Assembly: GCA_963810275.1 (NCBI GenBank)
Contig: CAWENF010000021.1
Span: forward strand, 96,001-160,000
Direction of reading: 5' to 3'
DNA from: an uncultured archaeon
GTDB lineage: Archaea > Thermoproteota > Bathyarchaeia > Bathyarchaeales > Bathycorpusculaceae
DNA: 64,000 nucleotides
Below, piece after piece: positions 1 to 64,000 of the stretch. The notes below the pieces were generated by a model, which saw nothing but the letters and a program-made list of their open reading frames with translations, did not search any database and had not been told where the DNA came from. The translations under genes were made by a program, and so were the position numbers. The stretch's first letter is position 1. Each line of letters begins with the position of its first letter.

Positions 1-1320
1 AGTGAACTGCTCAGAAAAGCCGAAGAACTCCTTGACCAGAACATTCACTCAATTATTCTTGTGGCGGGGTACCGTAAAGCAGCACAGAAAACAATCGAAA
101 TAATAGCAAAAAACGCTGTTGACATCGATGTTGAGGATAAAGAAATGATGATGAAAGTTGCTTTGACGTCCATGGGAAGCAAAGCAGTAGGTGGCGCTAA
201 AGAGCACTTTGCAGAAATAGCTATCGAAGCTGTGAAACAAGTAGCCCAGAAGCACGGCGACCAGATGATAGCCGACATAGATAACATACAATTGGTGAAA
301 AAGACAGGAAAAAGCCTCAACGAAACGCAACTCTTCAGAGGCATAATCGTAGACAAAGAGGTCATCAATCCGGGAATGCCAAAGAAGATAGAGAACGCGA
401 AAATTGCACTTTTAGATATAGCTCTGGAGATTGAAAAGACCGAAATAACTGCGGAAATACGCATACACGAACCCAACCAAATGAAAGCCTTTCTAGACCA
501 AGAGGATAACACCCTCAAAGAAATGGTGACCAAGATCAAAGCTTCAGGCGCAAACATTGTTTTCTGCCAAAAAGGCATCGACGATATGGTCCAGCACTTC
601 TTAACTAGAGAAGGCATAATGGCCGGACGCAGAATCAAAGAGTCAGACATGGAAAAGCTCGCAAGAGCCACAGGCGGAAAAATAACCGCTAACTTGAATG
701 ATTTGAAAACGGCTGACTTGGGATTTGCGGGCTTAGTGGAAGAGCGCAAGATCGGCGACGACAAAATGATTTTTGTCGAAAAATGCAAGGACCCTCATAG
801 CGTAGCCATTCTCATCAGAGCAGGGCTTGAGCGAATGGTGGATGAAGCTGAAAGAATAATAATCGACGCTTTATCAGTAATTTCAGACGTTACAGAAAAC
901 AACAAAATTGTCGCTGGCGGCGGCGCAATTGAAATCGAAATCGCCAAAGAACTCCGCAACTACTCAACCAAAATCGGGGGAAGACAGCAACTCGCAATAG
1001 AAGCCTTCGCAGATGCAGTCGAAGTCATTCCGCGCACTCTTGCAGAGAATGGAGGTTTACAACAAATCGACGTACTCATAGCGCTACGTCAAGTACACGA
1101 TAAGGAAGACGGCAAGTACATTGGCATCAACGTATTTACAGGTAAACTGCAAAACAGCATTGAAAATGGAGTCGTAGAGCCGGCGGTCGTCAAAGAACAA
1201 GCCTTCAAATCAGCCGCCGAATCAGCAGCCATGATACTACGCGTAGACGACATCATAACAGCTAAATCTCCAAAAGGCGGTCCAGGTGGACCAGACGGAA
1301 TGCCTAGTAGTATGGGATAA
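1..1320 (+). CDS. ths: Thermosome (group II chaperonin) subunit, 5' end outside the window
   Basis: Frame is open from base 1 (SELLRKAEELLDQNIH...). Motifs FCQKGIDD, VAGGGAIEIE, VVEPAVVK, ILRVDDII and a Gly/Met/Pro-rich tail. Confidence 0.97.
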   Translation, partial: SELLRKAEELLDQNIHSIILVAGYRKAAQKTIEIIAKNAVDIDVEDKEMMMKVALTSMGSKAVGGAKEHFAEIAIEAVKQVAQKHGDQMIADIDNIQLVKKTGKSLNETQLFRGIIVDKEVINPGMPKKIENAKIALLDIALEIEKTEITAEIRIHEPNQMKAFLDQEDNTLKEMVTKIKASGANIVFCQKGIDDMVQHFLTREGIMAGRRIKESDMEKLARATGGKITANLNDLKTADLGFAGLVEERKIGDDKMIFVEKCKDPHSVAILIRAGLERMVDEAERIIIDALSVISDVTENNKIVAGGGAIEIEIAKELRNYSTKIGGRQQLAIEAFADAVEVIPRTLAENGGLQQIDVLIALRQVHDKEDGKYIGINVFTGKLQNSIENGVVEPAVVKEQAFKSAAESAAMILRVDDIITAKSPKGGPGGPDGMPSSMG

Positions 1321-1366
1321 GAATAAATTTTTCCTATATACCTTAAGGCTAAAGAAGTGATTAATT

Positions 1367-1549
1367 ATGCCAAAAATATCCCAATTTTTACATTCAATAA
1401 TGAGAAAATGTAATATAGAATGGAACTTCTGGTGTTCCAAGCAGATATATAAGTGCACAAAATGTGGAATTAAAATTAGAGGATTTTTCAAGGAAAACGC
1501 GCTAAAATTTGTCTTGAGCGCACACAACCGGTGGCTTACGAAGAATTAG
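1367..1549 (+). CDS. Possible small Zn-ribbon protein or remnant
   Basis: 60-aa ORF with YKCTKCG and a weak SD-like AAGTGA upstream. Only one complete CxxC. Confidence 0.25.
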   Translation: MPKISQFLHSIMRKCNIEWNFWCSKQIYKCTKCGIKIRGFFKENALKFVLSAHNRWLTKN

Positions 1550-1553
1550 AGCG

Positions 1554-1727
1554 TCAATCGATTCCAGTTGAAAGAGAAAAAGCCGGCAGATACGTAATAT
1601 TGGAGAACTTCACAACCCATTCGTCCTGAGCTAATTCATTTAATTCCTTTTCAAAACTTGACTTAATGTTTTCCAAAAGATAATCGCCAGATTCGTCGCC
1701 CCAATAAACAACTTTGAATTCGTTCAT
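1554..1727 (-). CDS. Small hypothetical protein, DUF4177-like
   Basis: MNEFKVVY...EKELNELAQDEWVVK resembles the 'LNELGxEGWELV' pattern. Start moved to the ATG at 1727. The C-terminus may be frameshifted. Confidence 0.35.
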   Translation of the reverse strand: MNEFKVVYWGDESGDYLLENIKSSFEKELNELAQDEWVVKFSNITYLPAFSLSTGID

Positions 1728-1860
1728 AATAAAATCCTTACAGCCCATGCCGCTATTAATTAATTTAGCACTTGCTCTCAAATTCTTTACGAGCAGAAAT
1801 CCAAAAGGATTAGTAAGTGCAAAAGAAAAACATTGATTCCTCAAATTAAAGTTTCAGCAT

Positions 1861-2277
1861 TCAACATTTACGAGAAATCTGTTTTAGGTAACATTCCTTA
1901 CAAAAAGGGGTTTTGTATTTTTTTAATCTTTTAGACTCGAATATTTGCCCGCAGTCACTACATTTAACTTTTGCCGCTTGTTTTGGGTCAAGAAGCCTGA
2001 TCCTTTTTTCTATCTCTGTTTTAATTTCGTTATCATTCTCGGTTAATAACGCTTTTTTCAGCAAATCTAATGCAAAGTCAGTGCTTTTTTCACCGAAGAG
2101 TACACCAAATGTGTTTGGGTTTTTTCCTTTTACAAACTCAATTTTAAGCGGAAGCATGCAAACAAAATTCGCAGGATAATGCTGAGCTTTACTATAATCA
2201 ACTACTGCAAAGCGGTAGCTGGGTCCAGCATTTCTTGTGCCTGTATCGAATCTAAACGCCTGCAATTTACAATTCAT
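1861..2277 (-). CDS. Hypothetical protein with C-terminal zinc finger
   Basis: 138 aa with C-terminal KCSDCGQ...FCKEC, related to the finger of the adjacent gene. Confidence 0.8.
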   Translation of the reverse strand: MNCKLQAFRFDTGTRNAGPSYRFAVVDYSKAQHYPANFVCMLPLKIEFVKGKNPNTFGVLFGEKSTDFALDLLKKALLTENDNEIKTEIEKRIRLLDPKQAAKVKCSDCGQIFESKRLKKYKTPFCKECYLKQISRKC

Positions 2278-2297
2278 TAAACCGCCAGCTTACCTTT

Positions 2298-2516
2298 TTA
2301 CTTCCAATTTTTGCGTCGCCTAGACCACGCATCATTTTCATTATTAGAACTTGAATTAACTGTTCCTATGCTTCTTCCAGTGTTTGTTCTGGGCGTTCTA
2401 TGTTTAGGTAAGCACTCTCTGCAGTAAACAGGTCTATCAGGGGTAGGTTTAAAGGAAACAGTGGTTGTTTTGCCACAATCACTACATTTTATAACCGTCG
2501 AAACTCTATCAGACAT
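2298..2516 (-). CDS. CxxC-x17-CxxC domain small zinc-finger protein
   Basis: IKCSDCGKTTTVSFKPTPDRPVYCREC matches the CxxC-x17-CxxC (FKP...RPVYC) signature. Basic tail. Confidence 0.9.
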   Translation of the reverse strand: MSDRVSTVIKCSDCGKTTTVSFKPTPDRPVYCRECLPKHRTPRTNTGRSIGTVNSSSNNENDAWSRRRKNWK

Positions 2517-2635
2517 AACTTTGGTAATCCTGTTAATCCTTAGGCTAAAAAATAGCTCAAATTAACTTTTATCTTAAAGGCATACTTTGACATAAACATT
2601 TGGATACTCGACAGTCATTCTTTATTAAGAATTAT

Positions 2636-2888
2636 TTAAATCCTAGGAACAATTCTCGATTTATTTTCGCCTTGTCTTAGCAGCGTCTCGGCAGTATCGA
2701 TTTCTATTTGTAACTTTAAGGTCTTTGATGAAGCGGTTTCTCAACATCAACGGTTGTTGTTATCGCTTGTCCGCGGGCTTTCAGATAACTACTTTTTGGT
2801 TATTTTAGAAGGCGGGTATAATTGATAACACACAACTCATGGATGGCTTGTTTTCAACGAAAATTGGATCGGCGGGTTCTTGTGTCAA
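2636..2888 (-). pseudogene. alba: Alba (archaeal DNA/RNA-binding protein) pseudogene
   Basis: Manual translation across frames: PIFVENKPSMSCVLSII..*..KVV / LKARGQAITTTVDVE / RFIKDLKVTN / IEIDT...SRIV. Alba KARG..I..AVDV motif with an in-frame stop and frameshifts. Confidence 0.85.
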
Positions 2889-3038
2889 ACAAAAATTTGC
2901 TCTTGTTTTTGGCGTTCTGGAGTATGCCAAACAGTAAAACATTAACTCTTAGCCATTATACCTTCTTAATAAAGCAACGTGTGTCAACTCAAGTTGCTCG
3001 TTTGAATGTGTTTTAACCATAATTATAATTATATTACG

Positions 3039-3142
3039 TTATCCTGAAATAACAGGCTCACTATCTGCCATTGGCTTAAAGGGAACATTGGCGGTTTTGT
3101 CGCAGTCACTTCTTTTTATTTGGTTGAAGGTCTTTCAGAAAT
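3039..3142 (-). pseudogene. Decayed paralogue of the CxxC-x17-CxxC gene
   Basis: ISERPST / IKRSDCDKTANVPFKPMAD..PV aligns with MSDRVSTVIKCSDCGKTTTVSFKPTPDRPV. First Cys lost, frameshift, early stop. Confidence 0.75.
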
Positions 3143-3254
3143 ATGGGTTGATATGTTGAGTTTAGTCTCAATAGTAGCAAAGAATTAACCTGACAATTGA
3201 GATTACTTTGACATAAAGGTTTAGACCGAAGGTTCTGCTCGAATTATGTTTGAA

Positions 3255-3353
3255 TTAAGTAATCGATTCGTCAGCATTTTCATCAATGATTGCCCCTCGG
3301 ATTTTGCCGCCTCCCAACCGTTCTACCCTTTTGACAGGATTTTTATACTTCAT
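3255..3353 (-). CDS. Putative 32-aa small protein
   Basis: MKYKNPVKRVERLGGGKIRGAIIDENADESIT. Strong SD GAGGTGA 6 nt before the ATG. Overlaps the end of the upstream ORF. Confidence 0.45.
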   Translation of the reverse strand: MKYKNPVKRVERLGGGKIRGAIIDENADESIT

Positions 3354-3495
3354 AATGCGTCACCTCAGAATAAGACACATCTATTTTTCCCGCTAACTCG
3401 CCATGCACTCCCACTTTATGTATGTCAGCAACTAACCCCTCGCTTCTCCCGCCTTCTTTGACTGTTTTTCCGCACTCAGTGCATTTAGCGTTAAT
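3343..3495 (-). CDS. Putative 50-aa small protein with one CxxC (probable ATT start)
   Basis: INAKCTECGKTVKE... begins after a GGAGG located just past the aIF-1A stop. No ATG/GTG/TTG near the SD. Confidence 0.35.
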   Translation of the reverse strand: MNAKCTECGKTVKEGGRSEGLVADIHKVGVHGELAGKIDVSYSEVTHYEV

Positions 3496-3511
3496 TTTAA
3501 CTGTCCCTCCC

Positions 3512-3817
3512 CTACATTGTCAGATAATTATGGTTTTTAAGCCAGTCTGACTGGTTCTTTCGGTACCGCCAAAATATATCGCCCCTAGTTCCTGCTTGGA
3601 AATCCCAAGGCGAAACCAAAACAATGTCACCTTCTCTTATCCAAACACGTCTTTTTAGTTTACCTCTAACCCTGCATAGACGTTCCTTTCCATCTTGACA
3701 TTTAACCATGATTCTCTCGGCACCCAGCATTTTTACGGCTATGCCCAAAACATCGTTTGGTGAAGGAAGAATCATATTATTTAGGTTGCCTTCATTTGTT
3801 ATTTTTCGTTTTCCCAT
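3512..3817 (-). CDS. eif1a: Translation initiation factor aIF-1A
   Basis: KMLGAERIMVKCQDGKERLCRVRGKLKRRVWIREGDIVLVSPWDFQ...RGDI.WRY is the canonical aIF-1A sequence. Confidence 0.97.
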   Translation of the reverse strand: MGKRKITNEGNLNNMILPSPNDVLGIAVKMLGAERIMVKCQDGKERLCRVRGKLKRRVWIREGDIVLVSPWDFQAGTRGDIFWRYRKNQSDWLKNHNYLTM

Positions 3818-4184
3818 TTTATGTTGTCCAATGTGGCGTTAAACCACTTATAATCAGAATAATCCGAGAAAAAGCAGCTAAATTTTGGGTTTAGTCCTCC
3901 TCAAAAGAATTCTAACAGTACATTCATGGGTTAATCAACTATATTAGAGTATGCGCTCATAAAGGATATTTTGAGCTTAAAAACTCGTAAAAAACCTAAA
4001 ACAACCTTTTTTCATAAAAAACTTGATAAAACATTTTTTAATCGAAAAAAGGCCACAGATTTCAACCTTTATTAGTCTGATACAATGGTATTGTTAACTG
4101 AAGAGTCTCTATTATCCTCTTGGAATTGACTGATTGAATAATTGATTCTTTTCTAAACATAAAATAACGTAGAGGTAAATAGAA

Positions 4185-4319
4185 ATGTGTCAACTTAGAG
4201 TCGGTTTAGTTAAGAACTGCCGCAGATGCAAATCATCCGTACGGCCGCATTGCGAATTTAGAAAGAAAACTACCAAAAAAATCTATGCAAATAATGTCAA
4301 GAAGAAAGAAACAGCATAG
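4185..4319 (+). CDS. Putative 44-aa basic Cys-rich small protein
   Basis: MCQLRVGLVKNCRRCKSSVRPHCEFRKK... with SD-like AGAGGT upstream and a pyrimidine/T-rich tract right after the stop. Confidence 0.5.
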   Translation: MCQLRVGLVKNCRRCKSSVRPHCEFRKKTTKKIYANNVKKKETA

Positions 4320-4796
4320 TAATTCCTTTCCTTTTTAGTTGCTTTCTATGAGTAAACATAGTCAGAAACCCTTTGAGCTATTAGAATGTAAAAGTTAAAT
4401 TTATAAAACGAGCAATTTATTCAGAGTCAGCGTTCACTTAATATATGGAAAATAAATACTTAATAAATAACTGATTGAGTGATAGTTTGAGTCACTTGTC
4501 TACTTTTTGAGCAAAAATCCTCGCACCTACTCAAATCATGTCAAGCGTTTCCTAAAAATTCCTTAAATTAAGTTGTTTATAAGCCTGGTAGTACATGGTA
4601 TAAGTGAAAAGCCCTTTTGCTTAGAATATAGCTAGTAACTTTTCTTGATTTCGTTAGAAGAGAGAAAAATGAAAAAAAATATTGAAGTATTAAAGATCAC
4701 AGGTGCCACATTTAGGTCATCTGCGAAAATCATTTCCAGTTTCTGCCCAGAAATAATATGTAGAGATGAAGATAACAATAAAAAAGGTGATTCAAA

Positions 4797-5021
4797 ATAT
4801 TTTGTGTAGGGGATTATACGCAGTGTCCCGAATGCACCAAACTGGGCCGTATTGTTTGGATCTCACAAAATAAACAGATTGTTGGAATCCAATGTTCAGC
4901 AAGTCATAGCACAGAAAGGGGACTTGATTCATATGGATTCCCAAGGAAGGCAGCTAAAGCGAACAAGAATAGTGTTTTTCTTGTTAAAACTGAATCAATA
5001 ATAAAACAGACAGAGATATAG
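4797..5021 (+). CDS. 74-aa Zn-binding small protein, probable ATA start
   Basis: IFCVGDYTQCPECTKLGRIVWISQNKQIVGIQCSASH...; AGGTGA SD 6 nt before the ATA. An in-frame TGA lies within the SD. Stop is 4 nt before the next gene. Confidence 0.7.
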   Translation: MFCVGDYTQCPECTKLGRIVWISQNKQIVGIQCSASHSTERGLDSYGFPRKAAKANKNSVFLVKTESIIKQTEI

Positions 5022-5025
5022 AATA

Positions 5026-5556
5026 TTGAAACAAAGTTATGCTCTCGCAAATAAAATAGCAATAGCTAATGCCGAGAATAACGGCCTTAATTTGTTGGTT
5101 AGTAATTTCTATGCAAAATATTCACGCTTTACCCTTAAAGCGCTAAGTAAAAGTCTTTTTCAAGAATTTCTATCCGACATACTAAAATTAGAGGAAATTC
5201 CCCACAGAAGTATTGATAGCATTCGTATTGAAATTTTTCCTGCACTAAGAAAAAATGGGTTAACTATTGCTGGAAAATGTAACACACTTAAGGGCAAAAT
5301 TCGTATTTATCCAAAACCTATGAGGTTTTGCGATGCATTTAGGAAGGAACATGGGCGATATTTATTGGTTGAGTACGCGGGAAGCAGAGCTAGAGCCGCG
5401 TTAATTCATGAGTTGCTTCACTTAAAATATGGGAGTGACGAGGTTAAGGTGCAAAAATTAACGAAGGAGTATTATTCGGAATTAATTAAAAAAGAAAATG
5501 TGAATAGCGCAAAGGCGTTATACGTGTGTAAGCTAATATTCGCATGTATGAATTAA
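5026..5556 (+). CDS. Zincin-like (HExxH) hypothetical protein
   Basis: AALIHELLHL motif preceded by an AGKC...KIRIY strand pair typical of minimal zincins. Confidence 0.7.
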   Translation: MKQSYALANKIAIANAENNGLNLLVSNFYAKYSRFTLKALSKSLFQEFLSDILKLEEIPHRSIDSIRIEIFPALRKNGLTIAGKCNTLKGKIRIYPKPMRFCDAFRKEHGRYLLVEYAGSRARAALIHELLHLKYGSDEVKVQKLTKEYYSELIKKENVNSAKALYVCKLIFACMN

Positions 5557-5628
5557 TGTAAATTCAGAACTATTTGCTGCAAAGATCAACTCCCCCCAGG
5601 GTAAAAGGAATCTATGACATTAGTGAAG

Positions 5629-5657
5629 CCTGCTCTGAAGGGGAGCAGGATTTTTTT
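5629..5657 (+). terminator. Hairpin plus T-tract
   Basis: CCTGCTC-loop-GAGCAGG followed by T7. Confidence 0.5.
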
Positions 5658-5833
5658 CCTCTCTTAAAGTAAGATAAGCGCTAATTCCTCGTCCAAACAA
5701 CTTAGTTGACATTCGGTTAACATTCAAAAGGTTCTGCACTAAGCAGAACACACAGTTCTTGAACTGCGATTTCACATTAATCATATCACACCGAAATGAA
5801 AGTTTAACTTCTTTGAGTTATAGTAAATAGATT

Positions 5834-6355
5834 GTGGTTAACATGCAATACGAAAACGTGATCTTTAAAAATTTCACAGGCTTTCACTGTAGGAAATGCG
5901 GAATATGTTGCATAAATCAACCACCAGATATTAACTTCAAAGAAGAAAAAAGAATAAAAACTGCAGGTTACAAAAATTTCATGCAAGACCCATCAAACCC
6001 AAAGAACCGAAACATTCGCAGAAAAAAAGACGGAAGTTGCTTATTCTTTACAAAAGAAAAAACATGTGAGATTAACTCTATTAAACCATCAATCTGCTTT
6101 CTAGAACCATTCATTATAACAGACTTTGATTATAGCACGAACAAGATTTTTATCGATTTAAATCCTTGCGCAATCAATGATTGTAAAGGTATCCTGACTG
6201 AGGAAAATGTAGCTATTGAAGAAATTGGTAAAGCCGCCCAAACTATCGTTTCGGACTGTTTAGAAATAGTCGCTGAGAAAACAGGGCTCTCAGTAAGTGA
6301 TAAGAAAGTTGCCTTTTTAACGAGGCAACTATTGAATGATTCAAATTTCATCTAA
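5834..6355 (+). CDS. YkgJ-family cysteine cluster protein (CxxCxxCC)
   Basis: FHCRKCGICC...GSCLFF...CEINSIKPSICFLEPF. Confidence 0.9.
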   Translation: MVNMQYENVIFKNFTGFHCRKCGICCINQPPDINFKEEKRIKTAGYKNFMQDPSNPKNRNIRRKKDGSCLFFTKEKTCEINSIKPSICFLEPFIITDFDYSTNKIFIDLNPCAINDCKGILTEENVAIEEIGKAAQTIVSDCLEIVAEKTGLSVSDKKVAFLTRQLLNDSNFI

Positions 6356-6765
6356 AATGAATATAGGGATAACCTGGTCCAATCCTAAAACACTGGAAAT
6401 CAAAATGTCCGCTTTGCCTAGTGAATGCTGTTGGAATATTGTATAGCACGGCTTTTGGAGGAACAGCTTTAACATCAACATCATGAGGCTGAGACTCAAG
6501 AGTATCCCAAAAAAACATTAAACAAAAGTTTCCTATTAGAAATAATACTTCTAAGCTCCATATCGCCTTCGTTAAGACCGTTAATACTCTTCATTAATGT
6601 TCATCCCAAAATGTAGTTTATGCGTAATATTGGGTGTTTACATAAAAAAATGCTGGTTTATCAGTATTAATGACCTCCCTTAACGAAATACTCACAGCAA
6701 CACCCCCCAAGCACCAGTAATACTTAAGGCTTAAATTACCCAAGAAGAATGACTAGCCGTATGAA

Positions 6766-7935
6766 GTGTTTTTAATGGTAAAGATTGTAGACGATGTTTT
6801 TTCAAAGGGGTTCATAGAAGTACAAGAGGATGACTCTGTTTCTTCTGTTCAATCACTTTTCAAAAAAGGGCTGCCGCCTGTTTTAGCAGTCTTTGACAGA
6901 AAAGGCAATTACAAAGGGGTTATTTCCCAAAAATCAATAAAGAGATCCAGTTTTGATGAATCTGGAACTAAAGTAAAAAATTTAACAAAATCCGCGCCCG
7001 TCGTTACCCTACAGGATACGCTAAGCAAAGTTGCTAAATTAATGATCGAAAGCGAAATTAGGCAACTTCCAGTTTACAGTGAAAACAAGCTCTTAGGTTT
7101 TGTAACTGACGAGGATGTTATCCATGGGGCCATTATGGAGCAGTGGGGGAATAAACATGTTGAAGAAATAATGACCAAGAAGCCTTTTGTCTTAGAAGAA
7201 GATGAATCATTAGGGACAGTGCTAAGCCTTATAAGAAGCGAAGGAATCTCGCATGTCCCCATAGTTAAAGAAGGAAAACTCGTGGGAATTGTGAGCCTAT
7301 CCGACATTATTAATAATGTTTTTCAACCCAAACATGTACAAAGGTTTGGTGAAATGGTTGGCCAAAAAGTTTCTGCTTTGAGTATTCCTGCAAAGGGGAT
7401 TATGGTGCAGCCTGTGGTCACTGTTTTGCCTGAATCTAAATTGCGAGACGCCGAGGAGCAGATGCATAAATTCAACATTTCATCTTTGGTAATTATAGGC
7501 AAAGGAAGACCAGTCGGAATCTTAACTAAGCGAGATTTTCTTGAACCTCTCGCGCAAATGGAAAAACCACCGGAAAGGCTTACTGTTCAGTTTTCAGTAA
7601 AAGATGTAGAGATTGATGAAACCCAAAGAAGCGCTGTTATGGACGACTTCGAATCGTTCACACACAGATACGGCGAAACTTTAGAGGCTGGTACGTTATT
7701 TGTCTACATGAAAACGCATGGCACAAACTTCAAAGGTGATCAGTTAATTCACTGCCGACTGCAATTTAGAACAAACAAGGGCGCGTTTTTCAGTTCAGGC
7801 GAAGGCTATGGGGTTGAACAGACATTTAAAATCGCGTTAGATAGGCTTGAGGGTCAAATTGTGAAGAGTACTGAATTAGCAAATGACCACGACTTTCTGA
7901 GGGGCTATTTGAGGCGGAGATTTCCGTTGACTTAA
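6766..7935 (+). CDS. Four-CBS-domain protein with C-terminal HPF/RaiA-like domain (ribosome hibernation factor type)
   Basis: CBS repeats (IRQLPV..LLGFVT, ISHVPIV..LVGIVS, ISSLVI..PVGILT). The C-terminal ~110 aa has a beta-alpha-beta-beta-beta-alpha pattern ending IALDRLEGQIVK, like HPF. Confidence 0.85.
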   Translation: MFLMVKIVDDVFSKGFIEVQEDDSVSSVQSLFKKGLPPVLAVFDRKGNYKGVISQKSIKRSSFDESGTKVKNLTKSAPVVTLQDTLSKVAKLMIESEIRQLPVYSENKLLGFVTDEDVIHGAIMEQWGNKHVEEIMTKKPFVLEEDESLGTVLSLIRSEGISHVPIVKEGKLVGIVSLSDIINNVFQPKHVQRFGEMVGQKVSALSIPAKGIMVQPVVTVLPESKLRDAEEQMHKFNISSLVIIGKGRPVGILTKRDFLEPLAQMEKPPERLTVQFSVKDVEIDETQRSAVMDDFESFTHRYGETLEAGTLFVYMKTHGTNFKGDQLIHCRLQFRTNKGAFFSSGEGYGVEQTFKIALDRLEGQIVKSTELANDHDFLRGYLRRRFPLT

Positions 7936-7951
7936 TGCCGCTTGAACAAGC

Positions 7952-8012
7952 TCTTGATGTTTCGCTGTTTGTCACAACAAATTGTTAACGTCAAGACATC
8001 GCCTCTTTTTTT
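7952..8012 (+). terminator. Imperfect inverted repeat plus T7 tract after the CBS-HPF gene
   Basis: TCTTGATGTT...AACGTCAAGA, then TTTTTTT at 8006-8012. Confidence 0.4.
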
Positions 8013-8076
8013 GGCTCTCTCCTCATTAAGAAATTTAAATACGCCGTCACAGTAACATGTTAGTGGAGATTTCATT

Positions 8077-8382
8077 ATGAGCAGTTTTTTAGTTTCTTTA
8101 CCCCCTAATTGGGCTGATTTCTTGAAAGGTTTAGCCGATGACCACGATGTTGACGTTAGTTTGGTTATTGGTGGATTATGCGATTGGGTTTTTTCTAGTC
8201 CTCAATACAAGAGGCAATTTGAAGTTTGGTTGGATAGTGTTTATCCGCTAAAAGGTCAAGCTGAAGATAGAGCCAGAGTTAAAGGTGAGCAAGCAAGCAT
8301 GCGTGAAGAAGCACGGCAAGATGAATCTGAAGAAGAAGTCCATGAGGATAGAAACTACAGTGAAGACAGAGAGCTGCATTAA
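8077..8382 (+). CDS. Hypothetical protein, possible ribbon-helix-helix N-terminus, acidic tail
   Basis: FLVSLP-helix-helix pattern, GGAGA SD, Glu/Asp-rich C-terminus. Confidence 0.6.
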   Translation: MSSFLVSLPPNWADFLKGLADDHDVDVSLVIGGLCDWVFSSPQYKRQFEVWLDSVYPLKGQAEDRARVKGEQASMREEARQDESEEEVHEDRNYSEDRELH

Positions 8383-8650
8383 TTATGGGGATCTAGAAGT
8401 CTTTTTTGGGTATATTCTTTTGTTCTGCTTACTAAATTAGTAATTAACTTTAGAAGTATATGCTCGATAGTGAATAAATTATATTTCAGTTTACTTTTTC
8501 CATTCGCAAACTCATTATAAATCGTAGAAAAATAGCGTTACTCACAATATTCAATGAGAATTTGCAAACGTTAGGTTTAAAGGAGGCGATAAGTAACTAT
8601 AGTTAAATACTGAGCTTTTTTCGAATTCGAAGCTTAAGTCGGTCTTACTT

Positions 8651-9679
8651 ATGAAACAGGTTTCTAAAAACTTAATCTCTAAAAAAAATGCACCTCACGT
8701 TTCGGAAAACTTGCGGATGGGCTTTAGGGTCTACAACGGGTTGATTTCAAATCTATGTGGTCATAAGGTTCCTTTTTTTTGCGGCCATAAATTAACCTAC
8801 AACTGTAATTTAAAATGTAAAATGTGTCCCTTTTGGAAGCGCATCAGTCCGGATTCCAGCTTAGAGCAGGAAAAAGCGATTCTAAAACAGATCTACAATT
8901 CGGGAGCTTGCGGAGTCGCCTTTGAAGGGGGCGAACCACTTCTTAGACGTGATCTGGTAGACATTCTTGCTTTTTCCCGGTCTCTGCCTTTGCATACAAG
9001 TCTAATAACAAACGGCACTCTGCTTAAATCCAGAATCAATGAGATAGCTCCCTACATTAATGGCGTCGTTTATGTTTCGTTGGATGGCTTAGAGAAGACC
9101 CATGATGCAATACGAGGGCTAAATGGATGTTTCAAGAAAGCAGTAGATGGCATAAATGCGGCAAAACAAAAAATTCCCGTAACCATCAACGCTACGGTGA
9201 TGGCTGAAAACGTTGACGAAATTGAAAGCTTGGTAGAGTTGGCTAAAGATTTGGGGGTAAAAATTTCTGTAGCTGTAGCCCATGAATACTGCAATTCCAA
9301 TGCTTCTTCCCCTACCCTTGACAGAACAGCCGAAATAGCGCATAGACTCATGGAAATGAAACGGCTAGGTTACCCCATAGTCAATTCAATCAATTACCTA
9401 AAAGTTGTGGCTAAAGAGAAAAACTGGAAGTGCAAACCATGGACTATGATAAACATTGACCCCGAAGGGAAGGTGGTTTTGCCCTGCTATGTGCACAACG
9501 ATTACGCGAGTAGTGTTTCTATCTTTGAAAACGGCATTAAAAATGCGCTTTCTGGATTTGAATGGAAAAAAATAGAAAACTGTCAAAAGTGCAGTTTACA
9601 CTGCTACGTTGAGCCTTCGCTTGTGCTTTCCAAAGATATTAGTGCTTACATGCACTGGGCATTCCACGTTAGCATCTAA
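8651..9679 (+). CDS. Radical SAM protein, PTO1314-family-like
   Basis: CNLKCKMC, FEGGEPLLR, SLDG...HDAIRG, and a Cys-rich C-terminal extension (CKPW..PCY..CQKCSLHC). Confidence 0.9.
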   Translation: MKQVSKNLISKKNAPHVSENLRMGFRVYNGLISNLCGHKVPFFCGHKLTYNCNLKCKMCPFWKRISPDSSLEQEKAILKQIYNSGACGVAFEGGEPLLRRDLVDILAFSRSLPLHTSLITNGTLLKSRINEIAPYINGVVYVSLDGLEKTHDAIRGLNGCFKKAVDGINAAKQKIPVTINATVMAENVDEIESLVELAKDLGVKISVAVAHEYCNSNASSPTLDRTAEIAHRLMEMKRLGYPIVNSINYLKVVAKEKNWKCKPWTMINIDPEGKVVLPCYVHNDYASSVSIFENGIKNALSGFEWKKIENCQKCSLHCYVEPSLVLSKDISAYMHWAFHVSI

Positions 9680-9689
9680 AGACCACCAC

Positions 9690-10178
9690 TCAAGCCCTGA
9701 CTGTTGGGATTAAGTAAGAATCTGCGAGTTGCTTCTGTTTTGTAGTAAGGTGTAAGCCCTTGCACAATTGATCTAAAATTTCTCTAAGCTCTTCAGCCTT
9801 ATCCTCCGGCATTTGCATAGTCGGACTCTTTCTTTCATAAGCCTCTAAAATAATTGTTAGTTGATCTATGTATTTTCTGTTTGCCATGATGTTTAATCGT
9901 TTCTTTCTAAAATTTTTCATCCATTCTGAAACGTTCTGTTCCGTTAAACGATCAATGCAAACATTTCCAACATGTAGTGTGTGAACTTCATCGCTTTTAA
10001 TGATTGAAATCTCCCATTCGGGATAACCTCCACACACATCACATCTCATTGTTGGTGTTGCAACATAATTATCGATTAAACGATATACCTTGTTCTTGTA
10101 CCTAAACGAGGGAATTCGCCGCAAATAAGTAGCGACCTCCCTATTCAACTCCAATAGAACCTCATCAGTTTTTGGCAT
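9690..10178 (-). CDS. Hypothetical protein with CxxC...GxxC zinc-binding motif
   Basis: Start MPKTDE after AGGAG; RCDVCG...HVGNVCID. Confidence 0.75.
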   Translation of the reverse strand: MPKTDEVLLELNREVATYLRRIPSFRYKNKVYRLIDNYVATPTMRCDVCGGYPEWEISIIKSDEVHTLHVGNVCIDRLTEQNVSEWMKNFRKKRLNIMANRKYIDQLTIILEAYERKSPTMQMPEDKAEELREILDQLCKGLHLTTKQKQLADSYLIPTVRA

Positions 10179-10437
10179 ATTTAGCGCTCCTATTTTGAAA
10201 TTAATTCTGTGAGCAAACAAAATATTTTTCCTTTGGCTGCTATTATTTCTCAATTGATTGTTAATAAAGTTCTCGTTACCCTTAATTGTGCTTATAGTTC
10301 GTTCATTAACTGACAACAAATTGTCTATTTAACAAGGAAACTTTACGATTTTTGATTTAAAAACTAGACATTGAAAAAGGAATTTTGAGGCATCTCTAAA
10401 AAGTTGAAAGTCACAACAGATCAAAGATTTCTAATTC

Positions 10438-10848
10438 CTACTTGACTATTGTAAATATAAGGATGAATTTTGTATCTTTTTCTTATTCTCCTTCAAAATG
10501 TAACGTTCCACCCATTGCTGCATTAATTTTTTTCACACTGCTAAGCCAATTTCTTGACATTTAGCTTTAGTATTGAAAATAGGGGCCGAAATCTATGCTT
10601 TAACCTCTTCACATATTGTGGTCAACCGTATTCCCTATAGTAATTAAAGACTTATCTTGCTGGTAGGAAGCGCTAACAGTTGGCTTTCCCTTCACTGGGC
10701 ATCGCTTGCAAAGCATTAGAAACAAGGTTAATTAATATCTTTACATAGCTGATGATCAAGTTTCAATTTGGGAAAGTCTGTCTACAAGAATTGAAGCAAC
10801 TATTTCCTTAGGTATAGTAATAGAGTATAAAACGTCTTGAAATAGTTT
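10438..10848 (-). pseudogene. Histidine kinase HATPase-domain pseudogene
   Basis: Fragments across frames: KILINLVSNALQAMPSEGK (N box), EEVKA*ISAPIFNTKAKCQEIGLAV* (F/G2 boxes), AMGGTLHFEGE*EKDTKFIL. Multiple stops and frameshifts. Confidence 0.85.
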
Positions 10849-10934
10849 GACAACGCAACTTATATCCCTTAAATTATCGAATTAAGTGCGAGAAATTTAC
10901 ACCTGAGTTCGATTATAAATGCAGAGGTTTACTG

Positions 10935-11021
10935 GGGCGCTGAAGAGATTCAAGGAGAAACTTGCAAACCGCGACTCTGTAACTATTATCGCGCTTCAGC
11001 GCCCACTCAGCCCGCTTTTTT
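10935..11021 (+). ncRNA. Candidate structured small RNA or miniature element (three-way junction)
   Basis: Perfect 11-bp terminal inverted repeat (10935-10945/10994-11004) enclosing two hairpins. TATA-like TTATAAAT upstream and T6 downstream. Strand uncertain. Confidence 0.35.
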
Positions 11022-11030
11022 ACGTTTTCA

Positions 11031-11056
11031 GGGAAAACAAAAAAGAAAAGGGAAGG
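11031..11056 (-). terminator. Pyrimidine/oligo-T terminator of the propeller gene
   Basis: Minus strand CCTTCCCTTTTCTTTTTTGTTTTCCC about 20 nt past the stop. Confidence 0.6.
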
Positions 11057-11076
11057 ATGTTTTGGGTTTTTTCGGT

Positions 11077-13671
11077 TTATGCCTTTTTCAGGATAAGTAC
11101 ACCGACGACTGCGATTGCAATGATAATTGCAATTGCTGCTGCCACGATGTAGGTCATGAGATCGGCTGTTGTTGCTACGTTATTTATTGGGGTAGCTGTT
11201 GGTGCTGGAGTCACTATGTCTGAAGCGTAGAATGAGGTTTCTGCTGATGAGCCGAAGTAGCCGTTTGAGCCTTCAAAGACTGCATAGACTTGGTATGCTC
11301 CTGCGATGTCTGGTGCCCAATTGAGTGTGAACATACCGCTTGCATCGGTTGTTGTGGACCCAATTGTTCTGTAGTTACCATTTGCGTCCATAACATAGAC
11401 AGTAACTGGAACACCTGTTAAGTCGGTTGGTAGTGGTTGGTCTTCGTATAGTGCCGCCATGAAGTCGCTCATGCTTGCGTCTGAGACTGCTGGAACGCCA
11501 TTGGGATAACGCATTGCTTGCTCATTTTGATTAGTGCCTGCAGAGATATCAGTGACTGAACCACGGATAGTGATATATTCGCATACTGCTGCGCCAACAT
11601 CAGGAGCTGAAACAGTAGTCTTGGTTGGGCCTTTACCAACAGTGTAGAGTTGACTGTCATAGCAGTTATACATTACACCGTAGCCATCAGCCATAGGGAA
11701 TGATTGCATAGAGTTACCCAGACCACAAGCTGACCAGTCAAGCAAAGTCCAAAGTTCCTCACCAGTAGTAGCGTTTAGCGCTCGTGTTAGTGCTCCGCCA
11801 TAGAGTGGGTTTGAAGGTGAGTGCTCACCAGTGAAAGTGTAGAGTACGCCGTTGCCGAATGCTGCGATTTGTGTTGGGTAGTTGCCCCAAGGTCCGTTGT
11901 CTGCCATGTTAGTAGAGTTGCCTTCGCCGCCGTTGCCATAGGTCCACTGTAGGCTGCCGTCAAGCATAGAGTATGCATAGACGATACCGCCATATCCAGA
12001 GACATACAGATTACCGTTGTAAGGTACACCTGAGCGTGAGCTGTAGTATTGGAATCCATATTGTTCACCAAGAGGACCCCAAAGCTTCTCGCCGGTTGTT
12101 AGGCTGTAGCCTAAACGTTGGCCTGTTTCTGCGATTGTCATGGCAAAGGTCATTGTTGTTGGGTCAATTGGGTAGGTTGTGAACATTTGTGTTTGGTTGT
12201 TTGCTGGTGCATCGTACTGCTTCTTCCATAGTAGGTTGCCGCGTGAGTTAGCATCGTCGCTTAGCGCCCAGATTGTCCATGGATCATGGTTGGGTCTTGG
12301 CTGTGAAGTTGTTGCTAGACTGCTGCTTGCACCAAGAATTGCATTGCCTTCAACTACACCGATGATGCTTGGGTTTGTATCGCCAACAAGATCAGCGGTA
12401 ATAGTTTGGTTCCAGCTATAGCAAACATCAGAGGTGCCATCAAATACGCGTCCAGGTGCTGCCCAGACATCAATTGAGCTAGTGCTGCCGAAAAGTTTTG
12501 TCATGTTCCAAAGAGCTAGCCAGCCGGATTTTGCGGTTTGGTCGTAGTTGAGTTCGTAGATGAGCATGTCTCCGCCGTTCGTCATAACTTGCGCTCCGGA
12601 TGGAACGTTTGTTATGTTGAAGACCCATTTGCCGTCAAATGCGTTATAACCAACCCATGTTGTTGGCTGTCCGCGTCCGCCTACAGCCTGCCAGAGTATT
12701 GCTCCGCCTGGACCGTAGCCGTTGGCTGACTTGTAGTTAGTCATTGTTGCAAATGTTGGGTAAATGTTGTCATTGCTCCAGATTTCTTTGCCGGTTAGCA
12801 AGTCAACTGCGACTTCACCGCCGCCGTAGCCGCTATAGCCGGATGGTTTCTGGTAGTAGAGAACGCCATTAATAATGATCGGGTTTTGGAAACGAATGTT
12901 GTATGCCATGCCAGAATAGTATGCACCAGGTTCGTCAGCAGGTAATTGTGGTTCAGAGATCGTGCTGCCAAGTGAGCCACCAAACTCAACCGGTTTAGTC
13001 CACATAACGTGGGAAGTTAGAGGAACTGCGCCATTGTATTGGATGTAGCTTTGTGGTAGTGACATTAAGCTAGAGGATTGTGCAGATCCGCCTAGCCAGT
13101 TAGAGCCGATGGTTAATGCAGCAAAGGTATTTAGGTTCTGGTTTATTGGTCTAGCCCAGTACTCAGTTGGAAGTGGATTTTGTGGTAATATATTTACTGG
13201 TTCTTCTTGTACAACCCATTGGTATGTTGCGTTGGCTGGTGTGTAGTAGTCACCTTCGTAGGCGCCGCCGAAGTCGTAGGTTTGGCCTGGGAATAAGAAG
13301 GTAATATTGTAGGTGCCGACTTGTTCTGGTGTGTAAGGAAGTGCCTGTGCAGAAGTAGTGTCCTTAACTGTGTCGAATGTGAAAGTTTCTTCTGTACCGT
13401 CGGGAGCGGTTATGATGAATTTGTAGTTTTCAAAACGAACATCGTTGAATGCATTTGCCCCACCAATAACATAGTTAAGCCAACCGTAGATTAACCCGCT
13501 TTGACCAACACCGACAGGTGAAGGTGAAGCGAAGCAGTAAGCGACAGGTGTTATTTCCCATGCTGGGGTATGTGCTGAAGCTGTGCTATTTGTGAATAGT
13601 GCGCCGCAGATTGAGACTGATAGAATCGATATTATAACAATAGCTAGTGTTTTATTTTTTGATATATGCAT
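11077..13671 (-). CDS. Large secreted, C-terminally anchored PQQ-like beta-propeller protein
   Basis: Signal peptide (MHISKNK..hydrophobic..ASA) after an AGGAG SD; repeated 'A.D..TG..LW' propeller motifs; Ig-like ends; Thr/Pro linker; C-terminal TM helix followed by KKA. Confidence 0.9.
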   Translation of the reverse strand: MHISKNKTLAIVIISILSVSICGALFTNSTASAHTPAWEITPVAYCFASPSPVGVGQSGLIYGWLNYVIGGANAFNDVRFENYKFIITAPDGTEETFTFDTVKDTTSAQALPYTPEQVGTYNITFLFPGQTYDFGGAYEGDYYTPANATYQWVVQEEPVNILPQNPLPTEYWARPINQNLNTFAALTIGSNWLGGSAQSSSLMSLPQSYIQYNGAVPLTSHVMWTKPVEFGGSLGSTISEPQLPADEPGAYYSGMAYNIRFQNPIIINGVLYYQKPSGYSGYGGGEVAVDLLTGKEIWSNDNIYPTFATMTNYKSANGYGPGGAILWQAVGGRGQPTTWVGYNAFDGKWVFNITNVPSGAQVMTNGGDMLIYELNYDQTAKSGWLALWNMTKLFGSTSSIDVWAAPGRVFDGTSDVCYSWNQTITADLVGDTNPSIIGVVEGNAILGASSSLATTSQPRPNHDPWTIWALSDDANSRGNLLWKKQYDAPANNQTQMFTTYPIDPTTMTFAMTIAETGQRLGYSLTTGEKLWGPLGEQYGFQYYSSRSGVPYNGNLYVSGYGGIVYAYSMLDGSLQWTYGNGGEGNSTNMADNGPWGNYPTQIAAFGNGVLYTFTGEHSPSNPLYGGALTRALNATTGEELWTLLDWSACGLGNSMQSFPMADGYGVMYNCYDSQLYTVGKGPTKTTVSAPDVGAAVCEYITIRGSVTDISAGTNQNEQAMRYPNGVPAVSDASMSDFMAALYEDQPLPTDLTGVPVTVYVMDANGNYRTIGSTTTDASGMFTLNWAPDIAGAYQVYAVFEGSNGYFGSSAETSFYASDIVTPAPTATPINNVATTADLMTYIVAAAIAIIIAIAVVGVLILKKA

Positions 13672-13809
13672 TTTTCTTTCTCCTAATTTCGACATTGGTT
13701 TCTTCACGGAAGATTTTTCAATGCCTTTGCCCAACGAAATTCACAAGAACCTAATAAGATGGTGTTGGTTGGTTACCCTACAACAGGCATTCTTGCTTAA
13801 TTGCACATT

Positions 13810-13834
13810 ATGCCCTAATGTACGTTAGGTGCAT
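13810..13834. promoter_or_regulatory. Palindromic candidate operator between the divergent propeller and TrmB genes
   Basis: ATGC-CCTAATGTACGTTAGG-T-GCAT near-perfect dyad immediately before TTTTATATATT. Confidence 0.45.
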
Positions 13835-13890
13835 CCATTTTATATATTAAAACCTAGCACTCAAGGATAAGCATAAGGAGTAAGATAGAC

Positions 13891-14766
13891 ATGGGTATGC
13901 AAGAAAAAGGGGATAACATAAACACGCTTGTGGAATTGGGGCTTACCAAAACACAGGCAAGAATCTATCTTACATTGGCAGAAAGAGGAATCTTATCCAT
14001 AAGACTGGTCGCAGAATACTCAGGTGTTGGCCGCCCAGAAACATACCGGGCAATGCTTGAACTTAACCATCGGGGACTAGCTGAAATGATTCTGTCGTCT
14101 CCAACAACATATAAACCGCTTCCAATACCCGATGCAGTAAATCTTTTAATGGAACAAAAACAGCAAGCGATATCGCAGTTAAAAGAAAAAACGAAAAAGC
14201 TTCTTGAAGATCATAAAAAGGAGACGATAAACCAAGCATCACTTGTTGAAAGAGAATTTGTTCTACTACCAAAAGGAAAAAGCGGCATCAATAAAGCAAT
14301 AGCAGCCATAAAAGCCGCTCAGTCGACTATAGAATTTATTATTTCAATAAAGAAGTTTAATCAATTACTTGTGATAGCAAGTGATGACTTAATTGAATCA
14401 GCTAAACGCGGCGTAAAAATATATCTTATTGTGGACAAAAACAACCTCAATAAATCATTATCAAAAATATTCAACAAATTATGCACTAATGCCTCCTTCA
14501 AATACATCGATAAGTTACCTAAGCCGTTTACAGCAGTATTTGATAATACAACTATTCTAATGGAAACTGCAGAAAACGATTTTTGTCAATCAACAATGCT
14601 TTGGTCTAATAATATTGTGTTTGTTGATACTATCCATAATTACTTCAAAGTTCTTTGGTCTTGCAACCAATCAAAAATGTTCAAACCTATGGTTGAATCT
14701 TTGGAAGGAGAAAAGTTTGAAATAGCTGATTTTCAACATGAAAGTTTAGACAATCCACTAAACTGA
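13891..14766 (+). CDS. TrmB-family transcriptional regulator
   Basis: LVELGLTKTQARIYLTL...SGVGRPETYR..L..RGL HTH followed by a PLD-like effector domain. Confidence 0.9.
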   Translation: MGMQEKGDNINTLVELGLTKTQARIYLTLAERGILSIRLVAEYSGVGRPETYRAMLELNHRGLAEMILSSPTTYKPLPIPDAVNLLMEQKQQAISQLKEKTKKLLEDHKKETINQASLVEREFVLLPKGKSGINKAIAAIKAAQSTIEFIISIKKFNQLLVIASDDLIESAKRGVKIYLIVDKNNLNKSLSKIFNKLCTNASFKYIDKLPKPFTAVFDNTTILMETAENDFCQSTMLWSNNIVFVDTIHNYFKVLWSCNQSKMFKPMVESLEGEKFEIADFQHESLDNPLN

Positions 14767-15036
14767 GAGACCCATGCGTCTGAGAAACTCGTTTGTCTTA
14801 CGTATTTGAGCAAGACAGTTTAGTCCTTTCTCAGTTATTATAAGACCTTCGTTTGTTTTCTGAATTAATTCTAAAACTAAGAAATTATCTATGATTTTTT
14901 GGAATCTATCATAGGGAAGGTTGGCGCGGTGTGCAACCCTGGTAGGGCTAGCGCTACCAGAGTGTCCACCCTCATGATATATACTGTCGAGGATAGCAGA
15001 GTATATGTCTACTTTACTACGCTTGTTACCCGTCAA
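14758..15036 (-). CDS. Small winged-helix DNA-binding protein
   Basis: KRSKVDIYSAIL...PTRVAHRANLPYDR...ITEKG. Confidence 0.85.
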   Translation of the reverse strand: MTGNKRSKVDIYSAILDSIYHEGGHSGSASPTRVAHRANLPYDRFQKIIDNFLVLELIQKTNEGLIITEKGLNCLAQIRKTNEFLRRMGLSV

Positions 15037-15739
15037 CCATTACTGACTCCTTACTCGCCAAGTAATATATCCTGATGAATAGCAGCAAACTGACAACTCG
15101 TGCAACTTGAGATGAAATCAAGCAAGCTTCACCACCTCCGTCTATATCCCAGATTAAGAAACAAAATTGGCATAGCCAGAGTAAACCAAAAGCTAAGGGT
15201 GCACTTATTAACCCGGACACGCTGCCAGAATTATTCTCAAACTTTCGGGTTATAAAGAAAAGGATGTATGACACCAAAAAGAGGTTAGCTACAGTAAATA
15301 TTATGTTATCAGAGTAAATGCCGGGCAATCCAGTTGGGCTAAGGAGCACTAAGAGCCCGAAGATGCAGATTACGGCAGCAATTGACCATCCGGAGATGTC
15401 CACAATCGTATGCTTTGTGTTCTTTGGCGTTTTGTTAGAGAGGAAATATGAGAAAGCGATTAGGGTGAACCCCCAAGTCTGTGTGACTACACGCACCCAC
15501 ATTAGTGAGGGGGATAAAGTCATCACATACGGATACAAAAGGTGTAGAAACAGAAAAAAGTAAGATATCGCCAGAAACAGGAAACCAATGGGTACCGCAA
15601 GCAAGTATAGGGAGCGTTGTGTTCGGTAAACTCTTAGGAATAGGTAGAAAAGAACACTTGCTAAAACAACCGAGATAGCCCCAATGGTGATGTGCACTTC
15701 ATTCAACAATAGCCAATGTGCCCCAGCGAAATTGAGCAT
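15026..15739 (-). CDS. Seven-TM membrane protein (stand-alone sensor-like domain)
   Basis: About seven hydrophobic segments. The stop overlaps the start of the wHTH gene. Confidence 0.75.
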   Translation of the reverse strand: MLNFAGAHWLLLNEVHITIGAISVVLASVLFYLFLRVYRTQRSLYLLAVPIGFLFLAISYFFLFLHLLYPYVMTLSPSLMWVRVVTQTWGFTLIAFSYFLSNKTPKNTKHTIVDISGWSIAAVICIFGLLVLLSPTGLPGIYSDNIIFTVANLFLVSYILFFITRKFENNSGSVSGLISAPLAFGLLWLCQFCFLIWDIDGGGEACLISSQVARVVSLLLFIRIYYLASKESVMVDG

Positions 15740-15862
15740 TATTCAATTTAAGCTTGTTTATAAATTAACAAAACGACTTCCACCTCTCCGTGGATGTATT
15801 TTTGGTTAAAGCCGATTTGGTAAAGTTATAATTAAAAAGAGGTAAATACAAGTCTCTACAGA

Positions 15863-17239
15863 TTAAGAGGAAAAGAATTTTCGCAATTCCTCAATTTTGT
15901 GTATCTCTATAGAGTTACTGGCATGCTCCCTAATTGTTCGCTCACCAGCAGTAAACAACACCGTCTCTTTATCAGCGATTAAATTCATTTCGCATAATTT
16001 TTGAGCAACCGCTGAAATCCTGTCTTTTTCATTTAAGTAATCGATTAAAACTGGCTTAACGCCAAAGACTAACTCCAACTGTTTTTTAACTTTTATGTCG
16101 GGAGTGACAGCAATTATTGGTTGCGTAATTTTTAAGCGTGCTATCATACGAGCGGTGTAGCCAGTCTTAGTTAAAGTAATAACACTATCAAGGGGCATAC
16201 TTTGGCATATTCCCTGTATTGCCTTGCTTATTGTGTCTGAGATGTTTATGAAGCGGGTACCTTCAACTTTGCTTTTAACTGCTGTTTCTGTTTCGTGCGC
16301 TATACGCGCCATCATATCAACCGCTTCGACAGGATATTGACCAATAGCAGTCTCTCCGGAGAGCATAACTGCATCTGAACCATCCAAGATTGCATTTGCT
16401 ACGTCGCTGACTTCAGCTCTTGTTGGAGTTGGCTGATGAATCATTGACTCCAGCATCTCAGTAGCTGTTACCACTAACTTGCCCCTTTGGTTACATTGTT
16501 TTATAAGGGATTTCTGTACAAGCGGAACTTTTTCGGGCTCTATCTCGATACCTAAGTCGCCTCTTGCAACCATTATCCCTGTTGCAGCTTCTAGAATTTC
16601 AGCAGCATTTTTGACGCCCTCTGAATTTTCAATTTTAGCAATTATGCCGCCTTCGAACCCGTGAGTTTGCGAAAGCTCTTCGACGTCTTTTGCATTTCTA
16701 GTAAAAGAAAGCGCAGCATATTCGACGGTGTGCTTCTTTGCAAAACGCAAAACTTCAAGATCTTTCTGAGATAGAGTTGCAACAGAAAGGTGCTTATTAG
16801 GAATGTTAACACCTTTGCCGTCTGCTATTACGCCACCAGTTAAAACGCGTAAATGTAGCTTTCGATTATCTTTTTCAACGATTACTGTTTTGATCTTTCC
16901 GTTATCGATGAAGATAACGTCGTTAACGTCTACTTGTTCATAAAAATCATGGTTAAAACCAGTCTCTTCCCCTCCGAAACCGACTTCAAATATGTCATCT
17001 CTATTGAGGTTTTTTGGCACTGTTGCTCTTAGTCTAATTTCAGGACCCTTGAGATCAAGAATTATTGGAATCTCGGCTACTTCACGAACACTTTCAATAA
17101 TTGACTGATACTGCTCAAAGTTTCCATAGGCAGTATTTATTCGCACTCCATTGATGCCTAAACAGAACATTTTTTTGATGGTTTCTTTTTGAAAGCTTAA
17201 AGGTCCAATTGTGCAAATAATCTTTGTCTTCTTAAACAA
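15863..17239 (-). CDS. pyk: Pyruvate kinase
   Basis: KTKIICTIGP, IIAKIEN, MVARGDLG, PTRAEVSDVANA, MLSGETA. TTG start after GGTGA. Confidence 0.97.
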   Translation of the reverse strand: MFKKTKIICTIGPLSFQKETIKKMFCLGINGVRINTAYGNFEQYQSIIESVREVAEIPIILDLKGPEIRLRATVPKNLNRDDIFEVGFGGEETGFNHDFYEQVDVNDVIFIDNGKIKTVIVEKDNRKLHLRVLTGGVIADGKGVNIPNKHLSVATLSQKDLEVLRFAKKHTVEYAALSFTRNAKDVEELSQTHGFEGGIIAKIENSEGVKNAAEILEAATGIMVARGDLGIEIEPEKVPLVQKSLIKQCNQRGKLVVTATEMLESMIHQPTPTRAEVSDVANAILDGSDAVMLSGETAIGQYPVEAVDMMARIAHETETAVKSKVEGTRFINISDTISKAIQGICQSMPLDSVITLTKTGYTARMIARLKITQPIIAVTPDIKVKKQLELVFGVKPVLIDYLNEKDRISAVAQKLCEMNLIADKETVLFTAGERTIREHASNSIEIHKIEELRKFFSS

Positions 17240-17810
17240 TACATCACCAGAATACAATTGATAGAGATATTTGTGAGAATTAAAAGATGGTGGTCAAAAG
17301 TTTAAACTAAACCATATTAGGCAACGCAAAAGAACATTCATTGAGTTAAACGCCAATAGACTTTGAAGATATTCATTCTTTTCTTGCAGGTACTTTGAGG
17401 TTCAGTTTTTTATTAGCGCCTTATATTGTTACTTCTGTGACTTCATTGTTTTTCGACTAATGTTTCTTATTCCAAAAAATTCGACTGAAGTTAAACGCTA
17501 ATTTTATCTGCATAGTTTAACTAAGAAATAAGGAATAGAATAATACATGATTTCTTTAGAACAGATATTTCGGTAGATTGGGCGCATTACACAAATACCA
17601 GCGACAAAAAAAGACCCTCTCGTAAATAGCAATCCTCTAAAATTTTATCATCAGCTGCTCAAAAGCTTTCAGAAACAAAAAGAGTGTTGTTAAGCAAGAA
17701 ATCAAACCGACAATAATTGATAATAAAAATACGGGTGTTCAAATAACATAAGCTCTTTTAAGTCACTAAGTTTAATCTAATTATATAACCAAATTTTTGG
17801 TGGAAAAAGT

Positions 17811-18539
17811 ATGGGTGTAGGCGACGATTTCCATAACCAAACTAAGCATACCCGTCTTAGCTTAAGAGGCAACGGTTTGGATTGGGTAAACAAGCCAGAG
17901 ACTTACAAGAAATATTCAGAAGCCAAAACCGTAAAACTCCCCAAAGAATACATACCGCAGAACCTACATATAGGAGAGATTTTGAGGAAGCGTAGAAGCA
18001 TCCGCACCTACTCCAAAAAACCCGTTGCGTTGGCGGAATTGTCGTTTCTGCTCTGGGCATCCACTGGCATCCAGCGCACTGAACACGGCATGGAGTTCCG
18101 AACAGCCCCCTCGGCAGGCGCACTCTACCCAGTTGAAACCTATCTCTGTGTAAACAACGTCGAAGGCTTAGAGCAGGGGATTTACCATTATAACATACAA
18201 GACCATACCCTTGAACTTCTAAAAGAAGGGTTTTTCGGGCAGAAACTGGCGGATGCTTCACTTGGGCAGTTAATGTTGGCGGAGGCCCCGGTGGTTTTTG
18301 TATGGACAGGTTTTTTTGAGCGATCAAAATGGAAGTATCGGCAGAGGGCTTACCGATATATTTACTTGGATGTGGGCATTGTTGGCGAGAACTTGGCGTT
18401 GGCGGCTGTGGGTATTGGTTTTGGCTCCTGTCAGGTCGGAGCGTTTTTTGATGACGAAATCAACGCCATCCTCGATGTGGATGGAACCTCTGAGAGCACG
18501 CTTTACTTAAGCGTGGCCGGACATCCACAACAACCTTAG
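17811..18539 (+). CDS. SagB/ThcOx-family nitroreductase-fold dehydrogenase
   Basis: RRSIR, RTAPSAGALYPVE, YRQRAYRYIYLDVG. Confidence 0.93.
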   Translation: MGVGDDFHNQTKHTRLSLRGNGLDWVNKPETYKKYSEAKTVKLPKEYIPQNLHIGEILRKRRSIRTYSKKPVALAELSFLLWASTGIQRTEHGMEFRTAPSAGALYPVETYLCVNNVEGLEQGIYHYNIQDHTLELLKEGFFGQKLADASLGQLMLAEAPVVFVWTGFFERSKWKYRQRAYRYIYLDVGIVGENLALAAVGIGFGSCQVGAFFDDEINAILDVDGTSESTLYLSVAGHPQQP

Positions 18540-18540
18540 C

Positions 18541-19413
18541 TCATACGTCTAGGAGCCTCTTGAGCCGCAGCACTAAACCCTCACGCTCGCTAGGCTGAGA
18601 AGTCCACATGCTACGATAATCACGAAACTGTTCCCCGCCGATTTTACGCTGCTTCTGAAGCTCACCCAGTAGCCGCATAAAACCCTGAAGATCAAGCTGC
18701 TCGTTGGTTACAGCACTTGCATGTTTGCGTTCGGAGTATGATTTGGCGCCTATGAGTTCGCTGTCTGGCGGCGGATAAGTTTCGTATAGGAACCTTGCGA
18801 AGTACAGTGGCGCCCAACAATTGGTTATGTGCAGACTGTTTTTGGCTTTAAGAAGTTCTTTAGTATAGTGTTCGTATTCTTGCCCCATAGAGAGGTACTT
18901 AGTTTGCCCAGAAGAGGTTTCAGAGATACGGTTCACGAAGTGCCGAAGATGTTGGTTGCAAAAAACCGGTAACACCGTCCCTTTTTCGACATTAAAACAG
19001 TAAATGATTCTTTTAGGCACCAACTTATCTTCTCCTACACCACCTATTCGTTCCCAACGTGCATCAACCTTTTCGGCCAAACTTTTTCGCTCATCTACCG
19101 CTATACGCAGCAGGCTTTTGAGATCGCTGATTTGCAGCCTTGCATTTCGATAAATGTTGCCGCTACCCAAGTTGGAGTAGCTAACGGGTTTAAGCGCCCG
19201 CTCAAGCAGCTGAAAGAATTCACCTACTTCGTCAGGATTGACTTTGTAGAGTTTGTCAGCGTCAAGCCACTCGATGGTTCGAAGGTTTTCGCTAAACGGG
19301 TACTTCTGGCGCAGCTCCTTTTGAGCGGATAGAGCTTTTTCTACGTCGTGGCGAGATATGCCCACTTTGTCGTACGCTGAGGCTTTCTCGAGCAGCAGGT
19401 TATTTTTAGACAT
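18541..19413 (-). CDS. Hypothetical protein
   Basis: 290-aa ORF with typical codon usage. Weak resemblance to N-terminal domains of McrB-like proteins. Confidence 0.75.
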   Translation of the reverse strand: MSKNNLLLEKASAYDKVGISRHDVEKALSAQKELRQKYPFSENLRTIEWLDADKLYKVNPDEVGEFFQLLERALKPVSYSNLGSGNIYRNARLQISDLKSLLRIAVDERKSLAEKVDARWERIGGVGEDKLVPKRIIYCFNVEKGTVLPVFCNQHLRHFVNRISETSSGQTKYLSMGQEYEHYTKELLKAKNSLHITNCWAPLYFARFLYETYPPPDSELIGAKSYSERKHASAVTNEQLDLQGFMRLLGELQKQRKIGGEQFRDYRSMWTSQPSEREGLVLRLKRLLDV

Positions 19414-19536
19414 CTTTAACCGCCCAACAATACGTGGCTAACCATATAAAAATTGCAACCAACACGTCGGTAACAGGATACTTTGGGTGCAAAAACTATA
19501 ATACAACTGTCATTAGAATTTCCGTTGGGGTTATCC

Positions 19537-21042
19537 TTGACAGATAAATCCATAATCATTGTCGGTGCAGGCTTAGGCGGCTTAGCAACAGGATGCTACG
19601 CCCAAATGAACGGTTACAAAACCAAGATTTTCGAGATGGGAAACAAACCGGGCGGCGTTTGTGTGGCTTGGAAACGCAAAGACTACAACTTTGACTACGC
19701 CGTCCACAACGTCTTTGGAGTCACTACCAACCCACAAATAAAAAGCACCTACACACAGCTCTGGCAGGAACTGGGCGCCCTCAAAGACACTCCTACGTAT
19801 CAGTTTGAGGAGTTCGTACAAGTAGAGGACGTAGATGGAAAAAAACTCACATTATACACGGATATAAACAAGCTTGAAGCCCACCTCAAACAACTCGCGC
19901 CAGCGGACAGCAAAGTTATCGAGGAGTTCGTTGGGGCTGCAAGAAAAATCGGTGGACACGACTTGTTCGACGCCGTGCTTGGGGGAATTGGAGCAAAAAT
20001 CAAGCTGCTGCCCCTGATGGGATTACTGATGAAGTTCGGTAAAATCAACATCAAGGACTACGCTGAAAAATTCAGTGACCCCTTCCTCCGCAAAGTCATC
20101 CCCACCATCCAGTACGATATAGGCGAAGTCCCCACTTTGGTGCCGCTAATATTTTTGTCCACACAAAGCAAAGGGGATGCAGGCTGGCCCATAGGCGGCT
20201 CCAATGCGCTTTCAGGCAACATTACCAAACGGTACTTGGAGCTTGGCGGCGAAATAGCATACAACAAGAAAGTCACAAAAATCATTGTAAAAGACGGAAA
20301 AGCGGTGGGTGTACAGCTTGAGGATGGCTCGGAGCATTTGGCTGACCGAGTGGTCTCAAACGCCGACGGCTACCAAACAATTTACACCCTGCTTGAGGGA
20401 AAATACACCACCAACGCAATAGAAGCATACTTTAAAGCGTATCCGAAGATGCAGTCGTTTGGGCTGGAAGTCTGGTATGGAGTCAAGATGGAGCTAAAAG
20501 GCGAGCCGCATGCCATAGTGTGCTTCCTTGAGAAGCCCATAACCGTCGAAGACGTTCCCCGTGACAGGTTAGACATTGAAGTCTTCAACTTTGAACCAAC
20601 CATGGCACCTAAAGGCAAAACAGTCGTCAAAGTCGTTATGGAGTCCAACTATGATTACTGGAAAGCACTATCCGCGAACCCAAAAGCCTACAAAAAAGAA
20701 AAACAGAAAATCTCTGACCAATTCGCATCGGAACTGGAAAAACGGTTCCCAACATTCCAAAGCAACATCGAATCCATCGACGTAGCAACACCTCTGACGG
20801 CAGAGCGTTGGACGGCGCTGCATCGTGGCTGCCAAGCTTGGCCTGTACCCAAAGAGTTCCAAAAAGAAGTCAACAAAAACGGTTTATTCAAAACTCTGCC
20901 CAGGCTAGTGAACTTTTATGGTGTGGGACAGTGGGCTGGCGGTACGCTTGGGTTGACCACAGTTTCGCTGATGGGTCGCGACCTTGTGAAGACCTTCTGT
21001 AAGTTGGATGACAAAAAATTCGAAATCAAACCACCGAGTTAG
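19537..21042 (+). CDS. Phytoene-desaturase-family FAD-dependent oxidoreductase
   Basis: IIIVGAGLGGL..E..PGG, GWPIGGS, DVATPLTAERWT, GVGQW. Confidence 0.9.
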   Translation: MTDKSIIIVGAGLGGLATGCYAQMNGYKTKIFEMGNKPGGVCVAWKRKDYNFDYAVHNVFGVTTNPQIKSTYTQLWQELGALKDTPTYQFEEFVQVEDVDGKKLTLYTDINKLEAHLKQLAPADSKVIEEFVGAARKIGGHDLFDAVLGGIGAKIKLLPLMGLLMKFGKINIKDYAEKFSDPFLRKVIPTIQYDIGEVPTLVPLIFLSTQSKGDAGWPIGGSNALSGNITKRYLELGGEIAYNKKVTKIIVKDGKAVGVQLEDGSEHLADRVVSNADGYQTIYTLLEGKYTTNAIEAYFKAYPKMQSFGLEVWYGVKMELKGEPHAIVCFLEKPITVEDVPRDRLDIEVFNFEPTMAPKGKTVVKVVMESNYDYWKALSANPKAYKKEKQKISDQFASELEKRFPTFQSNIESIDVATPLTAERWTALHRGCQAWPVPKEFQKEVNKNGLFKTLPRLVNFYGVGQWAGGTLGLTTVSLMGRDLVKTFCKLDDKKFEIKPPS

Positions 21043-21131
21043 GGTTTTAAGAAAAAGCAAACGCCAAATAGCCCCATGTAGCGAGAGAAAAGTACACTTA
21101 ACCCATTTTACTATAAAGGTTCAATCGGCAG

Positions 21132-21515
21132 CTAGTGAAGCGCTAAACTCAAGGTTAGGATGACAAGGACGACCATTGTAATTGCCACGTACTTCCAGTT
21201 TTTCTCCCAACCGAAATAGATAGCCGAAGTTATGCCTCGAATATAAGGTGTCAAAACTAGGACAATGATGCCTAACGTCATGAATAGGAGGGCGTTCTCA
21301 GCAACGAAAAGATTCTGTAAATTAGCAACTACGAAGGCAAAAAAGTTCTCGCCCTGAATATAGACACCCGGATTGCTGGATACATCCACATTGCCGTATA
21401 CGCCAAAGTACAAGCCAATGCCGATAACTTCAAGCACCACGCTCACAACCACGCCAACTATGAGCAGAATACTAATGACGGTTTCCAGCTTTGATTCTTT
21501 ATCTTCGGTTGTCAT
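21132..21515 (-). CDS. DUF1634 membrane protein
   Basis: LGIIVLVLTPYIR motif; translationally coupled to TauE as is usual. Confidence 0.85.
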   Translation of the reverse strand: MTTEDKESKLETVISILLIVGVVVSVVLEVIGIGLYFGVYGNVDVSSNPGVYIQGENFFAFVVANLQNLFVAENALLFMTLGIIVLVLTPYIRGITSAIYFGWEKNWKYVAITMVVLVILTLSLALH

Positions 21516-22339
21516 AGGGCAGTTACTCCTTTGTAGAGCATCTGAATAATCATCAGGGTAACGATTATCATGAAAAGGATTTTGAGGTGCTTATCATTGA
21601 AGCGGCACAGCAACCGTCCGCCAACGACTGCGCCAACTGTGACGCCCACTGCCATCGGAGCCATCAACGTCAAATTCAGCAGCCCCGAAAACAAGTAAAC
21701 ACTTACACCAGCCAATGCAGTCATGCCGATAACGAAACTGCTTGTGGCTGTGGAGACTTTAGCTGGAACTTTGAGAACCTTTTCGTGCACAATAACTTTG
21801 AAAGCACCTGCTCCGATGCCAAGCATACCCGCCGCTATACCCGCAACCAGCATGCCTGCTCCACCCAGCAAGGAGTTGGTGGCTTTGTAGTTGACTTGTT
21901 TGTTTTTGGATTTGTCAAAATAGCTGCCATGCAGTCCAAGCCATCGGGCTATGTGGTCCTGCTTTTTTGGCGGCGTATATTCTTCGAAGGATTTTCGGAC
22001 GTTATAAAACGAGGTGCATAGAAACGCTGCAAAGAGGAAATACAAGAAGATTGGCGCAATTAGGACGGTTATGGTTGCTCCAATAATTGCACCGATTATA
22101 GTAAACATTTCCAGATACATGGCAAGACGGATATTGGTTATTCGTTCTCTTACAAACGATGCTGCCGAGCCGCTTGAGGTAGCGATTATGGCGACCATGC
22201 CGCATGCGATGGCTTCCTGCACGGGAATACCAAACGCAACCAGAATGGGAGTGAGCATGCTAGCTCCGCCAAGCCCGACAAGAGACCCTAGGAAACCTAC
22301 CAGCACCGAAATTAGAAGTAGAGAAAGCATGTCAATCAA
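21512..22339 (-). CDS. TauE/SafE-family permease
   Basis: GSLVGLGGA..LTP, GMLGIGAGAFKV, KVSTATS. Confidence 0.92.
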   Translation of the reverse strand: MIDMLSLLLISVLVGFLGSLVGLGGASMLTPILVAFGIPVQEAIACGMVAIIATSSGSAASFVRERITNIRLAMYLEMFTIIGAIIGATITVLIAPIFLYFLFAAFLCTSFYNVRKSFEEYTPPKKQDHIARWLGLHGSYFDKSKNKQVNYKATNSLLGGAGMLVAGIAAGMLGIGAGAFKVIVHEKVLKVPAKVSTATSSFVIGMTALAGVSVYLFSGLLNLTLMAPMAVGVTVGAVVGGRLLCRFNDKHLKILFMIIVTLMIIQMLYKGVTAL

Positions 22340-22572
22340 AGCGCTGTCTCCACTCGTAAAAGAAAGTTAGGTCTTATTAAAACCACGCCTATCTAAATCG
22401 CGGGTTTTTGGATGTTTATACGTCGGTTTTTCGTTAACAAGAGTCACCTTATTACGGATTGTGATACCATAGTCTTCTTATAAAGCGGCATAACCAAACC
22501 TAATACATATCAAAACGCCCTTCTGCCAAAACATATATGCTGCATGCGACTCCATGCTTTCTGGGTAAGCAC

Positions 22573-22980
22573 ATGAAAAAACTCTTCATTTCAGGCCCCA
22601 TAATCGGAATGGAAAAACAGCAGGACTACCGAGCAGTCGTCACCGATATTGCCCAAAAAGTTGGTTTTGAAGTGATTGACCCGTGGAAGCGTGAACGAGT
22701 CATTTACAACGGGACGGAGGAGTGTTGGTGGGATAAGGTGCCGACGTTTGATTTTGTGCAACGGGACCTAGACGACGCTGACCGGTGCGACGTTATGGTG
22801 GTGTATTTGCCGATTTTGTCGGCGGGAGCTTGCATGGAGATGTTTTATGCTAAACGCAAAGGCAAACAGATCGTGGTGATTTCGACAATTAAGTGTTTAA
22901 GTCCATGGATCGTTTTCCATTCTGACGCCATAATCATCGATTTTGGTCAACTTGAGGCAACTCTAAAAAAGCTCATGTAA
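22573..22980 (+). CDS. Nucleoside 2-deoxyribosyltransferase-like protein
   Basis: LFISGPI...VQRDL...CDVMVV...SAGACMEMFYA. Confidence 0.85.
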   Translation: MKKLFISGPIIGMEKQQDYRAVVTDIAQKVGFEVIDPWKRERVIYNGTEECWWDKVPTFDFVQRDLDDADRCDVMVVYLPILSAGACMEMFYAKRKGKQIVVISTIKCLSPWIVFHSDAIIIDFGQLEATLKKLM

Positions 22981-23012
22981 CAAGAGTCTCGTAAAGCCTA
23001 TATCTGGCCAAG

Positions 23013-23600
23013 TTGACAAGTCAGTCGTTGGTGCATCCATTGGACGCGTTAACCGTAATGCTTATCGCTGTGGGGTTAGCGATGGATGCGTTTGCATTGT
23101 CGATTGCAAAAGGTATGACGGTAACCGCCAACAGGCGCAAAGCTGCAATGTTAACGGCGACGGCGTTTGGCGGATTTCAGATGTTTATGCCGGTGATTGG
23201 ATGGACAGCAGGTTTGGCTTTTGCAGATTTGATTTCGAGGGTGGACCATTGGGTAGCATTTTGGCTTCTCGCTTTTATCGGTGCAAAAATGATTTATGAA
23301 GGCACAAAAAAAGATATTGAAACCCAGAATGCTGCAGATTTGAAACTACATGCTCTGCTAATTTTGGCGGTGGCGACAAGCATAGATGCTTTAATAGTGG
23401 GTTTGAGCTTCGCATTTCTGCAAACGTCGATTCTGCTACCAATTGCAGCAATTGGGGGAGTAACCTTTGGTTTATCGTTTGTTGGTTTCTATTTCGGGTC
23501 GGGGCTTGGCAGACGGTTTGGGCATCGAATAGAAATCGGGGGAGGTGCCGTTCTTATTCTTATTGGGGTTCGAGTTCTGCTGGAACACCTGCTGGTTTAG
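23013..23600 (+). CDS. mntP: Manganese efflux pump MntP
   Basis: GLAMDAFA, FQMFMP, DHWVAF, ATSIDAL.VG. Confidence 0.93.
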   Translation: MTSQSLVHPLDALTVMLIAVGLAMDAFALSIAKGMTVTANRRKAAMLTATAFGGFQMFMPVIGWTAGLAFADLISRVDHWVAFWLLAFIGAKMIYEGTKKDIETQNAADLKLHALLILAVATSIDALIVGLSFAFLQTSILLPIAAIGGVTFGLSFVGFYFGSGLGRRFGHRIEIGGGAVLILIGVRVLLEHLLV

Positions 23601-23692
23601 ACTGCAAAAATCGCAGTTGTTCGTTCAGTTTGCAGCAACATAGGCTTAACAATTGTTTCAGGGTAGTGTAGGAAAATAAGGAGTATGATGAA

Positions 23693-23938
23693 GTGATATC
23701 CGCAGTGATTTTAGTCAATACAAATGTGGACCAAGAAAAAATTGTCGTGGAGAACATAAAAAACCTTGAAGGCGTCGAGGAGGCGCATGCGCTCTGGGGC
23801 GTGTATGACCTGCTGGTAAAGGTAAAAGCGCACTCCATAGAGAAACTCAAAGAATTCACCCAGTTGCAGCTTAAGCGTCTCATGGGGGTATCCACCACTT
23901 TAACCTTGATAATGGAAAACGAGTTAGAGGTGGATTGA
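23693..23938 (+). CDS. Lrp/AsnC ligand-binding (RAM) domain protein
   Basis: AVILVN...GVEEAHALWGVYDLLVKV...GVSTTLTLI. Confidence 0.9.
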   Translation: MISAVILVNTNVDQEKIVVENIKNLEGVEEAHALWGVYDLLVKVKAHSIEKLKEFTQLQLKRLMGVSTTLTLIMENELEVD

Positions 23939-24109
23939 TCTGGCGACGCAGCAGATAAAGATAGTTAGCGCAAAAGAGTATATGCCGAGAATCAACGATG
24001 TTCACTTACCTTGCCAATGGCTAAACCACTGTGGCGACGGCAAATGCCCTGCTTTCAGAAAAAGAGCCAGGAATTTTTACTGCGCAAAAAAACACGTCTA
24101 ACTTGAACC

Positions 24110-25729
24110 CTAATTTTTCCTTTGTTTTTTATGTTTAAATTCCTCTCGCACTTGCATTTCTCGGCGTTTGCGGTTATAGCCTACTGAGAAGTCGTGGGTA
24201 GCGTCTCGGATTTTTCGCAGCAATAACATCATGCGGCTGTTTTTGTCAAAACTGTGCGGCGTGGGGTCATCTGGGTAGTAGAGTTCTTCTCGTTCCTTGG
24301 CTAGCCCAATCAGGGGGATTTGGACGCCGAGCTTGTCAAGTGCGGCTTTGGCTGCAGCTACCTGTCCAGGTCCACCGTCAAGGATTATTAAATCCGGCAG
24401 TTGATTGTGTTCGTCGAATTGTCGCTTATACCTGCGTCCAACCACTTCGTTCATGGCTGCGAAGTCATCTTGTCCAACAAATGACTTGATTTTAAATTTG
24501 CGGTAATTTTTTTTGTCGGGTTTAGCGTCCTTGAAGGCAACCATACCTGAGACGACGTGTTCGGTCCCTAAGTTGGAGATGTCAAAACACTCGATTACTC
24601 GGGGTACTGTGGGGAGATTTAGGTTGTTTTGCAAATCGATTAATGCAGAGTCGTATTCTAGGCTGAATTCCAAGTTCTTTTCCGCCAGCTTAAGCAACGC
24701 CAGCTTATCGGCTTTGCGTGGAATCGTCAGCGACACTGGCGCTAGTCGCCGTTGACTAAAGAACTCTTCGAGCGCCTGCTTTTCGGCTGGTTCCTGCCAG
24801 ACGGGCTTGTTTAGCAGGATTTCTCGAGGGATTCGACTAGAGGTGTAGTAGGCTTTTAGGAATTCCTGTTCCACTTGAGGCTGAGCGTCCACTGAGAACT
24901 CTCTTTTGCCCAACAATACACCTTTTCGAACGCCCATTTGCACCGCATGCATTTTCTCGCCGACCTGTCGAAATACCATGACGTCTTGGTCGAATCGGCG
25001 TTCGTTATCCACGATTTGCCTTTGGGTTAGGAGGCGGATAGATGCGACTTGATTACGCAGTTCCAGTGCAGTTTCGAACTGCATTGCCTGCGAAGCTGCC
25101 TGCATACGCTCGTTGAGCGTATCGAGCGTTGTTTGGTAGTTGCCACCCAGAAAGTCGCGTGCCTGCTGAACCTGCTCTGCGTACTGTTTGGATGTGACGT
25201 AGCCGACGCAGGGGGCACTGCATTGGTGAATGTGGTAGTTTAGGCAGGCGCGTTTGTGCATGTTTTTACAGGTCCTTAGTTTGTAGACTTTGGTTACGAG
25301 GCGCTGTAGGTCTTGGCGTGTGAAACCGTCTGTATAGGGGCCAAAAGATTCGAGTTTGCGACTGACTTTGCGGCTGGTGAGGATTCGGGGGAATTCCTCA
25401 CGGGTAAGGGAGATATAGGCGTAGGTTTTAGCGTCTTTTAGGTTAATGTTGTATTTTGGGGTGTGCTGCTTAATCAGTTTGTTTTCGAGCAGAAGCGCTT
25501 CGACTTCATTGTTTACGATGACCCAGTCGATCCTTCGAATATTCAAAACAAGCCGCCGAGTCTTAGCCGACTGATCCCTACCCTGAAAATAGCTTTTTAC
25601 TCGGCTACGCAGGTTTTTGGCTTTGCCAACATAGATGATTTCGCCTACTTCATCGTAATACAAGTACACGCCGGGCTCAGTTGGGATGTCGCCTGCTTTG
25701 AATTCGGATGGGTCAGCTAACGGAATCAT
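24110..25729 (-). CDS. uvrC: Excinuclease ABC subunit C
   Basis: PGVY..IYVGKAKNLRSRV, ECFDISN, PDLIILDGG.GQ, GLAK. No C-terminal HhH domain. Confidence 0.96.
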   Translation of the reverse strand: MIPLADPSEFKAGDIPTEPGVYLYYDEVGEIIYVGKAKNLRSRVKSYFQGRDQSAKTRRLVLNIRRIDWVIVNNEVEALLLENKLIKQHTPKYNINLKDAKTYAYISLTREEFPRILTSRKVSRKLESFGPYTDGFTRQDLQRLVTKVYKLRTCKNMHKRACLNYHIHQCSAPCVGYVTSKQYAEQVQQARDFLGGNYQTTLDTLNERMQAASQAMQFETALELRNQVASIRLLTQRQIVDNERRFDQDVMVFRQVGEKMHAVQMGVRKGVLLGKREFSVDAQPQVEQEFLKAYYTSSRIPREILLNKPVWQEPAEKQALEEFFSQRRLAPVSLTIPRKADKLALLKLAEKNLEFSLEYDSALIDLQNNLNLPTVPRVIECFDISNLGTEHVVSGMVAFKDAKPDKKNYRKFKIKSFVGQDDFAAMNEVVGRRYKRQFDEHNQLPDLIILDGGPGQVAAAKAALDKLGVQIPLIGLAKEREELYYPDDPTPHSFDKNSRMMLLLRKIRDATHDFSVGYNRKRREMQVREEFKHKKQRKN

Positions 25730-25995
25730 GAACTTCTGCCAATACTTATGTGACTAAAACGCTGGAGGCATTAAGCATTTCTCACATCGACAAAAAATTT
25801 TTGTTTTTTTGATTTTAGTTGCCGCCGTGGATCACTCTTCCTTAAAACCAACCATCTATGAAGCAGCGTCTGCTTTGGCGTTTGCTTTTCTGTTGCGTTG
25901 AATGCTGGTTGGCGCTGGTTGCGCTAAGCCCCGCCTGGCGTCATGGCTTTTAGGTTACTTTCTCTGATGCGCGTGTGGCTTAGTCTGGAAAATGG

Positions 25996-28893
25996 TTAGT
26001 CTTTGGCGGCAGTTGTTGCTTCTTCCAGTTTATGGTTGAATATCTTGTCTAGGAACATGCCTGTGTAGCTATGCGAAACCTGAACGACATCTTCGGGTGT
26101 GCCTTGAGCAAGAACTTGTCCGCCTGCTGCTCCGCCTTCTGGTCCGAGGTCAATTAGGTAGTCACAGCTCTTGATGACATCGAGGTTGTGTTCGATAATG
26201 TAGACTGTGTTGCCATTGTCCACCAAGCGGTTTAAAACGCGGATTAGGCGTTTGGTGTCGTCGAAGTGCAAGCCTGTGGTTGGTTCGTCAAGCATGTAGA
26301 CGACGTGCCCCGACTTATGCTTGCTGAGTTCGCGGGTTATTTTGATACGTTGGCTCTCTCCGCCAGATAATTGTGTGCTGCTTTGGCCAAGTTTGATGTA
26401 GCCTAACCCCACGTCAAGCAAGGTTTGGAGTTTGCGGTGTACCTTAGGGGTATTCTCAAAGAACTTTGCCGCCTCCTCAACCGTCATATCAAGCACTTCG
26501 GCGATGTTTTTACCCTTATAGAGCACGGAGAGGGTTTCTTTGTTGTAACGTTTGCCTTTGCATTCGCTGCACTGCACATAAACGTCTGGGAGGAAGTTCA
26601 TTTCAATGCGGATGACGCCGTCGCCTTGGCAGTTTTCGCATCTGCCGCCTTTGACGTTAAAGCTGAAGCGACCTTCTTTATAGCCGCGGGCTCTGGCTTC
26701 TTTGGTTTGAGCGAATATTTTTCGAATTTCATCAAAGAGCTTGGTGTAGGTGGCGGGGTTACTGCGGGGTGTTCTGCCGATGGGGTCTTGGTCTATTACG
26801 ATGACGTTACGCACCACCTCCGGCACGTCTAAACCGCCGTGTTTACCGACTTTATCAACTTGTTCGCCGAACATTTGGCGCAGGGCGGGGATTACGGTTA
26901 GGTTCATTAATGTGCTTTTGCCTGAGCCTGATACACCTGTGACGCCACATAGCACCCCCAATGGCAGTCTTACGTTTAAGTTTTTGAGGTTGTTCTCGCA
27001 TGCGCCCTTGACGTTGAGATAGTCGATTGGGGGTCGGCGCTCTTGGGGAATTTCGATTTTGATCTCGCCTGATAGGTATTTACCGGTTAAGCTACGCGGA
27101 TTAGCCATAACCTCTTCGGGGCTGCCTTCAGCTACGATGTGGCCGCCATGCACGCCTGCACCTGGTCCCATGTCTACGATGTAGTCTGCGTGGCGCATGG
27201 TGTCCTCGTCGTGCTCAACCACAATAAGCGTGTTGCCTAAGTCGCGAAGGCGGGCAAGAGTAGATATGAGTTTGGCGTTGTCGCGCTGGTGCAAACCGAT
27301 GCTCGGCTCGTCAAGAATGTAGAGCACACCCATGAGGTTGCTGCCAATCTGCGTTGCCAATCGGATACGCTGGGCTTCGCCGCCGCTAAGCGTTTTTGCG
27401 GCTCTTGAAAGAGATAAGTATCCTAAGCCCACGTTATTAAGAAAGCCTAAGCGCTCATTGATTTCTTTAAGCACCTGCTTGGCAATTGACATTTCCTTCT
27501 CGTTAAGCTTGGGCGGCAAATCCTTGAAGAAGTCGACTGCATCCTCAATTGACAGATCAGTCACATCAATAATACTTTTGTCCAAAATGTGCACAGCTAG
27601 CACGACAGGTTGGAGCTTTTTGCCGTTGCAGGCATTGCAGGGGCGGGCGGTCATGAATTTCTCGATGTCAGTTTTGCGCCACTCGCTCTCGGTCTGCCGA
27701 TAGAGCCGCATCGTCTGCGGGATGACGCCTTCCCAGCCGTCGCGCATCCACATGTTGGCACCGTTAGACCAGTTCGCGTTGATGGGTTCACGGTCACCGT
27801 ATAGAAGCACTTTGAGCTGTTCGCCAGTGAATTCCTTGATTGGGGTAAATACGTCGAAACCGTGTTTTCTGCCTACAGCGGCTATCTGCTGCGCACGCCA
27901 ACTGAGGTCCATTGTCCCCTTGTACACTGCCAAGGCACCATCCATTATGCTGAGGTTCTTATCAGGGATAACTTTGTCCGCAGTTACTTCGGTGATTTCC
28001 CCAAGTCCATGACAGACGGGGCAGGCGCCAAACGGCGAGTTGAAGCTGAACATACGGGGCTCAAGGCTTTCAAAGACGATTTCAGGGTGATTTGGACACG
28101 CACCAAAAGTGCTATACATGGTTTCGCCTTCGAAGCGTTCCAACTCCCGTTTTTCATCTGCATTAGTGTTTGCGGCGTCAATAACCACCATCGTGCCCTT
28201 GCCTGTTTTCAACGCTGCCTCGACCGCTTCGGCTATGCGGCTACGTTCGTCATCGCTGATTTCCACGGTATCGATTACAGCTTCTATCCAGTGTTTCTCA
28301 TAGCGGACTAGCTTGACTTCTTCTTTTATGTGGTCGGTTTCGTAAATTTTTTGGTCTACCCGGATTTTGGTGTAGCCCTCTTTTTTTAGGTCGTCAAAGA
28401 CTGATTCGTGGGTGCCTTTCATTCCGCGAATGATTGGCGCTAGGAAGATGAGGGTTTTGCCTTTTTCTGCCATGATAAGGCTGGCGATGTTTTCCGCGCT
28501 CTGCGGATGTATGGGGCTGCCGCATTTGGGGCAGTGATGCGTGCCAATGCGGGCAAAAAGAAGACGTAAATAATCGTAAATTTCGGTGACTGTACCGACG
28601 GTACTGCGGGGGTTCTTGCTTGTGCTCTTCTGCTCAATACTAATCGCAGGAGACAATCCGTCGATACTGTCTACATCAGGTTTATCCATCAAACCCAAAA
28701 ACTGCCGCGCATAAGCAGAAAGCGACTCGACATAGCGGCGCTGCCCCTCAGCATAAATCGTGTCAAACGCCAACGTGGATTTTCCCGAGCCAGAAAGCCC
28801 AGTGACCACTATGAGTTTGTTTCGGGGCAACTCTAAATCGAAGTTTTTGAGGTTGTGCTCCCGTGCACCCCTGATGGATATGTTGTCACGCAT
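25996..28893 (-). CDS. uvrA: Excinuclease ABC subunit A
   Basis: GAREHNLK, GLSGSGKS, LSGGEAQRI, GVSGSGKS, DEPTTGLH. Confidence 0.99.
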   Translation of the reverse strand: MRDNISIRGAREHNLKNFDLELPRNKLIVVTGLSGSGKSTLAFDTIYAEGQRRYVESLSAYARQFLGLMDKPDVDSIDGLSPAISIEQKSTSKNPRSTVGTVTEIYDYLRLLFARIGTHHCPKCGSPIHPQSAENIASLIMAEKGKTLIFLAPIIRGMKGTHESVFDDLKKEGYTKIRVDQKIYETDHIKEEVKLVRYEKHWIEAVIDTVEISDDERSRIAEAVEAALKTGKGTMVVIDAANTNADEKRELERFEGETMYSTFGACPNHPEIVFESLEPRMFSFNSPFGACPVCHGLGEITEVTADKVIPDKNLSIMDGALAVYKGTMDLSWRAQQIAAVGRKHGFDVFTPIKEFTGEQLKVLLYGDREPINANWSNGANMWMRDGWEGVIPQTMRLYRQTESEWRKTDIEKFMTARPCNACNGKKLQPVVLAVHILDKSIIDVTDLSIEDAVDFFKDLPPKLNEKEMSIAKQVLKEINERLGFLNNVGLGYLSLSRAAKTLSGGEAQRIRLATQIGSNLMGVLYILDEPSIGLHQRDNAKLISTLARLRDLGNTLIVVEHDEDTMRHADYIVDMGPGAGVHGGHIVAEGSPEEVMANPRSLTGKYLSGEIKIEIPQERRPPIDYLNVKGACENNLKNLNVRLPLGVLCGVTGVSGSGKSTLMNLTVIPALRQMFGEQVDKVGKHGGLDVPEVVRNVIVIDQDPIGRTPRSNPATYTKLFDEIRKIFAQTKEARARGYKEGRFSFNVKGGRCENCQGDGVIRIEMNFLPDVYVQCSECKGKRYNKETLSVLYKGKNIAEVLDMTVEEAAKFFENTPKVHRKLQTLLDVGLGYIKLGQSSTQLSGGESQRIKITRELSKHKSGHVVYMLDEPTTGLHFDDTKRLIRVLNRLVDNGNTVYIIEHNLDVIKSCDYLIDLGPEGGAAGGQVLAQGTPEDVVQVSHSYTGMFLDKIFNHKLEEATTAAKD

Positions 28894-28977
28894 TACTTTG
28901 ACTATTCCCTTCCCTGTTATGTGGCAGATTCTAGCAGAGTTTATACGCCCAGATTAGAACTTTGTTGCATCAAACTC

Positions 28978-30945
28978 CTAAATTTCGGGTTTAACCCCAC
29001 CAGATTCGGACTTCTCAATCTTCAAATCTAATTCTTTTTGCAGCGCCGAAATCGCATCCCGTAACTCAATCGCCTTTTCAAACTCCAACTTCTCAGCAGC
29101 CTCATGCATTTTCGCATCCAACTCTATGATTTGGCGCTGGATGTCGGATTTTGCAAGATGCTTAACACCTTTTATTGTAGATTTCTTGACATTGACGGCT
29201 TTAATGATGGTTTTCGGCGTGATGCCTTGCTTTTCGTTGTAACGTTTCTGGAAGTTACGGCGATAATAGGTAAGTTCCATAGCGCGTTTGATGCTATGGG
29301 TTTGGTTGTCTGCGTATAGGACGACTTTGCCGTTTACGTTTCGAGCTGCGCGTCCGATGGTTTGGATTAGGCTGCGTTCGTCTCGTAGGAAACCTTCTTT
29401 GTCAGCGTCCAAAATGAATATGGAGGCAACCTCGGGGATGTCAAGGCCTTCGCGGAGGAGGTTGATGCCAACAAGAATATCGAATTCACCTACACGCAGC
29501 TGGCGGATGAGTTCGATGCGGTCAAGCGAGTCTATCTCGCTGTGCATGTAACGCACGCGGAAGCCTTCCTTGACGAGATAATCGGCTAAGTCCTCAGCCA
29601 TTCGCTTGGTTAAGGTGGTAATTAGGACCCGGTCGCCCCGCGCAATTGTCTTTTTCGCTTCAACCATGAGGTGCTGCATCTGTCCTTCGATAGGCTGCAC
29701 TTCCACGATAGGGTCAAGCAAACCTGTGGGTCGGGTAATCAACTCGACGGGTGCGCCGCTTTTACCCAATTCATATTCTGCGGGTGTTGCAGATACGAAT
29801 AAGACTCGTCCCATCTTCGCCTCAAACTCTTCAAACTTCAACGGACGGTTATCCAATGCACTGGGCAGGCGGAAACCGAAATCAACCAAGTTCTTTTTGC
29901 GGCTGAAATCACCGTTGTACATGCCCCGTGCCTGCGGGATGGTCTGGTGGCTCTCGTCAATGATTAGGAGGAAATCTTTGGGGAAGTAATCCACCAAAGT
30001 GAACGGGGGAGCGCCTGGTGGGCGTCCGTCGAAGTGACGGCTGTAATTTTCCATGCCTGAGCAGAAGCCGATTTCCCGTATCATTTCAAGGTCATAGTTA
30101 GTGCGCTGTTTGAGCCTTTGTGCTTCAAGCGGCGGGAGTTCTGGCAGTCTCCGTTCGAGTTCCTGCTCGATGTGCTCCAAGGCGAGGGCTTGCTTCTCTT
30201 CAGGTACGACGTACTGGCGGGCGGGGTACAGGGTGAGTTTGTCAAGGCTATTTTTGACGTTACCCGTGATTGTGTGGACCTCTTTGATTTTACCGACTGT
30301 GCTGCCTACGAGTTCGACGCGAATTATGTCGTTTTCGTAGGATGGCACAACGTCTACTGTGTCTCCACGAACGCGGAACCTGCCTGGCTCTAAGACCAAG
30401 TCGTTGCGTTCGTACTGCATGTCTACGAGTTGGCGGATGAAGCTTTGTCGGCTCAGCTCAGCGCCCACTTCGAGCGCTACAGACATGGAGCGGAAGTCGT
30501 CGGGGTTGCCCAAGCTGTAGATGCAGCTAATCGAAGCCACGATTATGGTGTCGCTTCGACTCACAATCCCCGAGACGGCGTGCATACGCATCTTTTCAAT
30601 TTCTTCGTTAACGTCGGAGTCTTTTTCGATGTACATATCCTGCGCTGGCAGATATGACTCAGGCTGATAGTAATCGTAAAATGAAATGAAGAACTCAACT
30701 CTGTTGTGGGGGAAGAGTTCTTTTAATTCGCCATAAAGCTGTGCAGCAAGAGTTTTGTTGTGCGCCAAAATCAACGTGGGTTTCTGAAGCTTGTTAATCA
30801 CGTTTGCCATAACAAAGGTTTTGCCGCTACCCGTGATACCCAGCAGCGTCTGCTTGTCGTTCGCCTTGTAGTTCTCCACTAACTGGTCCACCGCTTTATC
30901 TTGGCCGGGAGACATTTTGTATGGGGAAACAAGCTCAAACTGCAT
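28978..30945 (-). CDS. uvrB: Excinuclease ABC subunit B
   Basis: GITGSGKT, YDYYQPE, DESH, NLLREGLDIPEV and a C-terminal UVR coil. The start may be 30981. Confidence 0.99.
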   Translation of the reverse strand: MQFELVSPYKMSPGQDKAVDQLVENYKANDKQTLLGITGSGKTFVMANVINKLQKPTLILAHNKTLAAQLYGELKELFPHNRVEFFISFYDYYQPESYLPAQDMYIEKDSDVNEEIEKMRMHAVSGIVSRSDTIIVASISCIYSLGNPDDFRSMSVALEVGAELSRQSFIRQLVDMQYERNDLVLEPGRFRVRGDTVDVVPSYENDIIRVELVGSTVGKIKEVHTITGNVKNSLDKLTLYPARQYVVPEEKQALALEHIEQELERRLPELPPLEAQRLKQRTNYDLEMIREIGFCSGMENYSRHFDGRPPGAPPFTLVDYFPKDFLLIIDESHQTIPQARGMYNGDFSRKKNLVDFGFRLPSALDNRPLKFEEFEAKMGRVLFVSATPAEYELGKSGAPVELITRPTGLLDPIVEVQPIEGQMQHLMVEAKKTIARGDRVLITTLTKRMAEDLADYLVKEGFRVRYMHSEIDSLDRIELIRQLRVGEFDILVGINLLREGLDIPEVASIFILDADKEGFLRDERSLIQTIGRAARNVNGKVVLYADNQTHSIKRAMELTYYRRNFQKRYNEKQGITPKTIIKAVNVKKSTIKGVKHLAKSDIQRQIIELDAKMHEAAEKLEFEKAIELRDAISALQKELDLKIEKSESGGVKPEI

Positions 30946-31122
30946 GATTTCTTTACTTCCTATAATTTCAGATTCACCCAAGCAGAAGCATTAATAAATT
31001 TTTGCACCAAACCACTCAAAATACGGGTACTCCGAGTTTGTGCAGAAAAAATGAATCCAGTGAGACGGTTGTTTCAAAATATTCCTTAACTACCCCAAAA
31101 ACGCATACTATAGTGTTGATTG

Positions 31123-31574
31123 ATGCATAAAACCAGAATCTTACGTTAGTTTTAATCCTAATAGCAATAGTTACGTTGCCAGCAGCAGTCACTTTCGCAA
31201 ACGCCCAAACAAACCACCAAACAAAAGAAGAACTTGTCGCTGTCGCTCAAAAAGCAGATAGTCAAATTCAAAACTTAATCACGAAAGTTTATGCAGACCC
31301 CTAAGTGATGCAGAAATAGAAGACGCTAACCTCACTATCCAGTTGGTGGATTACGTAACACAGTACCTAAATGAAGGATCAAAAAGGCTATCTAAAGCCC
31401 AAGAAGCACTCAAAAAACGGATTATTCAGCAGCTTCAGATTGGGCGTTGGCAGCGCTTGAAGTTTTCAGAAATACCTACAGCAATATAGAAGGCATCGCG
31501 GAGGCGGCAGGTACCGTTAGCAATTCTGTTTGAATAAACAAAAGTTGCTGGATGCTATAGAGGGGGAACTCTGA
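31123..31574 (+). pseudogene. Decayed gene for a secreted alpha-helical protein
   Basis: Signal peptide LTLVLILIAIVTLPAAVTFANA, then helical fragments in alternating frames (..VYADP*, EIEDANL..AQEALK, DYSAASDWALAALEVFR, KLLDAIE). Confidence 0.65.
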
Positions 31575-31639
31575 AACTTCATTGATTCAAAGCAGCAATA
31601 GAGCTGGCGTCAGTACAAAAGCGGCAAATAGAAATGAAG

Positions 31640-32530
31640 TTATTTTTTAAGTTTAACTTGGTTTTCCAGCCCGATTTTCGTTACTTCAACCAATTCAAGT
31701 TTCTCAAGTCGCTTAACAAGCCGCCAGAGACTCGTGCGGGGCATGTCCGGGAATTGTTGTCGGATTTCAGCTTCAAAAGCGCTGCCGCCTTTTTCGGCGA
31801 GAAAGTGAATGACTTTACGATCTTCATTCATCAGCTGGGGATTTTCGTTTAGGGCTTTTTTTAGGTTAAACTGAGGTTTGCGTTTTATTAAAAACATTGT
31901 AAAGGCAAGGGCAGCGCCTGCAACGCAGATTATTGCAACTATTATGTACTCTACAGGTAGGACATTAGAGTTAAGCGCAGCAGGGGTAGGGTAAGTTTGT
32001 TGCTCAGAAGTCAAAGGTAGAAGGTAGCTAATTTCCCATTGACCTGAAGGCAGGGCTAAAGAAACTTGGCTGTTTACGGTTTCTATAGAGGACGGTGCAT
32101 CACTCAGGTAGATTACCGTTGCGTTGGCAGGGAAGGCAACCGTGAGTTCGTATGGGTTCTCAACCTGAAGGGTCCAGACTTCGTTTGCTTTGCTGGTTAA
32201 GGTGTTGGTGTCATATTGTATTTGAGCTTTAGATGCTCCGAAAGTGTATATCGTCAAGGTTCTGTCGTCTATTTCATAGTCCATCACTAGCATGTTTTGG
32301 TCAAGCACCATCAAGTTTTCGATGTTTGGGCAAAGCAAGAGTGATTGGGTTTGAGGTGAATTGCTGTCTAAGGTTAGGGTTTGTATTACATGGACTAAGC
32401 CGTCTCGGTAGACTTGAACATCAGTCGAATCTATACTGGGTCCTGACTTCACGCTAGCAGCAAGCACTATAATTACTGCTATCGAAATAACGAACAGTGC
32501 CAACCACCATCTTGCGCGGTGAATTTTCAT
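31640..32530 (-). CDS. Membrane-anchored protein with extracellular beta domain and cytoplasmic winged helix
   Basis: Signal/TM segment, beta-rich ectodomain, second TM, then DRKVIHFLAEKGG..EAEIR..PRTSLWRLVKRLEK. Confidence 0.85.
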   Translation of the reverse strand: MKIHRARWWLALFVISIAVIIVLAASVKSGPSIDSTDVQVYRDGLVHVIQTLTLDSNSPQTQSLLLCPNIENLMVLDQNMLVMDYEIDDRTLTIYTFGASKAQIQYDTNTLTSKANEVWTLQVENPYELTVAFPANATVIYLSDAPSSIETVNSQVSLALPSGQWEISYLLPLTSEQQTYPTPAALNSNVLPVEYIIVAIICVAGAALAFTMFLIKRKPQFNLKKALNENPQLMNEDRKVIHFLAEKGGSAFEAEIRQQFPDMPRTSLWRLVKRLEKLELVEVTKIGLENQVKLKK

Positions 32531-32947
32531 TGGGGATTTCACTATAAGTTCAGTGTATGGTGAGATAAGTTTTGTGCAGCCCAAAAGACAGAGGAGGCCG
32601 TTTCAGCTTAGAACATTTACTTCATATTACCCCTCAAGTCATGCTCCACCTAACAATGTGTAGCCGTGAAGAGTGTAATAACCCAACGCAACACAATTCC
32701 GGCACCAATTCAGATTCTAAATTAACTAAACAGAAATTAAGCAAAACATGAACCGCTAAGTTAAAGCACCCAGACTAAATTGGATGTACTGGAAACAGAA
32801 CAGAGGCGCAGTGGCTAAAAGTTGAAAGCCTAATGGATCAAACAGAAGAACTCTGGTTCTAGGTGCAGTTGTATCGTGGTTTTTGCCTGCCGAAAATACA
32901 AATATTCAAACCTGTTTTCCTTAACATTAAATAAAAAATTGGAAGAT

Positions 32948-33241
32948 TTAGTTTACGGTCATTTGACCGAATTTTCCGACATTAAGCTGGACTTCGCCTT
33001 TAAAGCTGGTTACGTAGCCATTGTCGATTTTCACGTTATCGCCCACATTAACCTGCTCAATTTGCTCGTTCCATAACGTCAATTTAATGCTGCCTGATTC
33101 GTCTGCGATGACAGCATCGGCTATTCTGTAAGTTTCATCCTTATATCGTGACTTAACTTCACGGGTATCGCCTTTTTCGACAACTTTGCCTTCGACGCTG
33201 ACCCGTTTCATTCCATCAGCTAAATCTTTTATATCTGTCAA
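32948..33241 (-). CDS. ssb: Single-OB-fold ssDNA-binding protein
   Basis: IKDL..V.VEGKVVE..DESGSIKLTLWNEQ..NGYV..FKGEVQLNVGKFG. Confidence 0.93.
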   Translation of the reverse strand: MTDIKDLADGMKRVSVEGKVVEKGDTREVKSRYKDETYRIADAVIADESGSIKLTLWNEQIEQVNVGDNVKIDNGYVTSFKGEVQLNVGKFGQMTVN

Positions 33242-33360
33242 GCTACTTCACTTCTTCTAACTGATAGTAACGCTTTTCGTTTTCCAATCTTATAAGTGTT
33301 GCTAACTAGCTCAAAAAAGCCTAAAAAGAAGAAAAAGTTTGGGGTTTCCCCGTTTTCTGT

Positions 33361-34629
33361 TTATGCGTAGCCCAGCAGTAGAAAAATCAGCACAAACAAG
33401 GTGACAATTACACCGAGTGCTGAAGCCAAGATCTTCTTAGTCAACGAAAGCTCTGGTTTTATTGCGTCCACAACGAACACACAAAGTACGCCTAGCCAGA
33501 CGTAGGTGGCAACGAAAAGGAATGATGTTATGGCATTGAATATAGCTGTTGAGGCTTCTATGCTGCTGAACGCTGTCATGGCTGTGGCTGAGAGGCCCTC
33601 TGCCGCCATTGGTGGATACGTTATTGCACCATACCATGTGAAGGCCAAGCCTGTGGAAAGATCAAATGGATAGTATACGGCAGGCAACGCGGCGGTTGCA
33701 ACTAGGTTTAGTACTGCTCGGATGACTAAGACGACTAATGCTACGCCTACCGCGATGAACAAGGGTTTCCAGACCAAGTCAACCTTTAAGCCTTTCAGAA
33801 CAAGGTAGATGACGGCGGCTGTGAGTAGCCAAAGCACCAAGAACTGAAGCGCAACTGACTGCAGACTGGAGAAAACAATTACCATAGGATCGTTTTCCGC
33901 CAGAGACATGTACTGTCCACGGAAGAATAATGCGCTTATGCGCACGGTTATGTCATAGTTTTCTGGGTAAGTTAAATCCAAGCTGAGTTTAGTTATGTTG
34001 CTCCATGTAGGGTTGCCGTTCTCTGTCCAAGCGGGAGCATCGGGTCCGATGGGCACGGTTATATTGTTCCACTGCCCAATCAAAGAAGTATTAGACAACT
34101 CGTATGTCAAATCGTAAGTATAATAGTCAGCGTCGTTTAAGCTGTAAAGCGTTAACTGAGCGTTTTCTGGTGTAACACTGCTTGGATAAACCAGCTTCAA
34201 TATCATGGAGAGGTTTTGGAAGCCGTTTACGCTGCAGTCCACGTTAAATGCGTTGCTGATTGTCGCCGAAATATTCTGAGCATCTGCTGCTCTAAACTGA
34301 AGACTGCTTGTGCCGTATAAGTCCGGGTAATCCCCGAAGCCTGACACGAACACCGTGTAGTTTAGGTGGTCTGCTACGTCGGTTATGTTAACGCCTGAAC
34401 TTGCACTCCAGTTACCTGAAGTTGCTGAAGTGTATTCTTGGAATAGCCCCGGCTGCGGCGAAGTGACTTCCAAATTAGTTTTTGACAACTGGGCATATTC
34501 GTAGCCCATCTGTAAACCAATGAATAGGATAAGAACGATGATTGCGGCAAGGTATTTGGGGTTAGCTACTATTTTCTTAAAAGCCTTATGAGGTGCGTAA
34601 ATGATTTCTGCTATGTCGGCGAGAATCAA
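33361..34629 (-). CDS. Yip1-like multi-pass membrane protein with inserted extracellular beta domain
   Basis: IIYAPHKAFKKI start, TM helix, about 200 aa soluble beta region, then four TM helices. Confidence 0.7.
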   Translation of the reverse strand: MILADIAEIIYAPHKAFKKIVANPKYLAAIIVLILFIGLQMGYEYAQLSKTNLEVTSPQPGLFQEYTSATSGNWSASSGVNITDVADHLNYTVFVSGFGDYPDLYGTSSLQFRAADAQNISATISNAFNVDCSVNGFQNLSMILKLVYPSSVTPENAQLTLYSLNDADYYTYDLTYELSNTSLIGQWNNITVPIGPDAPAWTENGNPTWSNITKLSLDLTYPENYDITVRISALFFRGQYMSLAENDPMVIVFSSLQSVALQFLVLWLLTAAVIYLVLKGLKVDLVWKPLFIAVGVALVVLVIRAVLNLVATAALPAVYYPFDLSTGLAFTWYGAITYPPMAAEGLSATAMTAFSSIEASTAIFNAITSFLFVATYVWLGVLCVFVVDAIKPELSLTKKILASALGVIVTLFVLIFLLLGYA

Positions 34630-34780
34630 CTCTATTTAGCTCCTGTGCTATTTCAGAATTACACGAACATTTAAGTGTTGTTCAAGTCTCCAAGCATAAA
34701 GTGTAAAACAGCATTTCTCGCCCCTTGACCCCAAACTATAGAGCCACCAAAAGAAGCAACAAAAATCGGAAAAAGGCATT

Positions 34781-36289
34781 TTACATGCCTTGTTTTAGGC
34801 GGCGATAAGTCGAGTAGTCAACGTATTCCAAAAACTTGCTTTCAGCTTGGGATTTAACGTTGATTTTCTGCCGCCCCCTCTTATCCAAAAGCTGGCTGGT
34901 TGTACGCAAAACGTAGGCGTCACTGCCCGCGCCAGAGCCGTAACTTGCCACCAAGATGCTCTCTTCAGGTTTGGCAATGTCAAGAATGGCTGCTAAGCCA
35001 ATGAGGGAAGCGCCGCTGTAGGTGTTACCGAACTTTGTCATCTGTATGGCAGGCATGAACTGGTCTTCTTTGAAGCCTAGGTCTTTGGCGACACGCATAG
35101 GGAAGGTCGGGTTTGGCTGATGGGGCACAAAGTAATTTAGATCCTCTGGCTTTAGGTTGCATCGTTCCATGAGTTTGGAGGCGGCTTTTTTAACGTGTTT
35201 GTGGTAAGCTGGGTCGCCTGTGAATCTACCGCCGTGACTTGGGTAGGGTTCACCGTCTCTGCGCCAAAAATCAGGCGTATCAGAGGTGCAGCTGTACCAA
35301 CCTTCCACCTCGGCGATAACATCTTGTTTGCCAAAAATGTAGGCTGCACCACCGTAACCTACGAACATATCTAATTCGCCTCCGGGGCAACCGCGTGGGG
35401 CTGCCTGAGAGTTATCTGCTCCGATAACCATAGCGTAACGGATGTTAGATTTGGGGTAACTCACCAAAGCGCAAGCGTCTTTGAACATGCTGCTGCCTGC
35501 CTTGCAAGCGAATTCTGTGTCAACTGCATCTACACTCTGCATATCGCCGTCTTCCTCGCCCAGCTTGAGTACTTGGGCTACTTTGGCGGCTATTGGCTTT
35601 ACAGCATAGGGGTTTGATTCACTGCCAACATAGACTTTGCCCACCCAGCTACTGTCTATGCCTGAATGGATAAGCGCCAATTTGCCAGCTTCCACAGCTG
35701 CAGTCACAGAGTCCTCGTCGATAAATGGCACCGCACGCTCCAGATTTGTTTCTTTTATGCGAAATCTAGATGAGTAAACGCCGTAGCCTACAACGCCGGG
35801 CAACTCATAGTCATTGGTAGGCTGCACAATCTTGTATTCTTGATGAGGATAGTACTCGTCTGCCAGTGTGAACGCCAGCGAAATTGTGGGAATCATCTCA
35901 CGTTTACCAACAGAGTACCGTCTGCGAAAACGCGGCACAACTTCTCTACCCTCCAGCTTCGCTGGGTCGAAGTCTATGCTTCCACACATAGGCTGATCGG
36001 TTAAACGTGCGGGAACACGGATTTTGCCCCCGTGGAAAGATACGATGCCGTAGATATAGCTGCCCAACTTGGAGAACTTGTTTGTCGGTTCATTAATTAA
36101 TGTACATAGTTCAAGGGTGCCCTTATCATAAAATAGGTCCATGCTCTCCATTTTGCCATAGCTTTTACGTCCACATTTGCTGCAGTAATCACGCACTTCA
36201 AAGTATTCTTTACCGCAACAGCTGCATCTGCAAGCTTTAAGGCGGTCACCCAAATAGCTAACTCTACGCTCGATTGGTTCGCTGCTCAT
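34781..36289 (-). CDS. Hydroxymethylglutaryl-CoA synthase with N-terminal DUF35 (Zn-ribbon + OB) fusion
   Basis: N-terminal CSCC-x10-CSKC plus OB strands; HMGCS motifs GSESNPYAVKP, EFACKAG, HQPN, GNTYSG, SYGSGAGSD. Confidence 0.93.
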   Translation of the reverse strand: MSSEPIERRVSYLGDRLKACRCSCCGKEYFEVRDYCSKCGRKSYGKMESMDLFYDKGTLELCTLINEPTNKFSKLGSYIYGIVSFHGGKIRVPARLTDQPMCGSIDFDPAKLEGREVVPRFRRRYSVGKREMIPTISLAFTLADEYYPHQEYKIVQPTNDYELPGVVGYGVYSSRFRIKETNLERAVPFIDEDSVTAAVEAGKLALIHSGIDSSWVGKVYVGSESNPYAVKPIAAKVAQVLKLGEEDGDMQSVDAVDTEFACKAGSSMFKDACALVSYPKSNIRYAMVIGADNSQAAPRGCPGGELDMFVGYGGAAYIFGKQDVIAEVEGWYSCTSDTPDFWRRDGEPYPSHGGRFTGDPAYHKHVKKAASKLMERCNLKPEDLNYFVPHQPNPTFPMRVAKDLGFKEDQFMPAIQMTKFGNTYSGASLIGLAAILDIAKPEESILVASYGSGAGSDAYVLRTTSQLLDKRGRQKINVKSQAESKFLEYVDYSTYRRLKQGM

Positions 36290-37488
36290 TGTTTTTTATC
36301 TCCTAAAATGGTGGCAAAAGCCTTAGTTCCAAAACCTTCAAACTCCAAAACGCCACCGTACTTGAGCCCACCTTCCACGGCTACTTGGCGATCTGCCGCT
36401 TCCCCGCGGAGTTGACGGAAAACCTCGTAAATCATGGCTCCGCCTGTAGCGCCAAGCGGGTTACCATCTGCTTTTAATCCGCCATCGGTGTTAACGTAAA
36501 GTGGTTTGCCGCCGAACTCGTAGTGAAGCCTGCTTTTCTTGTAGCTTTCAAATATGCTTCTCCAAGCGACGCCAGGCTGGCAGAAGCCTAGGTCTTCGAG
36601 AATCGCCATCTCCATCATGGTTGACTGGTCGTTGACCTCCATAAGAGGGATTTCAGAAGCTGAGACGCCAGAACGATTAGATGCCTTGTTCATTGCTAGC
36701 TCTGCAGCTAAGAACCGGGTAAGGTCCGCTCTTGCGGGGTAGTTAAGGTAGTCAGTAGCGGAGCCTGTGGCTAGAACGTAGACTGGGTTGTCAGTCATTT
36801 TCTTCGCCACTTCCTCGCTGGCTAAAATAATTGCTGAGGCCCCGTCAGATATGGGTGCGAAGTCAAAAAGCCCCAAAGGTTTGTTAGCTGATTTGCGGGC
36901 GTCCACAACATGATTAATTGAGATACCACGCTGGAACTGGGCATACTTGTTTTTAGCGCCGTAAGCGTGATTTTTAACTGCAACCTGCGCAAGCGAAGTT
37001 TTGAAATCCTCTAAATCCTGCCCTGTTATGCCATATTTCTTGATGTAGGCACGCATCATTAGTTCATGGTTAGATTCAGGAGTGCCGCCAGCGAAGTAGC
37101 TCCATGGGTCCTCTAAGAGCATGAGGTCATCTCGGATTTTATCCCAGCGATCCGTCATTTTCTCGATGCCACCCACCAGCACAGTGTCGTAGATGCCGGC
37201 TTGTATTGCGCGGGAAGCCATCATCAACGCTGAGCTGAAGCTGCGGGTAACCTCCATAGGAACATGCAACTCTGTGAGTTCAGAGAGGAACCCCTCTTCT
37301 AGCCCCAACTTGTTGGTTATGGGTAAAAAGCAATCGGACATGTAGCAGGCTTCTAGATTTTTGCGTTCCATGCTACATTCGTTTGATGCGGCAAGCCAAG
37401 CTTCCTCGATGAGTTTCTCGGGCTCTTTGCCGTAGTGCTCACCGAACTTGGTTCTGCCGACAGCAACTATGGCTGGGCGATTCTGCAT
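36286..37488 (-). CDS. Thiolase-fold protein lacking the canonical catalytic residues
   Basis: GRTKFGE, VGGIEKMTD, PISDGASA, VNTDGGLKA, GATG. Catalytic Cys and His positions are substituted (see findings). Confidence 0.92.
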   Translation of the reverse strand: MQNRPAIVAVGRTKFGEHYGKEPEKLIEEAWLAASNECSMERKNLEACYMSDCFLPITNKLGLEEGFLSELTELHVPMEVTRSFSSALMMASRAIQAGIYDTVLVGGIEKMTDRWDKIRDDLMLLEDPWSYFAGGTPESNHELMMRAYIKKYGITGQDLEDFKTSLAQVAVKNHAYGAKNKYAQFQRGISINHVVDARKSANKPLGLFDFAPISDGASAIILASEEVAKKMTDNPVYVLATGSATDYLNYPARADLTRFLAAELAMNKASNRSGVSASEIPLMEVNDQSTMMEMAILEDLGFCQPGVAWRSIFESYKKSRLHYEFGGKPLYVNTDGGLKADGNPLGATGGAMIYEVFRQLRGEAADRQVAVEGGLKYGGVLEFEGFGTKAFATILGDKKQ

Positions 37489-37502
37489 AACGTATGTGCT
37501 CC

Positions 37503-37536
37503 GCTAAGTAATTTTTTTAGCTAAGTAATTTTTTAG
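37503..37536. repeat. Tandem duplication GCTAAGTAATTTTTT(T)A x2
   Basis: Two adjacent copies just upstream of the thiolase start, differing by one T. Confidence 0.8.
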
Positions 37537-37799
37537 CAATAAAGATTTTTCTAAATTATTATTAAGTGTTTGCCATAAACAGAGCTAAACAGCGGACGAA
37601 CATATATAACCAAAATGAAGATACGCATGGAAGAGAAAATAGGAAGAAAGGAATGTTAAGTAATTACAGAAAAAATTTGACTGATTCTTCTATAAATGTG
37701 AATACGTAAAAAATTGTGGAAAAATTACCCGGCAGTGCAGTGAAGGCGGAAACAGCTACTGCGACGAGTATAAAAAACGCTGCCGCGATAATTATTAGA

Positions 37800-39194
37800 T
37801 TATATAGTGCGGTTAACTTCGTTTTCTAGGATTTGTTGCTTTATTTCTTCGGTTAAAGCCGCAAGTTTTTCGCTCAACTCCACTGGGTAAAATGGCGCGT
37901 TAACGAGAGCATGATATTTAAGCGGCAGTTTGGATAGGTTCTCAGCTGCAACATGGCGGATCTTCTCAAGCGCAGGCAAATCATAAACTAACTCGCCGCG
38001 CTCAATCACTTTAACTAGAAGCGGGGTGCCCAAGACGGGTTCATCAGCCAATGCAATCACATCTTTTAAGAAGCTGCCATCAGCATCAAAGATACGGTAA
38101 ACCTGTTTTCTGCCCGGCAAAGTAATCTTGTCTTTGCTAAGCTTCATAATCGGCGTAAAGCTGCCATCGGAGTTCTGAGTTTCGCACAGCTTATAGACAC
38201 CGTCGAGGTAGGGACGGTCGCTACTGGTGCCCATCTTTGTACCCACGCCGAAAGAGTCAATCGGCGCCTCCGAGAAAAGCAGTTCTTGGATTTTATATTC
38301 GTCGAGGTCACCGCTGGCAAAAATTTTGGTGAAGTTCAAACCATGTGAATCAAGTATTATCCTAACTTTCTTGCTTATCTCAGCTAAGTCGCCGCTATCC
38401 AGCCGGACCCCACCAAGCTTGATGCCCTGCGCCATCAACTCTTTACCGACCACCGAGGCTTTCTCGGCTCCGGCAATGTCGTCGTAAGTATCTATCAGAA
38501 GAATACATTTATTGGGGAAAGTTTTGGCAAATGCCCGGAAGGCTTCTATTTCTTTTTGATAAGACATGATGAAGCTATGTGCCATTGTGCCAAAAACGGG
38601 GATTCCGTAAGCCAACCCTGCTAATACATTGCTTGTGCCTTGGCATCCTGCGATATAGCTACTGCGCGCCACTTTAAGCCCTGCGTCAATGCCGGGTTCA
38701 CGGCGCAAGCCGAATTCGATGACGGCTTTACCTTTAGCTGCTTGGATGACGCGGCTGGCCTTGGTGGCAATCATGGTTTGGAGGTTGATGCTGTTTAAGA
38801 GGAAAGTTTCGGCGAGTTGCGCTTCGATGATGGGGGCGGTTATGCGTAGCAGGGGCTCGTTTGGAAAGACTACTGTTCCTTCTGGGAGTGCCCAGACTTC
38901 GCCTGAGAAGCGGAAGTTTTTGAGGTAGTTAAGGAAGTCATTTTTGAAGCCCTGCTTTTTGAGGAATGTGAGATGTTCTTCGGTAAATTTGATGTATTGG
39001 AGGTATCCAAGGGCTTCTTGCAGGCCTGCAAAAAGGAAGTAGCTTCGGTTTTCTGGGAGGCGGCGGATGAAGAGGTCAAAGGTGGCGGTCTCGAAATTTT
39101 TGTTGTCAAAGTAGGCTGCACACATGGCTAGTTCGTAGAAGTCTGTGAAGAGGCTCATGTTCTCCTCTTTTAGGGCATTCAGAAACGGTTTCAT
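37800..39194 (-). CDS. pncB: Nicotinate phosphoribosyltransferase
   Basis: TDFYELAM, EFGLRR, GTMAHS, LIDTYD, VRLDSGD, FGVGT. Confidence 0.97.
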   Translation of the reverse strand: MKPFLNALKEENMSLFTDFYELAMCAAYFDNKNFETATFDLFIRRLPENRSYFLFAGLQEALGYLQYIKFTEEHLTFLKKQGFKNDFLNYLKNFRFSGEVWALPEGTVVFPNEPLLRITAPIIEAQLAETFLLNSINLQTMIATKASRVIQAAKGKAVIEFGLRREPGIDAGLKVARSSYIAGCQGTSNVLAGLAYGIPVFGTMAHSFIMSYQKEIEAFRAFAKTFPNKCILLIDTYDDIAGAEKASVVGKELMAQGIKLGGVRLDSGDLAEISKKVRIILDSHGLNFTKIFASGDLDEYKIQELLFSEAPIDSFGVGTKMGTSSDRPYLDGVYKLCETQNSDGSFTPIMKLSKDKITLPGRKQVYRIFDADGSFLKDVIALADEPVLGTPLLVKVIERGELVYDLPALEKIRHVAAENLSKLPLKYHALVNAPFYPVELSEKLAALTEEIKQQILENEVNRTI

Positions 39195-39541
39195 GGTTAT
39201 GTAGAGTTAGTGTTTGTGATTTAATTCTTTTCGGAGATTCAAAAATTGAATAATACGGAAAACGCGAGCTTTTTTGGTGTTCTAAGAGTTATTTATAAAA
39301 CCGTACAAAGCGCGACTTTGGTTAAAGGACGGCTATGCAGCTACTGTAACTATTGAACATGTGTTTTGCAATTGGGAAATCTTCATTGCGCTCTTAATAG
39401 TGTGACTTTAGCTTTCGAATTCCGAAACGGAAAAATCGAAGGAGACAACTAAGTCCAAAAAGCCTCATGCTTTAAGGCGTCAAGGACAACTTAAAAGAGG
39501 ATGCAGCTACATGGGCTTCATACCATAATAAACCATGTTTT

Positions 39542-41635
39542 TTAACGTTCTATTGAGATTTTGCTTATTCCAGCTTCTTTTTCCAAAACAACGACGTGGT
39601 CGCCCTTTGCCGCAAAAGCTTCGCTATGAGTGACAGCAATAATCTGCTCGATAGCTTTGAATCGGCTGATTGCCTCTGCCAACCTCTCGATGCTTCCGTC
39701 TTCGCTGCCTAAGTTCTCAGTAGGCTCATCCAACATAAGCATACTCAACCCATGCCCCGTGCGGCTTTGCATAATAAGCTGTCCCAAACCGAGACGGTAC
39801 GCAAACGCCAGCAAAGTACGCTCGCCCCCAGAGAGGTTGCTAACTTCACGGTTTACGCCTGCCTCGCTTTTTACATAAGGAGTGTAGCTTTCGTCAATAA
39901 CCACGTTAAGCATTTGGGTTTCGCCTCCTACGAGGCTGTCAAGCACTTGTTGTACAAAGTTTTGCAGTACCTTGACGAATTCCATGCGTAGTTTAGGCTG
40001 GATACTTCGGTAGGCGTCTCTGATAGCGCTTAGCAACTCGACGGTGAGGCGGATTTTGTCCATGCGCTCCAGCTTCTGCTGCGCTTGGTCTATGCGGTCT
40101 TTGGTGTCGTCTAAGCGGCGGGCTAAGTCGGCTTTTCGGTTCTGCTTAGTCTTCAAATCGGACTGCACGGCATAGTATACCTGCATTGCTTGGTCTTTCC
40201 GGATTTTAGATGCCTGCAACTCGTCAAAGTTAAACCCTACGATTTCCGCTTGGAGTTTTTCAAGTTTGATACGTTGGTCAGCTTCAACCCGACGTTGAAC
40301 CTCAAGACGGTCGTTTAGCTTCTTGAGGTTGCTTTCCTCTTCGGCGATACGTGCTTTGAAGTCCCCGCTTCGGGCGAGGCATTGCTGGAGGCTGCTGATG
40401 GCTTCCGAAGCGTCACGTTTGTTTTTTTGCAATTCAGCTGCATCTATTCGGAGGCGGTTTACGAGTTTTTCCCGCTCGTCATTATCGTGTTGGATGCTAT
40501 GTAACAGGTCAGTGCGATAATCGCCACTTAGTGCCTGGCTGCATAGTGGGCATTCCCCGCCTCCGGTACCCAGCTGCAACATGCGTTTTTGGTCCTGCTG
40601 GAGGCTGCGACTAGTGGCTTCCTGCTCAGCGCGAAGGGAAGTGATTTTTTCATCAAACCCAGCAAGAAGCGTGTTCAGCTGGTCAAGCTGTTGACATGAT
40701 GGCAACCCAGCTTGCTCCAGTTTGGTGGTGCATAGCTTGATTTGGCTATCCAGCGAGGTTTGCCGCTGCAGAAAGTTGCTGATAATAATTTTTTTGCCCT
40801 CAACCTGCTCAGCCAAATCCGCTACAGAGCGGGCAGTGTTGGTAAGATTGGCGCTTAAGCGTGCTTCTTGACGTTTAAGCTCCTCCATAGCTTGCTTTTT
40901 GTCCTCCAGCCGCTTCAGCTCAGTCTCCGCTTCGTCCCAGCCGTTTTTGGCTCTGGAAACTCGCTGCTCAGCCGTTTCAAGGTCCATCTCGAGCCCCATA
41001 AATTCCTCGCTGGCTCGGTTGTAGTCAGCGTTAAGTTTTTCAATGCTGTTGACGTCAGGGTCTTTTTGAAAGAAGCTCAGCTCATTTTCATAATCTCGCC
41101 TATACTGTGCAAGATGGGTCCATGCGACTTCGTAGTCAGCTAGCCCGAACAGTTGGTCAAGGCGTGTTTGCCGGTCTCTTGGTTTGGCGTCGAGGAGCTC
41201 CTTAAGGTGTTCCTGCCTGAACCAAACGATTTCTCGGTACAATTCCCTGTCTAAGCCAGTTATAGCTCGGAGTTGCTCGGCGATGGCGTCGGTTTTCATG
41301 CTTGCCACAAGCTGCTCGTCCTCGTAGAGTTTGAGTTGCTCGATATCTTGCAGTATGCTCTTACCTCTCCGGCGCAGTCCGCGAGTGAGTTTGTAGATGT
41401 TTCCGTTCTGAGTGAACTGCAAAGTAACCTTGCAGCAATCACAACCTTCTCGCAGTAGGTAATCAAACGTTCTGCCGCTCACAATATCGCCAAACAGCGC
41501 AAAGTCTATTGCATATAGCAGGCTAGATTTGCCGCATCCAACGCCGCCCACGACGCAGTTGAAGCCATGCGAGAAGAGCACGGTTGATTTGGTGTGACTT
41601 CGGATGCTTTCTAAGACTAGGGCGTCGATTTTCAC
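39542..41635 (-). CDS. rad50: Rad50/SbcC-type SMC-like ATPase
   Basis: Walker A GGVGCGKSS, coiled coil with CPLC zinc hook, LSGGE, LDEPT, VTH. Confidence 0.93.
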   Translation of the reverse strand: MKIDALVLESIRSHTKSTVLFSHGFNCVVGGVGCGKSSLLYAIDFALFGDIVSGRTFDYLLREGCDCCKVTLQFTQNGNIYKLTRGLRRRGKSILQDIEQLKLYEDEQLVASMKTDAIAEQLRAITGLDRELYREIVWFRQEHLKELLDAKPRDRQTRLDQLFGLADYEVAWTHLAQYRRDYENELSFFQKDPDVNSIEKLNADYNRASEEFMGLEMDLETAEQRVSRAKNGWDEAETELKRLEDKKQAMEELKRQEARLSANLTNTARSVADLAEQVEGKKIIISNFLQRQTSLDSQIKLCTTKLEQAGLPSCQQLDQLNTLLAGFDEKITSLRAEQEATSRSLQQDQKRMLQLGTGGGECPLCSQALSGDYRTDLLHSIQHDNDEREKLVNRLRIDAAELQKNKRDASEAISSLQQCLARSGDFKARIAEEESNLKKLNDRLEVQRRVEADQRIKLEKLQAEIVGFNFDELQASKIRKDQAMQVYYAVQSDLKTKQNRKADLARRLDDTKDRIDQAQQKLERMDKIRLTVELLSAIRDAYRSIQPKLRMEFVKVLQNFVQQVLDSLVGGETQMLNVVIDESYTPYVKSEAGVNREVSNLSGGERTLLAFAYRLGLGQLIMQSRTGHGLSMLMLDEPTENLGSEDGSIERLAEAISRFKAIEQIIAVTHSEAFAAKGDHVVVLEKEAGISKISIER

Positions 41636-42855
41636 TTTAACAGCTCCTCGATTTGCCGCTTGATTTTTTCTTCCTGCTTGCGCTTTAGTGGTTCGATTAA
41701 TTCTATTGCGTCTTTGGCGATTTGCTCGGCTTGATCTTTTCCGTACCGGTCAGCGAAAATCTCGACGAAGTAGTCGTGGGCTTTGGTTTTAAGGTCTTTA
41801 AAATCGCCTTCGAAAATGGAGCGCACAACCTCGTCGGAAACAGCAGTCTCTTTCAGCTGCATATTTGGGTTTACAAGCAGAGCTTTTTGGGCAGCTAACC
41901 GAATTCTTGGCACTTCGATTTCGGTGCGGCTGGCTTCCGCAGGTAAAGTGCCTTTCAAAACTGGAATGATGACTGCGTCAGCTTCATCGGCTTCCTTAAC
42001 CATTTGCACCGCAAGCTCGGTGATTTTAGCCGTCGACATCCCGGTGAAGTCGTATTCTAAGACGATAAATCTGCGTGGAGAGGTCAACTCGACGAGTTCG
42101 GGGGTTGCTTTGCCTTCTTCGTTAACTTGGACATAGTAGAAGCCTTTGATGATGGCGGCCTCATCTGCGCTTACAGTTTCGGTGCAACCACTATACACGA
42201 GCAAACCGCCTTTGAAGTAGCCCATGAAGCGGTCATGGATGTGTCCTGCTGCATAATAGCAAAAGCCATCTGGTAATTCACTGGGTAAAAGTTCTGATTC
42301 TATGTAGGGCGGCTTAACATCTGGCAGGTCAATGGTTCCATGGAACACAAAGATGTTCGCAATGCCTGTTTGAGGTTGCGGGGGGTTTTCCTCCATGAAT
42401 TTAGGCAGCGCCTCGGCGGTTTTGTTACGGTTGTGATAATTTGGGATTCCGTACACGTAGCACTTGTCGGGGATACCCCAACATGCCCCCCGATGCCGGG
42501 GCAAATGATAGATTAAGCCTGCGCTGTCTAGAGGGTAAAGAATTGTGCTGGTTATAGTGTTTGGAGCGGAGTCATGGCTACCGTCCACAGTTAACACAGG
42601 GATGCCTGCGTCTTTGAGCCGCTTAAAGCTGCGGATGGTATTTTCTAGCGTGTGGTTTGTGGGGCGGGCTTGATGGAACAAGTCACCTGCGATAATCATA
42701 AAATCAGGCTTAAGTGCAATGGTTCTGTCCACAAGTTCGCTAAAGGCGTTGTCAAAGTCTTGCCTACGCTGCTCAAGGCCATACTGTGAGTAGCCTAAGT
42801 GTAAATCGGATGCGTGGACAAAACTAAACGGCTTCAGCTGACATACTCCCCTCAA
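41632..42855 (-). CDS. mre11: Mre11/SbcD nuclease
   Basis: SDLHLG, AGDLF, GSHD, GHIH; GTGA overlap with rad50. The true start may be the CTG at 42837. Confidence 0.93.
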   Translation of the reverse strand: MRGVCQLKPFSFVHASDLHLGYSQYGLEQRRQDFDNAFSELVDRTIALKPDFMIIAGDLFHQARPTNHTLENTIRSFKRLKDAGIPVLTVDGSHDSAPNTITSTILYPLDSAGLIYHLPRHRGACWGIPDKCYVYGIPNYHNRNKTAEALPKFMEENPPQPQTGIANIFVFHGTIDLPDVKPPYIESELLPSELPDGFCYYAAGHIHDRFMGYFKGGLLVYSGCTETVSADEAAIIKGFYYVQVNEEGKATPELVELTSPRRFIVLEYDFTGMSTAKITELAVQMVKEADEADAVIIPVLKGTLPAEASRTEIEVPRIRLAAQKALLVNPNMQLKETAVSDEVVRSIFEGDFKDLKTKAHDYFVEIFADRYGKDQAEQIAKDAIELIEPLKRKQEEKIKRQIEELLK

Positions 42856-43501
42856 TCTCTTGCTTTTTGATTGGTTATTTACCTATTAAGTGTTCTCAAA
42901 AAACCTCTGTGTCAGCTTTTTTTAATAACTAAGAAAAAGAGGGTTGCCGCCCTATTCATCTGTATTAAGTTCATCGAATTCCTGAAGTGTGTAGAACTCT
43001 GTCTTCTTTACGTCAAAAAAATTCACGTAACAATAAAAGAAGCAAAGAGCTCCCTGCAAAAATTGCAGTTTATTCTTTGTTTAAAGCATAAACTATATGA
43101 GAGAACAACAAGTGATTTAGGTGCTGTTGTTGTTCTATCAGATGCTTAAGCCTGAATGCCTTTTAATATATTAGAGGACCCAAATCGTTTCAATTAAGAA
43201 AAATAAAAAATCAATTTTTATTTGTTTAATTTTAATTCCAACTAAACAAACCGTTTAAGCAGTGAAAGAAGAAGCACCAAATTTCCAAAATTCTTAATTT
43301 AAACAGTCTGAAGTTAAAAAAACCTATGTGAATTAGATAGTCACCTCTTTTTTAACTCTTTTTCGGTGCTTTCTTGCTAATAGGTTAATTTTTTTGGGTT
43401 GAGTTGAGTAGAAAACGGGAAGAAAACATAAAAAGTGAGTATCATTTTGGCGTAAAAATATAAGATACCACCCGCATTAATTCGGAAAAGGTGCCAAACT
43501 T

Positions 43502-44338
43502 ATGAAATGCCAAGTCTGCGGTACAGAAACCATGATGCCGTTCCGTTGCCCATTCTGCGGTGGACAATTCTGCAGCCAACACCGCCTACCCGAAAACCAC
43601 AAGTGCATAGGAATCAGCCAAGCCCGCAGCCAAACCCAAGCCAGAGTCATTACTCAAGATAGCTACAATAACTACAACTACAGCTACGTTTTTGGGCAAC
43701 CCACTCAACGTAAGTACCACATTCGGTGGAGCCAAAAAGAAGTCAAACACCTTGGCATCGCAGCGGCTCTAGTCATCGGTGTAGGCTACTCAATGGCATT
43801 CGTTTTAGGCGGTTTCGGGCCGCTGAACTTCCCAAACCCTCTTATAATGTCGCTATTCGCATTGATTTTAACAGCGTCTTTTCTGACTCACGAAATCGCC
43901 CACAAATTTTTTGCGCAAAAAGCAGGAATGTGGGCGGAGTTCCGCTTAACCACATTGGGCGCTGTTTTAACGTTAGCAGCGGTGTTTTTGCCGTTCAAAA
44001 TAATTGCGCCCGGCGCCATGATGATAGGAGGCAATGCACCAACAGCCAAGGATATGATAAAAATCTCAATCGCAGGAGTCATAACTAACATAGTATTCGC
44101 AGTGGTGTTTATTGGCTTAGCGTTGCTAGTTCCACCTGTAAATGCTACCTCTTTCTTCTGGTGGCTAATGCTGATGCTAGCGGCCTACATCAACGCGTTC
44201 ATCGCAGTCTTCAACATGATTCCCTTCGGAGTCTTTGACGGGTACAAAATCTTTATGTTAAACAAGAAGCTTTGGGTGGCAACGGTTATCCCAGCCGCAG
44301 CCTTAACAGCCATAACCGGTTGGATACTCTTTGCTTAA
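43502..44338 (+). CDS. AN1-type zinc finger fused to a site-2 (M50) membrane protease
   Basis: CQVC..PFRCPFCGGQFCSQHRLPENHKC; HEIAH; FNMIPFGVFDG. Confidence 0.92.
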   Translation: MKCQVCGTETMMPFRCPFCGGQFCSQHRLPENHKCIGISQARSQTQARVITQDSYNNYNYSYVFGQPTQRKYHIRWSQKEVKHLGIAAALVIGVGYSMAFVLGGFGPLNFPNPLIMSLFALILTASFLTHEIAHKFFAQKAGMWAEFRLTTLGAVLTLAAVFLPFKIIAPGAMMIGGNAPTAKDMIKISIAGVITNIVFAVVFIGLALLVPPVNATSFFWWLMLMLAAYINAFIAVFNMIPFGVFDGYKIFMLNKKLWVATVIPAAALTAITGWILFA

Positions 44339-44344
44339 AAGCGT

Positions 44345-44509
44345 CTATTCCCTCTTACGAAGGGCAAGTAATGGTTAACGGTGTAGTTGTAGGTGTAGCC
44401 ATGCCCGCCGTGTTGTAGGTGTAGTCGCCAACCTTGTTTTTCCCACTCTATTATTGTCGGAGCCATATTATCGTGATCAGTTAATAAAAATCAAATGCCA
44501 TTCCTTCAA
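44345..44509 (-). pseudogene. Remnant of a small DUF4177-like gene
   Basis: Fragments LKEWHLIFI / TDHDNMAPTIIEWEKQGWRLH / YNTAG / VNHYL.F in shifting frames. Confidence 0.35.
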
Positions 44510-44599
44510 AACAAGTACACTCCTAAACGTAAAGGTTTACAAGTGAAAATTTAAGCTAAACGCTAAAAAGGAAAAATAAAATTAAAACAAAAGAGTGGT

Positions 44600-44908
44600 T
44601 TAGATGAGTTCGATTGTAACGTGCACTTCTTCTGGGACACGGATACGCATGATGCGACGCATGACACGCTCTTCAGAGTCTATGTCGATTAAGCGCTTGT
44701 GAATGCGCATTTCCCATCTGTCCCAAGTGGCAGTTCCTTCTCCGCATGGGGTTTTAAGAGTTGGAACACGTAGGCGTTTAGTCGGTAACGGCACTGGACC
44801 GTTCATTTTTACACCTGTTTTTTGGGCGATGCTTCTGAGTTCTCCGCAAACCTCTTCCAGTTTCTCGTAATCAGTGCTTGTGAGGCGTATTCTTGCTTTT
44901 CTAACCAT
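44600..44908 (-). CDS. rps10p: 30S ribosomal protein uS10
   Basis: [39 protein letters not shown]. Confidence 0.98.
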
Positions 44909-45097
44909 ATCGGTCCATCAATCCATTGTTTTGCCGTTTAATATACGTTGGTGCACCTATGAGACTTAATTGGGTAATAAAAACCTATCTCTCGGATTTT
45001 TTTTCTTTGCCGTCCACCTTTTTCCCTAACTAATCCATATAGAATGGACGCCAAAAGTACATCAACACCAACGCAGATATATCAAGCGGGAAAAAAC

Positions 45098-45523
45098 ATG
45101 GCTGAATCACCAACAACCACCATCAAACTACTTGAAGGCTTCAAATTCAAAGCCGAATTCGACAACAACCTCCCAAGTATAGTCATAGACGAACTGGCGC
45201 CTTTAGGCACAAACGAAGGCCCAACTCCTACCCGGTTGCTCTCAGTCGCCATAGGGCACTGCCTCAGCTCCAGCATGTTGTTTTGCCTGCACAAAGCCCA
45301 CATCAAAGTCCAAGACTTACAAACCACCATAAAAGCAAACGTACAGAGAAATCAAGATGGCTACCTCCGAGTTGAAAACATAGATGTATCAGTAAAACTG
45401 GAGGTTGCAGAGGAAGATAAGCCACGGCTTCCCCGTTGTCTCTCCCTTTTTGAAAACTACTGCACGGTCACGCAGAGCGTGCGGCAAGGCATCAGAGTCA
45501 ATGTAGACGTCGCCGATCCCTAG
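45098..45523 (+). CDS. OsmC-family protein
   Basis: DE..PLG.NEGPTP..LL..AIGHCL...FENYCTVTQSV. Confidence 0.92.
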   Translation: MAESPTTTIKLLEGFKFKAEFDNNLPSIVIDELAPLGTNEGPTPTRLLSVAIGHCLSSSMLFCLHKAHIKVQDLQTTIKANVQRNQDGYLRVENIDVSVKLEVAEEDKPRLPRCLSLFENYCTVTQSVRQGIRVNVDVADP

Positions 45524-46938
45524 AAACTGTCGGCAAAGCCTTTAGTTACTTCTTTAGCGGATTGCGCTAGGGGGTGCTCAATCTTCACAGGTTCCTGCAT
45601 TTTTCGCAGGCGGGCTATTCGGAAGTAGATGGGCGGGTGAGCGTCCATGCTAAGCCACTCTTGGATGCGGAAAGTCGCTATGCGCTCGTAGAGGAGGCGT
45701 TGGAAGCCTATTTTCTCAAGCGCCGATGCCAACACTTGCGGTTGTCCAATAATCATCGCCGAATACAAATCAGCACGGGCTTCAAAGAACTTGGCCACGA
45801 AATAAGTCAAAGTAAGCAAGCCCCATAGGTAAATGAACAATAATAGAAAAGAGGTAGGCGGGAATAACCCGAAAATCACATAAAACCAAAATAAATACTG
45901 AATCGCCGATAAACCGTACAGCCAAAGCGGGTCGCGGCCCTTTAAGTGTCCAAACTCGTGCCCCAACACTGAAATGATTTCCTCATTGCTCAGTTGCAGA
46001 AAAGTTCCTGTGGTAATGAGCACTACGCCTCGGCGGGGGCTGGGTCCTGAAGCTGCGGCATTGGGTAGCAAAGTGTTAGAAATCACGATTTCGGGCACAT
46101 CGTAACCGAATTTATCCGCCGTAGTTTTAACAATGTCGTAGACGTTGACTTTTTTTGCAATCAAGTTTTCGTTTTGACAGTTTATGCCGTACTGGGCAAA
46201 TATATCATGTGCTATTGAGCAGTTTAGTTCGCCATTCTCTGCAATGGTACGCTGGTAAATATCGTGTTTAAGGTTCCTTATGGATTCTTTGGACATTTTT
46301 TCAACAGGGTTCTCTTCGTTGGGCGAAAGCGGATACTGCAACACATGGATATAGGGGTTTTTTTTGTTAATGTGCCAGTCAGCGGTTCGAGCTATGATTT
46401 TGTTGGAGTAAAAAACGAATACAAATTGTACCGCAAGCAAAATGATAGGAACCAGCGGACCGATGAAGAAGAACAAGACTACTCCCAAGGCCATGAAAGA
46501 TCCTATGAGGATAATTTGGGTTTCAAGAAAAATCCTGCGTAGCGACTTATTTTCTTTGCCTGAGACCTCTTCAGGTACGACTTTTTCGCCTTCTCTCCAT
46601 GCAAAGTATAGGCTGTTTTTTCGGATGCGGTCCTCGAACATATTCACAGCTATGGTTACGTCTTCTTGTGCCTTAGTTATTTCGCCTTCTGAGACTTCTA
46701 CGGCAAGGGGTAAAACATTTATGGTTATGGGGTCGTCGCCTGAGATGGTGACGTGCAAATGACGATTTTTAGTTGGGCCCAGAACTGTGTAGCTGAGAGC
46801 ATATGGAGCTCTGGTTATTTCGGTGAATCGTTCTTTTTGGGTGGTGAGGAACATTTGTTCTATGAAAACGTATAGTTTACCCATGTAACTTTGAGGAATT
46901 TCAGGAATAACTGTCTGTGAGGATGAATTGCTTATCAT
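45520..46938 (-). CDS. M48 (HtpX-like) membrane metalloprotease with long N-terminal extension
   Basis: PNAAASG, VLGHEFGH, FEARAD, ALEKI, HPP..RI. Confidence 0.92.
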   Translation of the reverse strand: MISNSSSQTVIPEIPQSYMGKLYVFIEQMFLTTQKERFTEITRAPYALSYTVLGPTKNRHLHVTISGDDPITINVLPLAVEVSEGEITKAQEDVTIAVNMFEDRIRKNSLYFAWREGEKVVPEEVSGKENKSLRRIFLETQIILIGSFMALGVVLFFFIGPLVPIILLAVQFVFVFYSNKIIARTADWHINKKNPYIHVLQYPLSPNEENPVEKMSKESIRNLKHDIYQRTIAENGELNCSIAHDIFAQYGINCQNENLIAKKVNVYDIVKTTADKFGYDVPEIVISNTLLPNAAASGPSPRRGVVLITTGTFLQLSNEEIISVLGHEFGHLKGRDPLWLYGLSAIQYLFWFYVIFGLFPPTSFLLLFIYLWGLLTLTYFVAKFFEARADLYSAMIIGQPQVLASALEKIGFQRLLYERIATFRIQEWLSMDAHPPIYFRIARLRKMQEPVKIEHPLAQSAKEVTKGFADSF

Positions 46939-47146
46939 AATAAAGACAGTATATAATTAAAGTAGGAGGTTCTTTATAAGTCAACTACTTGAGTAAATTG
47001 AAGGCTTCTAAACCACTTGCACGGTTAAACGCGCACCAACAGGTGAAAAAATAACAAACAAATCATAAAAAGAGTTCTAATCGCCGCACTCTCGACCACC
47101 AACCTAAACTGCTGAATTCATCTGCAGAAGAATGCGGCATGCATCT

Positions 47147-48641
47147 TCATGCATTTCCATTTTTAATTTTCAGAATTTTAGATTTCGCCAGCGCTACTTT
47201 GACGTCTTTGCCTTCACTGACTTTAATTCCGTAAGCCTTGGCGTATTTGCGTGCGTTGGGGGTTAAACCGGGGATTGCAAAAAGCAAGAAGTGATTTTCT
47301 ATATCGCTTATTTTGCAATATATGAGCGTTATCTCTGGGAGACTTACGAGTTTGCTGGAGGCAAGCACTTCGACAACGGTGTTGCCATTGTCGCATCTAC
47401 TTGTAGAGGCGCTGGTGTTTTGAAGTTCGTTTTCAACCCAGCCGACCTTACCAAAAACGAGCATATCAAAGACGTGTTGAGTGCCTGATTTACCGCTAAC
47501 GTATGCTGGTGCAACAGTGACGTAGCCCATTGACTTGAAAAACTCAGAAATTTGTTCTATACGTTTGATATTTTGGAGTTCCTCGAGGAATATCTGTGGG
47601 TTGGCAGTGTATTTGTAGAGTAGAATTTCGGGTTCATCATCAAAATCTTCGGAGGCTAAGCATTCACTGCACTTAACAATCAACCTCGGCTGGTTGTTGA
47701 GGGCGTTGCAGGCTAAGCATTTGTAGGCGGAAGGTAAAACAGAGTAAGCTGAACCTATAAGGTTTAATTTAGTTTTGCATTTGGGGCAAACCAAGTGGCC
47801 GTTTGGAGTTTCAAAAGCGTTTTGGCGGTCTACAGAACCACAGGATAAATGCTCAATTAAAGCCTCTTTGCACTCCGCAGAGAACGACACTCTGGGCAAG
47901 ATTTAATCACTCGAACCTTGGCTGAATAACAATCTCTACACATAATTATTTTATCAATTAAATCTGCCTTTAGGAACTTTTTTTGTAACAATGCATCGAG
48001 AATTTGACCAGTGTGTTTTGTGGTCCAATCAAGTTGGGGAATATCAAAGAAGTATCCTTCTGGTTTGTCGGTATCGACTTTGGGGACAATTTGGCTGACT
48101 TTCTCGTAGAGAAACAGCTCAATTATACTGCGCTTGTCTCTTCGTAAATTGTGGTCGTCTTTGGCGACTGGTGATTCCGCACTATCGTCTTTTTAGAGAA
48201 TTTTGTTGTTTGCATAGCTTTGTATATGGTAATTTTAGCATCGGAATCTGCTGTTTTGGACTTTAGTGGTTTTCGTTTAAGCTGGATGGTAGTTACTCCA
48301 TATGCAGTACTAAAGCCTAAACATAACCCAACCTCAAGCATACCCAACGGAACCAGCGTTGCCGCGATTTGTGAGTTGTATTTTATGAGGTCTACTTCCA
48401 CATCTTGGAATATTAAAGCGAAATTTCCCATGAAATCAAAATTGAAAAGGTAATCAGTTAGAATGTAAGTTAAAAAGAATGTAACGATTAAGCCGGCAAC
48501 ACCCACTGCACCGGCGAAAACAATTAGTGGAATTGGTTTGTAGCTCCGCTGCTTAACAGGCGCAAAATTGAAAGCCAATCCCACAACGAAGACTATCGCC
48601 AGGATTACAATTGGAGCAATTAAAGAGACAACGGTCAGAAT
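47147..48641 (-). pseudogene. Membrane-anchored TackOD1-like multi-Zn-finger protein with C-terminal restriction-endonuclease-like domain, split by two frameshifts
   Basis: Three consecutive frames: TM N-terminus; middle IIELFLYEK..CRDC..CPEC; C-terminal IEHLSCG..CPKC..CLAC..CSEC..GKSGTQHVFD. Breaks near 48190 (A5 run) and 47870. Confidence 0.75.
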
Positions 48642-49034
48642 ATAGCGACCTCCAAATATGGTTTTCTCGGTTTTGACTTTGTGGTAGCTTCTGGAATTTA
48701 ACTCTAAGGTTGAGTTTGCAATCATCGTTTGTTTCTCCGGATGCGTGCGTTTGCCTTAACAATCAACTTGACTTAGACAGGGAGCTTTCGAACCTTAGGT
48801 ATATTGTTGAGCTTGCGCAAAGCTTCAATAGACACCAAAGTAAGCGTCCATAGCATTGTAGCAGTGTAATCGCTGAAGGCAACCGTTACCTCTCCGCATT
48901 GAGGTCATATCTCGAAAGTTAAGGGTTTTTGAAAAGAATAATTGGCATGTTTTGCAAGGCTAAATTGTTCACTTTGCAAAGGCAAAGTCGCTAATTCAAA
49001 CACGGCTTCGCTAAGTGAAAATTAACTTCATTGA

Positions 49035-49472
49035 CTACAAAGAGTTAATGAGGTTTTGCCTCACTTTTTCTGCGACAGCTTCTAAAGCTTCAAAGAGACG
49101 CCCTTGAGAGGGATCCCTATATGCTACTCCATGCAAAAAGCCTTCATGAGGTTTCATAGGAATAACATGAACATGAAAGTGGAAAATCACTTGTCCAGCG
49201 GCGCTGCCGTTGTTCTGCACTATTCGGATGCCTTCAGCTGCCATCGCATCCCGCACCGCCATTGAGACCTTCTTAACTACACTGAAAATAGAAGCTAAGA
49301 CGTCGTCAGGCACATCATAGATGTTCTCGTAATGCTGTTTGGGCACCACTAAAGTGTGTCCTTCGTTGACTGGGCGGTTCGTTAGAAAGGCGATTACGTT
49401 GTCGTCTTCGTAAACAATGTTTGCGGGGGAACGTTTAGCTATGATTTCGCAAAATACACAGTCGCTACTCAA
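49035..49472 (-). CDS. HIT-family hydrolase
   Basis: CVFC, GHTLVVPK, AGQVIFHFHVHVIP. Confidence 0.96.
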   Translation of the reverse strand: MSSDCVFCEIIAKRSPANIVYEDDNVIAFLTNRPVNEGHTLVVPKQHYENIYDVPDDVLASIFSVVKKVSMAVRDAMAAEGIRIVQNNGSAAGQVIFHFHVHVIPMKPHEGFLHGVAYRDPSQGRLFEALEAVAEKVRQNLINSL

Positions 49473-49545
49473 GTTTTGTCATACCTTTCAACGGTTTGGT
49501 TTTAGGGATATGGTTTAATACAATATTCGGGGTGAATAATACTTT

Positions 49546-50568
49546 ATGGACACTTTAGTTGACGACATCGGCAGTTTCCCCTTGCCGGCGAATACCAACC
49601 GAGGCGACTACGCCAAAGCCTACGAACTTGCACGCGATGCCATAGCCAATGGAGCAGACCCCTACGATGACTTGTTCGTGAAAAAAGTTTTCATAGACGC
49701 AGTCGTGGAATCCTTCAAACACAAACTCGACACGGGACTTGACGTAGTGAATTTCCCGCAAGCGTTCAGCGGGCTGCGCCAAGTGGGCGACGCAGTACAT
49801 GACGCCATGCAAAACGGCTCCTTTGTCGTTGACGAAAAATACGCTTTTTTGCCCGAAGTCTACGTTTTAAACAGGGAAGCAAAACAACTCGCCGAGCAGT
49901 ACGGCAAAAAAATCATGCTTAGAGTCTCAATCTTTGGGCCTCTGGAGCAATACCTGCATGAAGTTGGAGCAACCGCCTACCCCGACGTGTTGGAAGGCTT
50001 CGCAACAACCATTAACCGCTTCGCTAAAAGTTCCGTGCTAAACACCAAATACATCCAAACACAGGTGGTCTCCATCGACGAACCCAGTTTGGGACACAGC
50101 CCATTCACAGGCACCCCTGAGCAACTCAGAGATACACTAGAGAAAGCCTACGATTTTGTGTGCCCAGTTAAGCAGATTCATCTGCACTTCGCGTCTGGCA
50201 TCTACGACCTGCTACCTGTTAAGGGGCTGGATGTGCTCTCCTTTGAGTACGCGGCTTCACCCAAAAACATCGATTCCGTCTCCAAAGAGATGCTAGAGGG
50301 AGCCGACAAACAAATCCGAGTTGGCATCGCAAGAACAGACATCGACACCATATGGTCGGAACTCAACGAGAAAGGCGTAACTGAACCTAAACCTGAGCAG
50401 CTAGTCGAACCCGCAGAAGCTATGCAAAAACGCTTCAAAGCCGCCAAACAGAAGTACGGCGACCACATGACCTTTACTGGCCCCGACTGCGGACTGGGAA
50501 GTTGGCCAAGCCAAGAAGCCGCAGCTTTGGTGCTTAAACGCAGCGTGGAAGCAGCTAAAACCGCTTAA
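49546..50568 (+). CDS. Single-barrel (core) methionine-synthase-like protein, MetE C-terminal family
   Basis: DDIGSFP, SIDEPSLG, IHLH, SFEYAA, GPDCGL. Confidence 0.8.
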   Translation: MDTLVDDIGSFPLPANTNRGDYAKAYELARDAIANGADPYDDLFVKKVFIDAVVESFKHKLDTGLDVVNFPQAFSGLRQVGDAVHDAMQNGSFVVDEKYAFLPEVYVLNREAKQLAEQYGKKIMLRVSIFGPLEQYLHEVGATAYPDVLEGFATTINRFAKSSVLNTKYIQTQVVSIDEPSLGHSPFTGTPEQLRDTLEKAYDFVCPVKQIHLHFASGIYDLLPVKGLDVLSFEYAASPKNIDSVSKEMLEGADKQIRVGIARTDIDTIWSELNEKGVTEPKPEQLVEPAEAMQKRFKAAKQKYGDHMTFTGPDCGLGSWPSQEAAALVLKRSVEAAKTA

Positions 50569-52203
50569 CTCTTTTCCTCGCCTTTCTGCTCAGATATCCA
50601 CGCCATTAACTCAGGCGGCAACTCGTCCCGCTCAGTAACCACCTCAATAACCGTAAAGCACTTCTGGGCATAAGCGTCTTTTATCGCTGTGTAGAACTGG
50701 CTGCAGTTTGTGCATCGGTAGCCTTTGCCGCCCCACAAATTCGCCAGCGCCGAATAGTTCCAGTCTACCAACTCGTTGAAACCTGCTGATGGGTCAAACA
50801 GTTGCTCCATGCCCCAGCGGCGGTTGTTGACGACTATGAAAATGGGATTTATACTGAATCGTGGGCAGTGGCAGATTTCGGTTCCGGTCATTTGGAAGCC
50901 TCCGTCGCCCACTAGCACCAGCGGGCGTTTGCCGGTGGCTAGGCTGACTCCGATTGCGGCGGGAACTGCGAAGCCCATTGTGCCGTAGAAGAATGGCGCC
51001 AGAACCTCCGTCGCCTCAATGCTTAAGGTTGAAAAGAGGCTGCCGCCTGTGTCCGCGATAAGCGGCATCTCGCCGAACTCGCCGAATAGCCAGTTTACGG
51101 CGTCGATGACTTCTGGCATGGTTAGGGTTTGGGCTGTTAATTTGCAGGCGCGGTTAACCGCAAGAGGCGCCTTTTCGGGGAGCACGGTGGTTTTCTTTTC
51201 AATGGGGGTTTTGCAGAGTTCGCCCACGAGCGCTGTCAAAGGGACATCTTGGAAGGTCTGGTCGCCGAAAGTCACGTGCGCCGTCAAAGCACCACGCAAT
51301 CTGCTCCCGCTTGGTCACCGAAAGCTTTGCACCCAAATTCACGTCAGAAAGCATCTCGCCCAAAACCAACACAAAATCTGATTTGGATACAAGTTGGTTG
51401 GCGGCGGGGTTGCCTGCGACGCCTAAGTAGATTCCAAAGTATTGGGGGTGAGCGTTGGGCATGTGGTCTCGGGCTAGCACTGTGGATGCGACGGGCAGGT
51501 TTGCCTGTTCGGCTAATTGTAGGATTTGGGGTTTTAGGTTGTAGCGGTCTGCTTCTACGCCCACCAGCAGCACGGGGTTTTGGGCTTTTGTTATCTGCTG
51601 TGCGATGGCTTCCGCTGCTTCCATGACGTGTGCGACTTCGGGAGATCCAGGTGAGGAGGACTCCGGGAACCTGATGGGTTGAGTAACTACGTCTACGGGA
51701 ACCTCAATGTAAACGGGAAGCATCCGCTTCTGGCAAGCCTCCAACGCCCTAGCGATTTTCTCTGCGGCATCCTCCGAATTATCAAGCATCACAGACTCAG
51801 CCGTAACCTCTGCGGCGGCGTTAAGCATGGACGTGCAGGACTTCACAGTATGGTGCAAAAAGAAGTCTCCTTCTCGGGCGCTAAGCGGCGGACCCCCAAC
51901 CACCATGACAAGCGGCGTCTTCTCTGCATACGCGCAGGCCACGGCGTTTAAGGCGTTTAATATTCCTGGTCCATAGGTCACTACTGCACAAGCGGGTTTG
52001 CGGTTAGCCCTCGCGTCAGCCACCGCAGCGAAGCCGGCGCCTTGCTCGTGGGAGAATGTGTACAATGAAACTTCAGGGTCGTCTTCTAGTTGTTTGAAGA
52101 ATTTGATGACCATGTCGCCGGGGATACCGTAAACTCGGTTTATTCCAAGCTTTTTTAGCTCTAAAAGCAGATATTCGCCGACGCTGAGCACTTTTTTGGA
52201 CAT
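50565..52203 (-). pseudogene. ipdC: Indolepyruvate/phenylpyruvate decarboxylase (ThDP enzyme), split by one frameshift near 51281
   Basis: GIPGD, HEQGAGFAA, LHH in the 5' ORF; GDGGFQMTG..NN ThDP motif in the 3' ORF. The frames overlap at ...FDG / HVTFGD. Confidence 0.85.
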
Positions 52204-52291
52204 AACTGTTCATAGCAATTTGCATAGCTATCAATTTTAAGTTTGACTAAACAGAAAAAAAAGAAAAATGACCCGACAGAATAAAGGGAGC

Positions 52292-53170
52292 TTATTGAGT
52301 TTCGTCTTCTGCGGGTGGAGGCGTGTAGGCGGGCGCTGCCGGAGGCGTCGGTCTCCTCTTAGGTAGCTTGCCACTGTTTTCGCCTGTGGGCAACTCTTTA
52401 AAGCCATATGTGCCGATCGGCGGCCAACCTGCCTCAGGCATAGATGAAGGTATGAGCATTATCGTGTTTGTACCCGATTGTTGACCCAACTCGTAAATAA
52501 TGTTCATCCATCTTAAACGTAAACCTTCTTCGCTTGACTCATACATTTTTGCTGCTTCAATCATTTTCGCGGACGCTTCAAACTCCGCTGTAGCCAAAGT
52601 TACTCGTGCGATGCGTTCCCGCTCTGCCTGTGCTTGGCGGCTCATGGCGTCTTGGAGGCTGCCAGGGATGATGACGTCACGGACTTCGACTGCGGTGGCT
52701 TTGATGCCCCATGCCTCAGTTTTTTCATCAATGATTTCGCGGAGGTGTGCACCGACTTTTTCGCGTTCCGCAAGCAGGTCGTTTAAGCTGACTTTACCGA
52801 TGACTTCCCGCAGCGTTGTCTGCGCAGCTAGTTGGGTGGCTTGGTAGTAATTTTCAACTTGCAGCACTGCCTTTTCTAGGTCTACAGGTTTCATGTACAT
52901 GACTGAGTCAACGTTGACGGGAACATTGTCTTTGGTCAGAGTGGATTCGGTGCGGAACTCTATCGTGTCAAGCCTTGTGGATATGCGAATGGGGGCGCGG
53001 TCAATAAGTGGAACCAAATAAGCCAGTCCGGGCCCGCGGAGCCCAACGTATCGACCCAACCTTAAGACTGGCATGCGCTCCCATTCTTTTAAAACTCGAA
53101 TTCCACTTAAGAAAAATATTGCAATTAAAACAGCTACAAAAGCTAGAGTTATAGTTACAAAATCAACCAT
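52292..53170 (-). CDS. SPFH (stomatin-like) protein
   Basis: TM helix, LTKDNVPVNVD, AQTTLREVIG, AMSRQAQAERE. Confidence 0.95.
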   Translation of the reverse strand: MVDFVTITLAFVAVLIAIFFLSGIRVLKEWERMPVLRLGRYVGLRGPGLAYLVPLIDRAPIRISTRLDTIEFRTESTLTKDNVPVNVDSVMYMKPVDLEKAVLQVENYYQATQLAAQTTLREVIGKVSLNDLLAEREKVGAHLREIIDEKTEAWGIKATAVEVRDVIIPGSLQDAMSRQAQAERERIARVTLATAEFEASAKMIEAAKMYESSEEGLRLRWMNIIYELGQQSGTNTIMLIPSSMPEAGWPPIGTYGFKELPTGENSGKLPKRRPTPPAAPAYTPPPAEDETQ

Positions 53171-53189
53171 AAATTTTCCCTCAAGTAGG

Positions 53190-53603
53190 CTATTGGCATT
53201 TTGGGGAGTTAAGCTTTTCCTCGGAGGGCTTGACAACTAGGAACATACCGTCTAAATCTACGACCACAACTTCTTTGCATCTGGAGATTTCTTGGTCTTT
53301 AGCGATTGCCTGCCAGAACTCGCCTAAAACCCGCACTTCACCCAGTGGGGAAAGGTCGGTGGTTGCTACTCCGGTTGCTCCGATTAGGGCTTCTTTGCCT
53401 GTTTGTATACGGTTATTCTGTGCTTTTACCCCGAGGTAAAAAATGGCGGCAACTATAGCGGCAGATACGAAAAACACGGCTGCTAAGAGCACCTCAAACT
53501 GAAGAGTCAAACCATAATAAGCGACGCCGACTCCAGCGGCTACTGCGAGCAGAACCGCAGCGACAACAAGTGCTCCCGCAATGAAAGCCAACAATGCATG
53601 CAT
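53190..53603 (-). CDS. Short NfeD-family protein
   Basis: Two TM helices, TGKEALIG, G.VRV.GEFWQA OB domain; immediately upstream of SPFH. Confidence 0.9.
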   Translation of the reverse strand: MHALLAFIAGALVVAAVLLAVAAGVGVAYYGLTLQFEVLLAAVFFVSAAIVAAIFYLGVKAQNNRIQTGKEALIGATGVATTDLSPLGEVRVLGEFWQAIAKDQEISRCKEVVVVDLDGMFLVVKPSEEKLNSPKCQ

Positions 53604-53822
53604 AGCAATACTCCCAAGAAAGGATAGAAGGTGTTTGCTTATAAGTTATTTTAAAAAAAAGAAAAAAGAAAGCAGATTAATTCCAGTTTGCATTAACAAA
53701 CAATCGGGAAGCCGAAGGTTCTAATGCAATATTAGCAAACTGTGGCACTATAGATGGTCTTTTGCGTAGCGGCGGCGCAGGCATAGGGGATGGTGGATCA
53801 ATTTCAAGGGGCATTTTGTTTA

Positions 53823-54754
53823 TCAGTCTTGTTCGCCTCCTTGCACCATGGGTATGATTGTTGCTTCGATTAGGTTTTCTCGCCGTAGGATGGCAATTTT
53901 GACTTCTTTGCCGATTACATCGTCTGAGAGCAGGCGGGGAAGTTCATAAAAATCGTGAACGGGTTTGTCGTTAAACTTCACGAGAACGTCGCCCATAGCT
54001 AGCCCTGTTTTGCGAGCTGGGGAACCGGATTCGACGCTGAAGATCATAACTCCGGTTTGCTGTTCAAGACCTGCTTGCTCTGCGATTTCTTCAGGGATAG
54101 CAACGGTGTTGGCTATTATGCCTAAATATCCACGCTGCGATGCTTTGCCACTCATAAGGCGGTCTGTAATGGCTTTGACTTTGTTTGAGGGGATGGCGAT
54201 GCCGCGTTGCCAGACGTAGGCGGTATTTATGCCTACGAGTTTGCCTTCGACGTCGATTAGGGGTCCACCGCTAAAGCCAGGGTTAAGCTGGGCGTCAGTA
54301 GCGATGACTCCTTCCATTGCTGTTGCTCCTCGCCAACCCCGGATGGCGCTGTTTAAGCTGGTGACCATGCCGGAGGTGGCGGTAGGCTGGTTTTTGCTGA
54401 AGGGGTTAGCTAAGGCTAAAACGTACTGTCCTACGCAGAGGTGTTCTGAGTCACCAAACTTAGTGGGGTGAAGTTTCCTTGTTCAGCCTTTAGCAGGGCA
54501 AGATCGTTGTAGGAGTCAGTACCTACGATTTTAGCATGCAAAGTTTTCTCACCTTGCCCGATTTTTACTGAGCCACATCCTGCTAAGATATGGTTGCAGG
54601 TGACTATGCAGCCGTCACTTGTTATAACAACACCTGTACCTCGTGACATCTGTGCTTTAACGCTTACTACCGATTGAGAAGTTTTTTTAATTAGTTCGCT
54701 GGTTGCGTCGGATAATGATTTTAGGATTTCAAGCGTGCTGGTTTGTTGAGTCAT
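53823..54754 (-). pseudogene. HtrA/DegP-like serine protease with PDZ domain, split by one frameshift at a G4 run (54465-54468)
   Basis: GTGVV..TCNH..DLALL in the 5' ORF; TDA.LNPGFSGGPL and PDZ (GYLGI..SPA) in the 3' part. One extra base in the run restores the frame. Confidence 0.85.
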
Positions 54755-55050
54755 TTTCTTTCTCCTTGTATGGATAGAGTGAAAAGGTATATGTTGACTA
54801 AGGGAAGGATAAACTCGGTCACAGATTGTTTTGGTTACATTCTCAATAAAAAAATGTCAGCACATTATTCACAGTCCACTAAAAGAAAAAATGCAGGTCA
54901 AATCAATGGCGCCAGTAAATAGCAGATGGAGATTCCCAAATAGGTTAATAATTGCCCGTATGGTTAAGTTAATCAGATAGAGGGAGAATTAAATGTCATT
55001 AATGGGCTGGTATTACAATTAACTTCCATTTCCTAAAGGAGACTTGAATC

Positions 55051-55809
55051 ATGGACTTTTTTGACCTTATGAGCATCTCACACCGCTATATGGAAATACT
55101 CAACCCTTCTACGCCTGAAAAAATCATCCAACTTGGCAATCTGCTCAAGTTGAAAAAGGGTAGTCGAGTTATCGACTTCGGTTGTGGTTGCGCCGAACCT
55201 CTCGCTCTCTGGGCTGAGAAATTCGGTATCACGGGTATTGGTATTGATATATCCGGAGATTTTTGCGACCGGGCCAGGGATAAGCTTGTCAAAAGAGGGT
55301 TGTCGGGTCAAATCGAAATCGTTTGCTCCCCAGCGGCTGAGTACGTGTTCGAAGATGAAGCTTTCGATGCGGCAACATGTATTGGGGCAACTTTTGTTTT
55401 TGGCGGCTTCCAGCAGACGATCCGGAAGATGAAACAGGCTGTGAATCAGAATGGACGCCTCGGCATAGGTGAAACCCACTGGCTTAGCAGCCATGTACAT
55501 CCGGAATATGCCCAAAAACAGACAAATACTCGCACGGAATCAGAACTGGCCCAATTTATCCGAAACGAAGGCTTTGAACTCGAATATATAATCCGTTCCA
55601 GCCGTGATGAGTGGGACATGTATATTTCGGATAGTTGGTATGGACTGGTACGTTGGCTTGAAGAAAATCCCAACCATCCTGACCGTGAACAGGTATTCAA
55701 ACACTTTCGTACTGACCAGGATGATTATTTACAGTTCCAAAGCCAATATATGGGCTGGGCTATGTACTGCGTCGCCCCCCTGAATTCTCATCTACAAAGC
55801 AGTCAATAA
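55051..55809 (+). CDS. Class I SAM-dependent methyltransferase (YjhP-like)
   Basis: ILNP.TPEK, VIDFGCG, GIDIS, FDAATCIGAT. Confidence 0.92.
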   Translation: MDFFDLMSISHRYMEILNPSTPEKIIQLGNLLKLKKGSRVIDFGCGCAEPLALWAEKFGITGIGIDISGDFCDRARDKLVKRGLSGQIEIVCSPAAEYVFEDEAFDAATCIGATFVFGGFQQTIRKMKQAVNQNGRLGIGETHWLSSHVHPEYAQKQTNTRTESELAQFIRNEGFELEYIIRSSRDEWDMYISDSWYGLVRWLEENPNHPDREQVFKHFRTDQDDYLQFQSQYMGWAMYCVAPLNSHLQSSQ

Positions 55810-56023
55810 ATATGAAATTATAATTCTTCATGAGCCATGTGCCAACTAAATTCTTGGATTTTGAACTGAGCGAACTTGAACGTCTTGCATCCTTCAAGCC
55901 ACAAGTGAACCAATTTAGCGGCCACTGCAAAGTAGCGTCAAAGGGCTATTTTTTCCCTTTTATAAGAGATTCTACGCATGGAGTACACAAACAGCAACCA
56001 CTGTTTTACAAGCTGTTAACTCA

Positions 56024-56698
56024 TCAGGCAGGCATAGAAGATTCTCCAAAGTAGCCAACGTTTCTTGCGATTACAGGTCTAGTTGCCTGTGAACTTATGC
56101 ATATTTTGCCTATGTGCGACATCAACTGGTAGGATGCTTTTAGGGCAGCGTTAAGGTTATTGCTGGTTAAGAATTTAGCTTCAATGTTTAAAGCTGCACC
56201 CTGAATGTTAGCAGCAATTTGTATGCCGCCATCTTCAGTTACCCATTTAAGAGTTACACCTTGATTGTTTTTAGAGATACCAAGCCAACGCAGAGAACCA
56301 AACCATTTACCCCTCAAAGAAAGAACAAGCTGATTGGTAAGTAAATCAGAGGGCAGAAAAGTCTGGACAAGAGGAGTAACAACAGTTTCAGCGGGAGACT
56401 GCTGGAGTTTTAGTGCAGTTATTTTTGAAGTAACTCGGTAGCCACCGTGTTCTTTTATGACTATACCTTCCTCTTCGAGCCTGCAAAGGATGCGGGAAAG
56501 CGTTTCAGAATGCAGTCCTGTTCTGCGTTTCAGCCCATCAAAAGTGAACATGGCTAATCCTTCATTTTCTATGAGGGCGAGCAAATCGGCATCGCGTTCG
56601 CTAAGTGAACAATCGGGTGATGGGCTTTGCCAATTTACATTAAGAACAGAAGGCATTAAACAAGAAAAGTCCGCATCACCCATTTGAATGTTACCCAC
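56024..56698 (-). CDS. Winged-helix domain protein
   Basis: FTFDGLKRRTGLHSETLSRILCRLEEEGIV..GYRV. Confidence 0.8.
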   Translation of the reverse strand: MGNIQMGDADFSCLMPSVLNVNWQSPSPDCSLSERDADLLALIENEGLAMFTFDGLKRRTGLHSETLSRILCRLEEEGIVIKEHGGYRVTSKITALKLQQSPAETVVTPLVQTFLPSDLLTNQLVLSLRGKWFGSLRWLGISKNNQGVTLKWVTEDGGIQIAANIQGAALNIEAKFLTSNNLNAALKASYQLMSHIGKICISSQATRPVIARNVGYFGESSMPA

Positions 56699-56749
56699 AT
56701 TTCCTGTAAAAATACATGAGAAAAAACAACAGCAGAATTATTAAAAAAC

Positions 56750-56831
56750 GGATACTCAGCAAATCGAACGCTCAACCGTTATGGGGCAAGCAAGGATGGA
56801 GCGATTCGGGATACTCTGGAAGTTGAACGCT
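56750..56831. repeat. Two imperfect 23-bp direct repeats (19/23 identical) separated by 36 bp
   Basis: GGATACTCAGCAAATCGAACGCT (56750-56772) and GGATACTCTGGAAGTTGAACGCT (56809-56831). Confidence 0.6.
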
Positions 56832-57464
56832 GGTTCGCCGTGTCTATAGGGGGTTTGGAAGTCTCTTACGAGTTTCACAAATAGTCTATATAAAATATGT
56901 AAACGATAGAAGTAAAAACAGGAAATAGGAACTAATAAAGAATATTGTGACTTTCTATGATTGGAGAAGCCCAGTTTTTATTCATTAACTACATTCTATT
57001 AAAGATCTTCTTAACTTGGTGCAAGCCTATGAATAACGTAGGAGAATTAGAGCATGCAAATAGCTTCAATGATAGTATTCACCTGCCCCTGAATGTAAGG
57101 AAAAAATTCAAGTTTGACAACATAAGAAAAGAAGCTTTTGCCGCCCACTATCCAAGAACTACTGCTTAACCATCCAAAAGGGAAATTCACTACTTAGCAT
57201 GCATCAACTTCTCGACCGTAAATATATAAAACGAGTAAGTGATGGAAAATGAAGTTCAGGTTTTTGCTAAGACGACAAATTCAATTTAGACCTCTGTGAC
57301 TTTTCGAATAATGAAATAATTTTCTGCCAGTATGCAGCTTAGGTTATGAAAGTCGTCAATACAAGTCTTCCGCAGTAGAGTCTATCGCATTCGCATAACC
57401 TAACAGAGGTGCAAGTGCTTCATTTTTACAAACCTTTATGCCGTTAGATAACCATTTTTGTTTT

Positions 57465-58007
57465 ATGAGAGAAATCGAAGTTAAAGTTTTGGAGATAAAC
57501 AAAAAAAGCGTCACAGAAAAAATCATTGTCCAGGGTGGGGTCCAAATTTCCGACGGCGACGTCTCAACTTCATTTTTGGATTATCCAGATAATCGCATTC
57601 ACCTGCGCAAAGACGTGTTGCGGCTAAGAAGAGAAAAAGAAGTTTCCGAGTTGACTTACAAGAAGGTGCATTTTGACAAAACAGTTAAAGTAGCAGAGGA
57701 AACTTCAGTGCAAATCTCCAGTTTAGAGGATGCTTTGCTGATTTTGCAGAATTTGGGGTTAACGATTAAAGAGAAGATGGATAAGCATAGAACCAGCTTC
57801 AAGCTGTGCGAAGTAAGAATAGACATTGACCAGTACTATGGGGATTACGCTTATATTCCCGAGTTTTTGGAATTAGAAGGCCCAGAGTCAGCCATTGGTA
57901 AAGTTGCAATGATGTTAGGTTTTCAAGAAAAAGACTGCTTGCCATGGTCAACTGACGAGTTGATTAAGTATTATGGGGGTAAAGGAAAAAAGAAAGAGTT
58001 TAGCTGA
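57465..58007 (+). CDS. CYTH-domain protein (class IV adenylate cyclase/triphosphatase family)
   Basis: EIEVK, LRLR, LTYK, KHR, FLELE. Confidence 0.92.
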   Translation: MREIEVKVLEINKKSVTEKIIVQGGVQISDGDVSTSFLDYPDNRIHLRKDVLRLRREKEVSELTYKKVHFDKTVKVAEETSVQISSLEDALLILQNLGLTIKEKMDKHRTSFKLCEVRIDIDQYYGDYAYIPEFLELEGPESAIGKVAMMLGFQEKDCLPWSTDELIKYYGGKGKKKEFS

Positions 58008-58500
58008 TTTTTTTTGTTTTTGGCTTAATTGATTTTGCTTTTTTGATAGCCGGAACTACTTTTTTAACCATTTTTTTGACGTTTGCTTTTGGTTTAATTT
58101 TAGCTTTAGTTTGAGGTTGAGGTTTTTTTGTGGAATTCCATGCTGGGTACTGGCCGTGTTCTTTTTTAAAGTTTTCAAGTAGTTCTTTTTTAGCAGTTCT
58201 TGAGTTGTTGGCAGTCATCCAGGTGACGGCTACTTTTTCGATGAAGCCGTCGTCGAAAAGCAGAGAGTGGATTTTACGGGTCGTTTTTCCGCCGTATCCT
58301 GCTATGTAGCCACCGAAGATTCTTTTTGTAGGATTTTTTGTTTTGCCAATATAAAGTATGTCTGATGTGGGCTGTCCTGTGAGTGTGAAGTCTGTTAAAA
58401 TTAGAACACCGCTTTTATTGTTAGGTAGGCTGGTAAATTGAAGCCCTTTGAGCGGAATGGCGTCAACGAAGCCATTTTCCTTGAGACTAATTGAGTTCAT
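58000..58500 (-). CDS. Degenerate GIY-YIG-like protein with Lys-rich tail
   Basis: SGVL..ILYIGKT..KRI..ELLENFKKEHGQYPAWN followed by a Lys/Pro/Ala-rich tail. Confidence 0.7.
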   Translation of the reverse strand: MNSISLKENGFVDAIPLKGLQFTSLPNNKSGVLILTDFTLTGQPTSDILYIGKTKNPTKRIFGGYIAGYGGKTTRKIHSLLFDDGFIEKVAVTWMTANNSRTAKKELLENFKKEHGQYPAWNSTKKPQPQTKAKIKPKANVKKMVKKVVPAIKKAKSIKPKTKKIS

Positions 58501-58839
58501 ATACTGAAAGGGGTAGGGAGTCCGATTTAACCGTTGCTATATATATTATTTCGGCAATTATAGTCTATTTTCACTGGACTTAACCGTAACTTCACATAAA
58601 TTCAGAACCGTCGGCTTAAATCCATAAGGAAAATCACTATTTTTCGAGTTTGAATCCTTTGCCGTCACCAAACCCAAACAAGTAATGTCAAATATTTGTC
58701 AAGGAAGCGCAGAATATGAAGAATACGCTTATAAGAACCGAAAAGACGTTTTACATAACTTCTCTCTCTGTATTATGAGCATAATTGCTCAAATTTAAAT
58801 TGAAAACAACACAAAATAAAATCGCTAGGTAGAAACCGC

Positions 58840-60975
58840 TTGTCAACCGCCATTAACTCTAAACCAGAAAACAACCTCTCAAACACAGATAAAATACTTG
58901 ATAACCCAAACTATTATATTAACCGTGAACTCAGCTGGGTTAGATTCAACGCTCGTATCTTAGAAGAAGCCCACGACGAGTGGCATCCTCTTCTTGAACG
59001 TGTTAAATTCATAGCTATCTGCGGCAGCAACCTCGACGAGTTTTTTATGACAAGAATCGCTCGGCTGATAAAAAAAATCAAGAAGAAATCAAATGAATGC
59101 TCCATGGACGGAATGACCACTATTGAGCAGGTTGAGGCTACCCGAGAAGAGATTTTGCCTCTGCTTCTCAAGCACTCTGAATGTTGGAAAAACGAAATTG
59201 TCCCTGCGCTTTCTAAAGAGGAAATTTACATCAGAAAATTTGTAGAGCTACCAGAAAAAGATAAAGAAAAAATCTTGGATCACTTTAAGTCCAAAATTCT
59301 ACCCTCAGTAACTGTTTGCAAATCTAACTGGGACAGCAACACCATAGAAAACCTCCGCGTTTCTCTATGTGTAACGGGTTTCTCAGATGGTTCGTACTGC
59401 CTAGTAAATTTGCCCTCAGATGAGTTCGGCAGATTGATAAAAATCACACGTAGCACCTACCGAGAAATGCTCAATTTTGACTTTGAATTCATCTTCCTAG
59501 AAGATCTTGTAGCTAACAACTTGGATTTAGTTTTTCCAAATGAAAAGAACTTGATAGCGTATCCGTTCAGGCTTACTCGAAATGGCGAAATAGACATCCT
59601 AATGGATGAATCCTCGGATTTCCTCACTTCAATCAAGAAGGGGCTATCAAAAAGAAAAACGGGTTTCCCAAGCCGACTTGAATTTGACAAAAAAACTCCA
59701 CCTGAACTGCGCAAAAACATAGCTGAACGGCTTTATTTAGATGAAAAATTCATTTACGAATTTGATGGTCCCTTGGGTTTTGTTGACCTCTGGCAACTCT
59801 ATAAACTGAATAGACCAAGCCTTAAGGACAGAACCTTCCTACCATCAATTCTGCCGCTACTAACGCCTGAGATGAACTTGTTTACCACCATTGCCAAAGG
59901 TGACATCGTCCTATACCATCCTTACGATGGTTTCGAAGTCATAATTGACTTCCTAAAAGAGGCAGCGCAAGACAAGTACGTAGAGAAAATCTGCATAACC
60001 ATGTATCGCATGGACCATAAATCGCCCATTGTGGAAGCTTTGATGTTAGCGGCAAAGAACGGAAAAAATGTTACTGCCGTAGTGGAGTTAAAAGCGAAAT
60101 TCGACGAGGAGAACAACATACTGCTTGTTTCTAAACTCAAAGAGGCGGGAGTTAAGTGCGTTTACAACTTCCCCAATTTTAAAGTACACGCTAAACTGTG
60201 TCTTATTGTACGTAAAGAAAAGACGGGACTGGGCAGGTACTGCCATATCGGTTCAGGCAACTATAACGCTGTGACGGCTAAAATCTATGGCGACATCGGC
60301 TACCTGACCGCTAACCGTGATGTGGGCAAAGAACTGGAGGAACTTTTTGACATTATCATTAATGGGTTGCAGGAAAAAGACTTCAAACACCTGCTTGTGG
60401 CACCTAAAACGTTGAAGAATGAAATTCTAAATCGTATTGAACGGGAAATTGAGGTTCATAAGAAAACTGGTCAAGGATATCTTGCGTTTAAATTAAATAA
60501 CTTGGAAGAAAAAGACGTGATTAAAGCGCTTTATCGGGCGTCTATGAAGGGAATAAAAATTGAACTCAACGTCCGAGCATTATGTTGCCTTAGACCGGGC
60601 ATTCCGGGCGTTAGCGACAACATATCAGTTATATCCATTGTGGGCCGCTTCCTTGAACATGCCCGCATTTACTACTTCGAAAACGGCGGCGACAGCGACC
60701 TTTTGATCGGCAGTTCTGATTTGATGTTTCGTAATCTCAATGAAAGGGTCGAAGTGCTCTTCAGTGTGCCGGACCCTAAGATTCGGCAGTCAATTCTTGA
60801 GAACATGCTTAAAATTCATTTAAAGGACAATGTTAAAGCCAGAAGGCTGTTGACAAATGGAACATACCATAAAGTCACTCCTAAACCGGGCGAGGCGGGC
60901 TTGAACTCGCAGTTCTGGCTCATCCAAAACCGAGGCATATGGCATGAATACGCAGCTTACATCCCAAAAACCTAA
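58840..60975 (+). CDS. ppk1: Polyphosphate kinase 1
   Basis: NRELSW..FN.R, NLDEFFM.R, YHPYD.F, ELKAKFDEENN, KVHAK, GRFLEHAR, RVE. Confidence 0.97.
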   Translation: MSTAINSKPENNLSNTDKILDNPNYYINRELSWVRFNARILEEAHDEWHPLLERVKFIAICGSNLDEFFMTRIARLIKKIKKKSNECSMDGMTTIEQVEATREEILPLLLKHSECWKNEIVPALSKEEIYIRKFVELPEKDKEKILDHFKSKILPSVTVCKSNWDSNTIENLRVSLCVTGFSDGSYCLVNLPSDEFGRLIKITRSTYREMLNFDFEFIFLEDLVANNLDLVFPNEKNLIAYPFRLTRNGEIDILMDESSDFLTSIKKGLSKRKTGFPSRLEFDKKTPPELRKNIAERLYLDEKFIYEFDGPLGFVDLWQLYKLNRPSLKDRTFLPSILPLLTPEMNLFTTIAKGDIVLYHPYDGFEVIIDFLKEAAQDKYVEKICITMYRMDHKSPIVEALMLAAKNGKNVTAVVELKAKFDEENNILLVSKLKEAGVKCVYNFPNFKVHAKLCLIVRKEKTGLGRYCHIGSGNYNAVTAKIYGDIGYLTANRDVGKELEELFDIIINGLQEKDFKHLLVAPKTLKNEILNRIEREIEVHKKTGQGYLAFKLNNLEEKDVIKALYRASMKGIKIELNVRALCCLRPGIPGVSDNISVISIVGRFLEHARIYYFENGGDSDLLIGSSDLMFRNLNERVEVLFSVPDPKIRQSILENMLKIHLKDNVKARRLLTNGTYHKVTPKPGEAGLNSQFWLIQNRGIWHEYAAYIPKT

Positions 60976-63284
60976 ACCTCTTGGAAGCTACTGCGAATTC
61001 GGTGCAGAAACACTCATTAAACTTTTAATGGGCACAGACGACTTAATCGAAGGCGTTTTAGAAAACCAAGACAAAGAGTTTGTGCACAAGACTCGTGTGG
61101 CTTCTCGCAGGTTGAGAGCTGCGTTGCCGCTTTTTCGCGACTGCTACTCAAAAAAAGACTACCGCAACTGGCTAAAGGAAATCCGAAAAGTCACACGGTT
61201 GCTATCCGTTGCAAGAGACCTTGACGTGCAAATCGCTTTTATTGAACAGTATATTAAAAAGTTAACCTCAGAAACAGAAAAACCAGCTTTTAACGCCATT
61301 TTGCGCAGTCACAAAGCCCGCCGGAGACATGCTCAAACCGAGGTGGTAGCAGGCTTAGAAGAGTTAAGAAACGTGGGAACCATCAACCAAATTCGAAGAA
61401 TTAGCAGGCAAATTATAGCTAAAGAATCAGTGCAAACCTTAAAGCCCAGCGAAGTTTTGGAGCGTTCCCACTGGCATATTTCATTTAGACTTGATGATTT
61501 CTTATCGATGGAAAGATATGTTTATCAAGAAAGAAGAAAAATCGAACACCATCAAATGCGCATTTACGCTAAGAAACTGCGCTATACAATGGAATGCTTT
61601 GCTCCACTCTACGACGATAGACTAGAGAAAGAAATCGGGACGATTAAAGCGTTTCAGGATGTTTTGGGAGAAATGCATGACTGTGACGTTTGGTTAGAAT
61701 TTATTCCGCAGTACAGACAGAAAATAAGAAAAAGAGCTGCACCAAATAAGTACATCGGCGAACCTCTGAAGAACTTCATGGTTTACATGTTGCAGCGGAG
61801 AAGAAAGTTCTATAGCCAATTCACCGAGCTCTGGAAAGAGAAAAATGGAAGCGACTTTTTTAGTCAACTTAGAAAGAAAACGGGGTCAGCATTCATGACT
61901 CAAAATTTAAATTACGCTAAAGCCGCACTTAGGAAGCCAACAGTTAAAATTGCTTTGCTCTCAGATGTGCACGCTAACGCTGAGGCTTTGGTGAGAGTCA
62001 TCGCTGACGCTGAGAACAGGGGAGCCAACGTTTTCCTAAACGCAGGTGACTCTGTGGGGTTCGGTGCATCCCCAAACGAAGCCGTGCACTTACTAGCCGA
62101 GAAAAATGTATTGAGCGTCATTGGCAACTTTGACTTGGAAGTGCTAAATGGAACTGGTGATGCAAAAGGCGAGAAAAAACTTGGCGTACACATTTACACG
62201 TAAAAAGCTATCTAAAGCTACTCAAAGTTACCTCTCAAGCTTACCATATGAATTGCGGCTAAGGGTTGTGGGTAAAACATTGCTTTTGACACATGGGTCG
62301 CCGAAAGATATCAACGAGCATATTCTTCCCAACTCGCCAGATGACAAATTCCGAGAGTGGACAAAAAAGGCGAAAGCCGATTTGGTGGTTGTGGGTCATA
62401 GCCATGAACAGTTCAGGCACCAAACAGGCAACTCAGACTTCATCAACCCAGGCAGCGTGGGACGCCCCGGCGACGGCAACCCCCAAACGGCTTATGCAAT
62501 GCTTACGTTCACCCCGCTAAAAGTAGAGTTAATCAGACTTAACTACGACGTCCAAAGCGCAGCTGACCGCATAAGAAAGGCTGGCTTACCTGAAAGTTAC
62601 GCGCAGATGTTGCTTACTGGCTTATCACTGGATTTCACACTAAAGGAGGACCGCGACCGATGGGGAGGGGGACTTAAAAACCGTAAGACGACGCTTAAGT
62701 CATGCAGGGAATTTGCGACTAACCGCTGGCCCGATGTTGAGCACTTCATGCAAGTGGAAGATTTAACGTTAAACTTGTTTGACGCCCTTAAAGAAGAGCA
62801 CAAACTGGATGGGCGAGAACGTTTCTGGCTCCAATGCGCCGCTATCCTTCACGATACAGGTCTTTCAAAAGAAGGCAGCAAACACCACAAGAAATCAGCT
62901 CAAATTATTTTGAACTCGACGGAGCTACCTTTTTCGTCTATGGAGAGAAGAATAATAGCCTGCATAGCCAGGTATCACCGTAAAGCTTTACCCAAATTTA
63001 GTGACGACATTCTTCAAGGTCTTAACCGTAAGACGGTGGAGAAAATCTGCATATTAGCAGCCATTTTACGTATAGCTGATGCTTTAGACTACACTCATCA
63101 GGCGACTGTCAAAATCTCGTTAGTGAAGCTGGGAGCCAAAAAAATAAGTGTCTATTGCATTTCACCCTCACCATTACCTCAGGAAGAAGAAGCATTCAAC
63201 AAAAAGAAGGATCTATTTGAGAAAGTATTCAACAAGAAAACGGTGTTGATATGGAGCCAACAGACAAAAAAGGTGAACGCATAG
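60944..63284 (+). pseudogene. CHAD + calcineurin-like metallophosphoesterase + HD (Ppx C-terminal-like) fusion, split by one frameshift near 62175-62184
   Basis: CHAD: VHKTRVASRRLR, RDLDV, HQMRI.AKKLRY, QDVLG.MHD. Phosphoesterase: SDVHAN, GD.VG, GNFD | HGSP, GHSH, NPGSVG. HD: AILHDTG..HHKKS..ARYHRK..LRIADALD. Confidence 0.88.
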
Positions 63285-64000
63285 TCGGATTCATTGATAT
63301 CGGCACAAACGCCGTACGTCTCTTAGTGGTGCGTATCAACCCTAACTTCAGTTATACGATAATCAGTCAAGAAAAAGAAGTTGTCCGACTGGGTGAAGGG
63401 GAATTCAAAGACAATATCCTAAAAGAGGGCGCAATAGAACGCACTATTTTTGTCTGCCAAAAATTCGCAGAGTTAGCCCACACCTACGGAGCATCGGAAA
63501 TAGTTTCAGTAGGCACCTCAGCCATCAGAGAAGCTGAAAATCAAAAAGAATTTCTAAAACAGGTTAAAGAAAAAACGGGCATAGAAATCAGAGTTATTTC
63601 TGGCCCAGAGGAAGCGCGCCTTATCTGGTTGGGAGTCGCAAGTGGGATAGACATCGGCGACCAAAAAGCTATTTTTATAGATTTAGGCGGCGGCAGCATT
63701 GAAATCGTCATCGCTAATCAGCGACAAAGCTTCTACATGAACAGTCTCAGACTCGGAGCAATCCGATTAACATCGAAGTTCATCGGGGAAGGCTGGACAG
63801 GACCAGTAAAGGCTGAGACTTATAAGAAAATCAAGCAGTACGCTTACAGCAAAATCAATGTGGTTAAACCTCGCATTCTAGAATACGGCATCAGGTTGGC
63901 ATATGGCTCTTCAGGTACGCTGGTAAACTTGGCTGAAGTTTCAAACAAACTTTTCAAAAAAGCAAGTGGCAATGGAGAGCTGGTGCTGTCCAGGAAAAAC
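63251..64000 (+). CDS. ppx: Ppx/GppA exopolyphosphatase, 3' end outside the window
   Basis: Manual translation: MEPTDKKGERIVGFIDIGTNAVRLLVV..VVRLGEG..GTSAIREAEN..ISGPEEARL..DLGGGS. Overlaps the upstream gene end. Confidence 0.95.
   Translation, partial: MEPTDKKGERIVGFIDIGTNAVRLLVVRINPNFSYTIISQEKEVVRLGEGEFKDNILKEGAIERTIFVCQKFAELAHTYGASEIVSVGTSAIREAENQKEFLKQVKEKTGIEIRVISGPEEARLIWLGVASGIDIGDQKAIFIDLGGGSIEIVIANQRQSFYMNSLRLGAIRLTSKFIGEGWTGPVKAETYKKIKQYAYSKINVVKPRILEYGIRLAYGSSGTLVNLAEVSNKLFKKASGNGELVLSRKN

Follow-up and report, generated by a model that had tools for sequence, protein, structure and literature searches.

A thiolase-fold protein without thiolase catalytic residues, co-inherited with a DUF35::HMG-CoA synthase fusion in Bathyarchaeia

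The dead thiolase is a 400 amino acid protein encoded by an uncultured archaeon of the order Bathyarchaeales. It retains a thiolase fold, has lost all thiolase catalytic residues, and is strictly co-inherited with and translationally coupled to a gene in which DUF35 and HMG-CoA synthase (HMGCS) are fused. It is probably an obligate non-catalytic subunit of the HMGCS complex, kept since the complex-type, DUF35-fused HMGCS depends on a thiolase-shaped partner, and it may act as a scaffold, CoA-binding or regulatory subunit. HMG-CoA synthesis is the first committed step on the way to archaeal membrane lipids, and the complex of thiolase, HMGCS and DUF35 protein is thought to channel the unfavourable thiolase product straight into it. 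Our literature search found no paper describing a dead thiolase as the partner of an intact archaeal HMGCS.

The locus

Both genes lie on the minus strand of the window, the whole stretch of 64,000 nucleotides that was analysed. The two open reading frames and their overlap had been called in the original prediction and are found at the same coordinates, with 36286..36289 reading ATGA. The features are as follows.

36286..37488, minus strand: dead thiolase (400 aa), a thiolase fold without any thiolase catalytic residue, from Pfam, NCBIfam, PDB, AF2 and Foldseek
37225..37257, minus strand: former nucleophile loop MEVTRSFSSAL (residues 78-88), shortened by a deletion of four residues and without the catalytic Cys, from alignments
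36622..36633, minus strand: NDQS replacing HDCF (residues 286-289), from the 6esq_A alignment and translation
36442..36465, minus strand: GNPLGATG replacing GHxxGATG (residues 342-349), from alignment and translation
36334..36345, minus strand: EFEG replacing NxGG (residues 382-385), from alignment and translation
36286..36289, minus strand: ATGA overlap of the dead-thiolase stop codon and the fusion start codon, read on the coding strand
34781..36289, minus strand: DUF35::HMGCS fusion (502 aa)
35870..36289, minus strand: DUF35 module (residues 1-140), a CxxC...CxxC zinc ribbon followed by an OB-like part, from the phmmer match to 6esq_E
34781..35869, minus strand: archaeal-type HMGCS module (residues 141-502) with E224, C262, H390 and N422 intact, from NF003274 and 6esq_I

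The neighbouring genes encode an NAPRTase, an SMC/Rad50-like ATPase, an Ssb-like OB protein and a membrane protein without a Pfam hit, and no functional link to the dead thiolase or the fusion is seen among them. HMG-CoA reductase is found in the same genome (G000), which implies that the mevalonate pathway is in use. In one metatranscriptome run, which contained 0.13 of the sampled words, three contigs of 151 nt match at 100% identity (34852-35002, 35068-35218 and 36604-36754) and touch both genes while covering a small part of either, a weak hint that is too slight to establish transcription or co-transcription.

Fold and lost catalytic motifs

The dead thiolase is recognised by Pfam as Thiolase_C_1 (9e-24) and Thiolase_N (1e-10), and by sequence it matches the thiolase chain of the Methanothermococcus thiolase/HMGCS/DUF35 complex (PDB 6esq_A) at 1e-44. 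Its AF2 model has a pLDDT of 95.8, and the best structural match in Foldseek is again 6esq_A (TM 0.92/0.94, rmsd 1.9). It has both N- and C-terminal thiolase domains and the fold of the thiolase subunit of this complex. By curated score the protein falls outside the archaeal and SCP2-type acetoacetyl-CoA thiolases, reaching 275 against a cut-off of 420 for NF004720 and 219 against 600 for NF053570.

Translation and alignment, both to 6esq_A and to the canonical thiolase of the same genome, bear out the prediction that all four catalytic motifs are altered. The nucleophile loop reads MEVTR----SFSSAL against RIEAACGSGGVAL, and the four-residue gap takes out the nucleophilic Cys of the xEAACxSG loop. 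HDCF with its His and acid/base Cys, the His of GHxxGATG and the NxGG loop are likewise missing, the aligned active thiolases having HDCF, GHPVGATG and NIGG at these positions. In the Methanothermococcus complex the lone H284A change in HDxF abolished HMG-CoA formation (PMC12960953).

The former active-site positions show no relaxation. Across 43 aligned rows of the dead-thiolase clade R82 and S83 vary little or not at all, and the same holds for Q288 (42/43), S289 (43/43), N343 (42/43), E382 (43/43) and E384 (43/43), such that R82, Q288, S289, N343, E382 and E384 are new polar or charged residues fixed at former active-site positions in 42-43 of 43 rows. Position 286 is variable, being Tyr in 23 rows, Asn in 19, including the window, and Cys in one. 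A Cys taking over as nucleophile, for instance from the YMSDCF stretch, would have spoken against the loss of activity. No Cys is invariant in the 43 rows, and the YMSDCF candidate is rejected by sequence, with C48 present in 41 rows and C53 in 26; C92 is present in 40, and the window has Ser there. Among the His residues H141 and H174 alone are invariant, and H174 is also found in active thiolases.

The DUF35::HMGCS fusion

In contrast to the dead thiolase, its partner keeps its catalytic apparatus. The HMGCS module scores 367 bits against a cut-off of 244 with NF003274 and matches 6esq_I at 5e-75. As predicted for the Glu, Cys and His, E224, C262 and H390, together with N422, align to the same residues of 6esq_I, and this E-C-H-N tetrad is invariant in 64 of 64 aligned fusions. 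The fusion is the sole HMGCS match above cut-off in the window's genome. In the DUF35 module residues 17-89 match 6esq_E, the Pfam DUF35 chain (phmmer, 4.8e-7), and the zinc-ribbon cysteines C22, C25 and C36 occur in all 64 fusions and C39 in at least 90% of them. These matches identify a DUF35 zinc ribbon and OB part, though both Pfam models stay below their cut-offs (zf-ChsH2 18 against 23.2 bits, OB_ChsH2_C 16.8 against 27.1 bits). Fusions with dead partners carry four additional residues ahead of PGGELD, a shorter linker and an extended C-terminus compared with fusions whose thiolase partner is active, and hence the complex may have been remodelled beyond simple loss.

Conservation and origin

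Each of the 120 closest homologues in the database (72-100% identity) carries the altered motifs, and so does each of 20 orthologues retrieved from other genomes, which answers the question, raised with the original prediction, whether the substitutions hold across Bathyarchaeia. Since they are common to all of these proteins, lineage-specific decay to a pseudogene is ruled out, and sequence conservation of this kind shows strong purifying selection on the dead thiolase. In the 43 rows of the clade, 46 positions are conserved jointly with active thiolases, 51 are clade-specific (at least 95%) and 8 are switched. Identities to the window's dead thiolase and fusion are 76 and 83% in G161, 68 and 73% in G082, 56 and 72% in G020, and 57 and 66% in G142, the dead thiolase being slightly less conserved than the fusion within the same genomes. 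A more divergent form is seen at locus L029 (R----CFSS, CDPS, GSPLGAKG). A search of genome contigs with one protein (P0124) returned two distant loci only and no gene context for it.

In the tree the dead thiolases form a monophyletic clade (SH-aLRT 100) on a long stem (0.82), nested among active-motif thiolases that likewise adjoin DUF35::HMGCS fusions. A half-degenerate form (L033) groups with the active sister group in a quick free tree. When L033 is constrained to the dead clade the tree is 15.5 log-likelihood units better and is not rejected by the AU test (p 0.725), so that both may share a single origin; an independent second origin for L033 is not claimed in view of these results.

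Linkage across the order

The dead-thiolase orthologue is present as one copy in 71 of 81 genomes of the order, and the same 71 have a full-length fusion, both genes being absent from the remaining ten. The thiolase-fold, HMGCS and DUF35 modules are thus co-located: the two genes abut with the thiolase first in 69 of the 71, and in the other two (G128, G137) each gene sits at a contig end, on separate contigs. The original reading of the protein as a retained pseudoenzyme gains support from its conserved altered motifs and from this linkage (71/71 with both, 10/10 with neither).

The genomes without the pair serve as natural knock-outs. G014, G044 and G050 encode a stand-alone HMGCS of halo/bacterial type with 454-466 residues (NF041302 at 312 bits in G014), and keep only the thiolase/DUF35 pair of the type found on contig C4 of the window's genome. 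In G130 a classical 352-residue HMGCS adjoins an active-motif thiolase, and in G134 a 355-residue HMGCS lies beside a Thiolase_N match.

The former active-site pocket

The fixed residues at the former active site could, as far as sequence can tell, mark a site for a new ligand or for catalysis instead of a pocket that has been filled in. A neo-functionalised subunit would be an acyl-CoA-binding regulator of HMGCS or a Cys-free acid/base enzyme acting on a CoA thioester, a reading that we regard as unlikely yet worth serious consideration. It is in keeping with the long stem branch followed by slow evolution, and with the 51 clade-specific and 8 switched positions of the clade, which include the charged residues R82, E142, E382 and E384 exactly at former catalytic positions. 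Thiolase-fold proteins that associate with DUF35 and lack the nucleophile Cys can indeed be enzymes, the examples being the Ltp2 and Sal aldolases; like these and TbSLP, the dead thiolase is of the SCP2-thiolase fold without this Cys (PMC12329534), and PDB 6ok1 and 5ab6, which serve the comparison with the aldolases and TbSLP, are among its fold hits. Moreover, Tyr is found at the position of the HDCF His in about half of the dead clade, as in the YDHF and YDCY motifs of Ltp2 and Sal. Unlike in the aldolases this catalytic Tyr is not conserved and is Asn in the window, and the next catalytic residue (His or Cys, the latter in Sal) is Gln in 42 of 43 rows. The aldolase motif, taken as the Tyr of YD[HC][FY] plus the Cys of Sal or second Tyr of Ltp2 (PMC12329534), is therefore absent as judged at positions 286 and 288, and an aldolase of the Ltp2/Sal type is rejected on the variable position 286. 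The clade also has no invariant Cys, and its invariant His residues are the two named above. The strict co-inheritance with HMGCS and the joint loss where a stand-alone HMGCS is present instead tie the role of the dead thiolase to HMGCS itself.

Sources of acetoacetyl-CoA

A search for an active thiolase paralogue, as had been proposed, identifies a candidate in the window's genome on a different contig (C4:92108-93259), where a canonical thiolase with active motifs (498 against the NF004720 cut-off of 420) is followed by a free DUF35 gene. A further Thiolase_N match occurs in 68 of the 71 genomes with a dead thiolase, and of the second loci that were inspected, those of G000 and G032 are archaeal in type and those of G114 and G020 bacterial. 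G082 (95% complete), G026 (97%) and G141 (59%) show no Thiolase_N or Thiolase_C_1 locus besides the dead thiolase, and the source of acetoacetyl-CoA in them is unexplained by the genes found. For 3HCDH_N there is no match at E<=1e-5 in G026, and G082 has two weak ones only (26-30 bits).

Thiolases are obligate dimers. As the window's genome encodes both the dead and the C4 thiolase, the two could heterodimerise in the manner of KS-CLF, tethering an active thiolase to the fusion and preserving channelling. Such an arrangement is most improbable, given that the second thiolase varies from archaeal to bacterial to none found among the genomes just named, that the C4-type pair persists unchanged in genomes without a dead thiolase, and that the dead and C4 thiolases fall into separate clades and share 32-35% identity.

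Synthesis of acetoacetyl-CoA inside the complex of dead thiolase and HMGCS, by unconventional residues or in the HMGCS active site, would account for the two near-complete genomes in which no other thiolase is seen (G082, G026), and Cys-less thiolases also stand beside intact HMGCS genes in other archaeal operons, in a survey whose sample is biased by the Cys-less query. This is very unlikely all the same: all residues known as needed are gone, one of which is essential on its own (PMC12960953), no replacement nucleophile is conserved, and the incompleteness of metagenome-assembled genomes can explain G082 and G026.

Proposed role in the complex

The obligate non-catalytic subunit favoured here would work as follows. 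By analogy with 6ESQ, the dead thiolase and the fusion would assemble as in that complex, with the DUF35 part bridging the HMGCS part and the dead thiolase. If expressed alone, the archaeal HMGS shows no activity and the thiolase is insoluble, and CoA is bound in a fused chamber where the two subunits meet (PMC12960953, citing Vogeli 2018). By the same analogy the dead subunit would supply the oligomeric core and its own half of this composite CoA-binding chamber. The HMGCS module would make HMG-CoA from acetyl-CoA and free acetoacetyl-CoA, the latter coming from an unlinked active thiolase, namely the C4 thiolase/DUF35 pair in the window's genome or a bacterial-type thiolase in some relatives. 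With acetoacetyl-CoA supplied in this way, the substrate channelling of the ancestral complex would have been given up.

Comparison with known systems

Like the Methanothermococcus complex the window encodes all three modules, each with its best match to one of the three chains of 6ESQ, and the HMGS tetrad is intact in both. Unlike in that complex the Cys, HDCF, GH and NxGG motifs are missing from the thiolase subunit, and the HMGCS has DUF35 joined to its N-terminus. The genes are also ordered differently, with the thiolase preceding the fusion in the window as opposed to HMGCS-thiolase-DUF35 at loci L034 and L037 and in metagenome loci.

PhlABC (PpATase), MucABC (SmaATase) and PfACAT/HMGS-DUF35 are tripartite systems in which one thiolase-fold subunit is dead and retained; it is the HMGS-like subunit that is dead, the ACAT-like subunit having its Cys (PMC12960953). 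This agrees with the original prediction, which had named the synthase-like subunit of PhlABC as the inactive one. The tripartite architecture with one dead subunit is common to PhlABC/MucABC and the window, and an HMGS-DUF35 fusion is also present in the Pseudomonas fluorescens system (PfACAT/HMGS-DUF35; PMC12960953). In contrast to PhlABC and MucABC the polarity is reversed: the HMGS-like subunit retains its tetrad and is a primary-metabolism enzyme, and the ACAT-like subunit is without its Cys.

Unlike in Ltp2 and Sal, the partner of the dead thiolase is an HMGCS with intact catalytic residues and not a hydratase. TLP1 of Mycobacterium smegmatis is not known to possess the thiolase catalytic residues. 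Like the dead thiolase it is a thiolase-like protein apart from the active thiolases; unlike the dead thiolase, TLP1 is monomeric (PMC3406046) and unrelated to HMGCS or DUF35.

Implications

A whole abundant order of Bathyarchaeia retains the architecture of the complex with its thiolase half switched off, which implies that what makes this partner necessary to HMGCS is something other than channelling, for example assembly or a shared CoA chamber. The arrangement mirrors that of the bacterial PhlABC/MucABC, whose HMGS half is dead. A wider proposal, which we consider doubtful, is that dead thiolases beside intact HMGCS recur in several archaeal phyla (this order, clusters named Thermoplasmatota and perhaps Heimdallarchaeia) and that, where there is no other thiolase, mevalonate entry is thiolase-free, with acetoacetyl-CoA or HMG-CoA made by an undescribed route and the R82/Q288/N343/E382/E384 pocket taking part or sensing substrate. 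The dead thiolase also raises the question where acetoacetyl-CoA originates when a genome shows no thiolase but this one. The database label 'acetyl-CoA C-acetyltransferase' on these proteins claims more than their sequences bear out, and a pathway reconstruction in which dead thiolases are counted as the thiolase step would be wrong.

A thiolase without catalytic motifs beside an intact HMG-CoA synthase

Two ORFs on the same strand of the window, joined by an ATGA overlap, encode a thiolase-like protein and a fusion of DUF35 to HMG-CoA synthase (HMGCS). The neighbouring genes have no relation to the pair.

34781..36289, minus strand: DUF35::HMGCS fusion, 502 aa (ORF call)
36286..37488, minus strand: thiolase-like protein, 400 aa (ORF call)
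31640-34629 and 37800-41635: flanking genes for a nicotinate phosphoribosyltransferase, an SMC/Rad50-like ATPase, an Ssb-like OB-fold protein, a 422-aa membrane protein with no Pfam match and a DUF7343-like protein

The 400-aa ORF matches both the N- and C-terminal thiolase domains of Pfam and falls far short of the curated thresholds that NCBIfam sets for its thiolase models (275 against 420 and 219 against 600). Its closest solved structure is chain A (E 1e-44) of 6ESQ, the thiolase/HMGCS/DUF35 complex of Methanothermococcus thermolithotrophicus. In the 502-aa ORF an archaeal-type HMGCS starts at about residue 183 (NF003274, 367 bits vs a cut-off of 244; 5e-75 to 6esq_I), while the first approximately 140 residues match the DUF35 chain 6esq_E (4.8e-7) and score under the cut-offs of both Pfam DUF35 models; a four-Cys ribbon is kept in this part of the fusions.

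Alignment of the 400-aa protein to 6esq_A and to the canonical thiolase of the same genome bears out the original observation that its catalytic motifs are lost. The nucleophile loop reads MEVTR----SFSS in place of RIEAACGSGG, the Cys being deleted, and NDQS, GNPLGATG and EFEG replace HDCF, GHPVGATG and NIGG, respectively. The HMGCS partner had been read as intact and is so, as E224, C262, H390 and N422 align with identical residues of 6esq_I and are invariant in 64/64 aligned fusions. The fold of the dead thiolase is also intact, since its confident AlphaFold2 model (102-row alignment, pLDDT 95.8) superposes best on 6esq_A (TM 0.92/0.94, rmsd 1.9 Å).

Conservation in Bathyarchaeia

The altered motifs are found in all 120 of the closest database homologues (72-100% identity), of which the named ones are labelled Bathyarchaeia, Bathyarchaeota or Nitrososphaerota, and in 20/20 orthologues from other genomes of the class, with the locus L029 more divergent. 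At 50% clustering the family comes down to about one full-length representative, P0121 (65% identity), and the next match, P0124, is at 42%. Across 43 rows of the clade, 46 positions are conserved jointly with active thiolases, 51 are conserved in the clade alone and eight are switched (R82, F84, S130, E142, S289, N343, E382 and E384). Decay of the gene is ruled out by these clade-conserved positions together with the altered motifs of all 120 homologues and 20 orthologues, and the expected conservation of the substitutions thus holds. No invariant Cys was found in the 43 rows (C48 in 41/43, C53 in 26/43), in agreement with the view that no other Cys stands in for the nucleophile; C92 is present in 40/43 rows and is Ser in the window protein. 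Residual thiolase chemistry is unlikely because neither a required residue nor an invariant replacement nucleophile is left.

Linkage with the fusion

Exactly one orthologue of the dead thiolase (E <= 1e-100) is present in 71 of 81 sampled genomes of the order, and the same 71 carry a full-length DUF35::HMGCS fusion. Comparison of the coordinates from both gene searches places the thiolase directly before the fusion in 69/71 genomes; in G128 and G137 they are on separate contigs, each at a contig end. Both are absent from the same 10/81 genomes, six of which were inspected for HMGCS (G014, G044, G050, G130, G134 and G122, the other four being G136, G152, G158 and G166). G014, G044 and G050, which belong to three genera, encode an HMGCS of 454-466 aa (loci L068-L070) without fusion or dead thiolase, and the only thiolase in each is orthologous (63-66%) to the canonical thiolase of the window's genome and comes with a free DUF35. 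The HMGCS of G014, the one scanned of the three, most closely resembles the stand-alone HMGCS of haloarchaea and bacteria (NF041302, 312 bits, under the cut-off of 800), and it looks as if the HMGCS type was replaced within the order at these loci. In G130 a classical 352-aa HMGCS adjoins an active-motif thiolase, and in G134 a 355-aa HMGCS lies beside a Thiolase_N match. G122 (98% complete) has an HMG-CoA reductase, and a search with the archaeal HMGCS model at E <= 1e-10 gave nothing. In the 81-genome sample the complex-type fused HMGCS is thus always accompanied by the dead thiolase, which is missing where the fusion gives way to an HMGCS of another type. This pattern of presence and absence ties the role of the dead thiolase to HMGCS.

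Source of acetoacetyl-CoA

The window's own genome (G000; 2.26 Mb, 92.6% complete) encodes one HMGCS, which is the fusion, one HMG-CoA reductase and two thiolase-fold genes, namely the dead one and one on contig C4.

G000 C4:92087-93666 (L003:8088-9667): canonical thiolase (393 aa) and free 133-aa DUF35, with an ATGA overlap of their own

The C4 thiolase keeps all motifs (RIEAACGSG, EVHDCF, GHPVGATG and NIGG; 498 bits vs a cut-off of 420) and is the active-motif paralogue that had been sought. The C4 pair is likely to be the source of acetoacetyl-CoA; its orthologues remain in genomes without the dead thiolase. It adjoins two genes which by eye resemble Fe-S assembly genes (SufC/SufBD-like). 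Passages of a preprint on fatty acids in S. acidocaldarius describe multiple thiolase/DUF35 pairs per archaeal genome and hold nothing on inactive thiolases. At least one further Thiolase_N match occurs in 68/71 genomes carrying the dead gene. The second locus, inspected in four genomes, is of the archaeal type in G000 and G032 and of a 433-436-aa bacterial type in G114 and G020. Since the kind of second thiolase varies among genomes, the dead protein is unlikely to form a heterodimer with an active thiolase. Thiolase_N searches of G082 (95% complete), G026 (97%) and G141 (59%) find the dead thiolase alone, as do Thiolase_C_1 searches of G082 and G026, and 3HCDH_N at E <= 1e-5 has no match in G026 and two weak ones in G082 (26-30 bits). 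The single-thiolase state of these three genomes may stem from incomplete assembly.

Evolution and recurrence

In a quick IQ-TREE search with 61 rows the dead thiolases form one clade (SH-aLRT 100) whose stem is long (0.82 changes per column) and whose internal branches are short, and the canonical G000 thiolase falls in a different clade. The dead clade is nested within a 99-supported clade with active-motif thiolases that lie beside DUF35::HMGCS fusions (L030-L032 and L035), which implies that the fusion is older than the loss of catalysis. Fusions with a dead partner are set apart from those with an active one: they carry four extra residues ahead of PGGELD, have a shorter linker between DUF35 and HMGCS, keep the second CxxC in full and are extended at the C-terminus. 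Dead thiolase and fusion both changed on the same branch. A further locus may represent an intermediate toward the dead clade.

L033, G004:C2:187408-191562: half-degenerate thiolase beside a DUF35::HMGCS fusion

The L033 thiolase shares the 4-residue loop deletion of the dead clade, reads HDAT and DVEG, and retains both His. When L033 is constrained to group with the dead clade, the tree gains 15.5 log-likelihood units over the quick free tree, and the AU test does not reject the constrained tree (p 0.725), so that a stepwise loss starting from one deletion is possible.

Of the 124 full-length representatives of 50% clusters that lie closest to the query, 48 carry C-H-C-H-N at the five catalytic columns of an automatic alignment, and some Cys-less clusters bear the source names Thermoplasmatota/Thermoplasmata or Heimdallarchaeaceae. 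A metagenome contig search with P0396, a Cys-less, Thermoplasmatota-named protein, gave 46 loci, of which 41 were analysed (L073-L113) and 37 thiolase ORFs passed a length filter. The nucleophile Cys is missing in 30 and kept in seven of these, proportions that are not frequencies given the Cys-less query. The altered loops read EASTASG, EAGGASG, EAGDASG and the like, and in the same biased sample the His of the GH position is also missing in 23 of the 35 thiolases in which it is covered. These thiolases sit in classical HMGCS-thiolase-DUF35 operons, and all 30 aligned HMGCS genes retain E, C, H and N. From these loci it is clear that the pairing of a dead thiolase with a live HMGCS recurs outside the window's order, by substitution and not by deletion. 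In G170 (C1:27504-29646) and G177 (C4:38687-40847) a second thiolase-like gene adjoins an HMGCS-like ORF of 472-473 aa that shares 33-34% identity with the HMGCS part of the fusion; these may be further thiolase/HMGS-like pairs.

Possible function

In passages of PMC12960953, PhlABC, MucABC and the ACAT/HMGS-DUF35 system of P. fluorescens are described with a dead HMGS-like and a Cys-bearing ACAT-like subunit, as had been stated for PhlABC, and the variants of the architecture described there all have the opposite polarity to the dead thiolase and live HMGCS of the window. A literature search of main texts, mostly from outside subscription journals, found no paper on an inactive thiolase paired with a live HMGCS in archaea, and the one Bathyarchaeia paper found on mevalonate and acetoacetyl-CoA does not mention thiolase. 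The arrangement is genuine and conserved, and it adds a variant to a known type of complex.

According to the passages of PMC12960953, expression on its own leaves HMGS without activity and the thiolase insoluble (citing Vogeli 2018), the HMGS-thiolase interface holds a fused CoA-binding chamber, and HMG-CoA formation by the archaeal complex is lost when the thiolase HDxF motif carries H284A. In light of these points the bathyarchaeal protein is most simply read as an obligate non-catalytic subunit. The main rival, a new enzymatic or sensing function, is rather improbable; it would account for the former catalytic positions being fixed (R82, Q288, S289, N343, E382 and E384) and not relaxed. 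The best-known precedent for it comes from the Ltp2 and Sal aldolases, which are DUF35-associated and rely on a Tyr where HDCF has its His (passages of PMC12329534). Of the 43 rows, 23 have Tyr at this position, 19 have Asn, as does the window protein, and one has Cys, and the next catalytic position is Gln; the aldolase mechanism is therefore a misfit.

As a non-catalytic subunit, the dead thiolase would assemble with the fusion and bind CoA without being active itself, retaining the oligomer and its own side of the CoA chamber, and the HMGCS module would consume free acetoacetyl-CoA from an unlinked thiolase. Comparative evidence supports the originally proposed retained pseudoenzyme, a feature relevant to archaeal lipid biochemistry.
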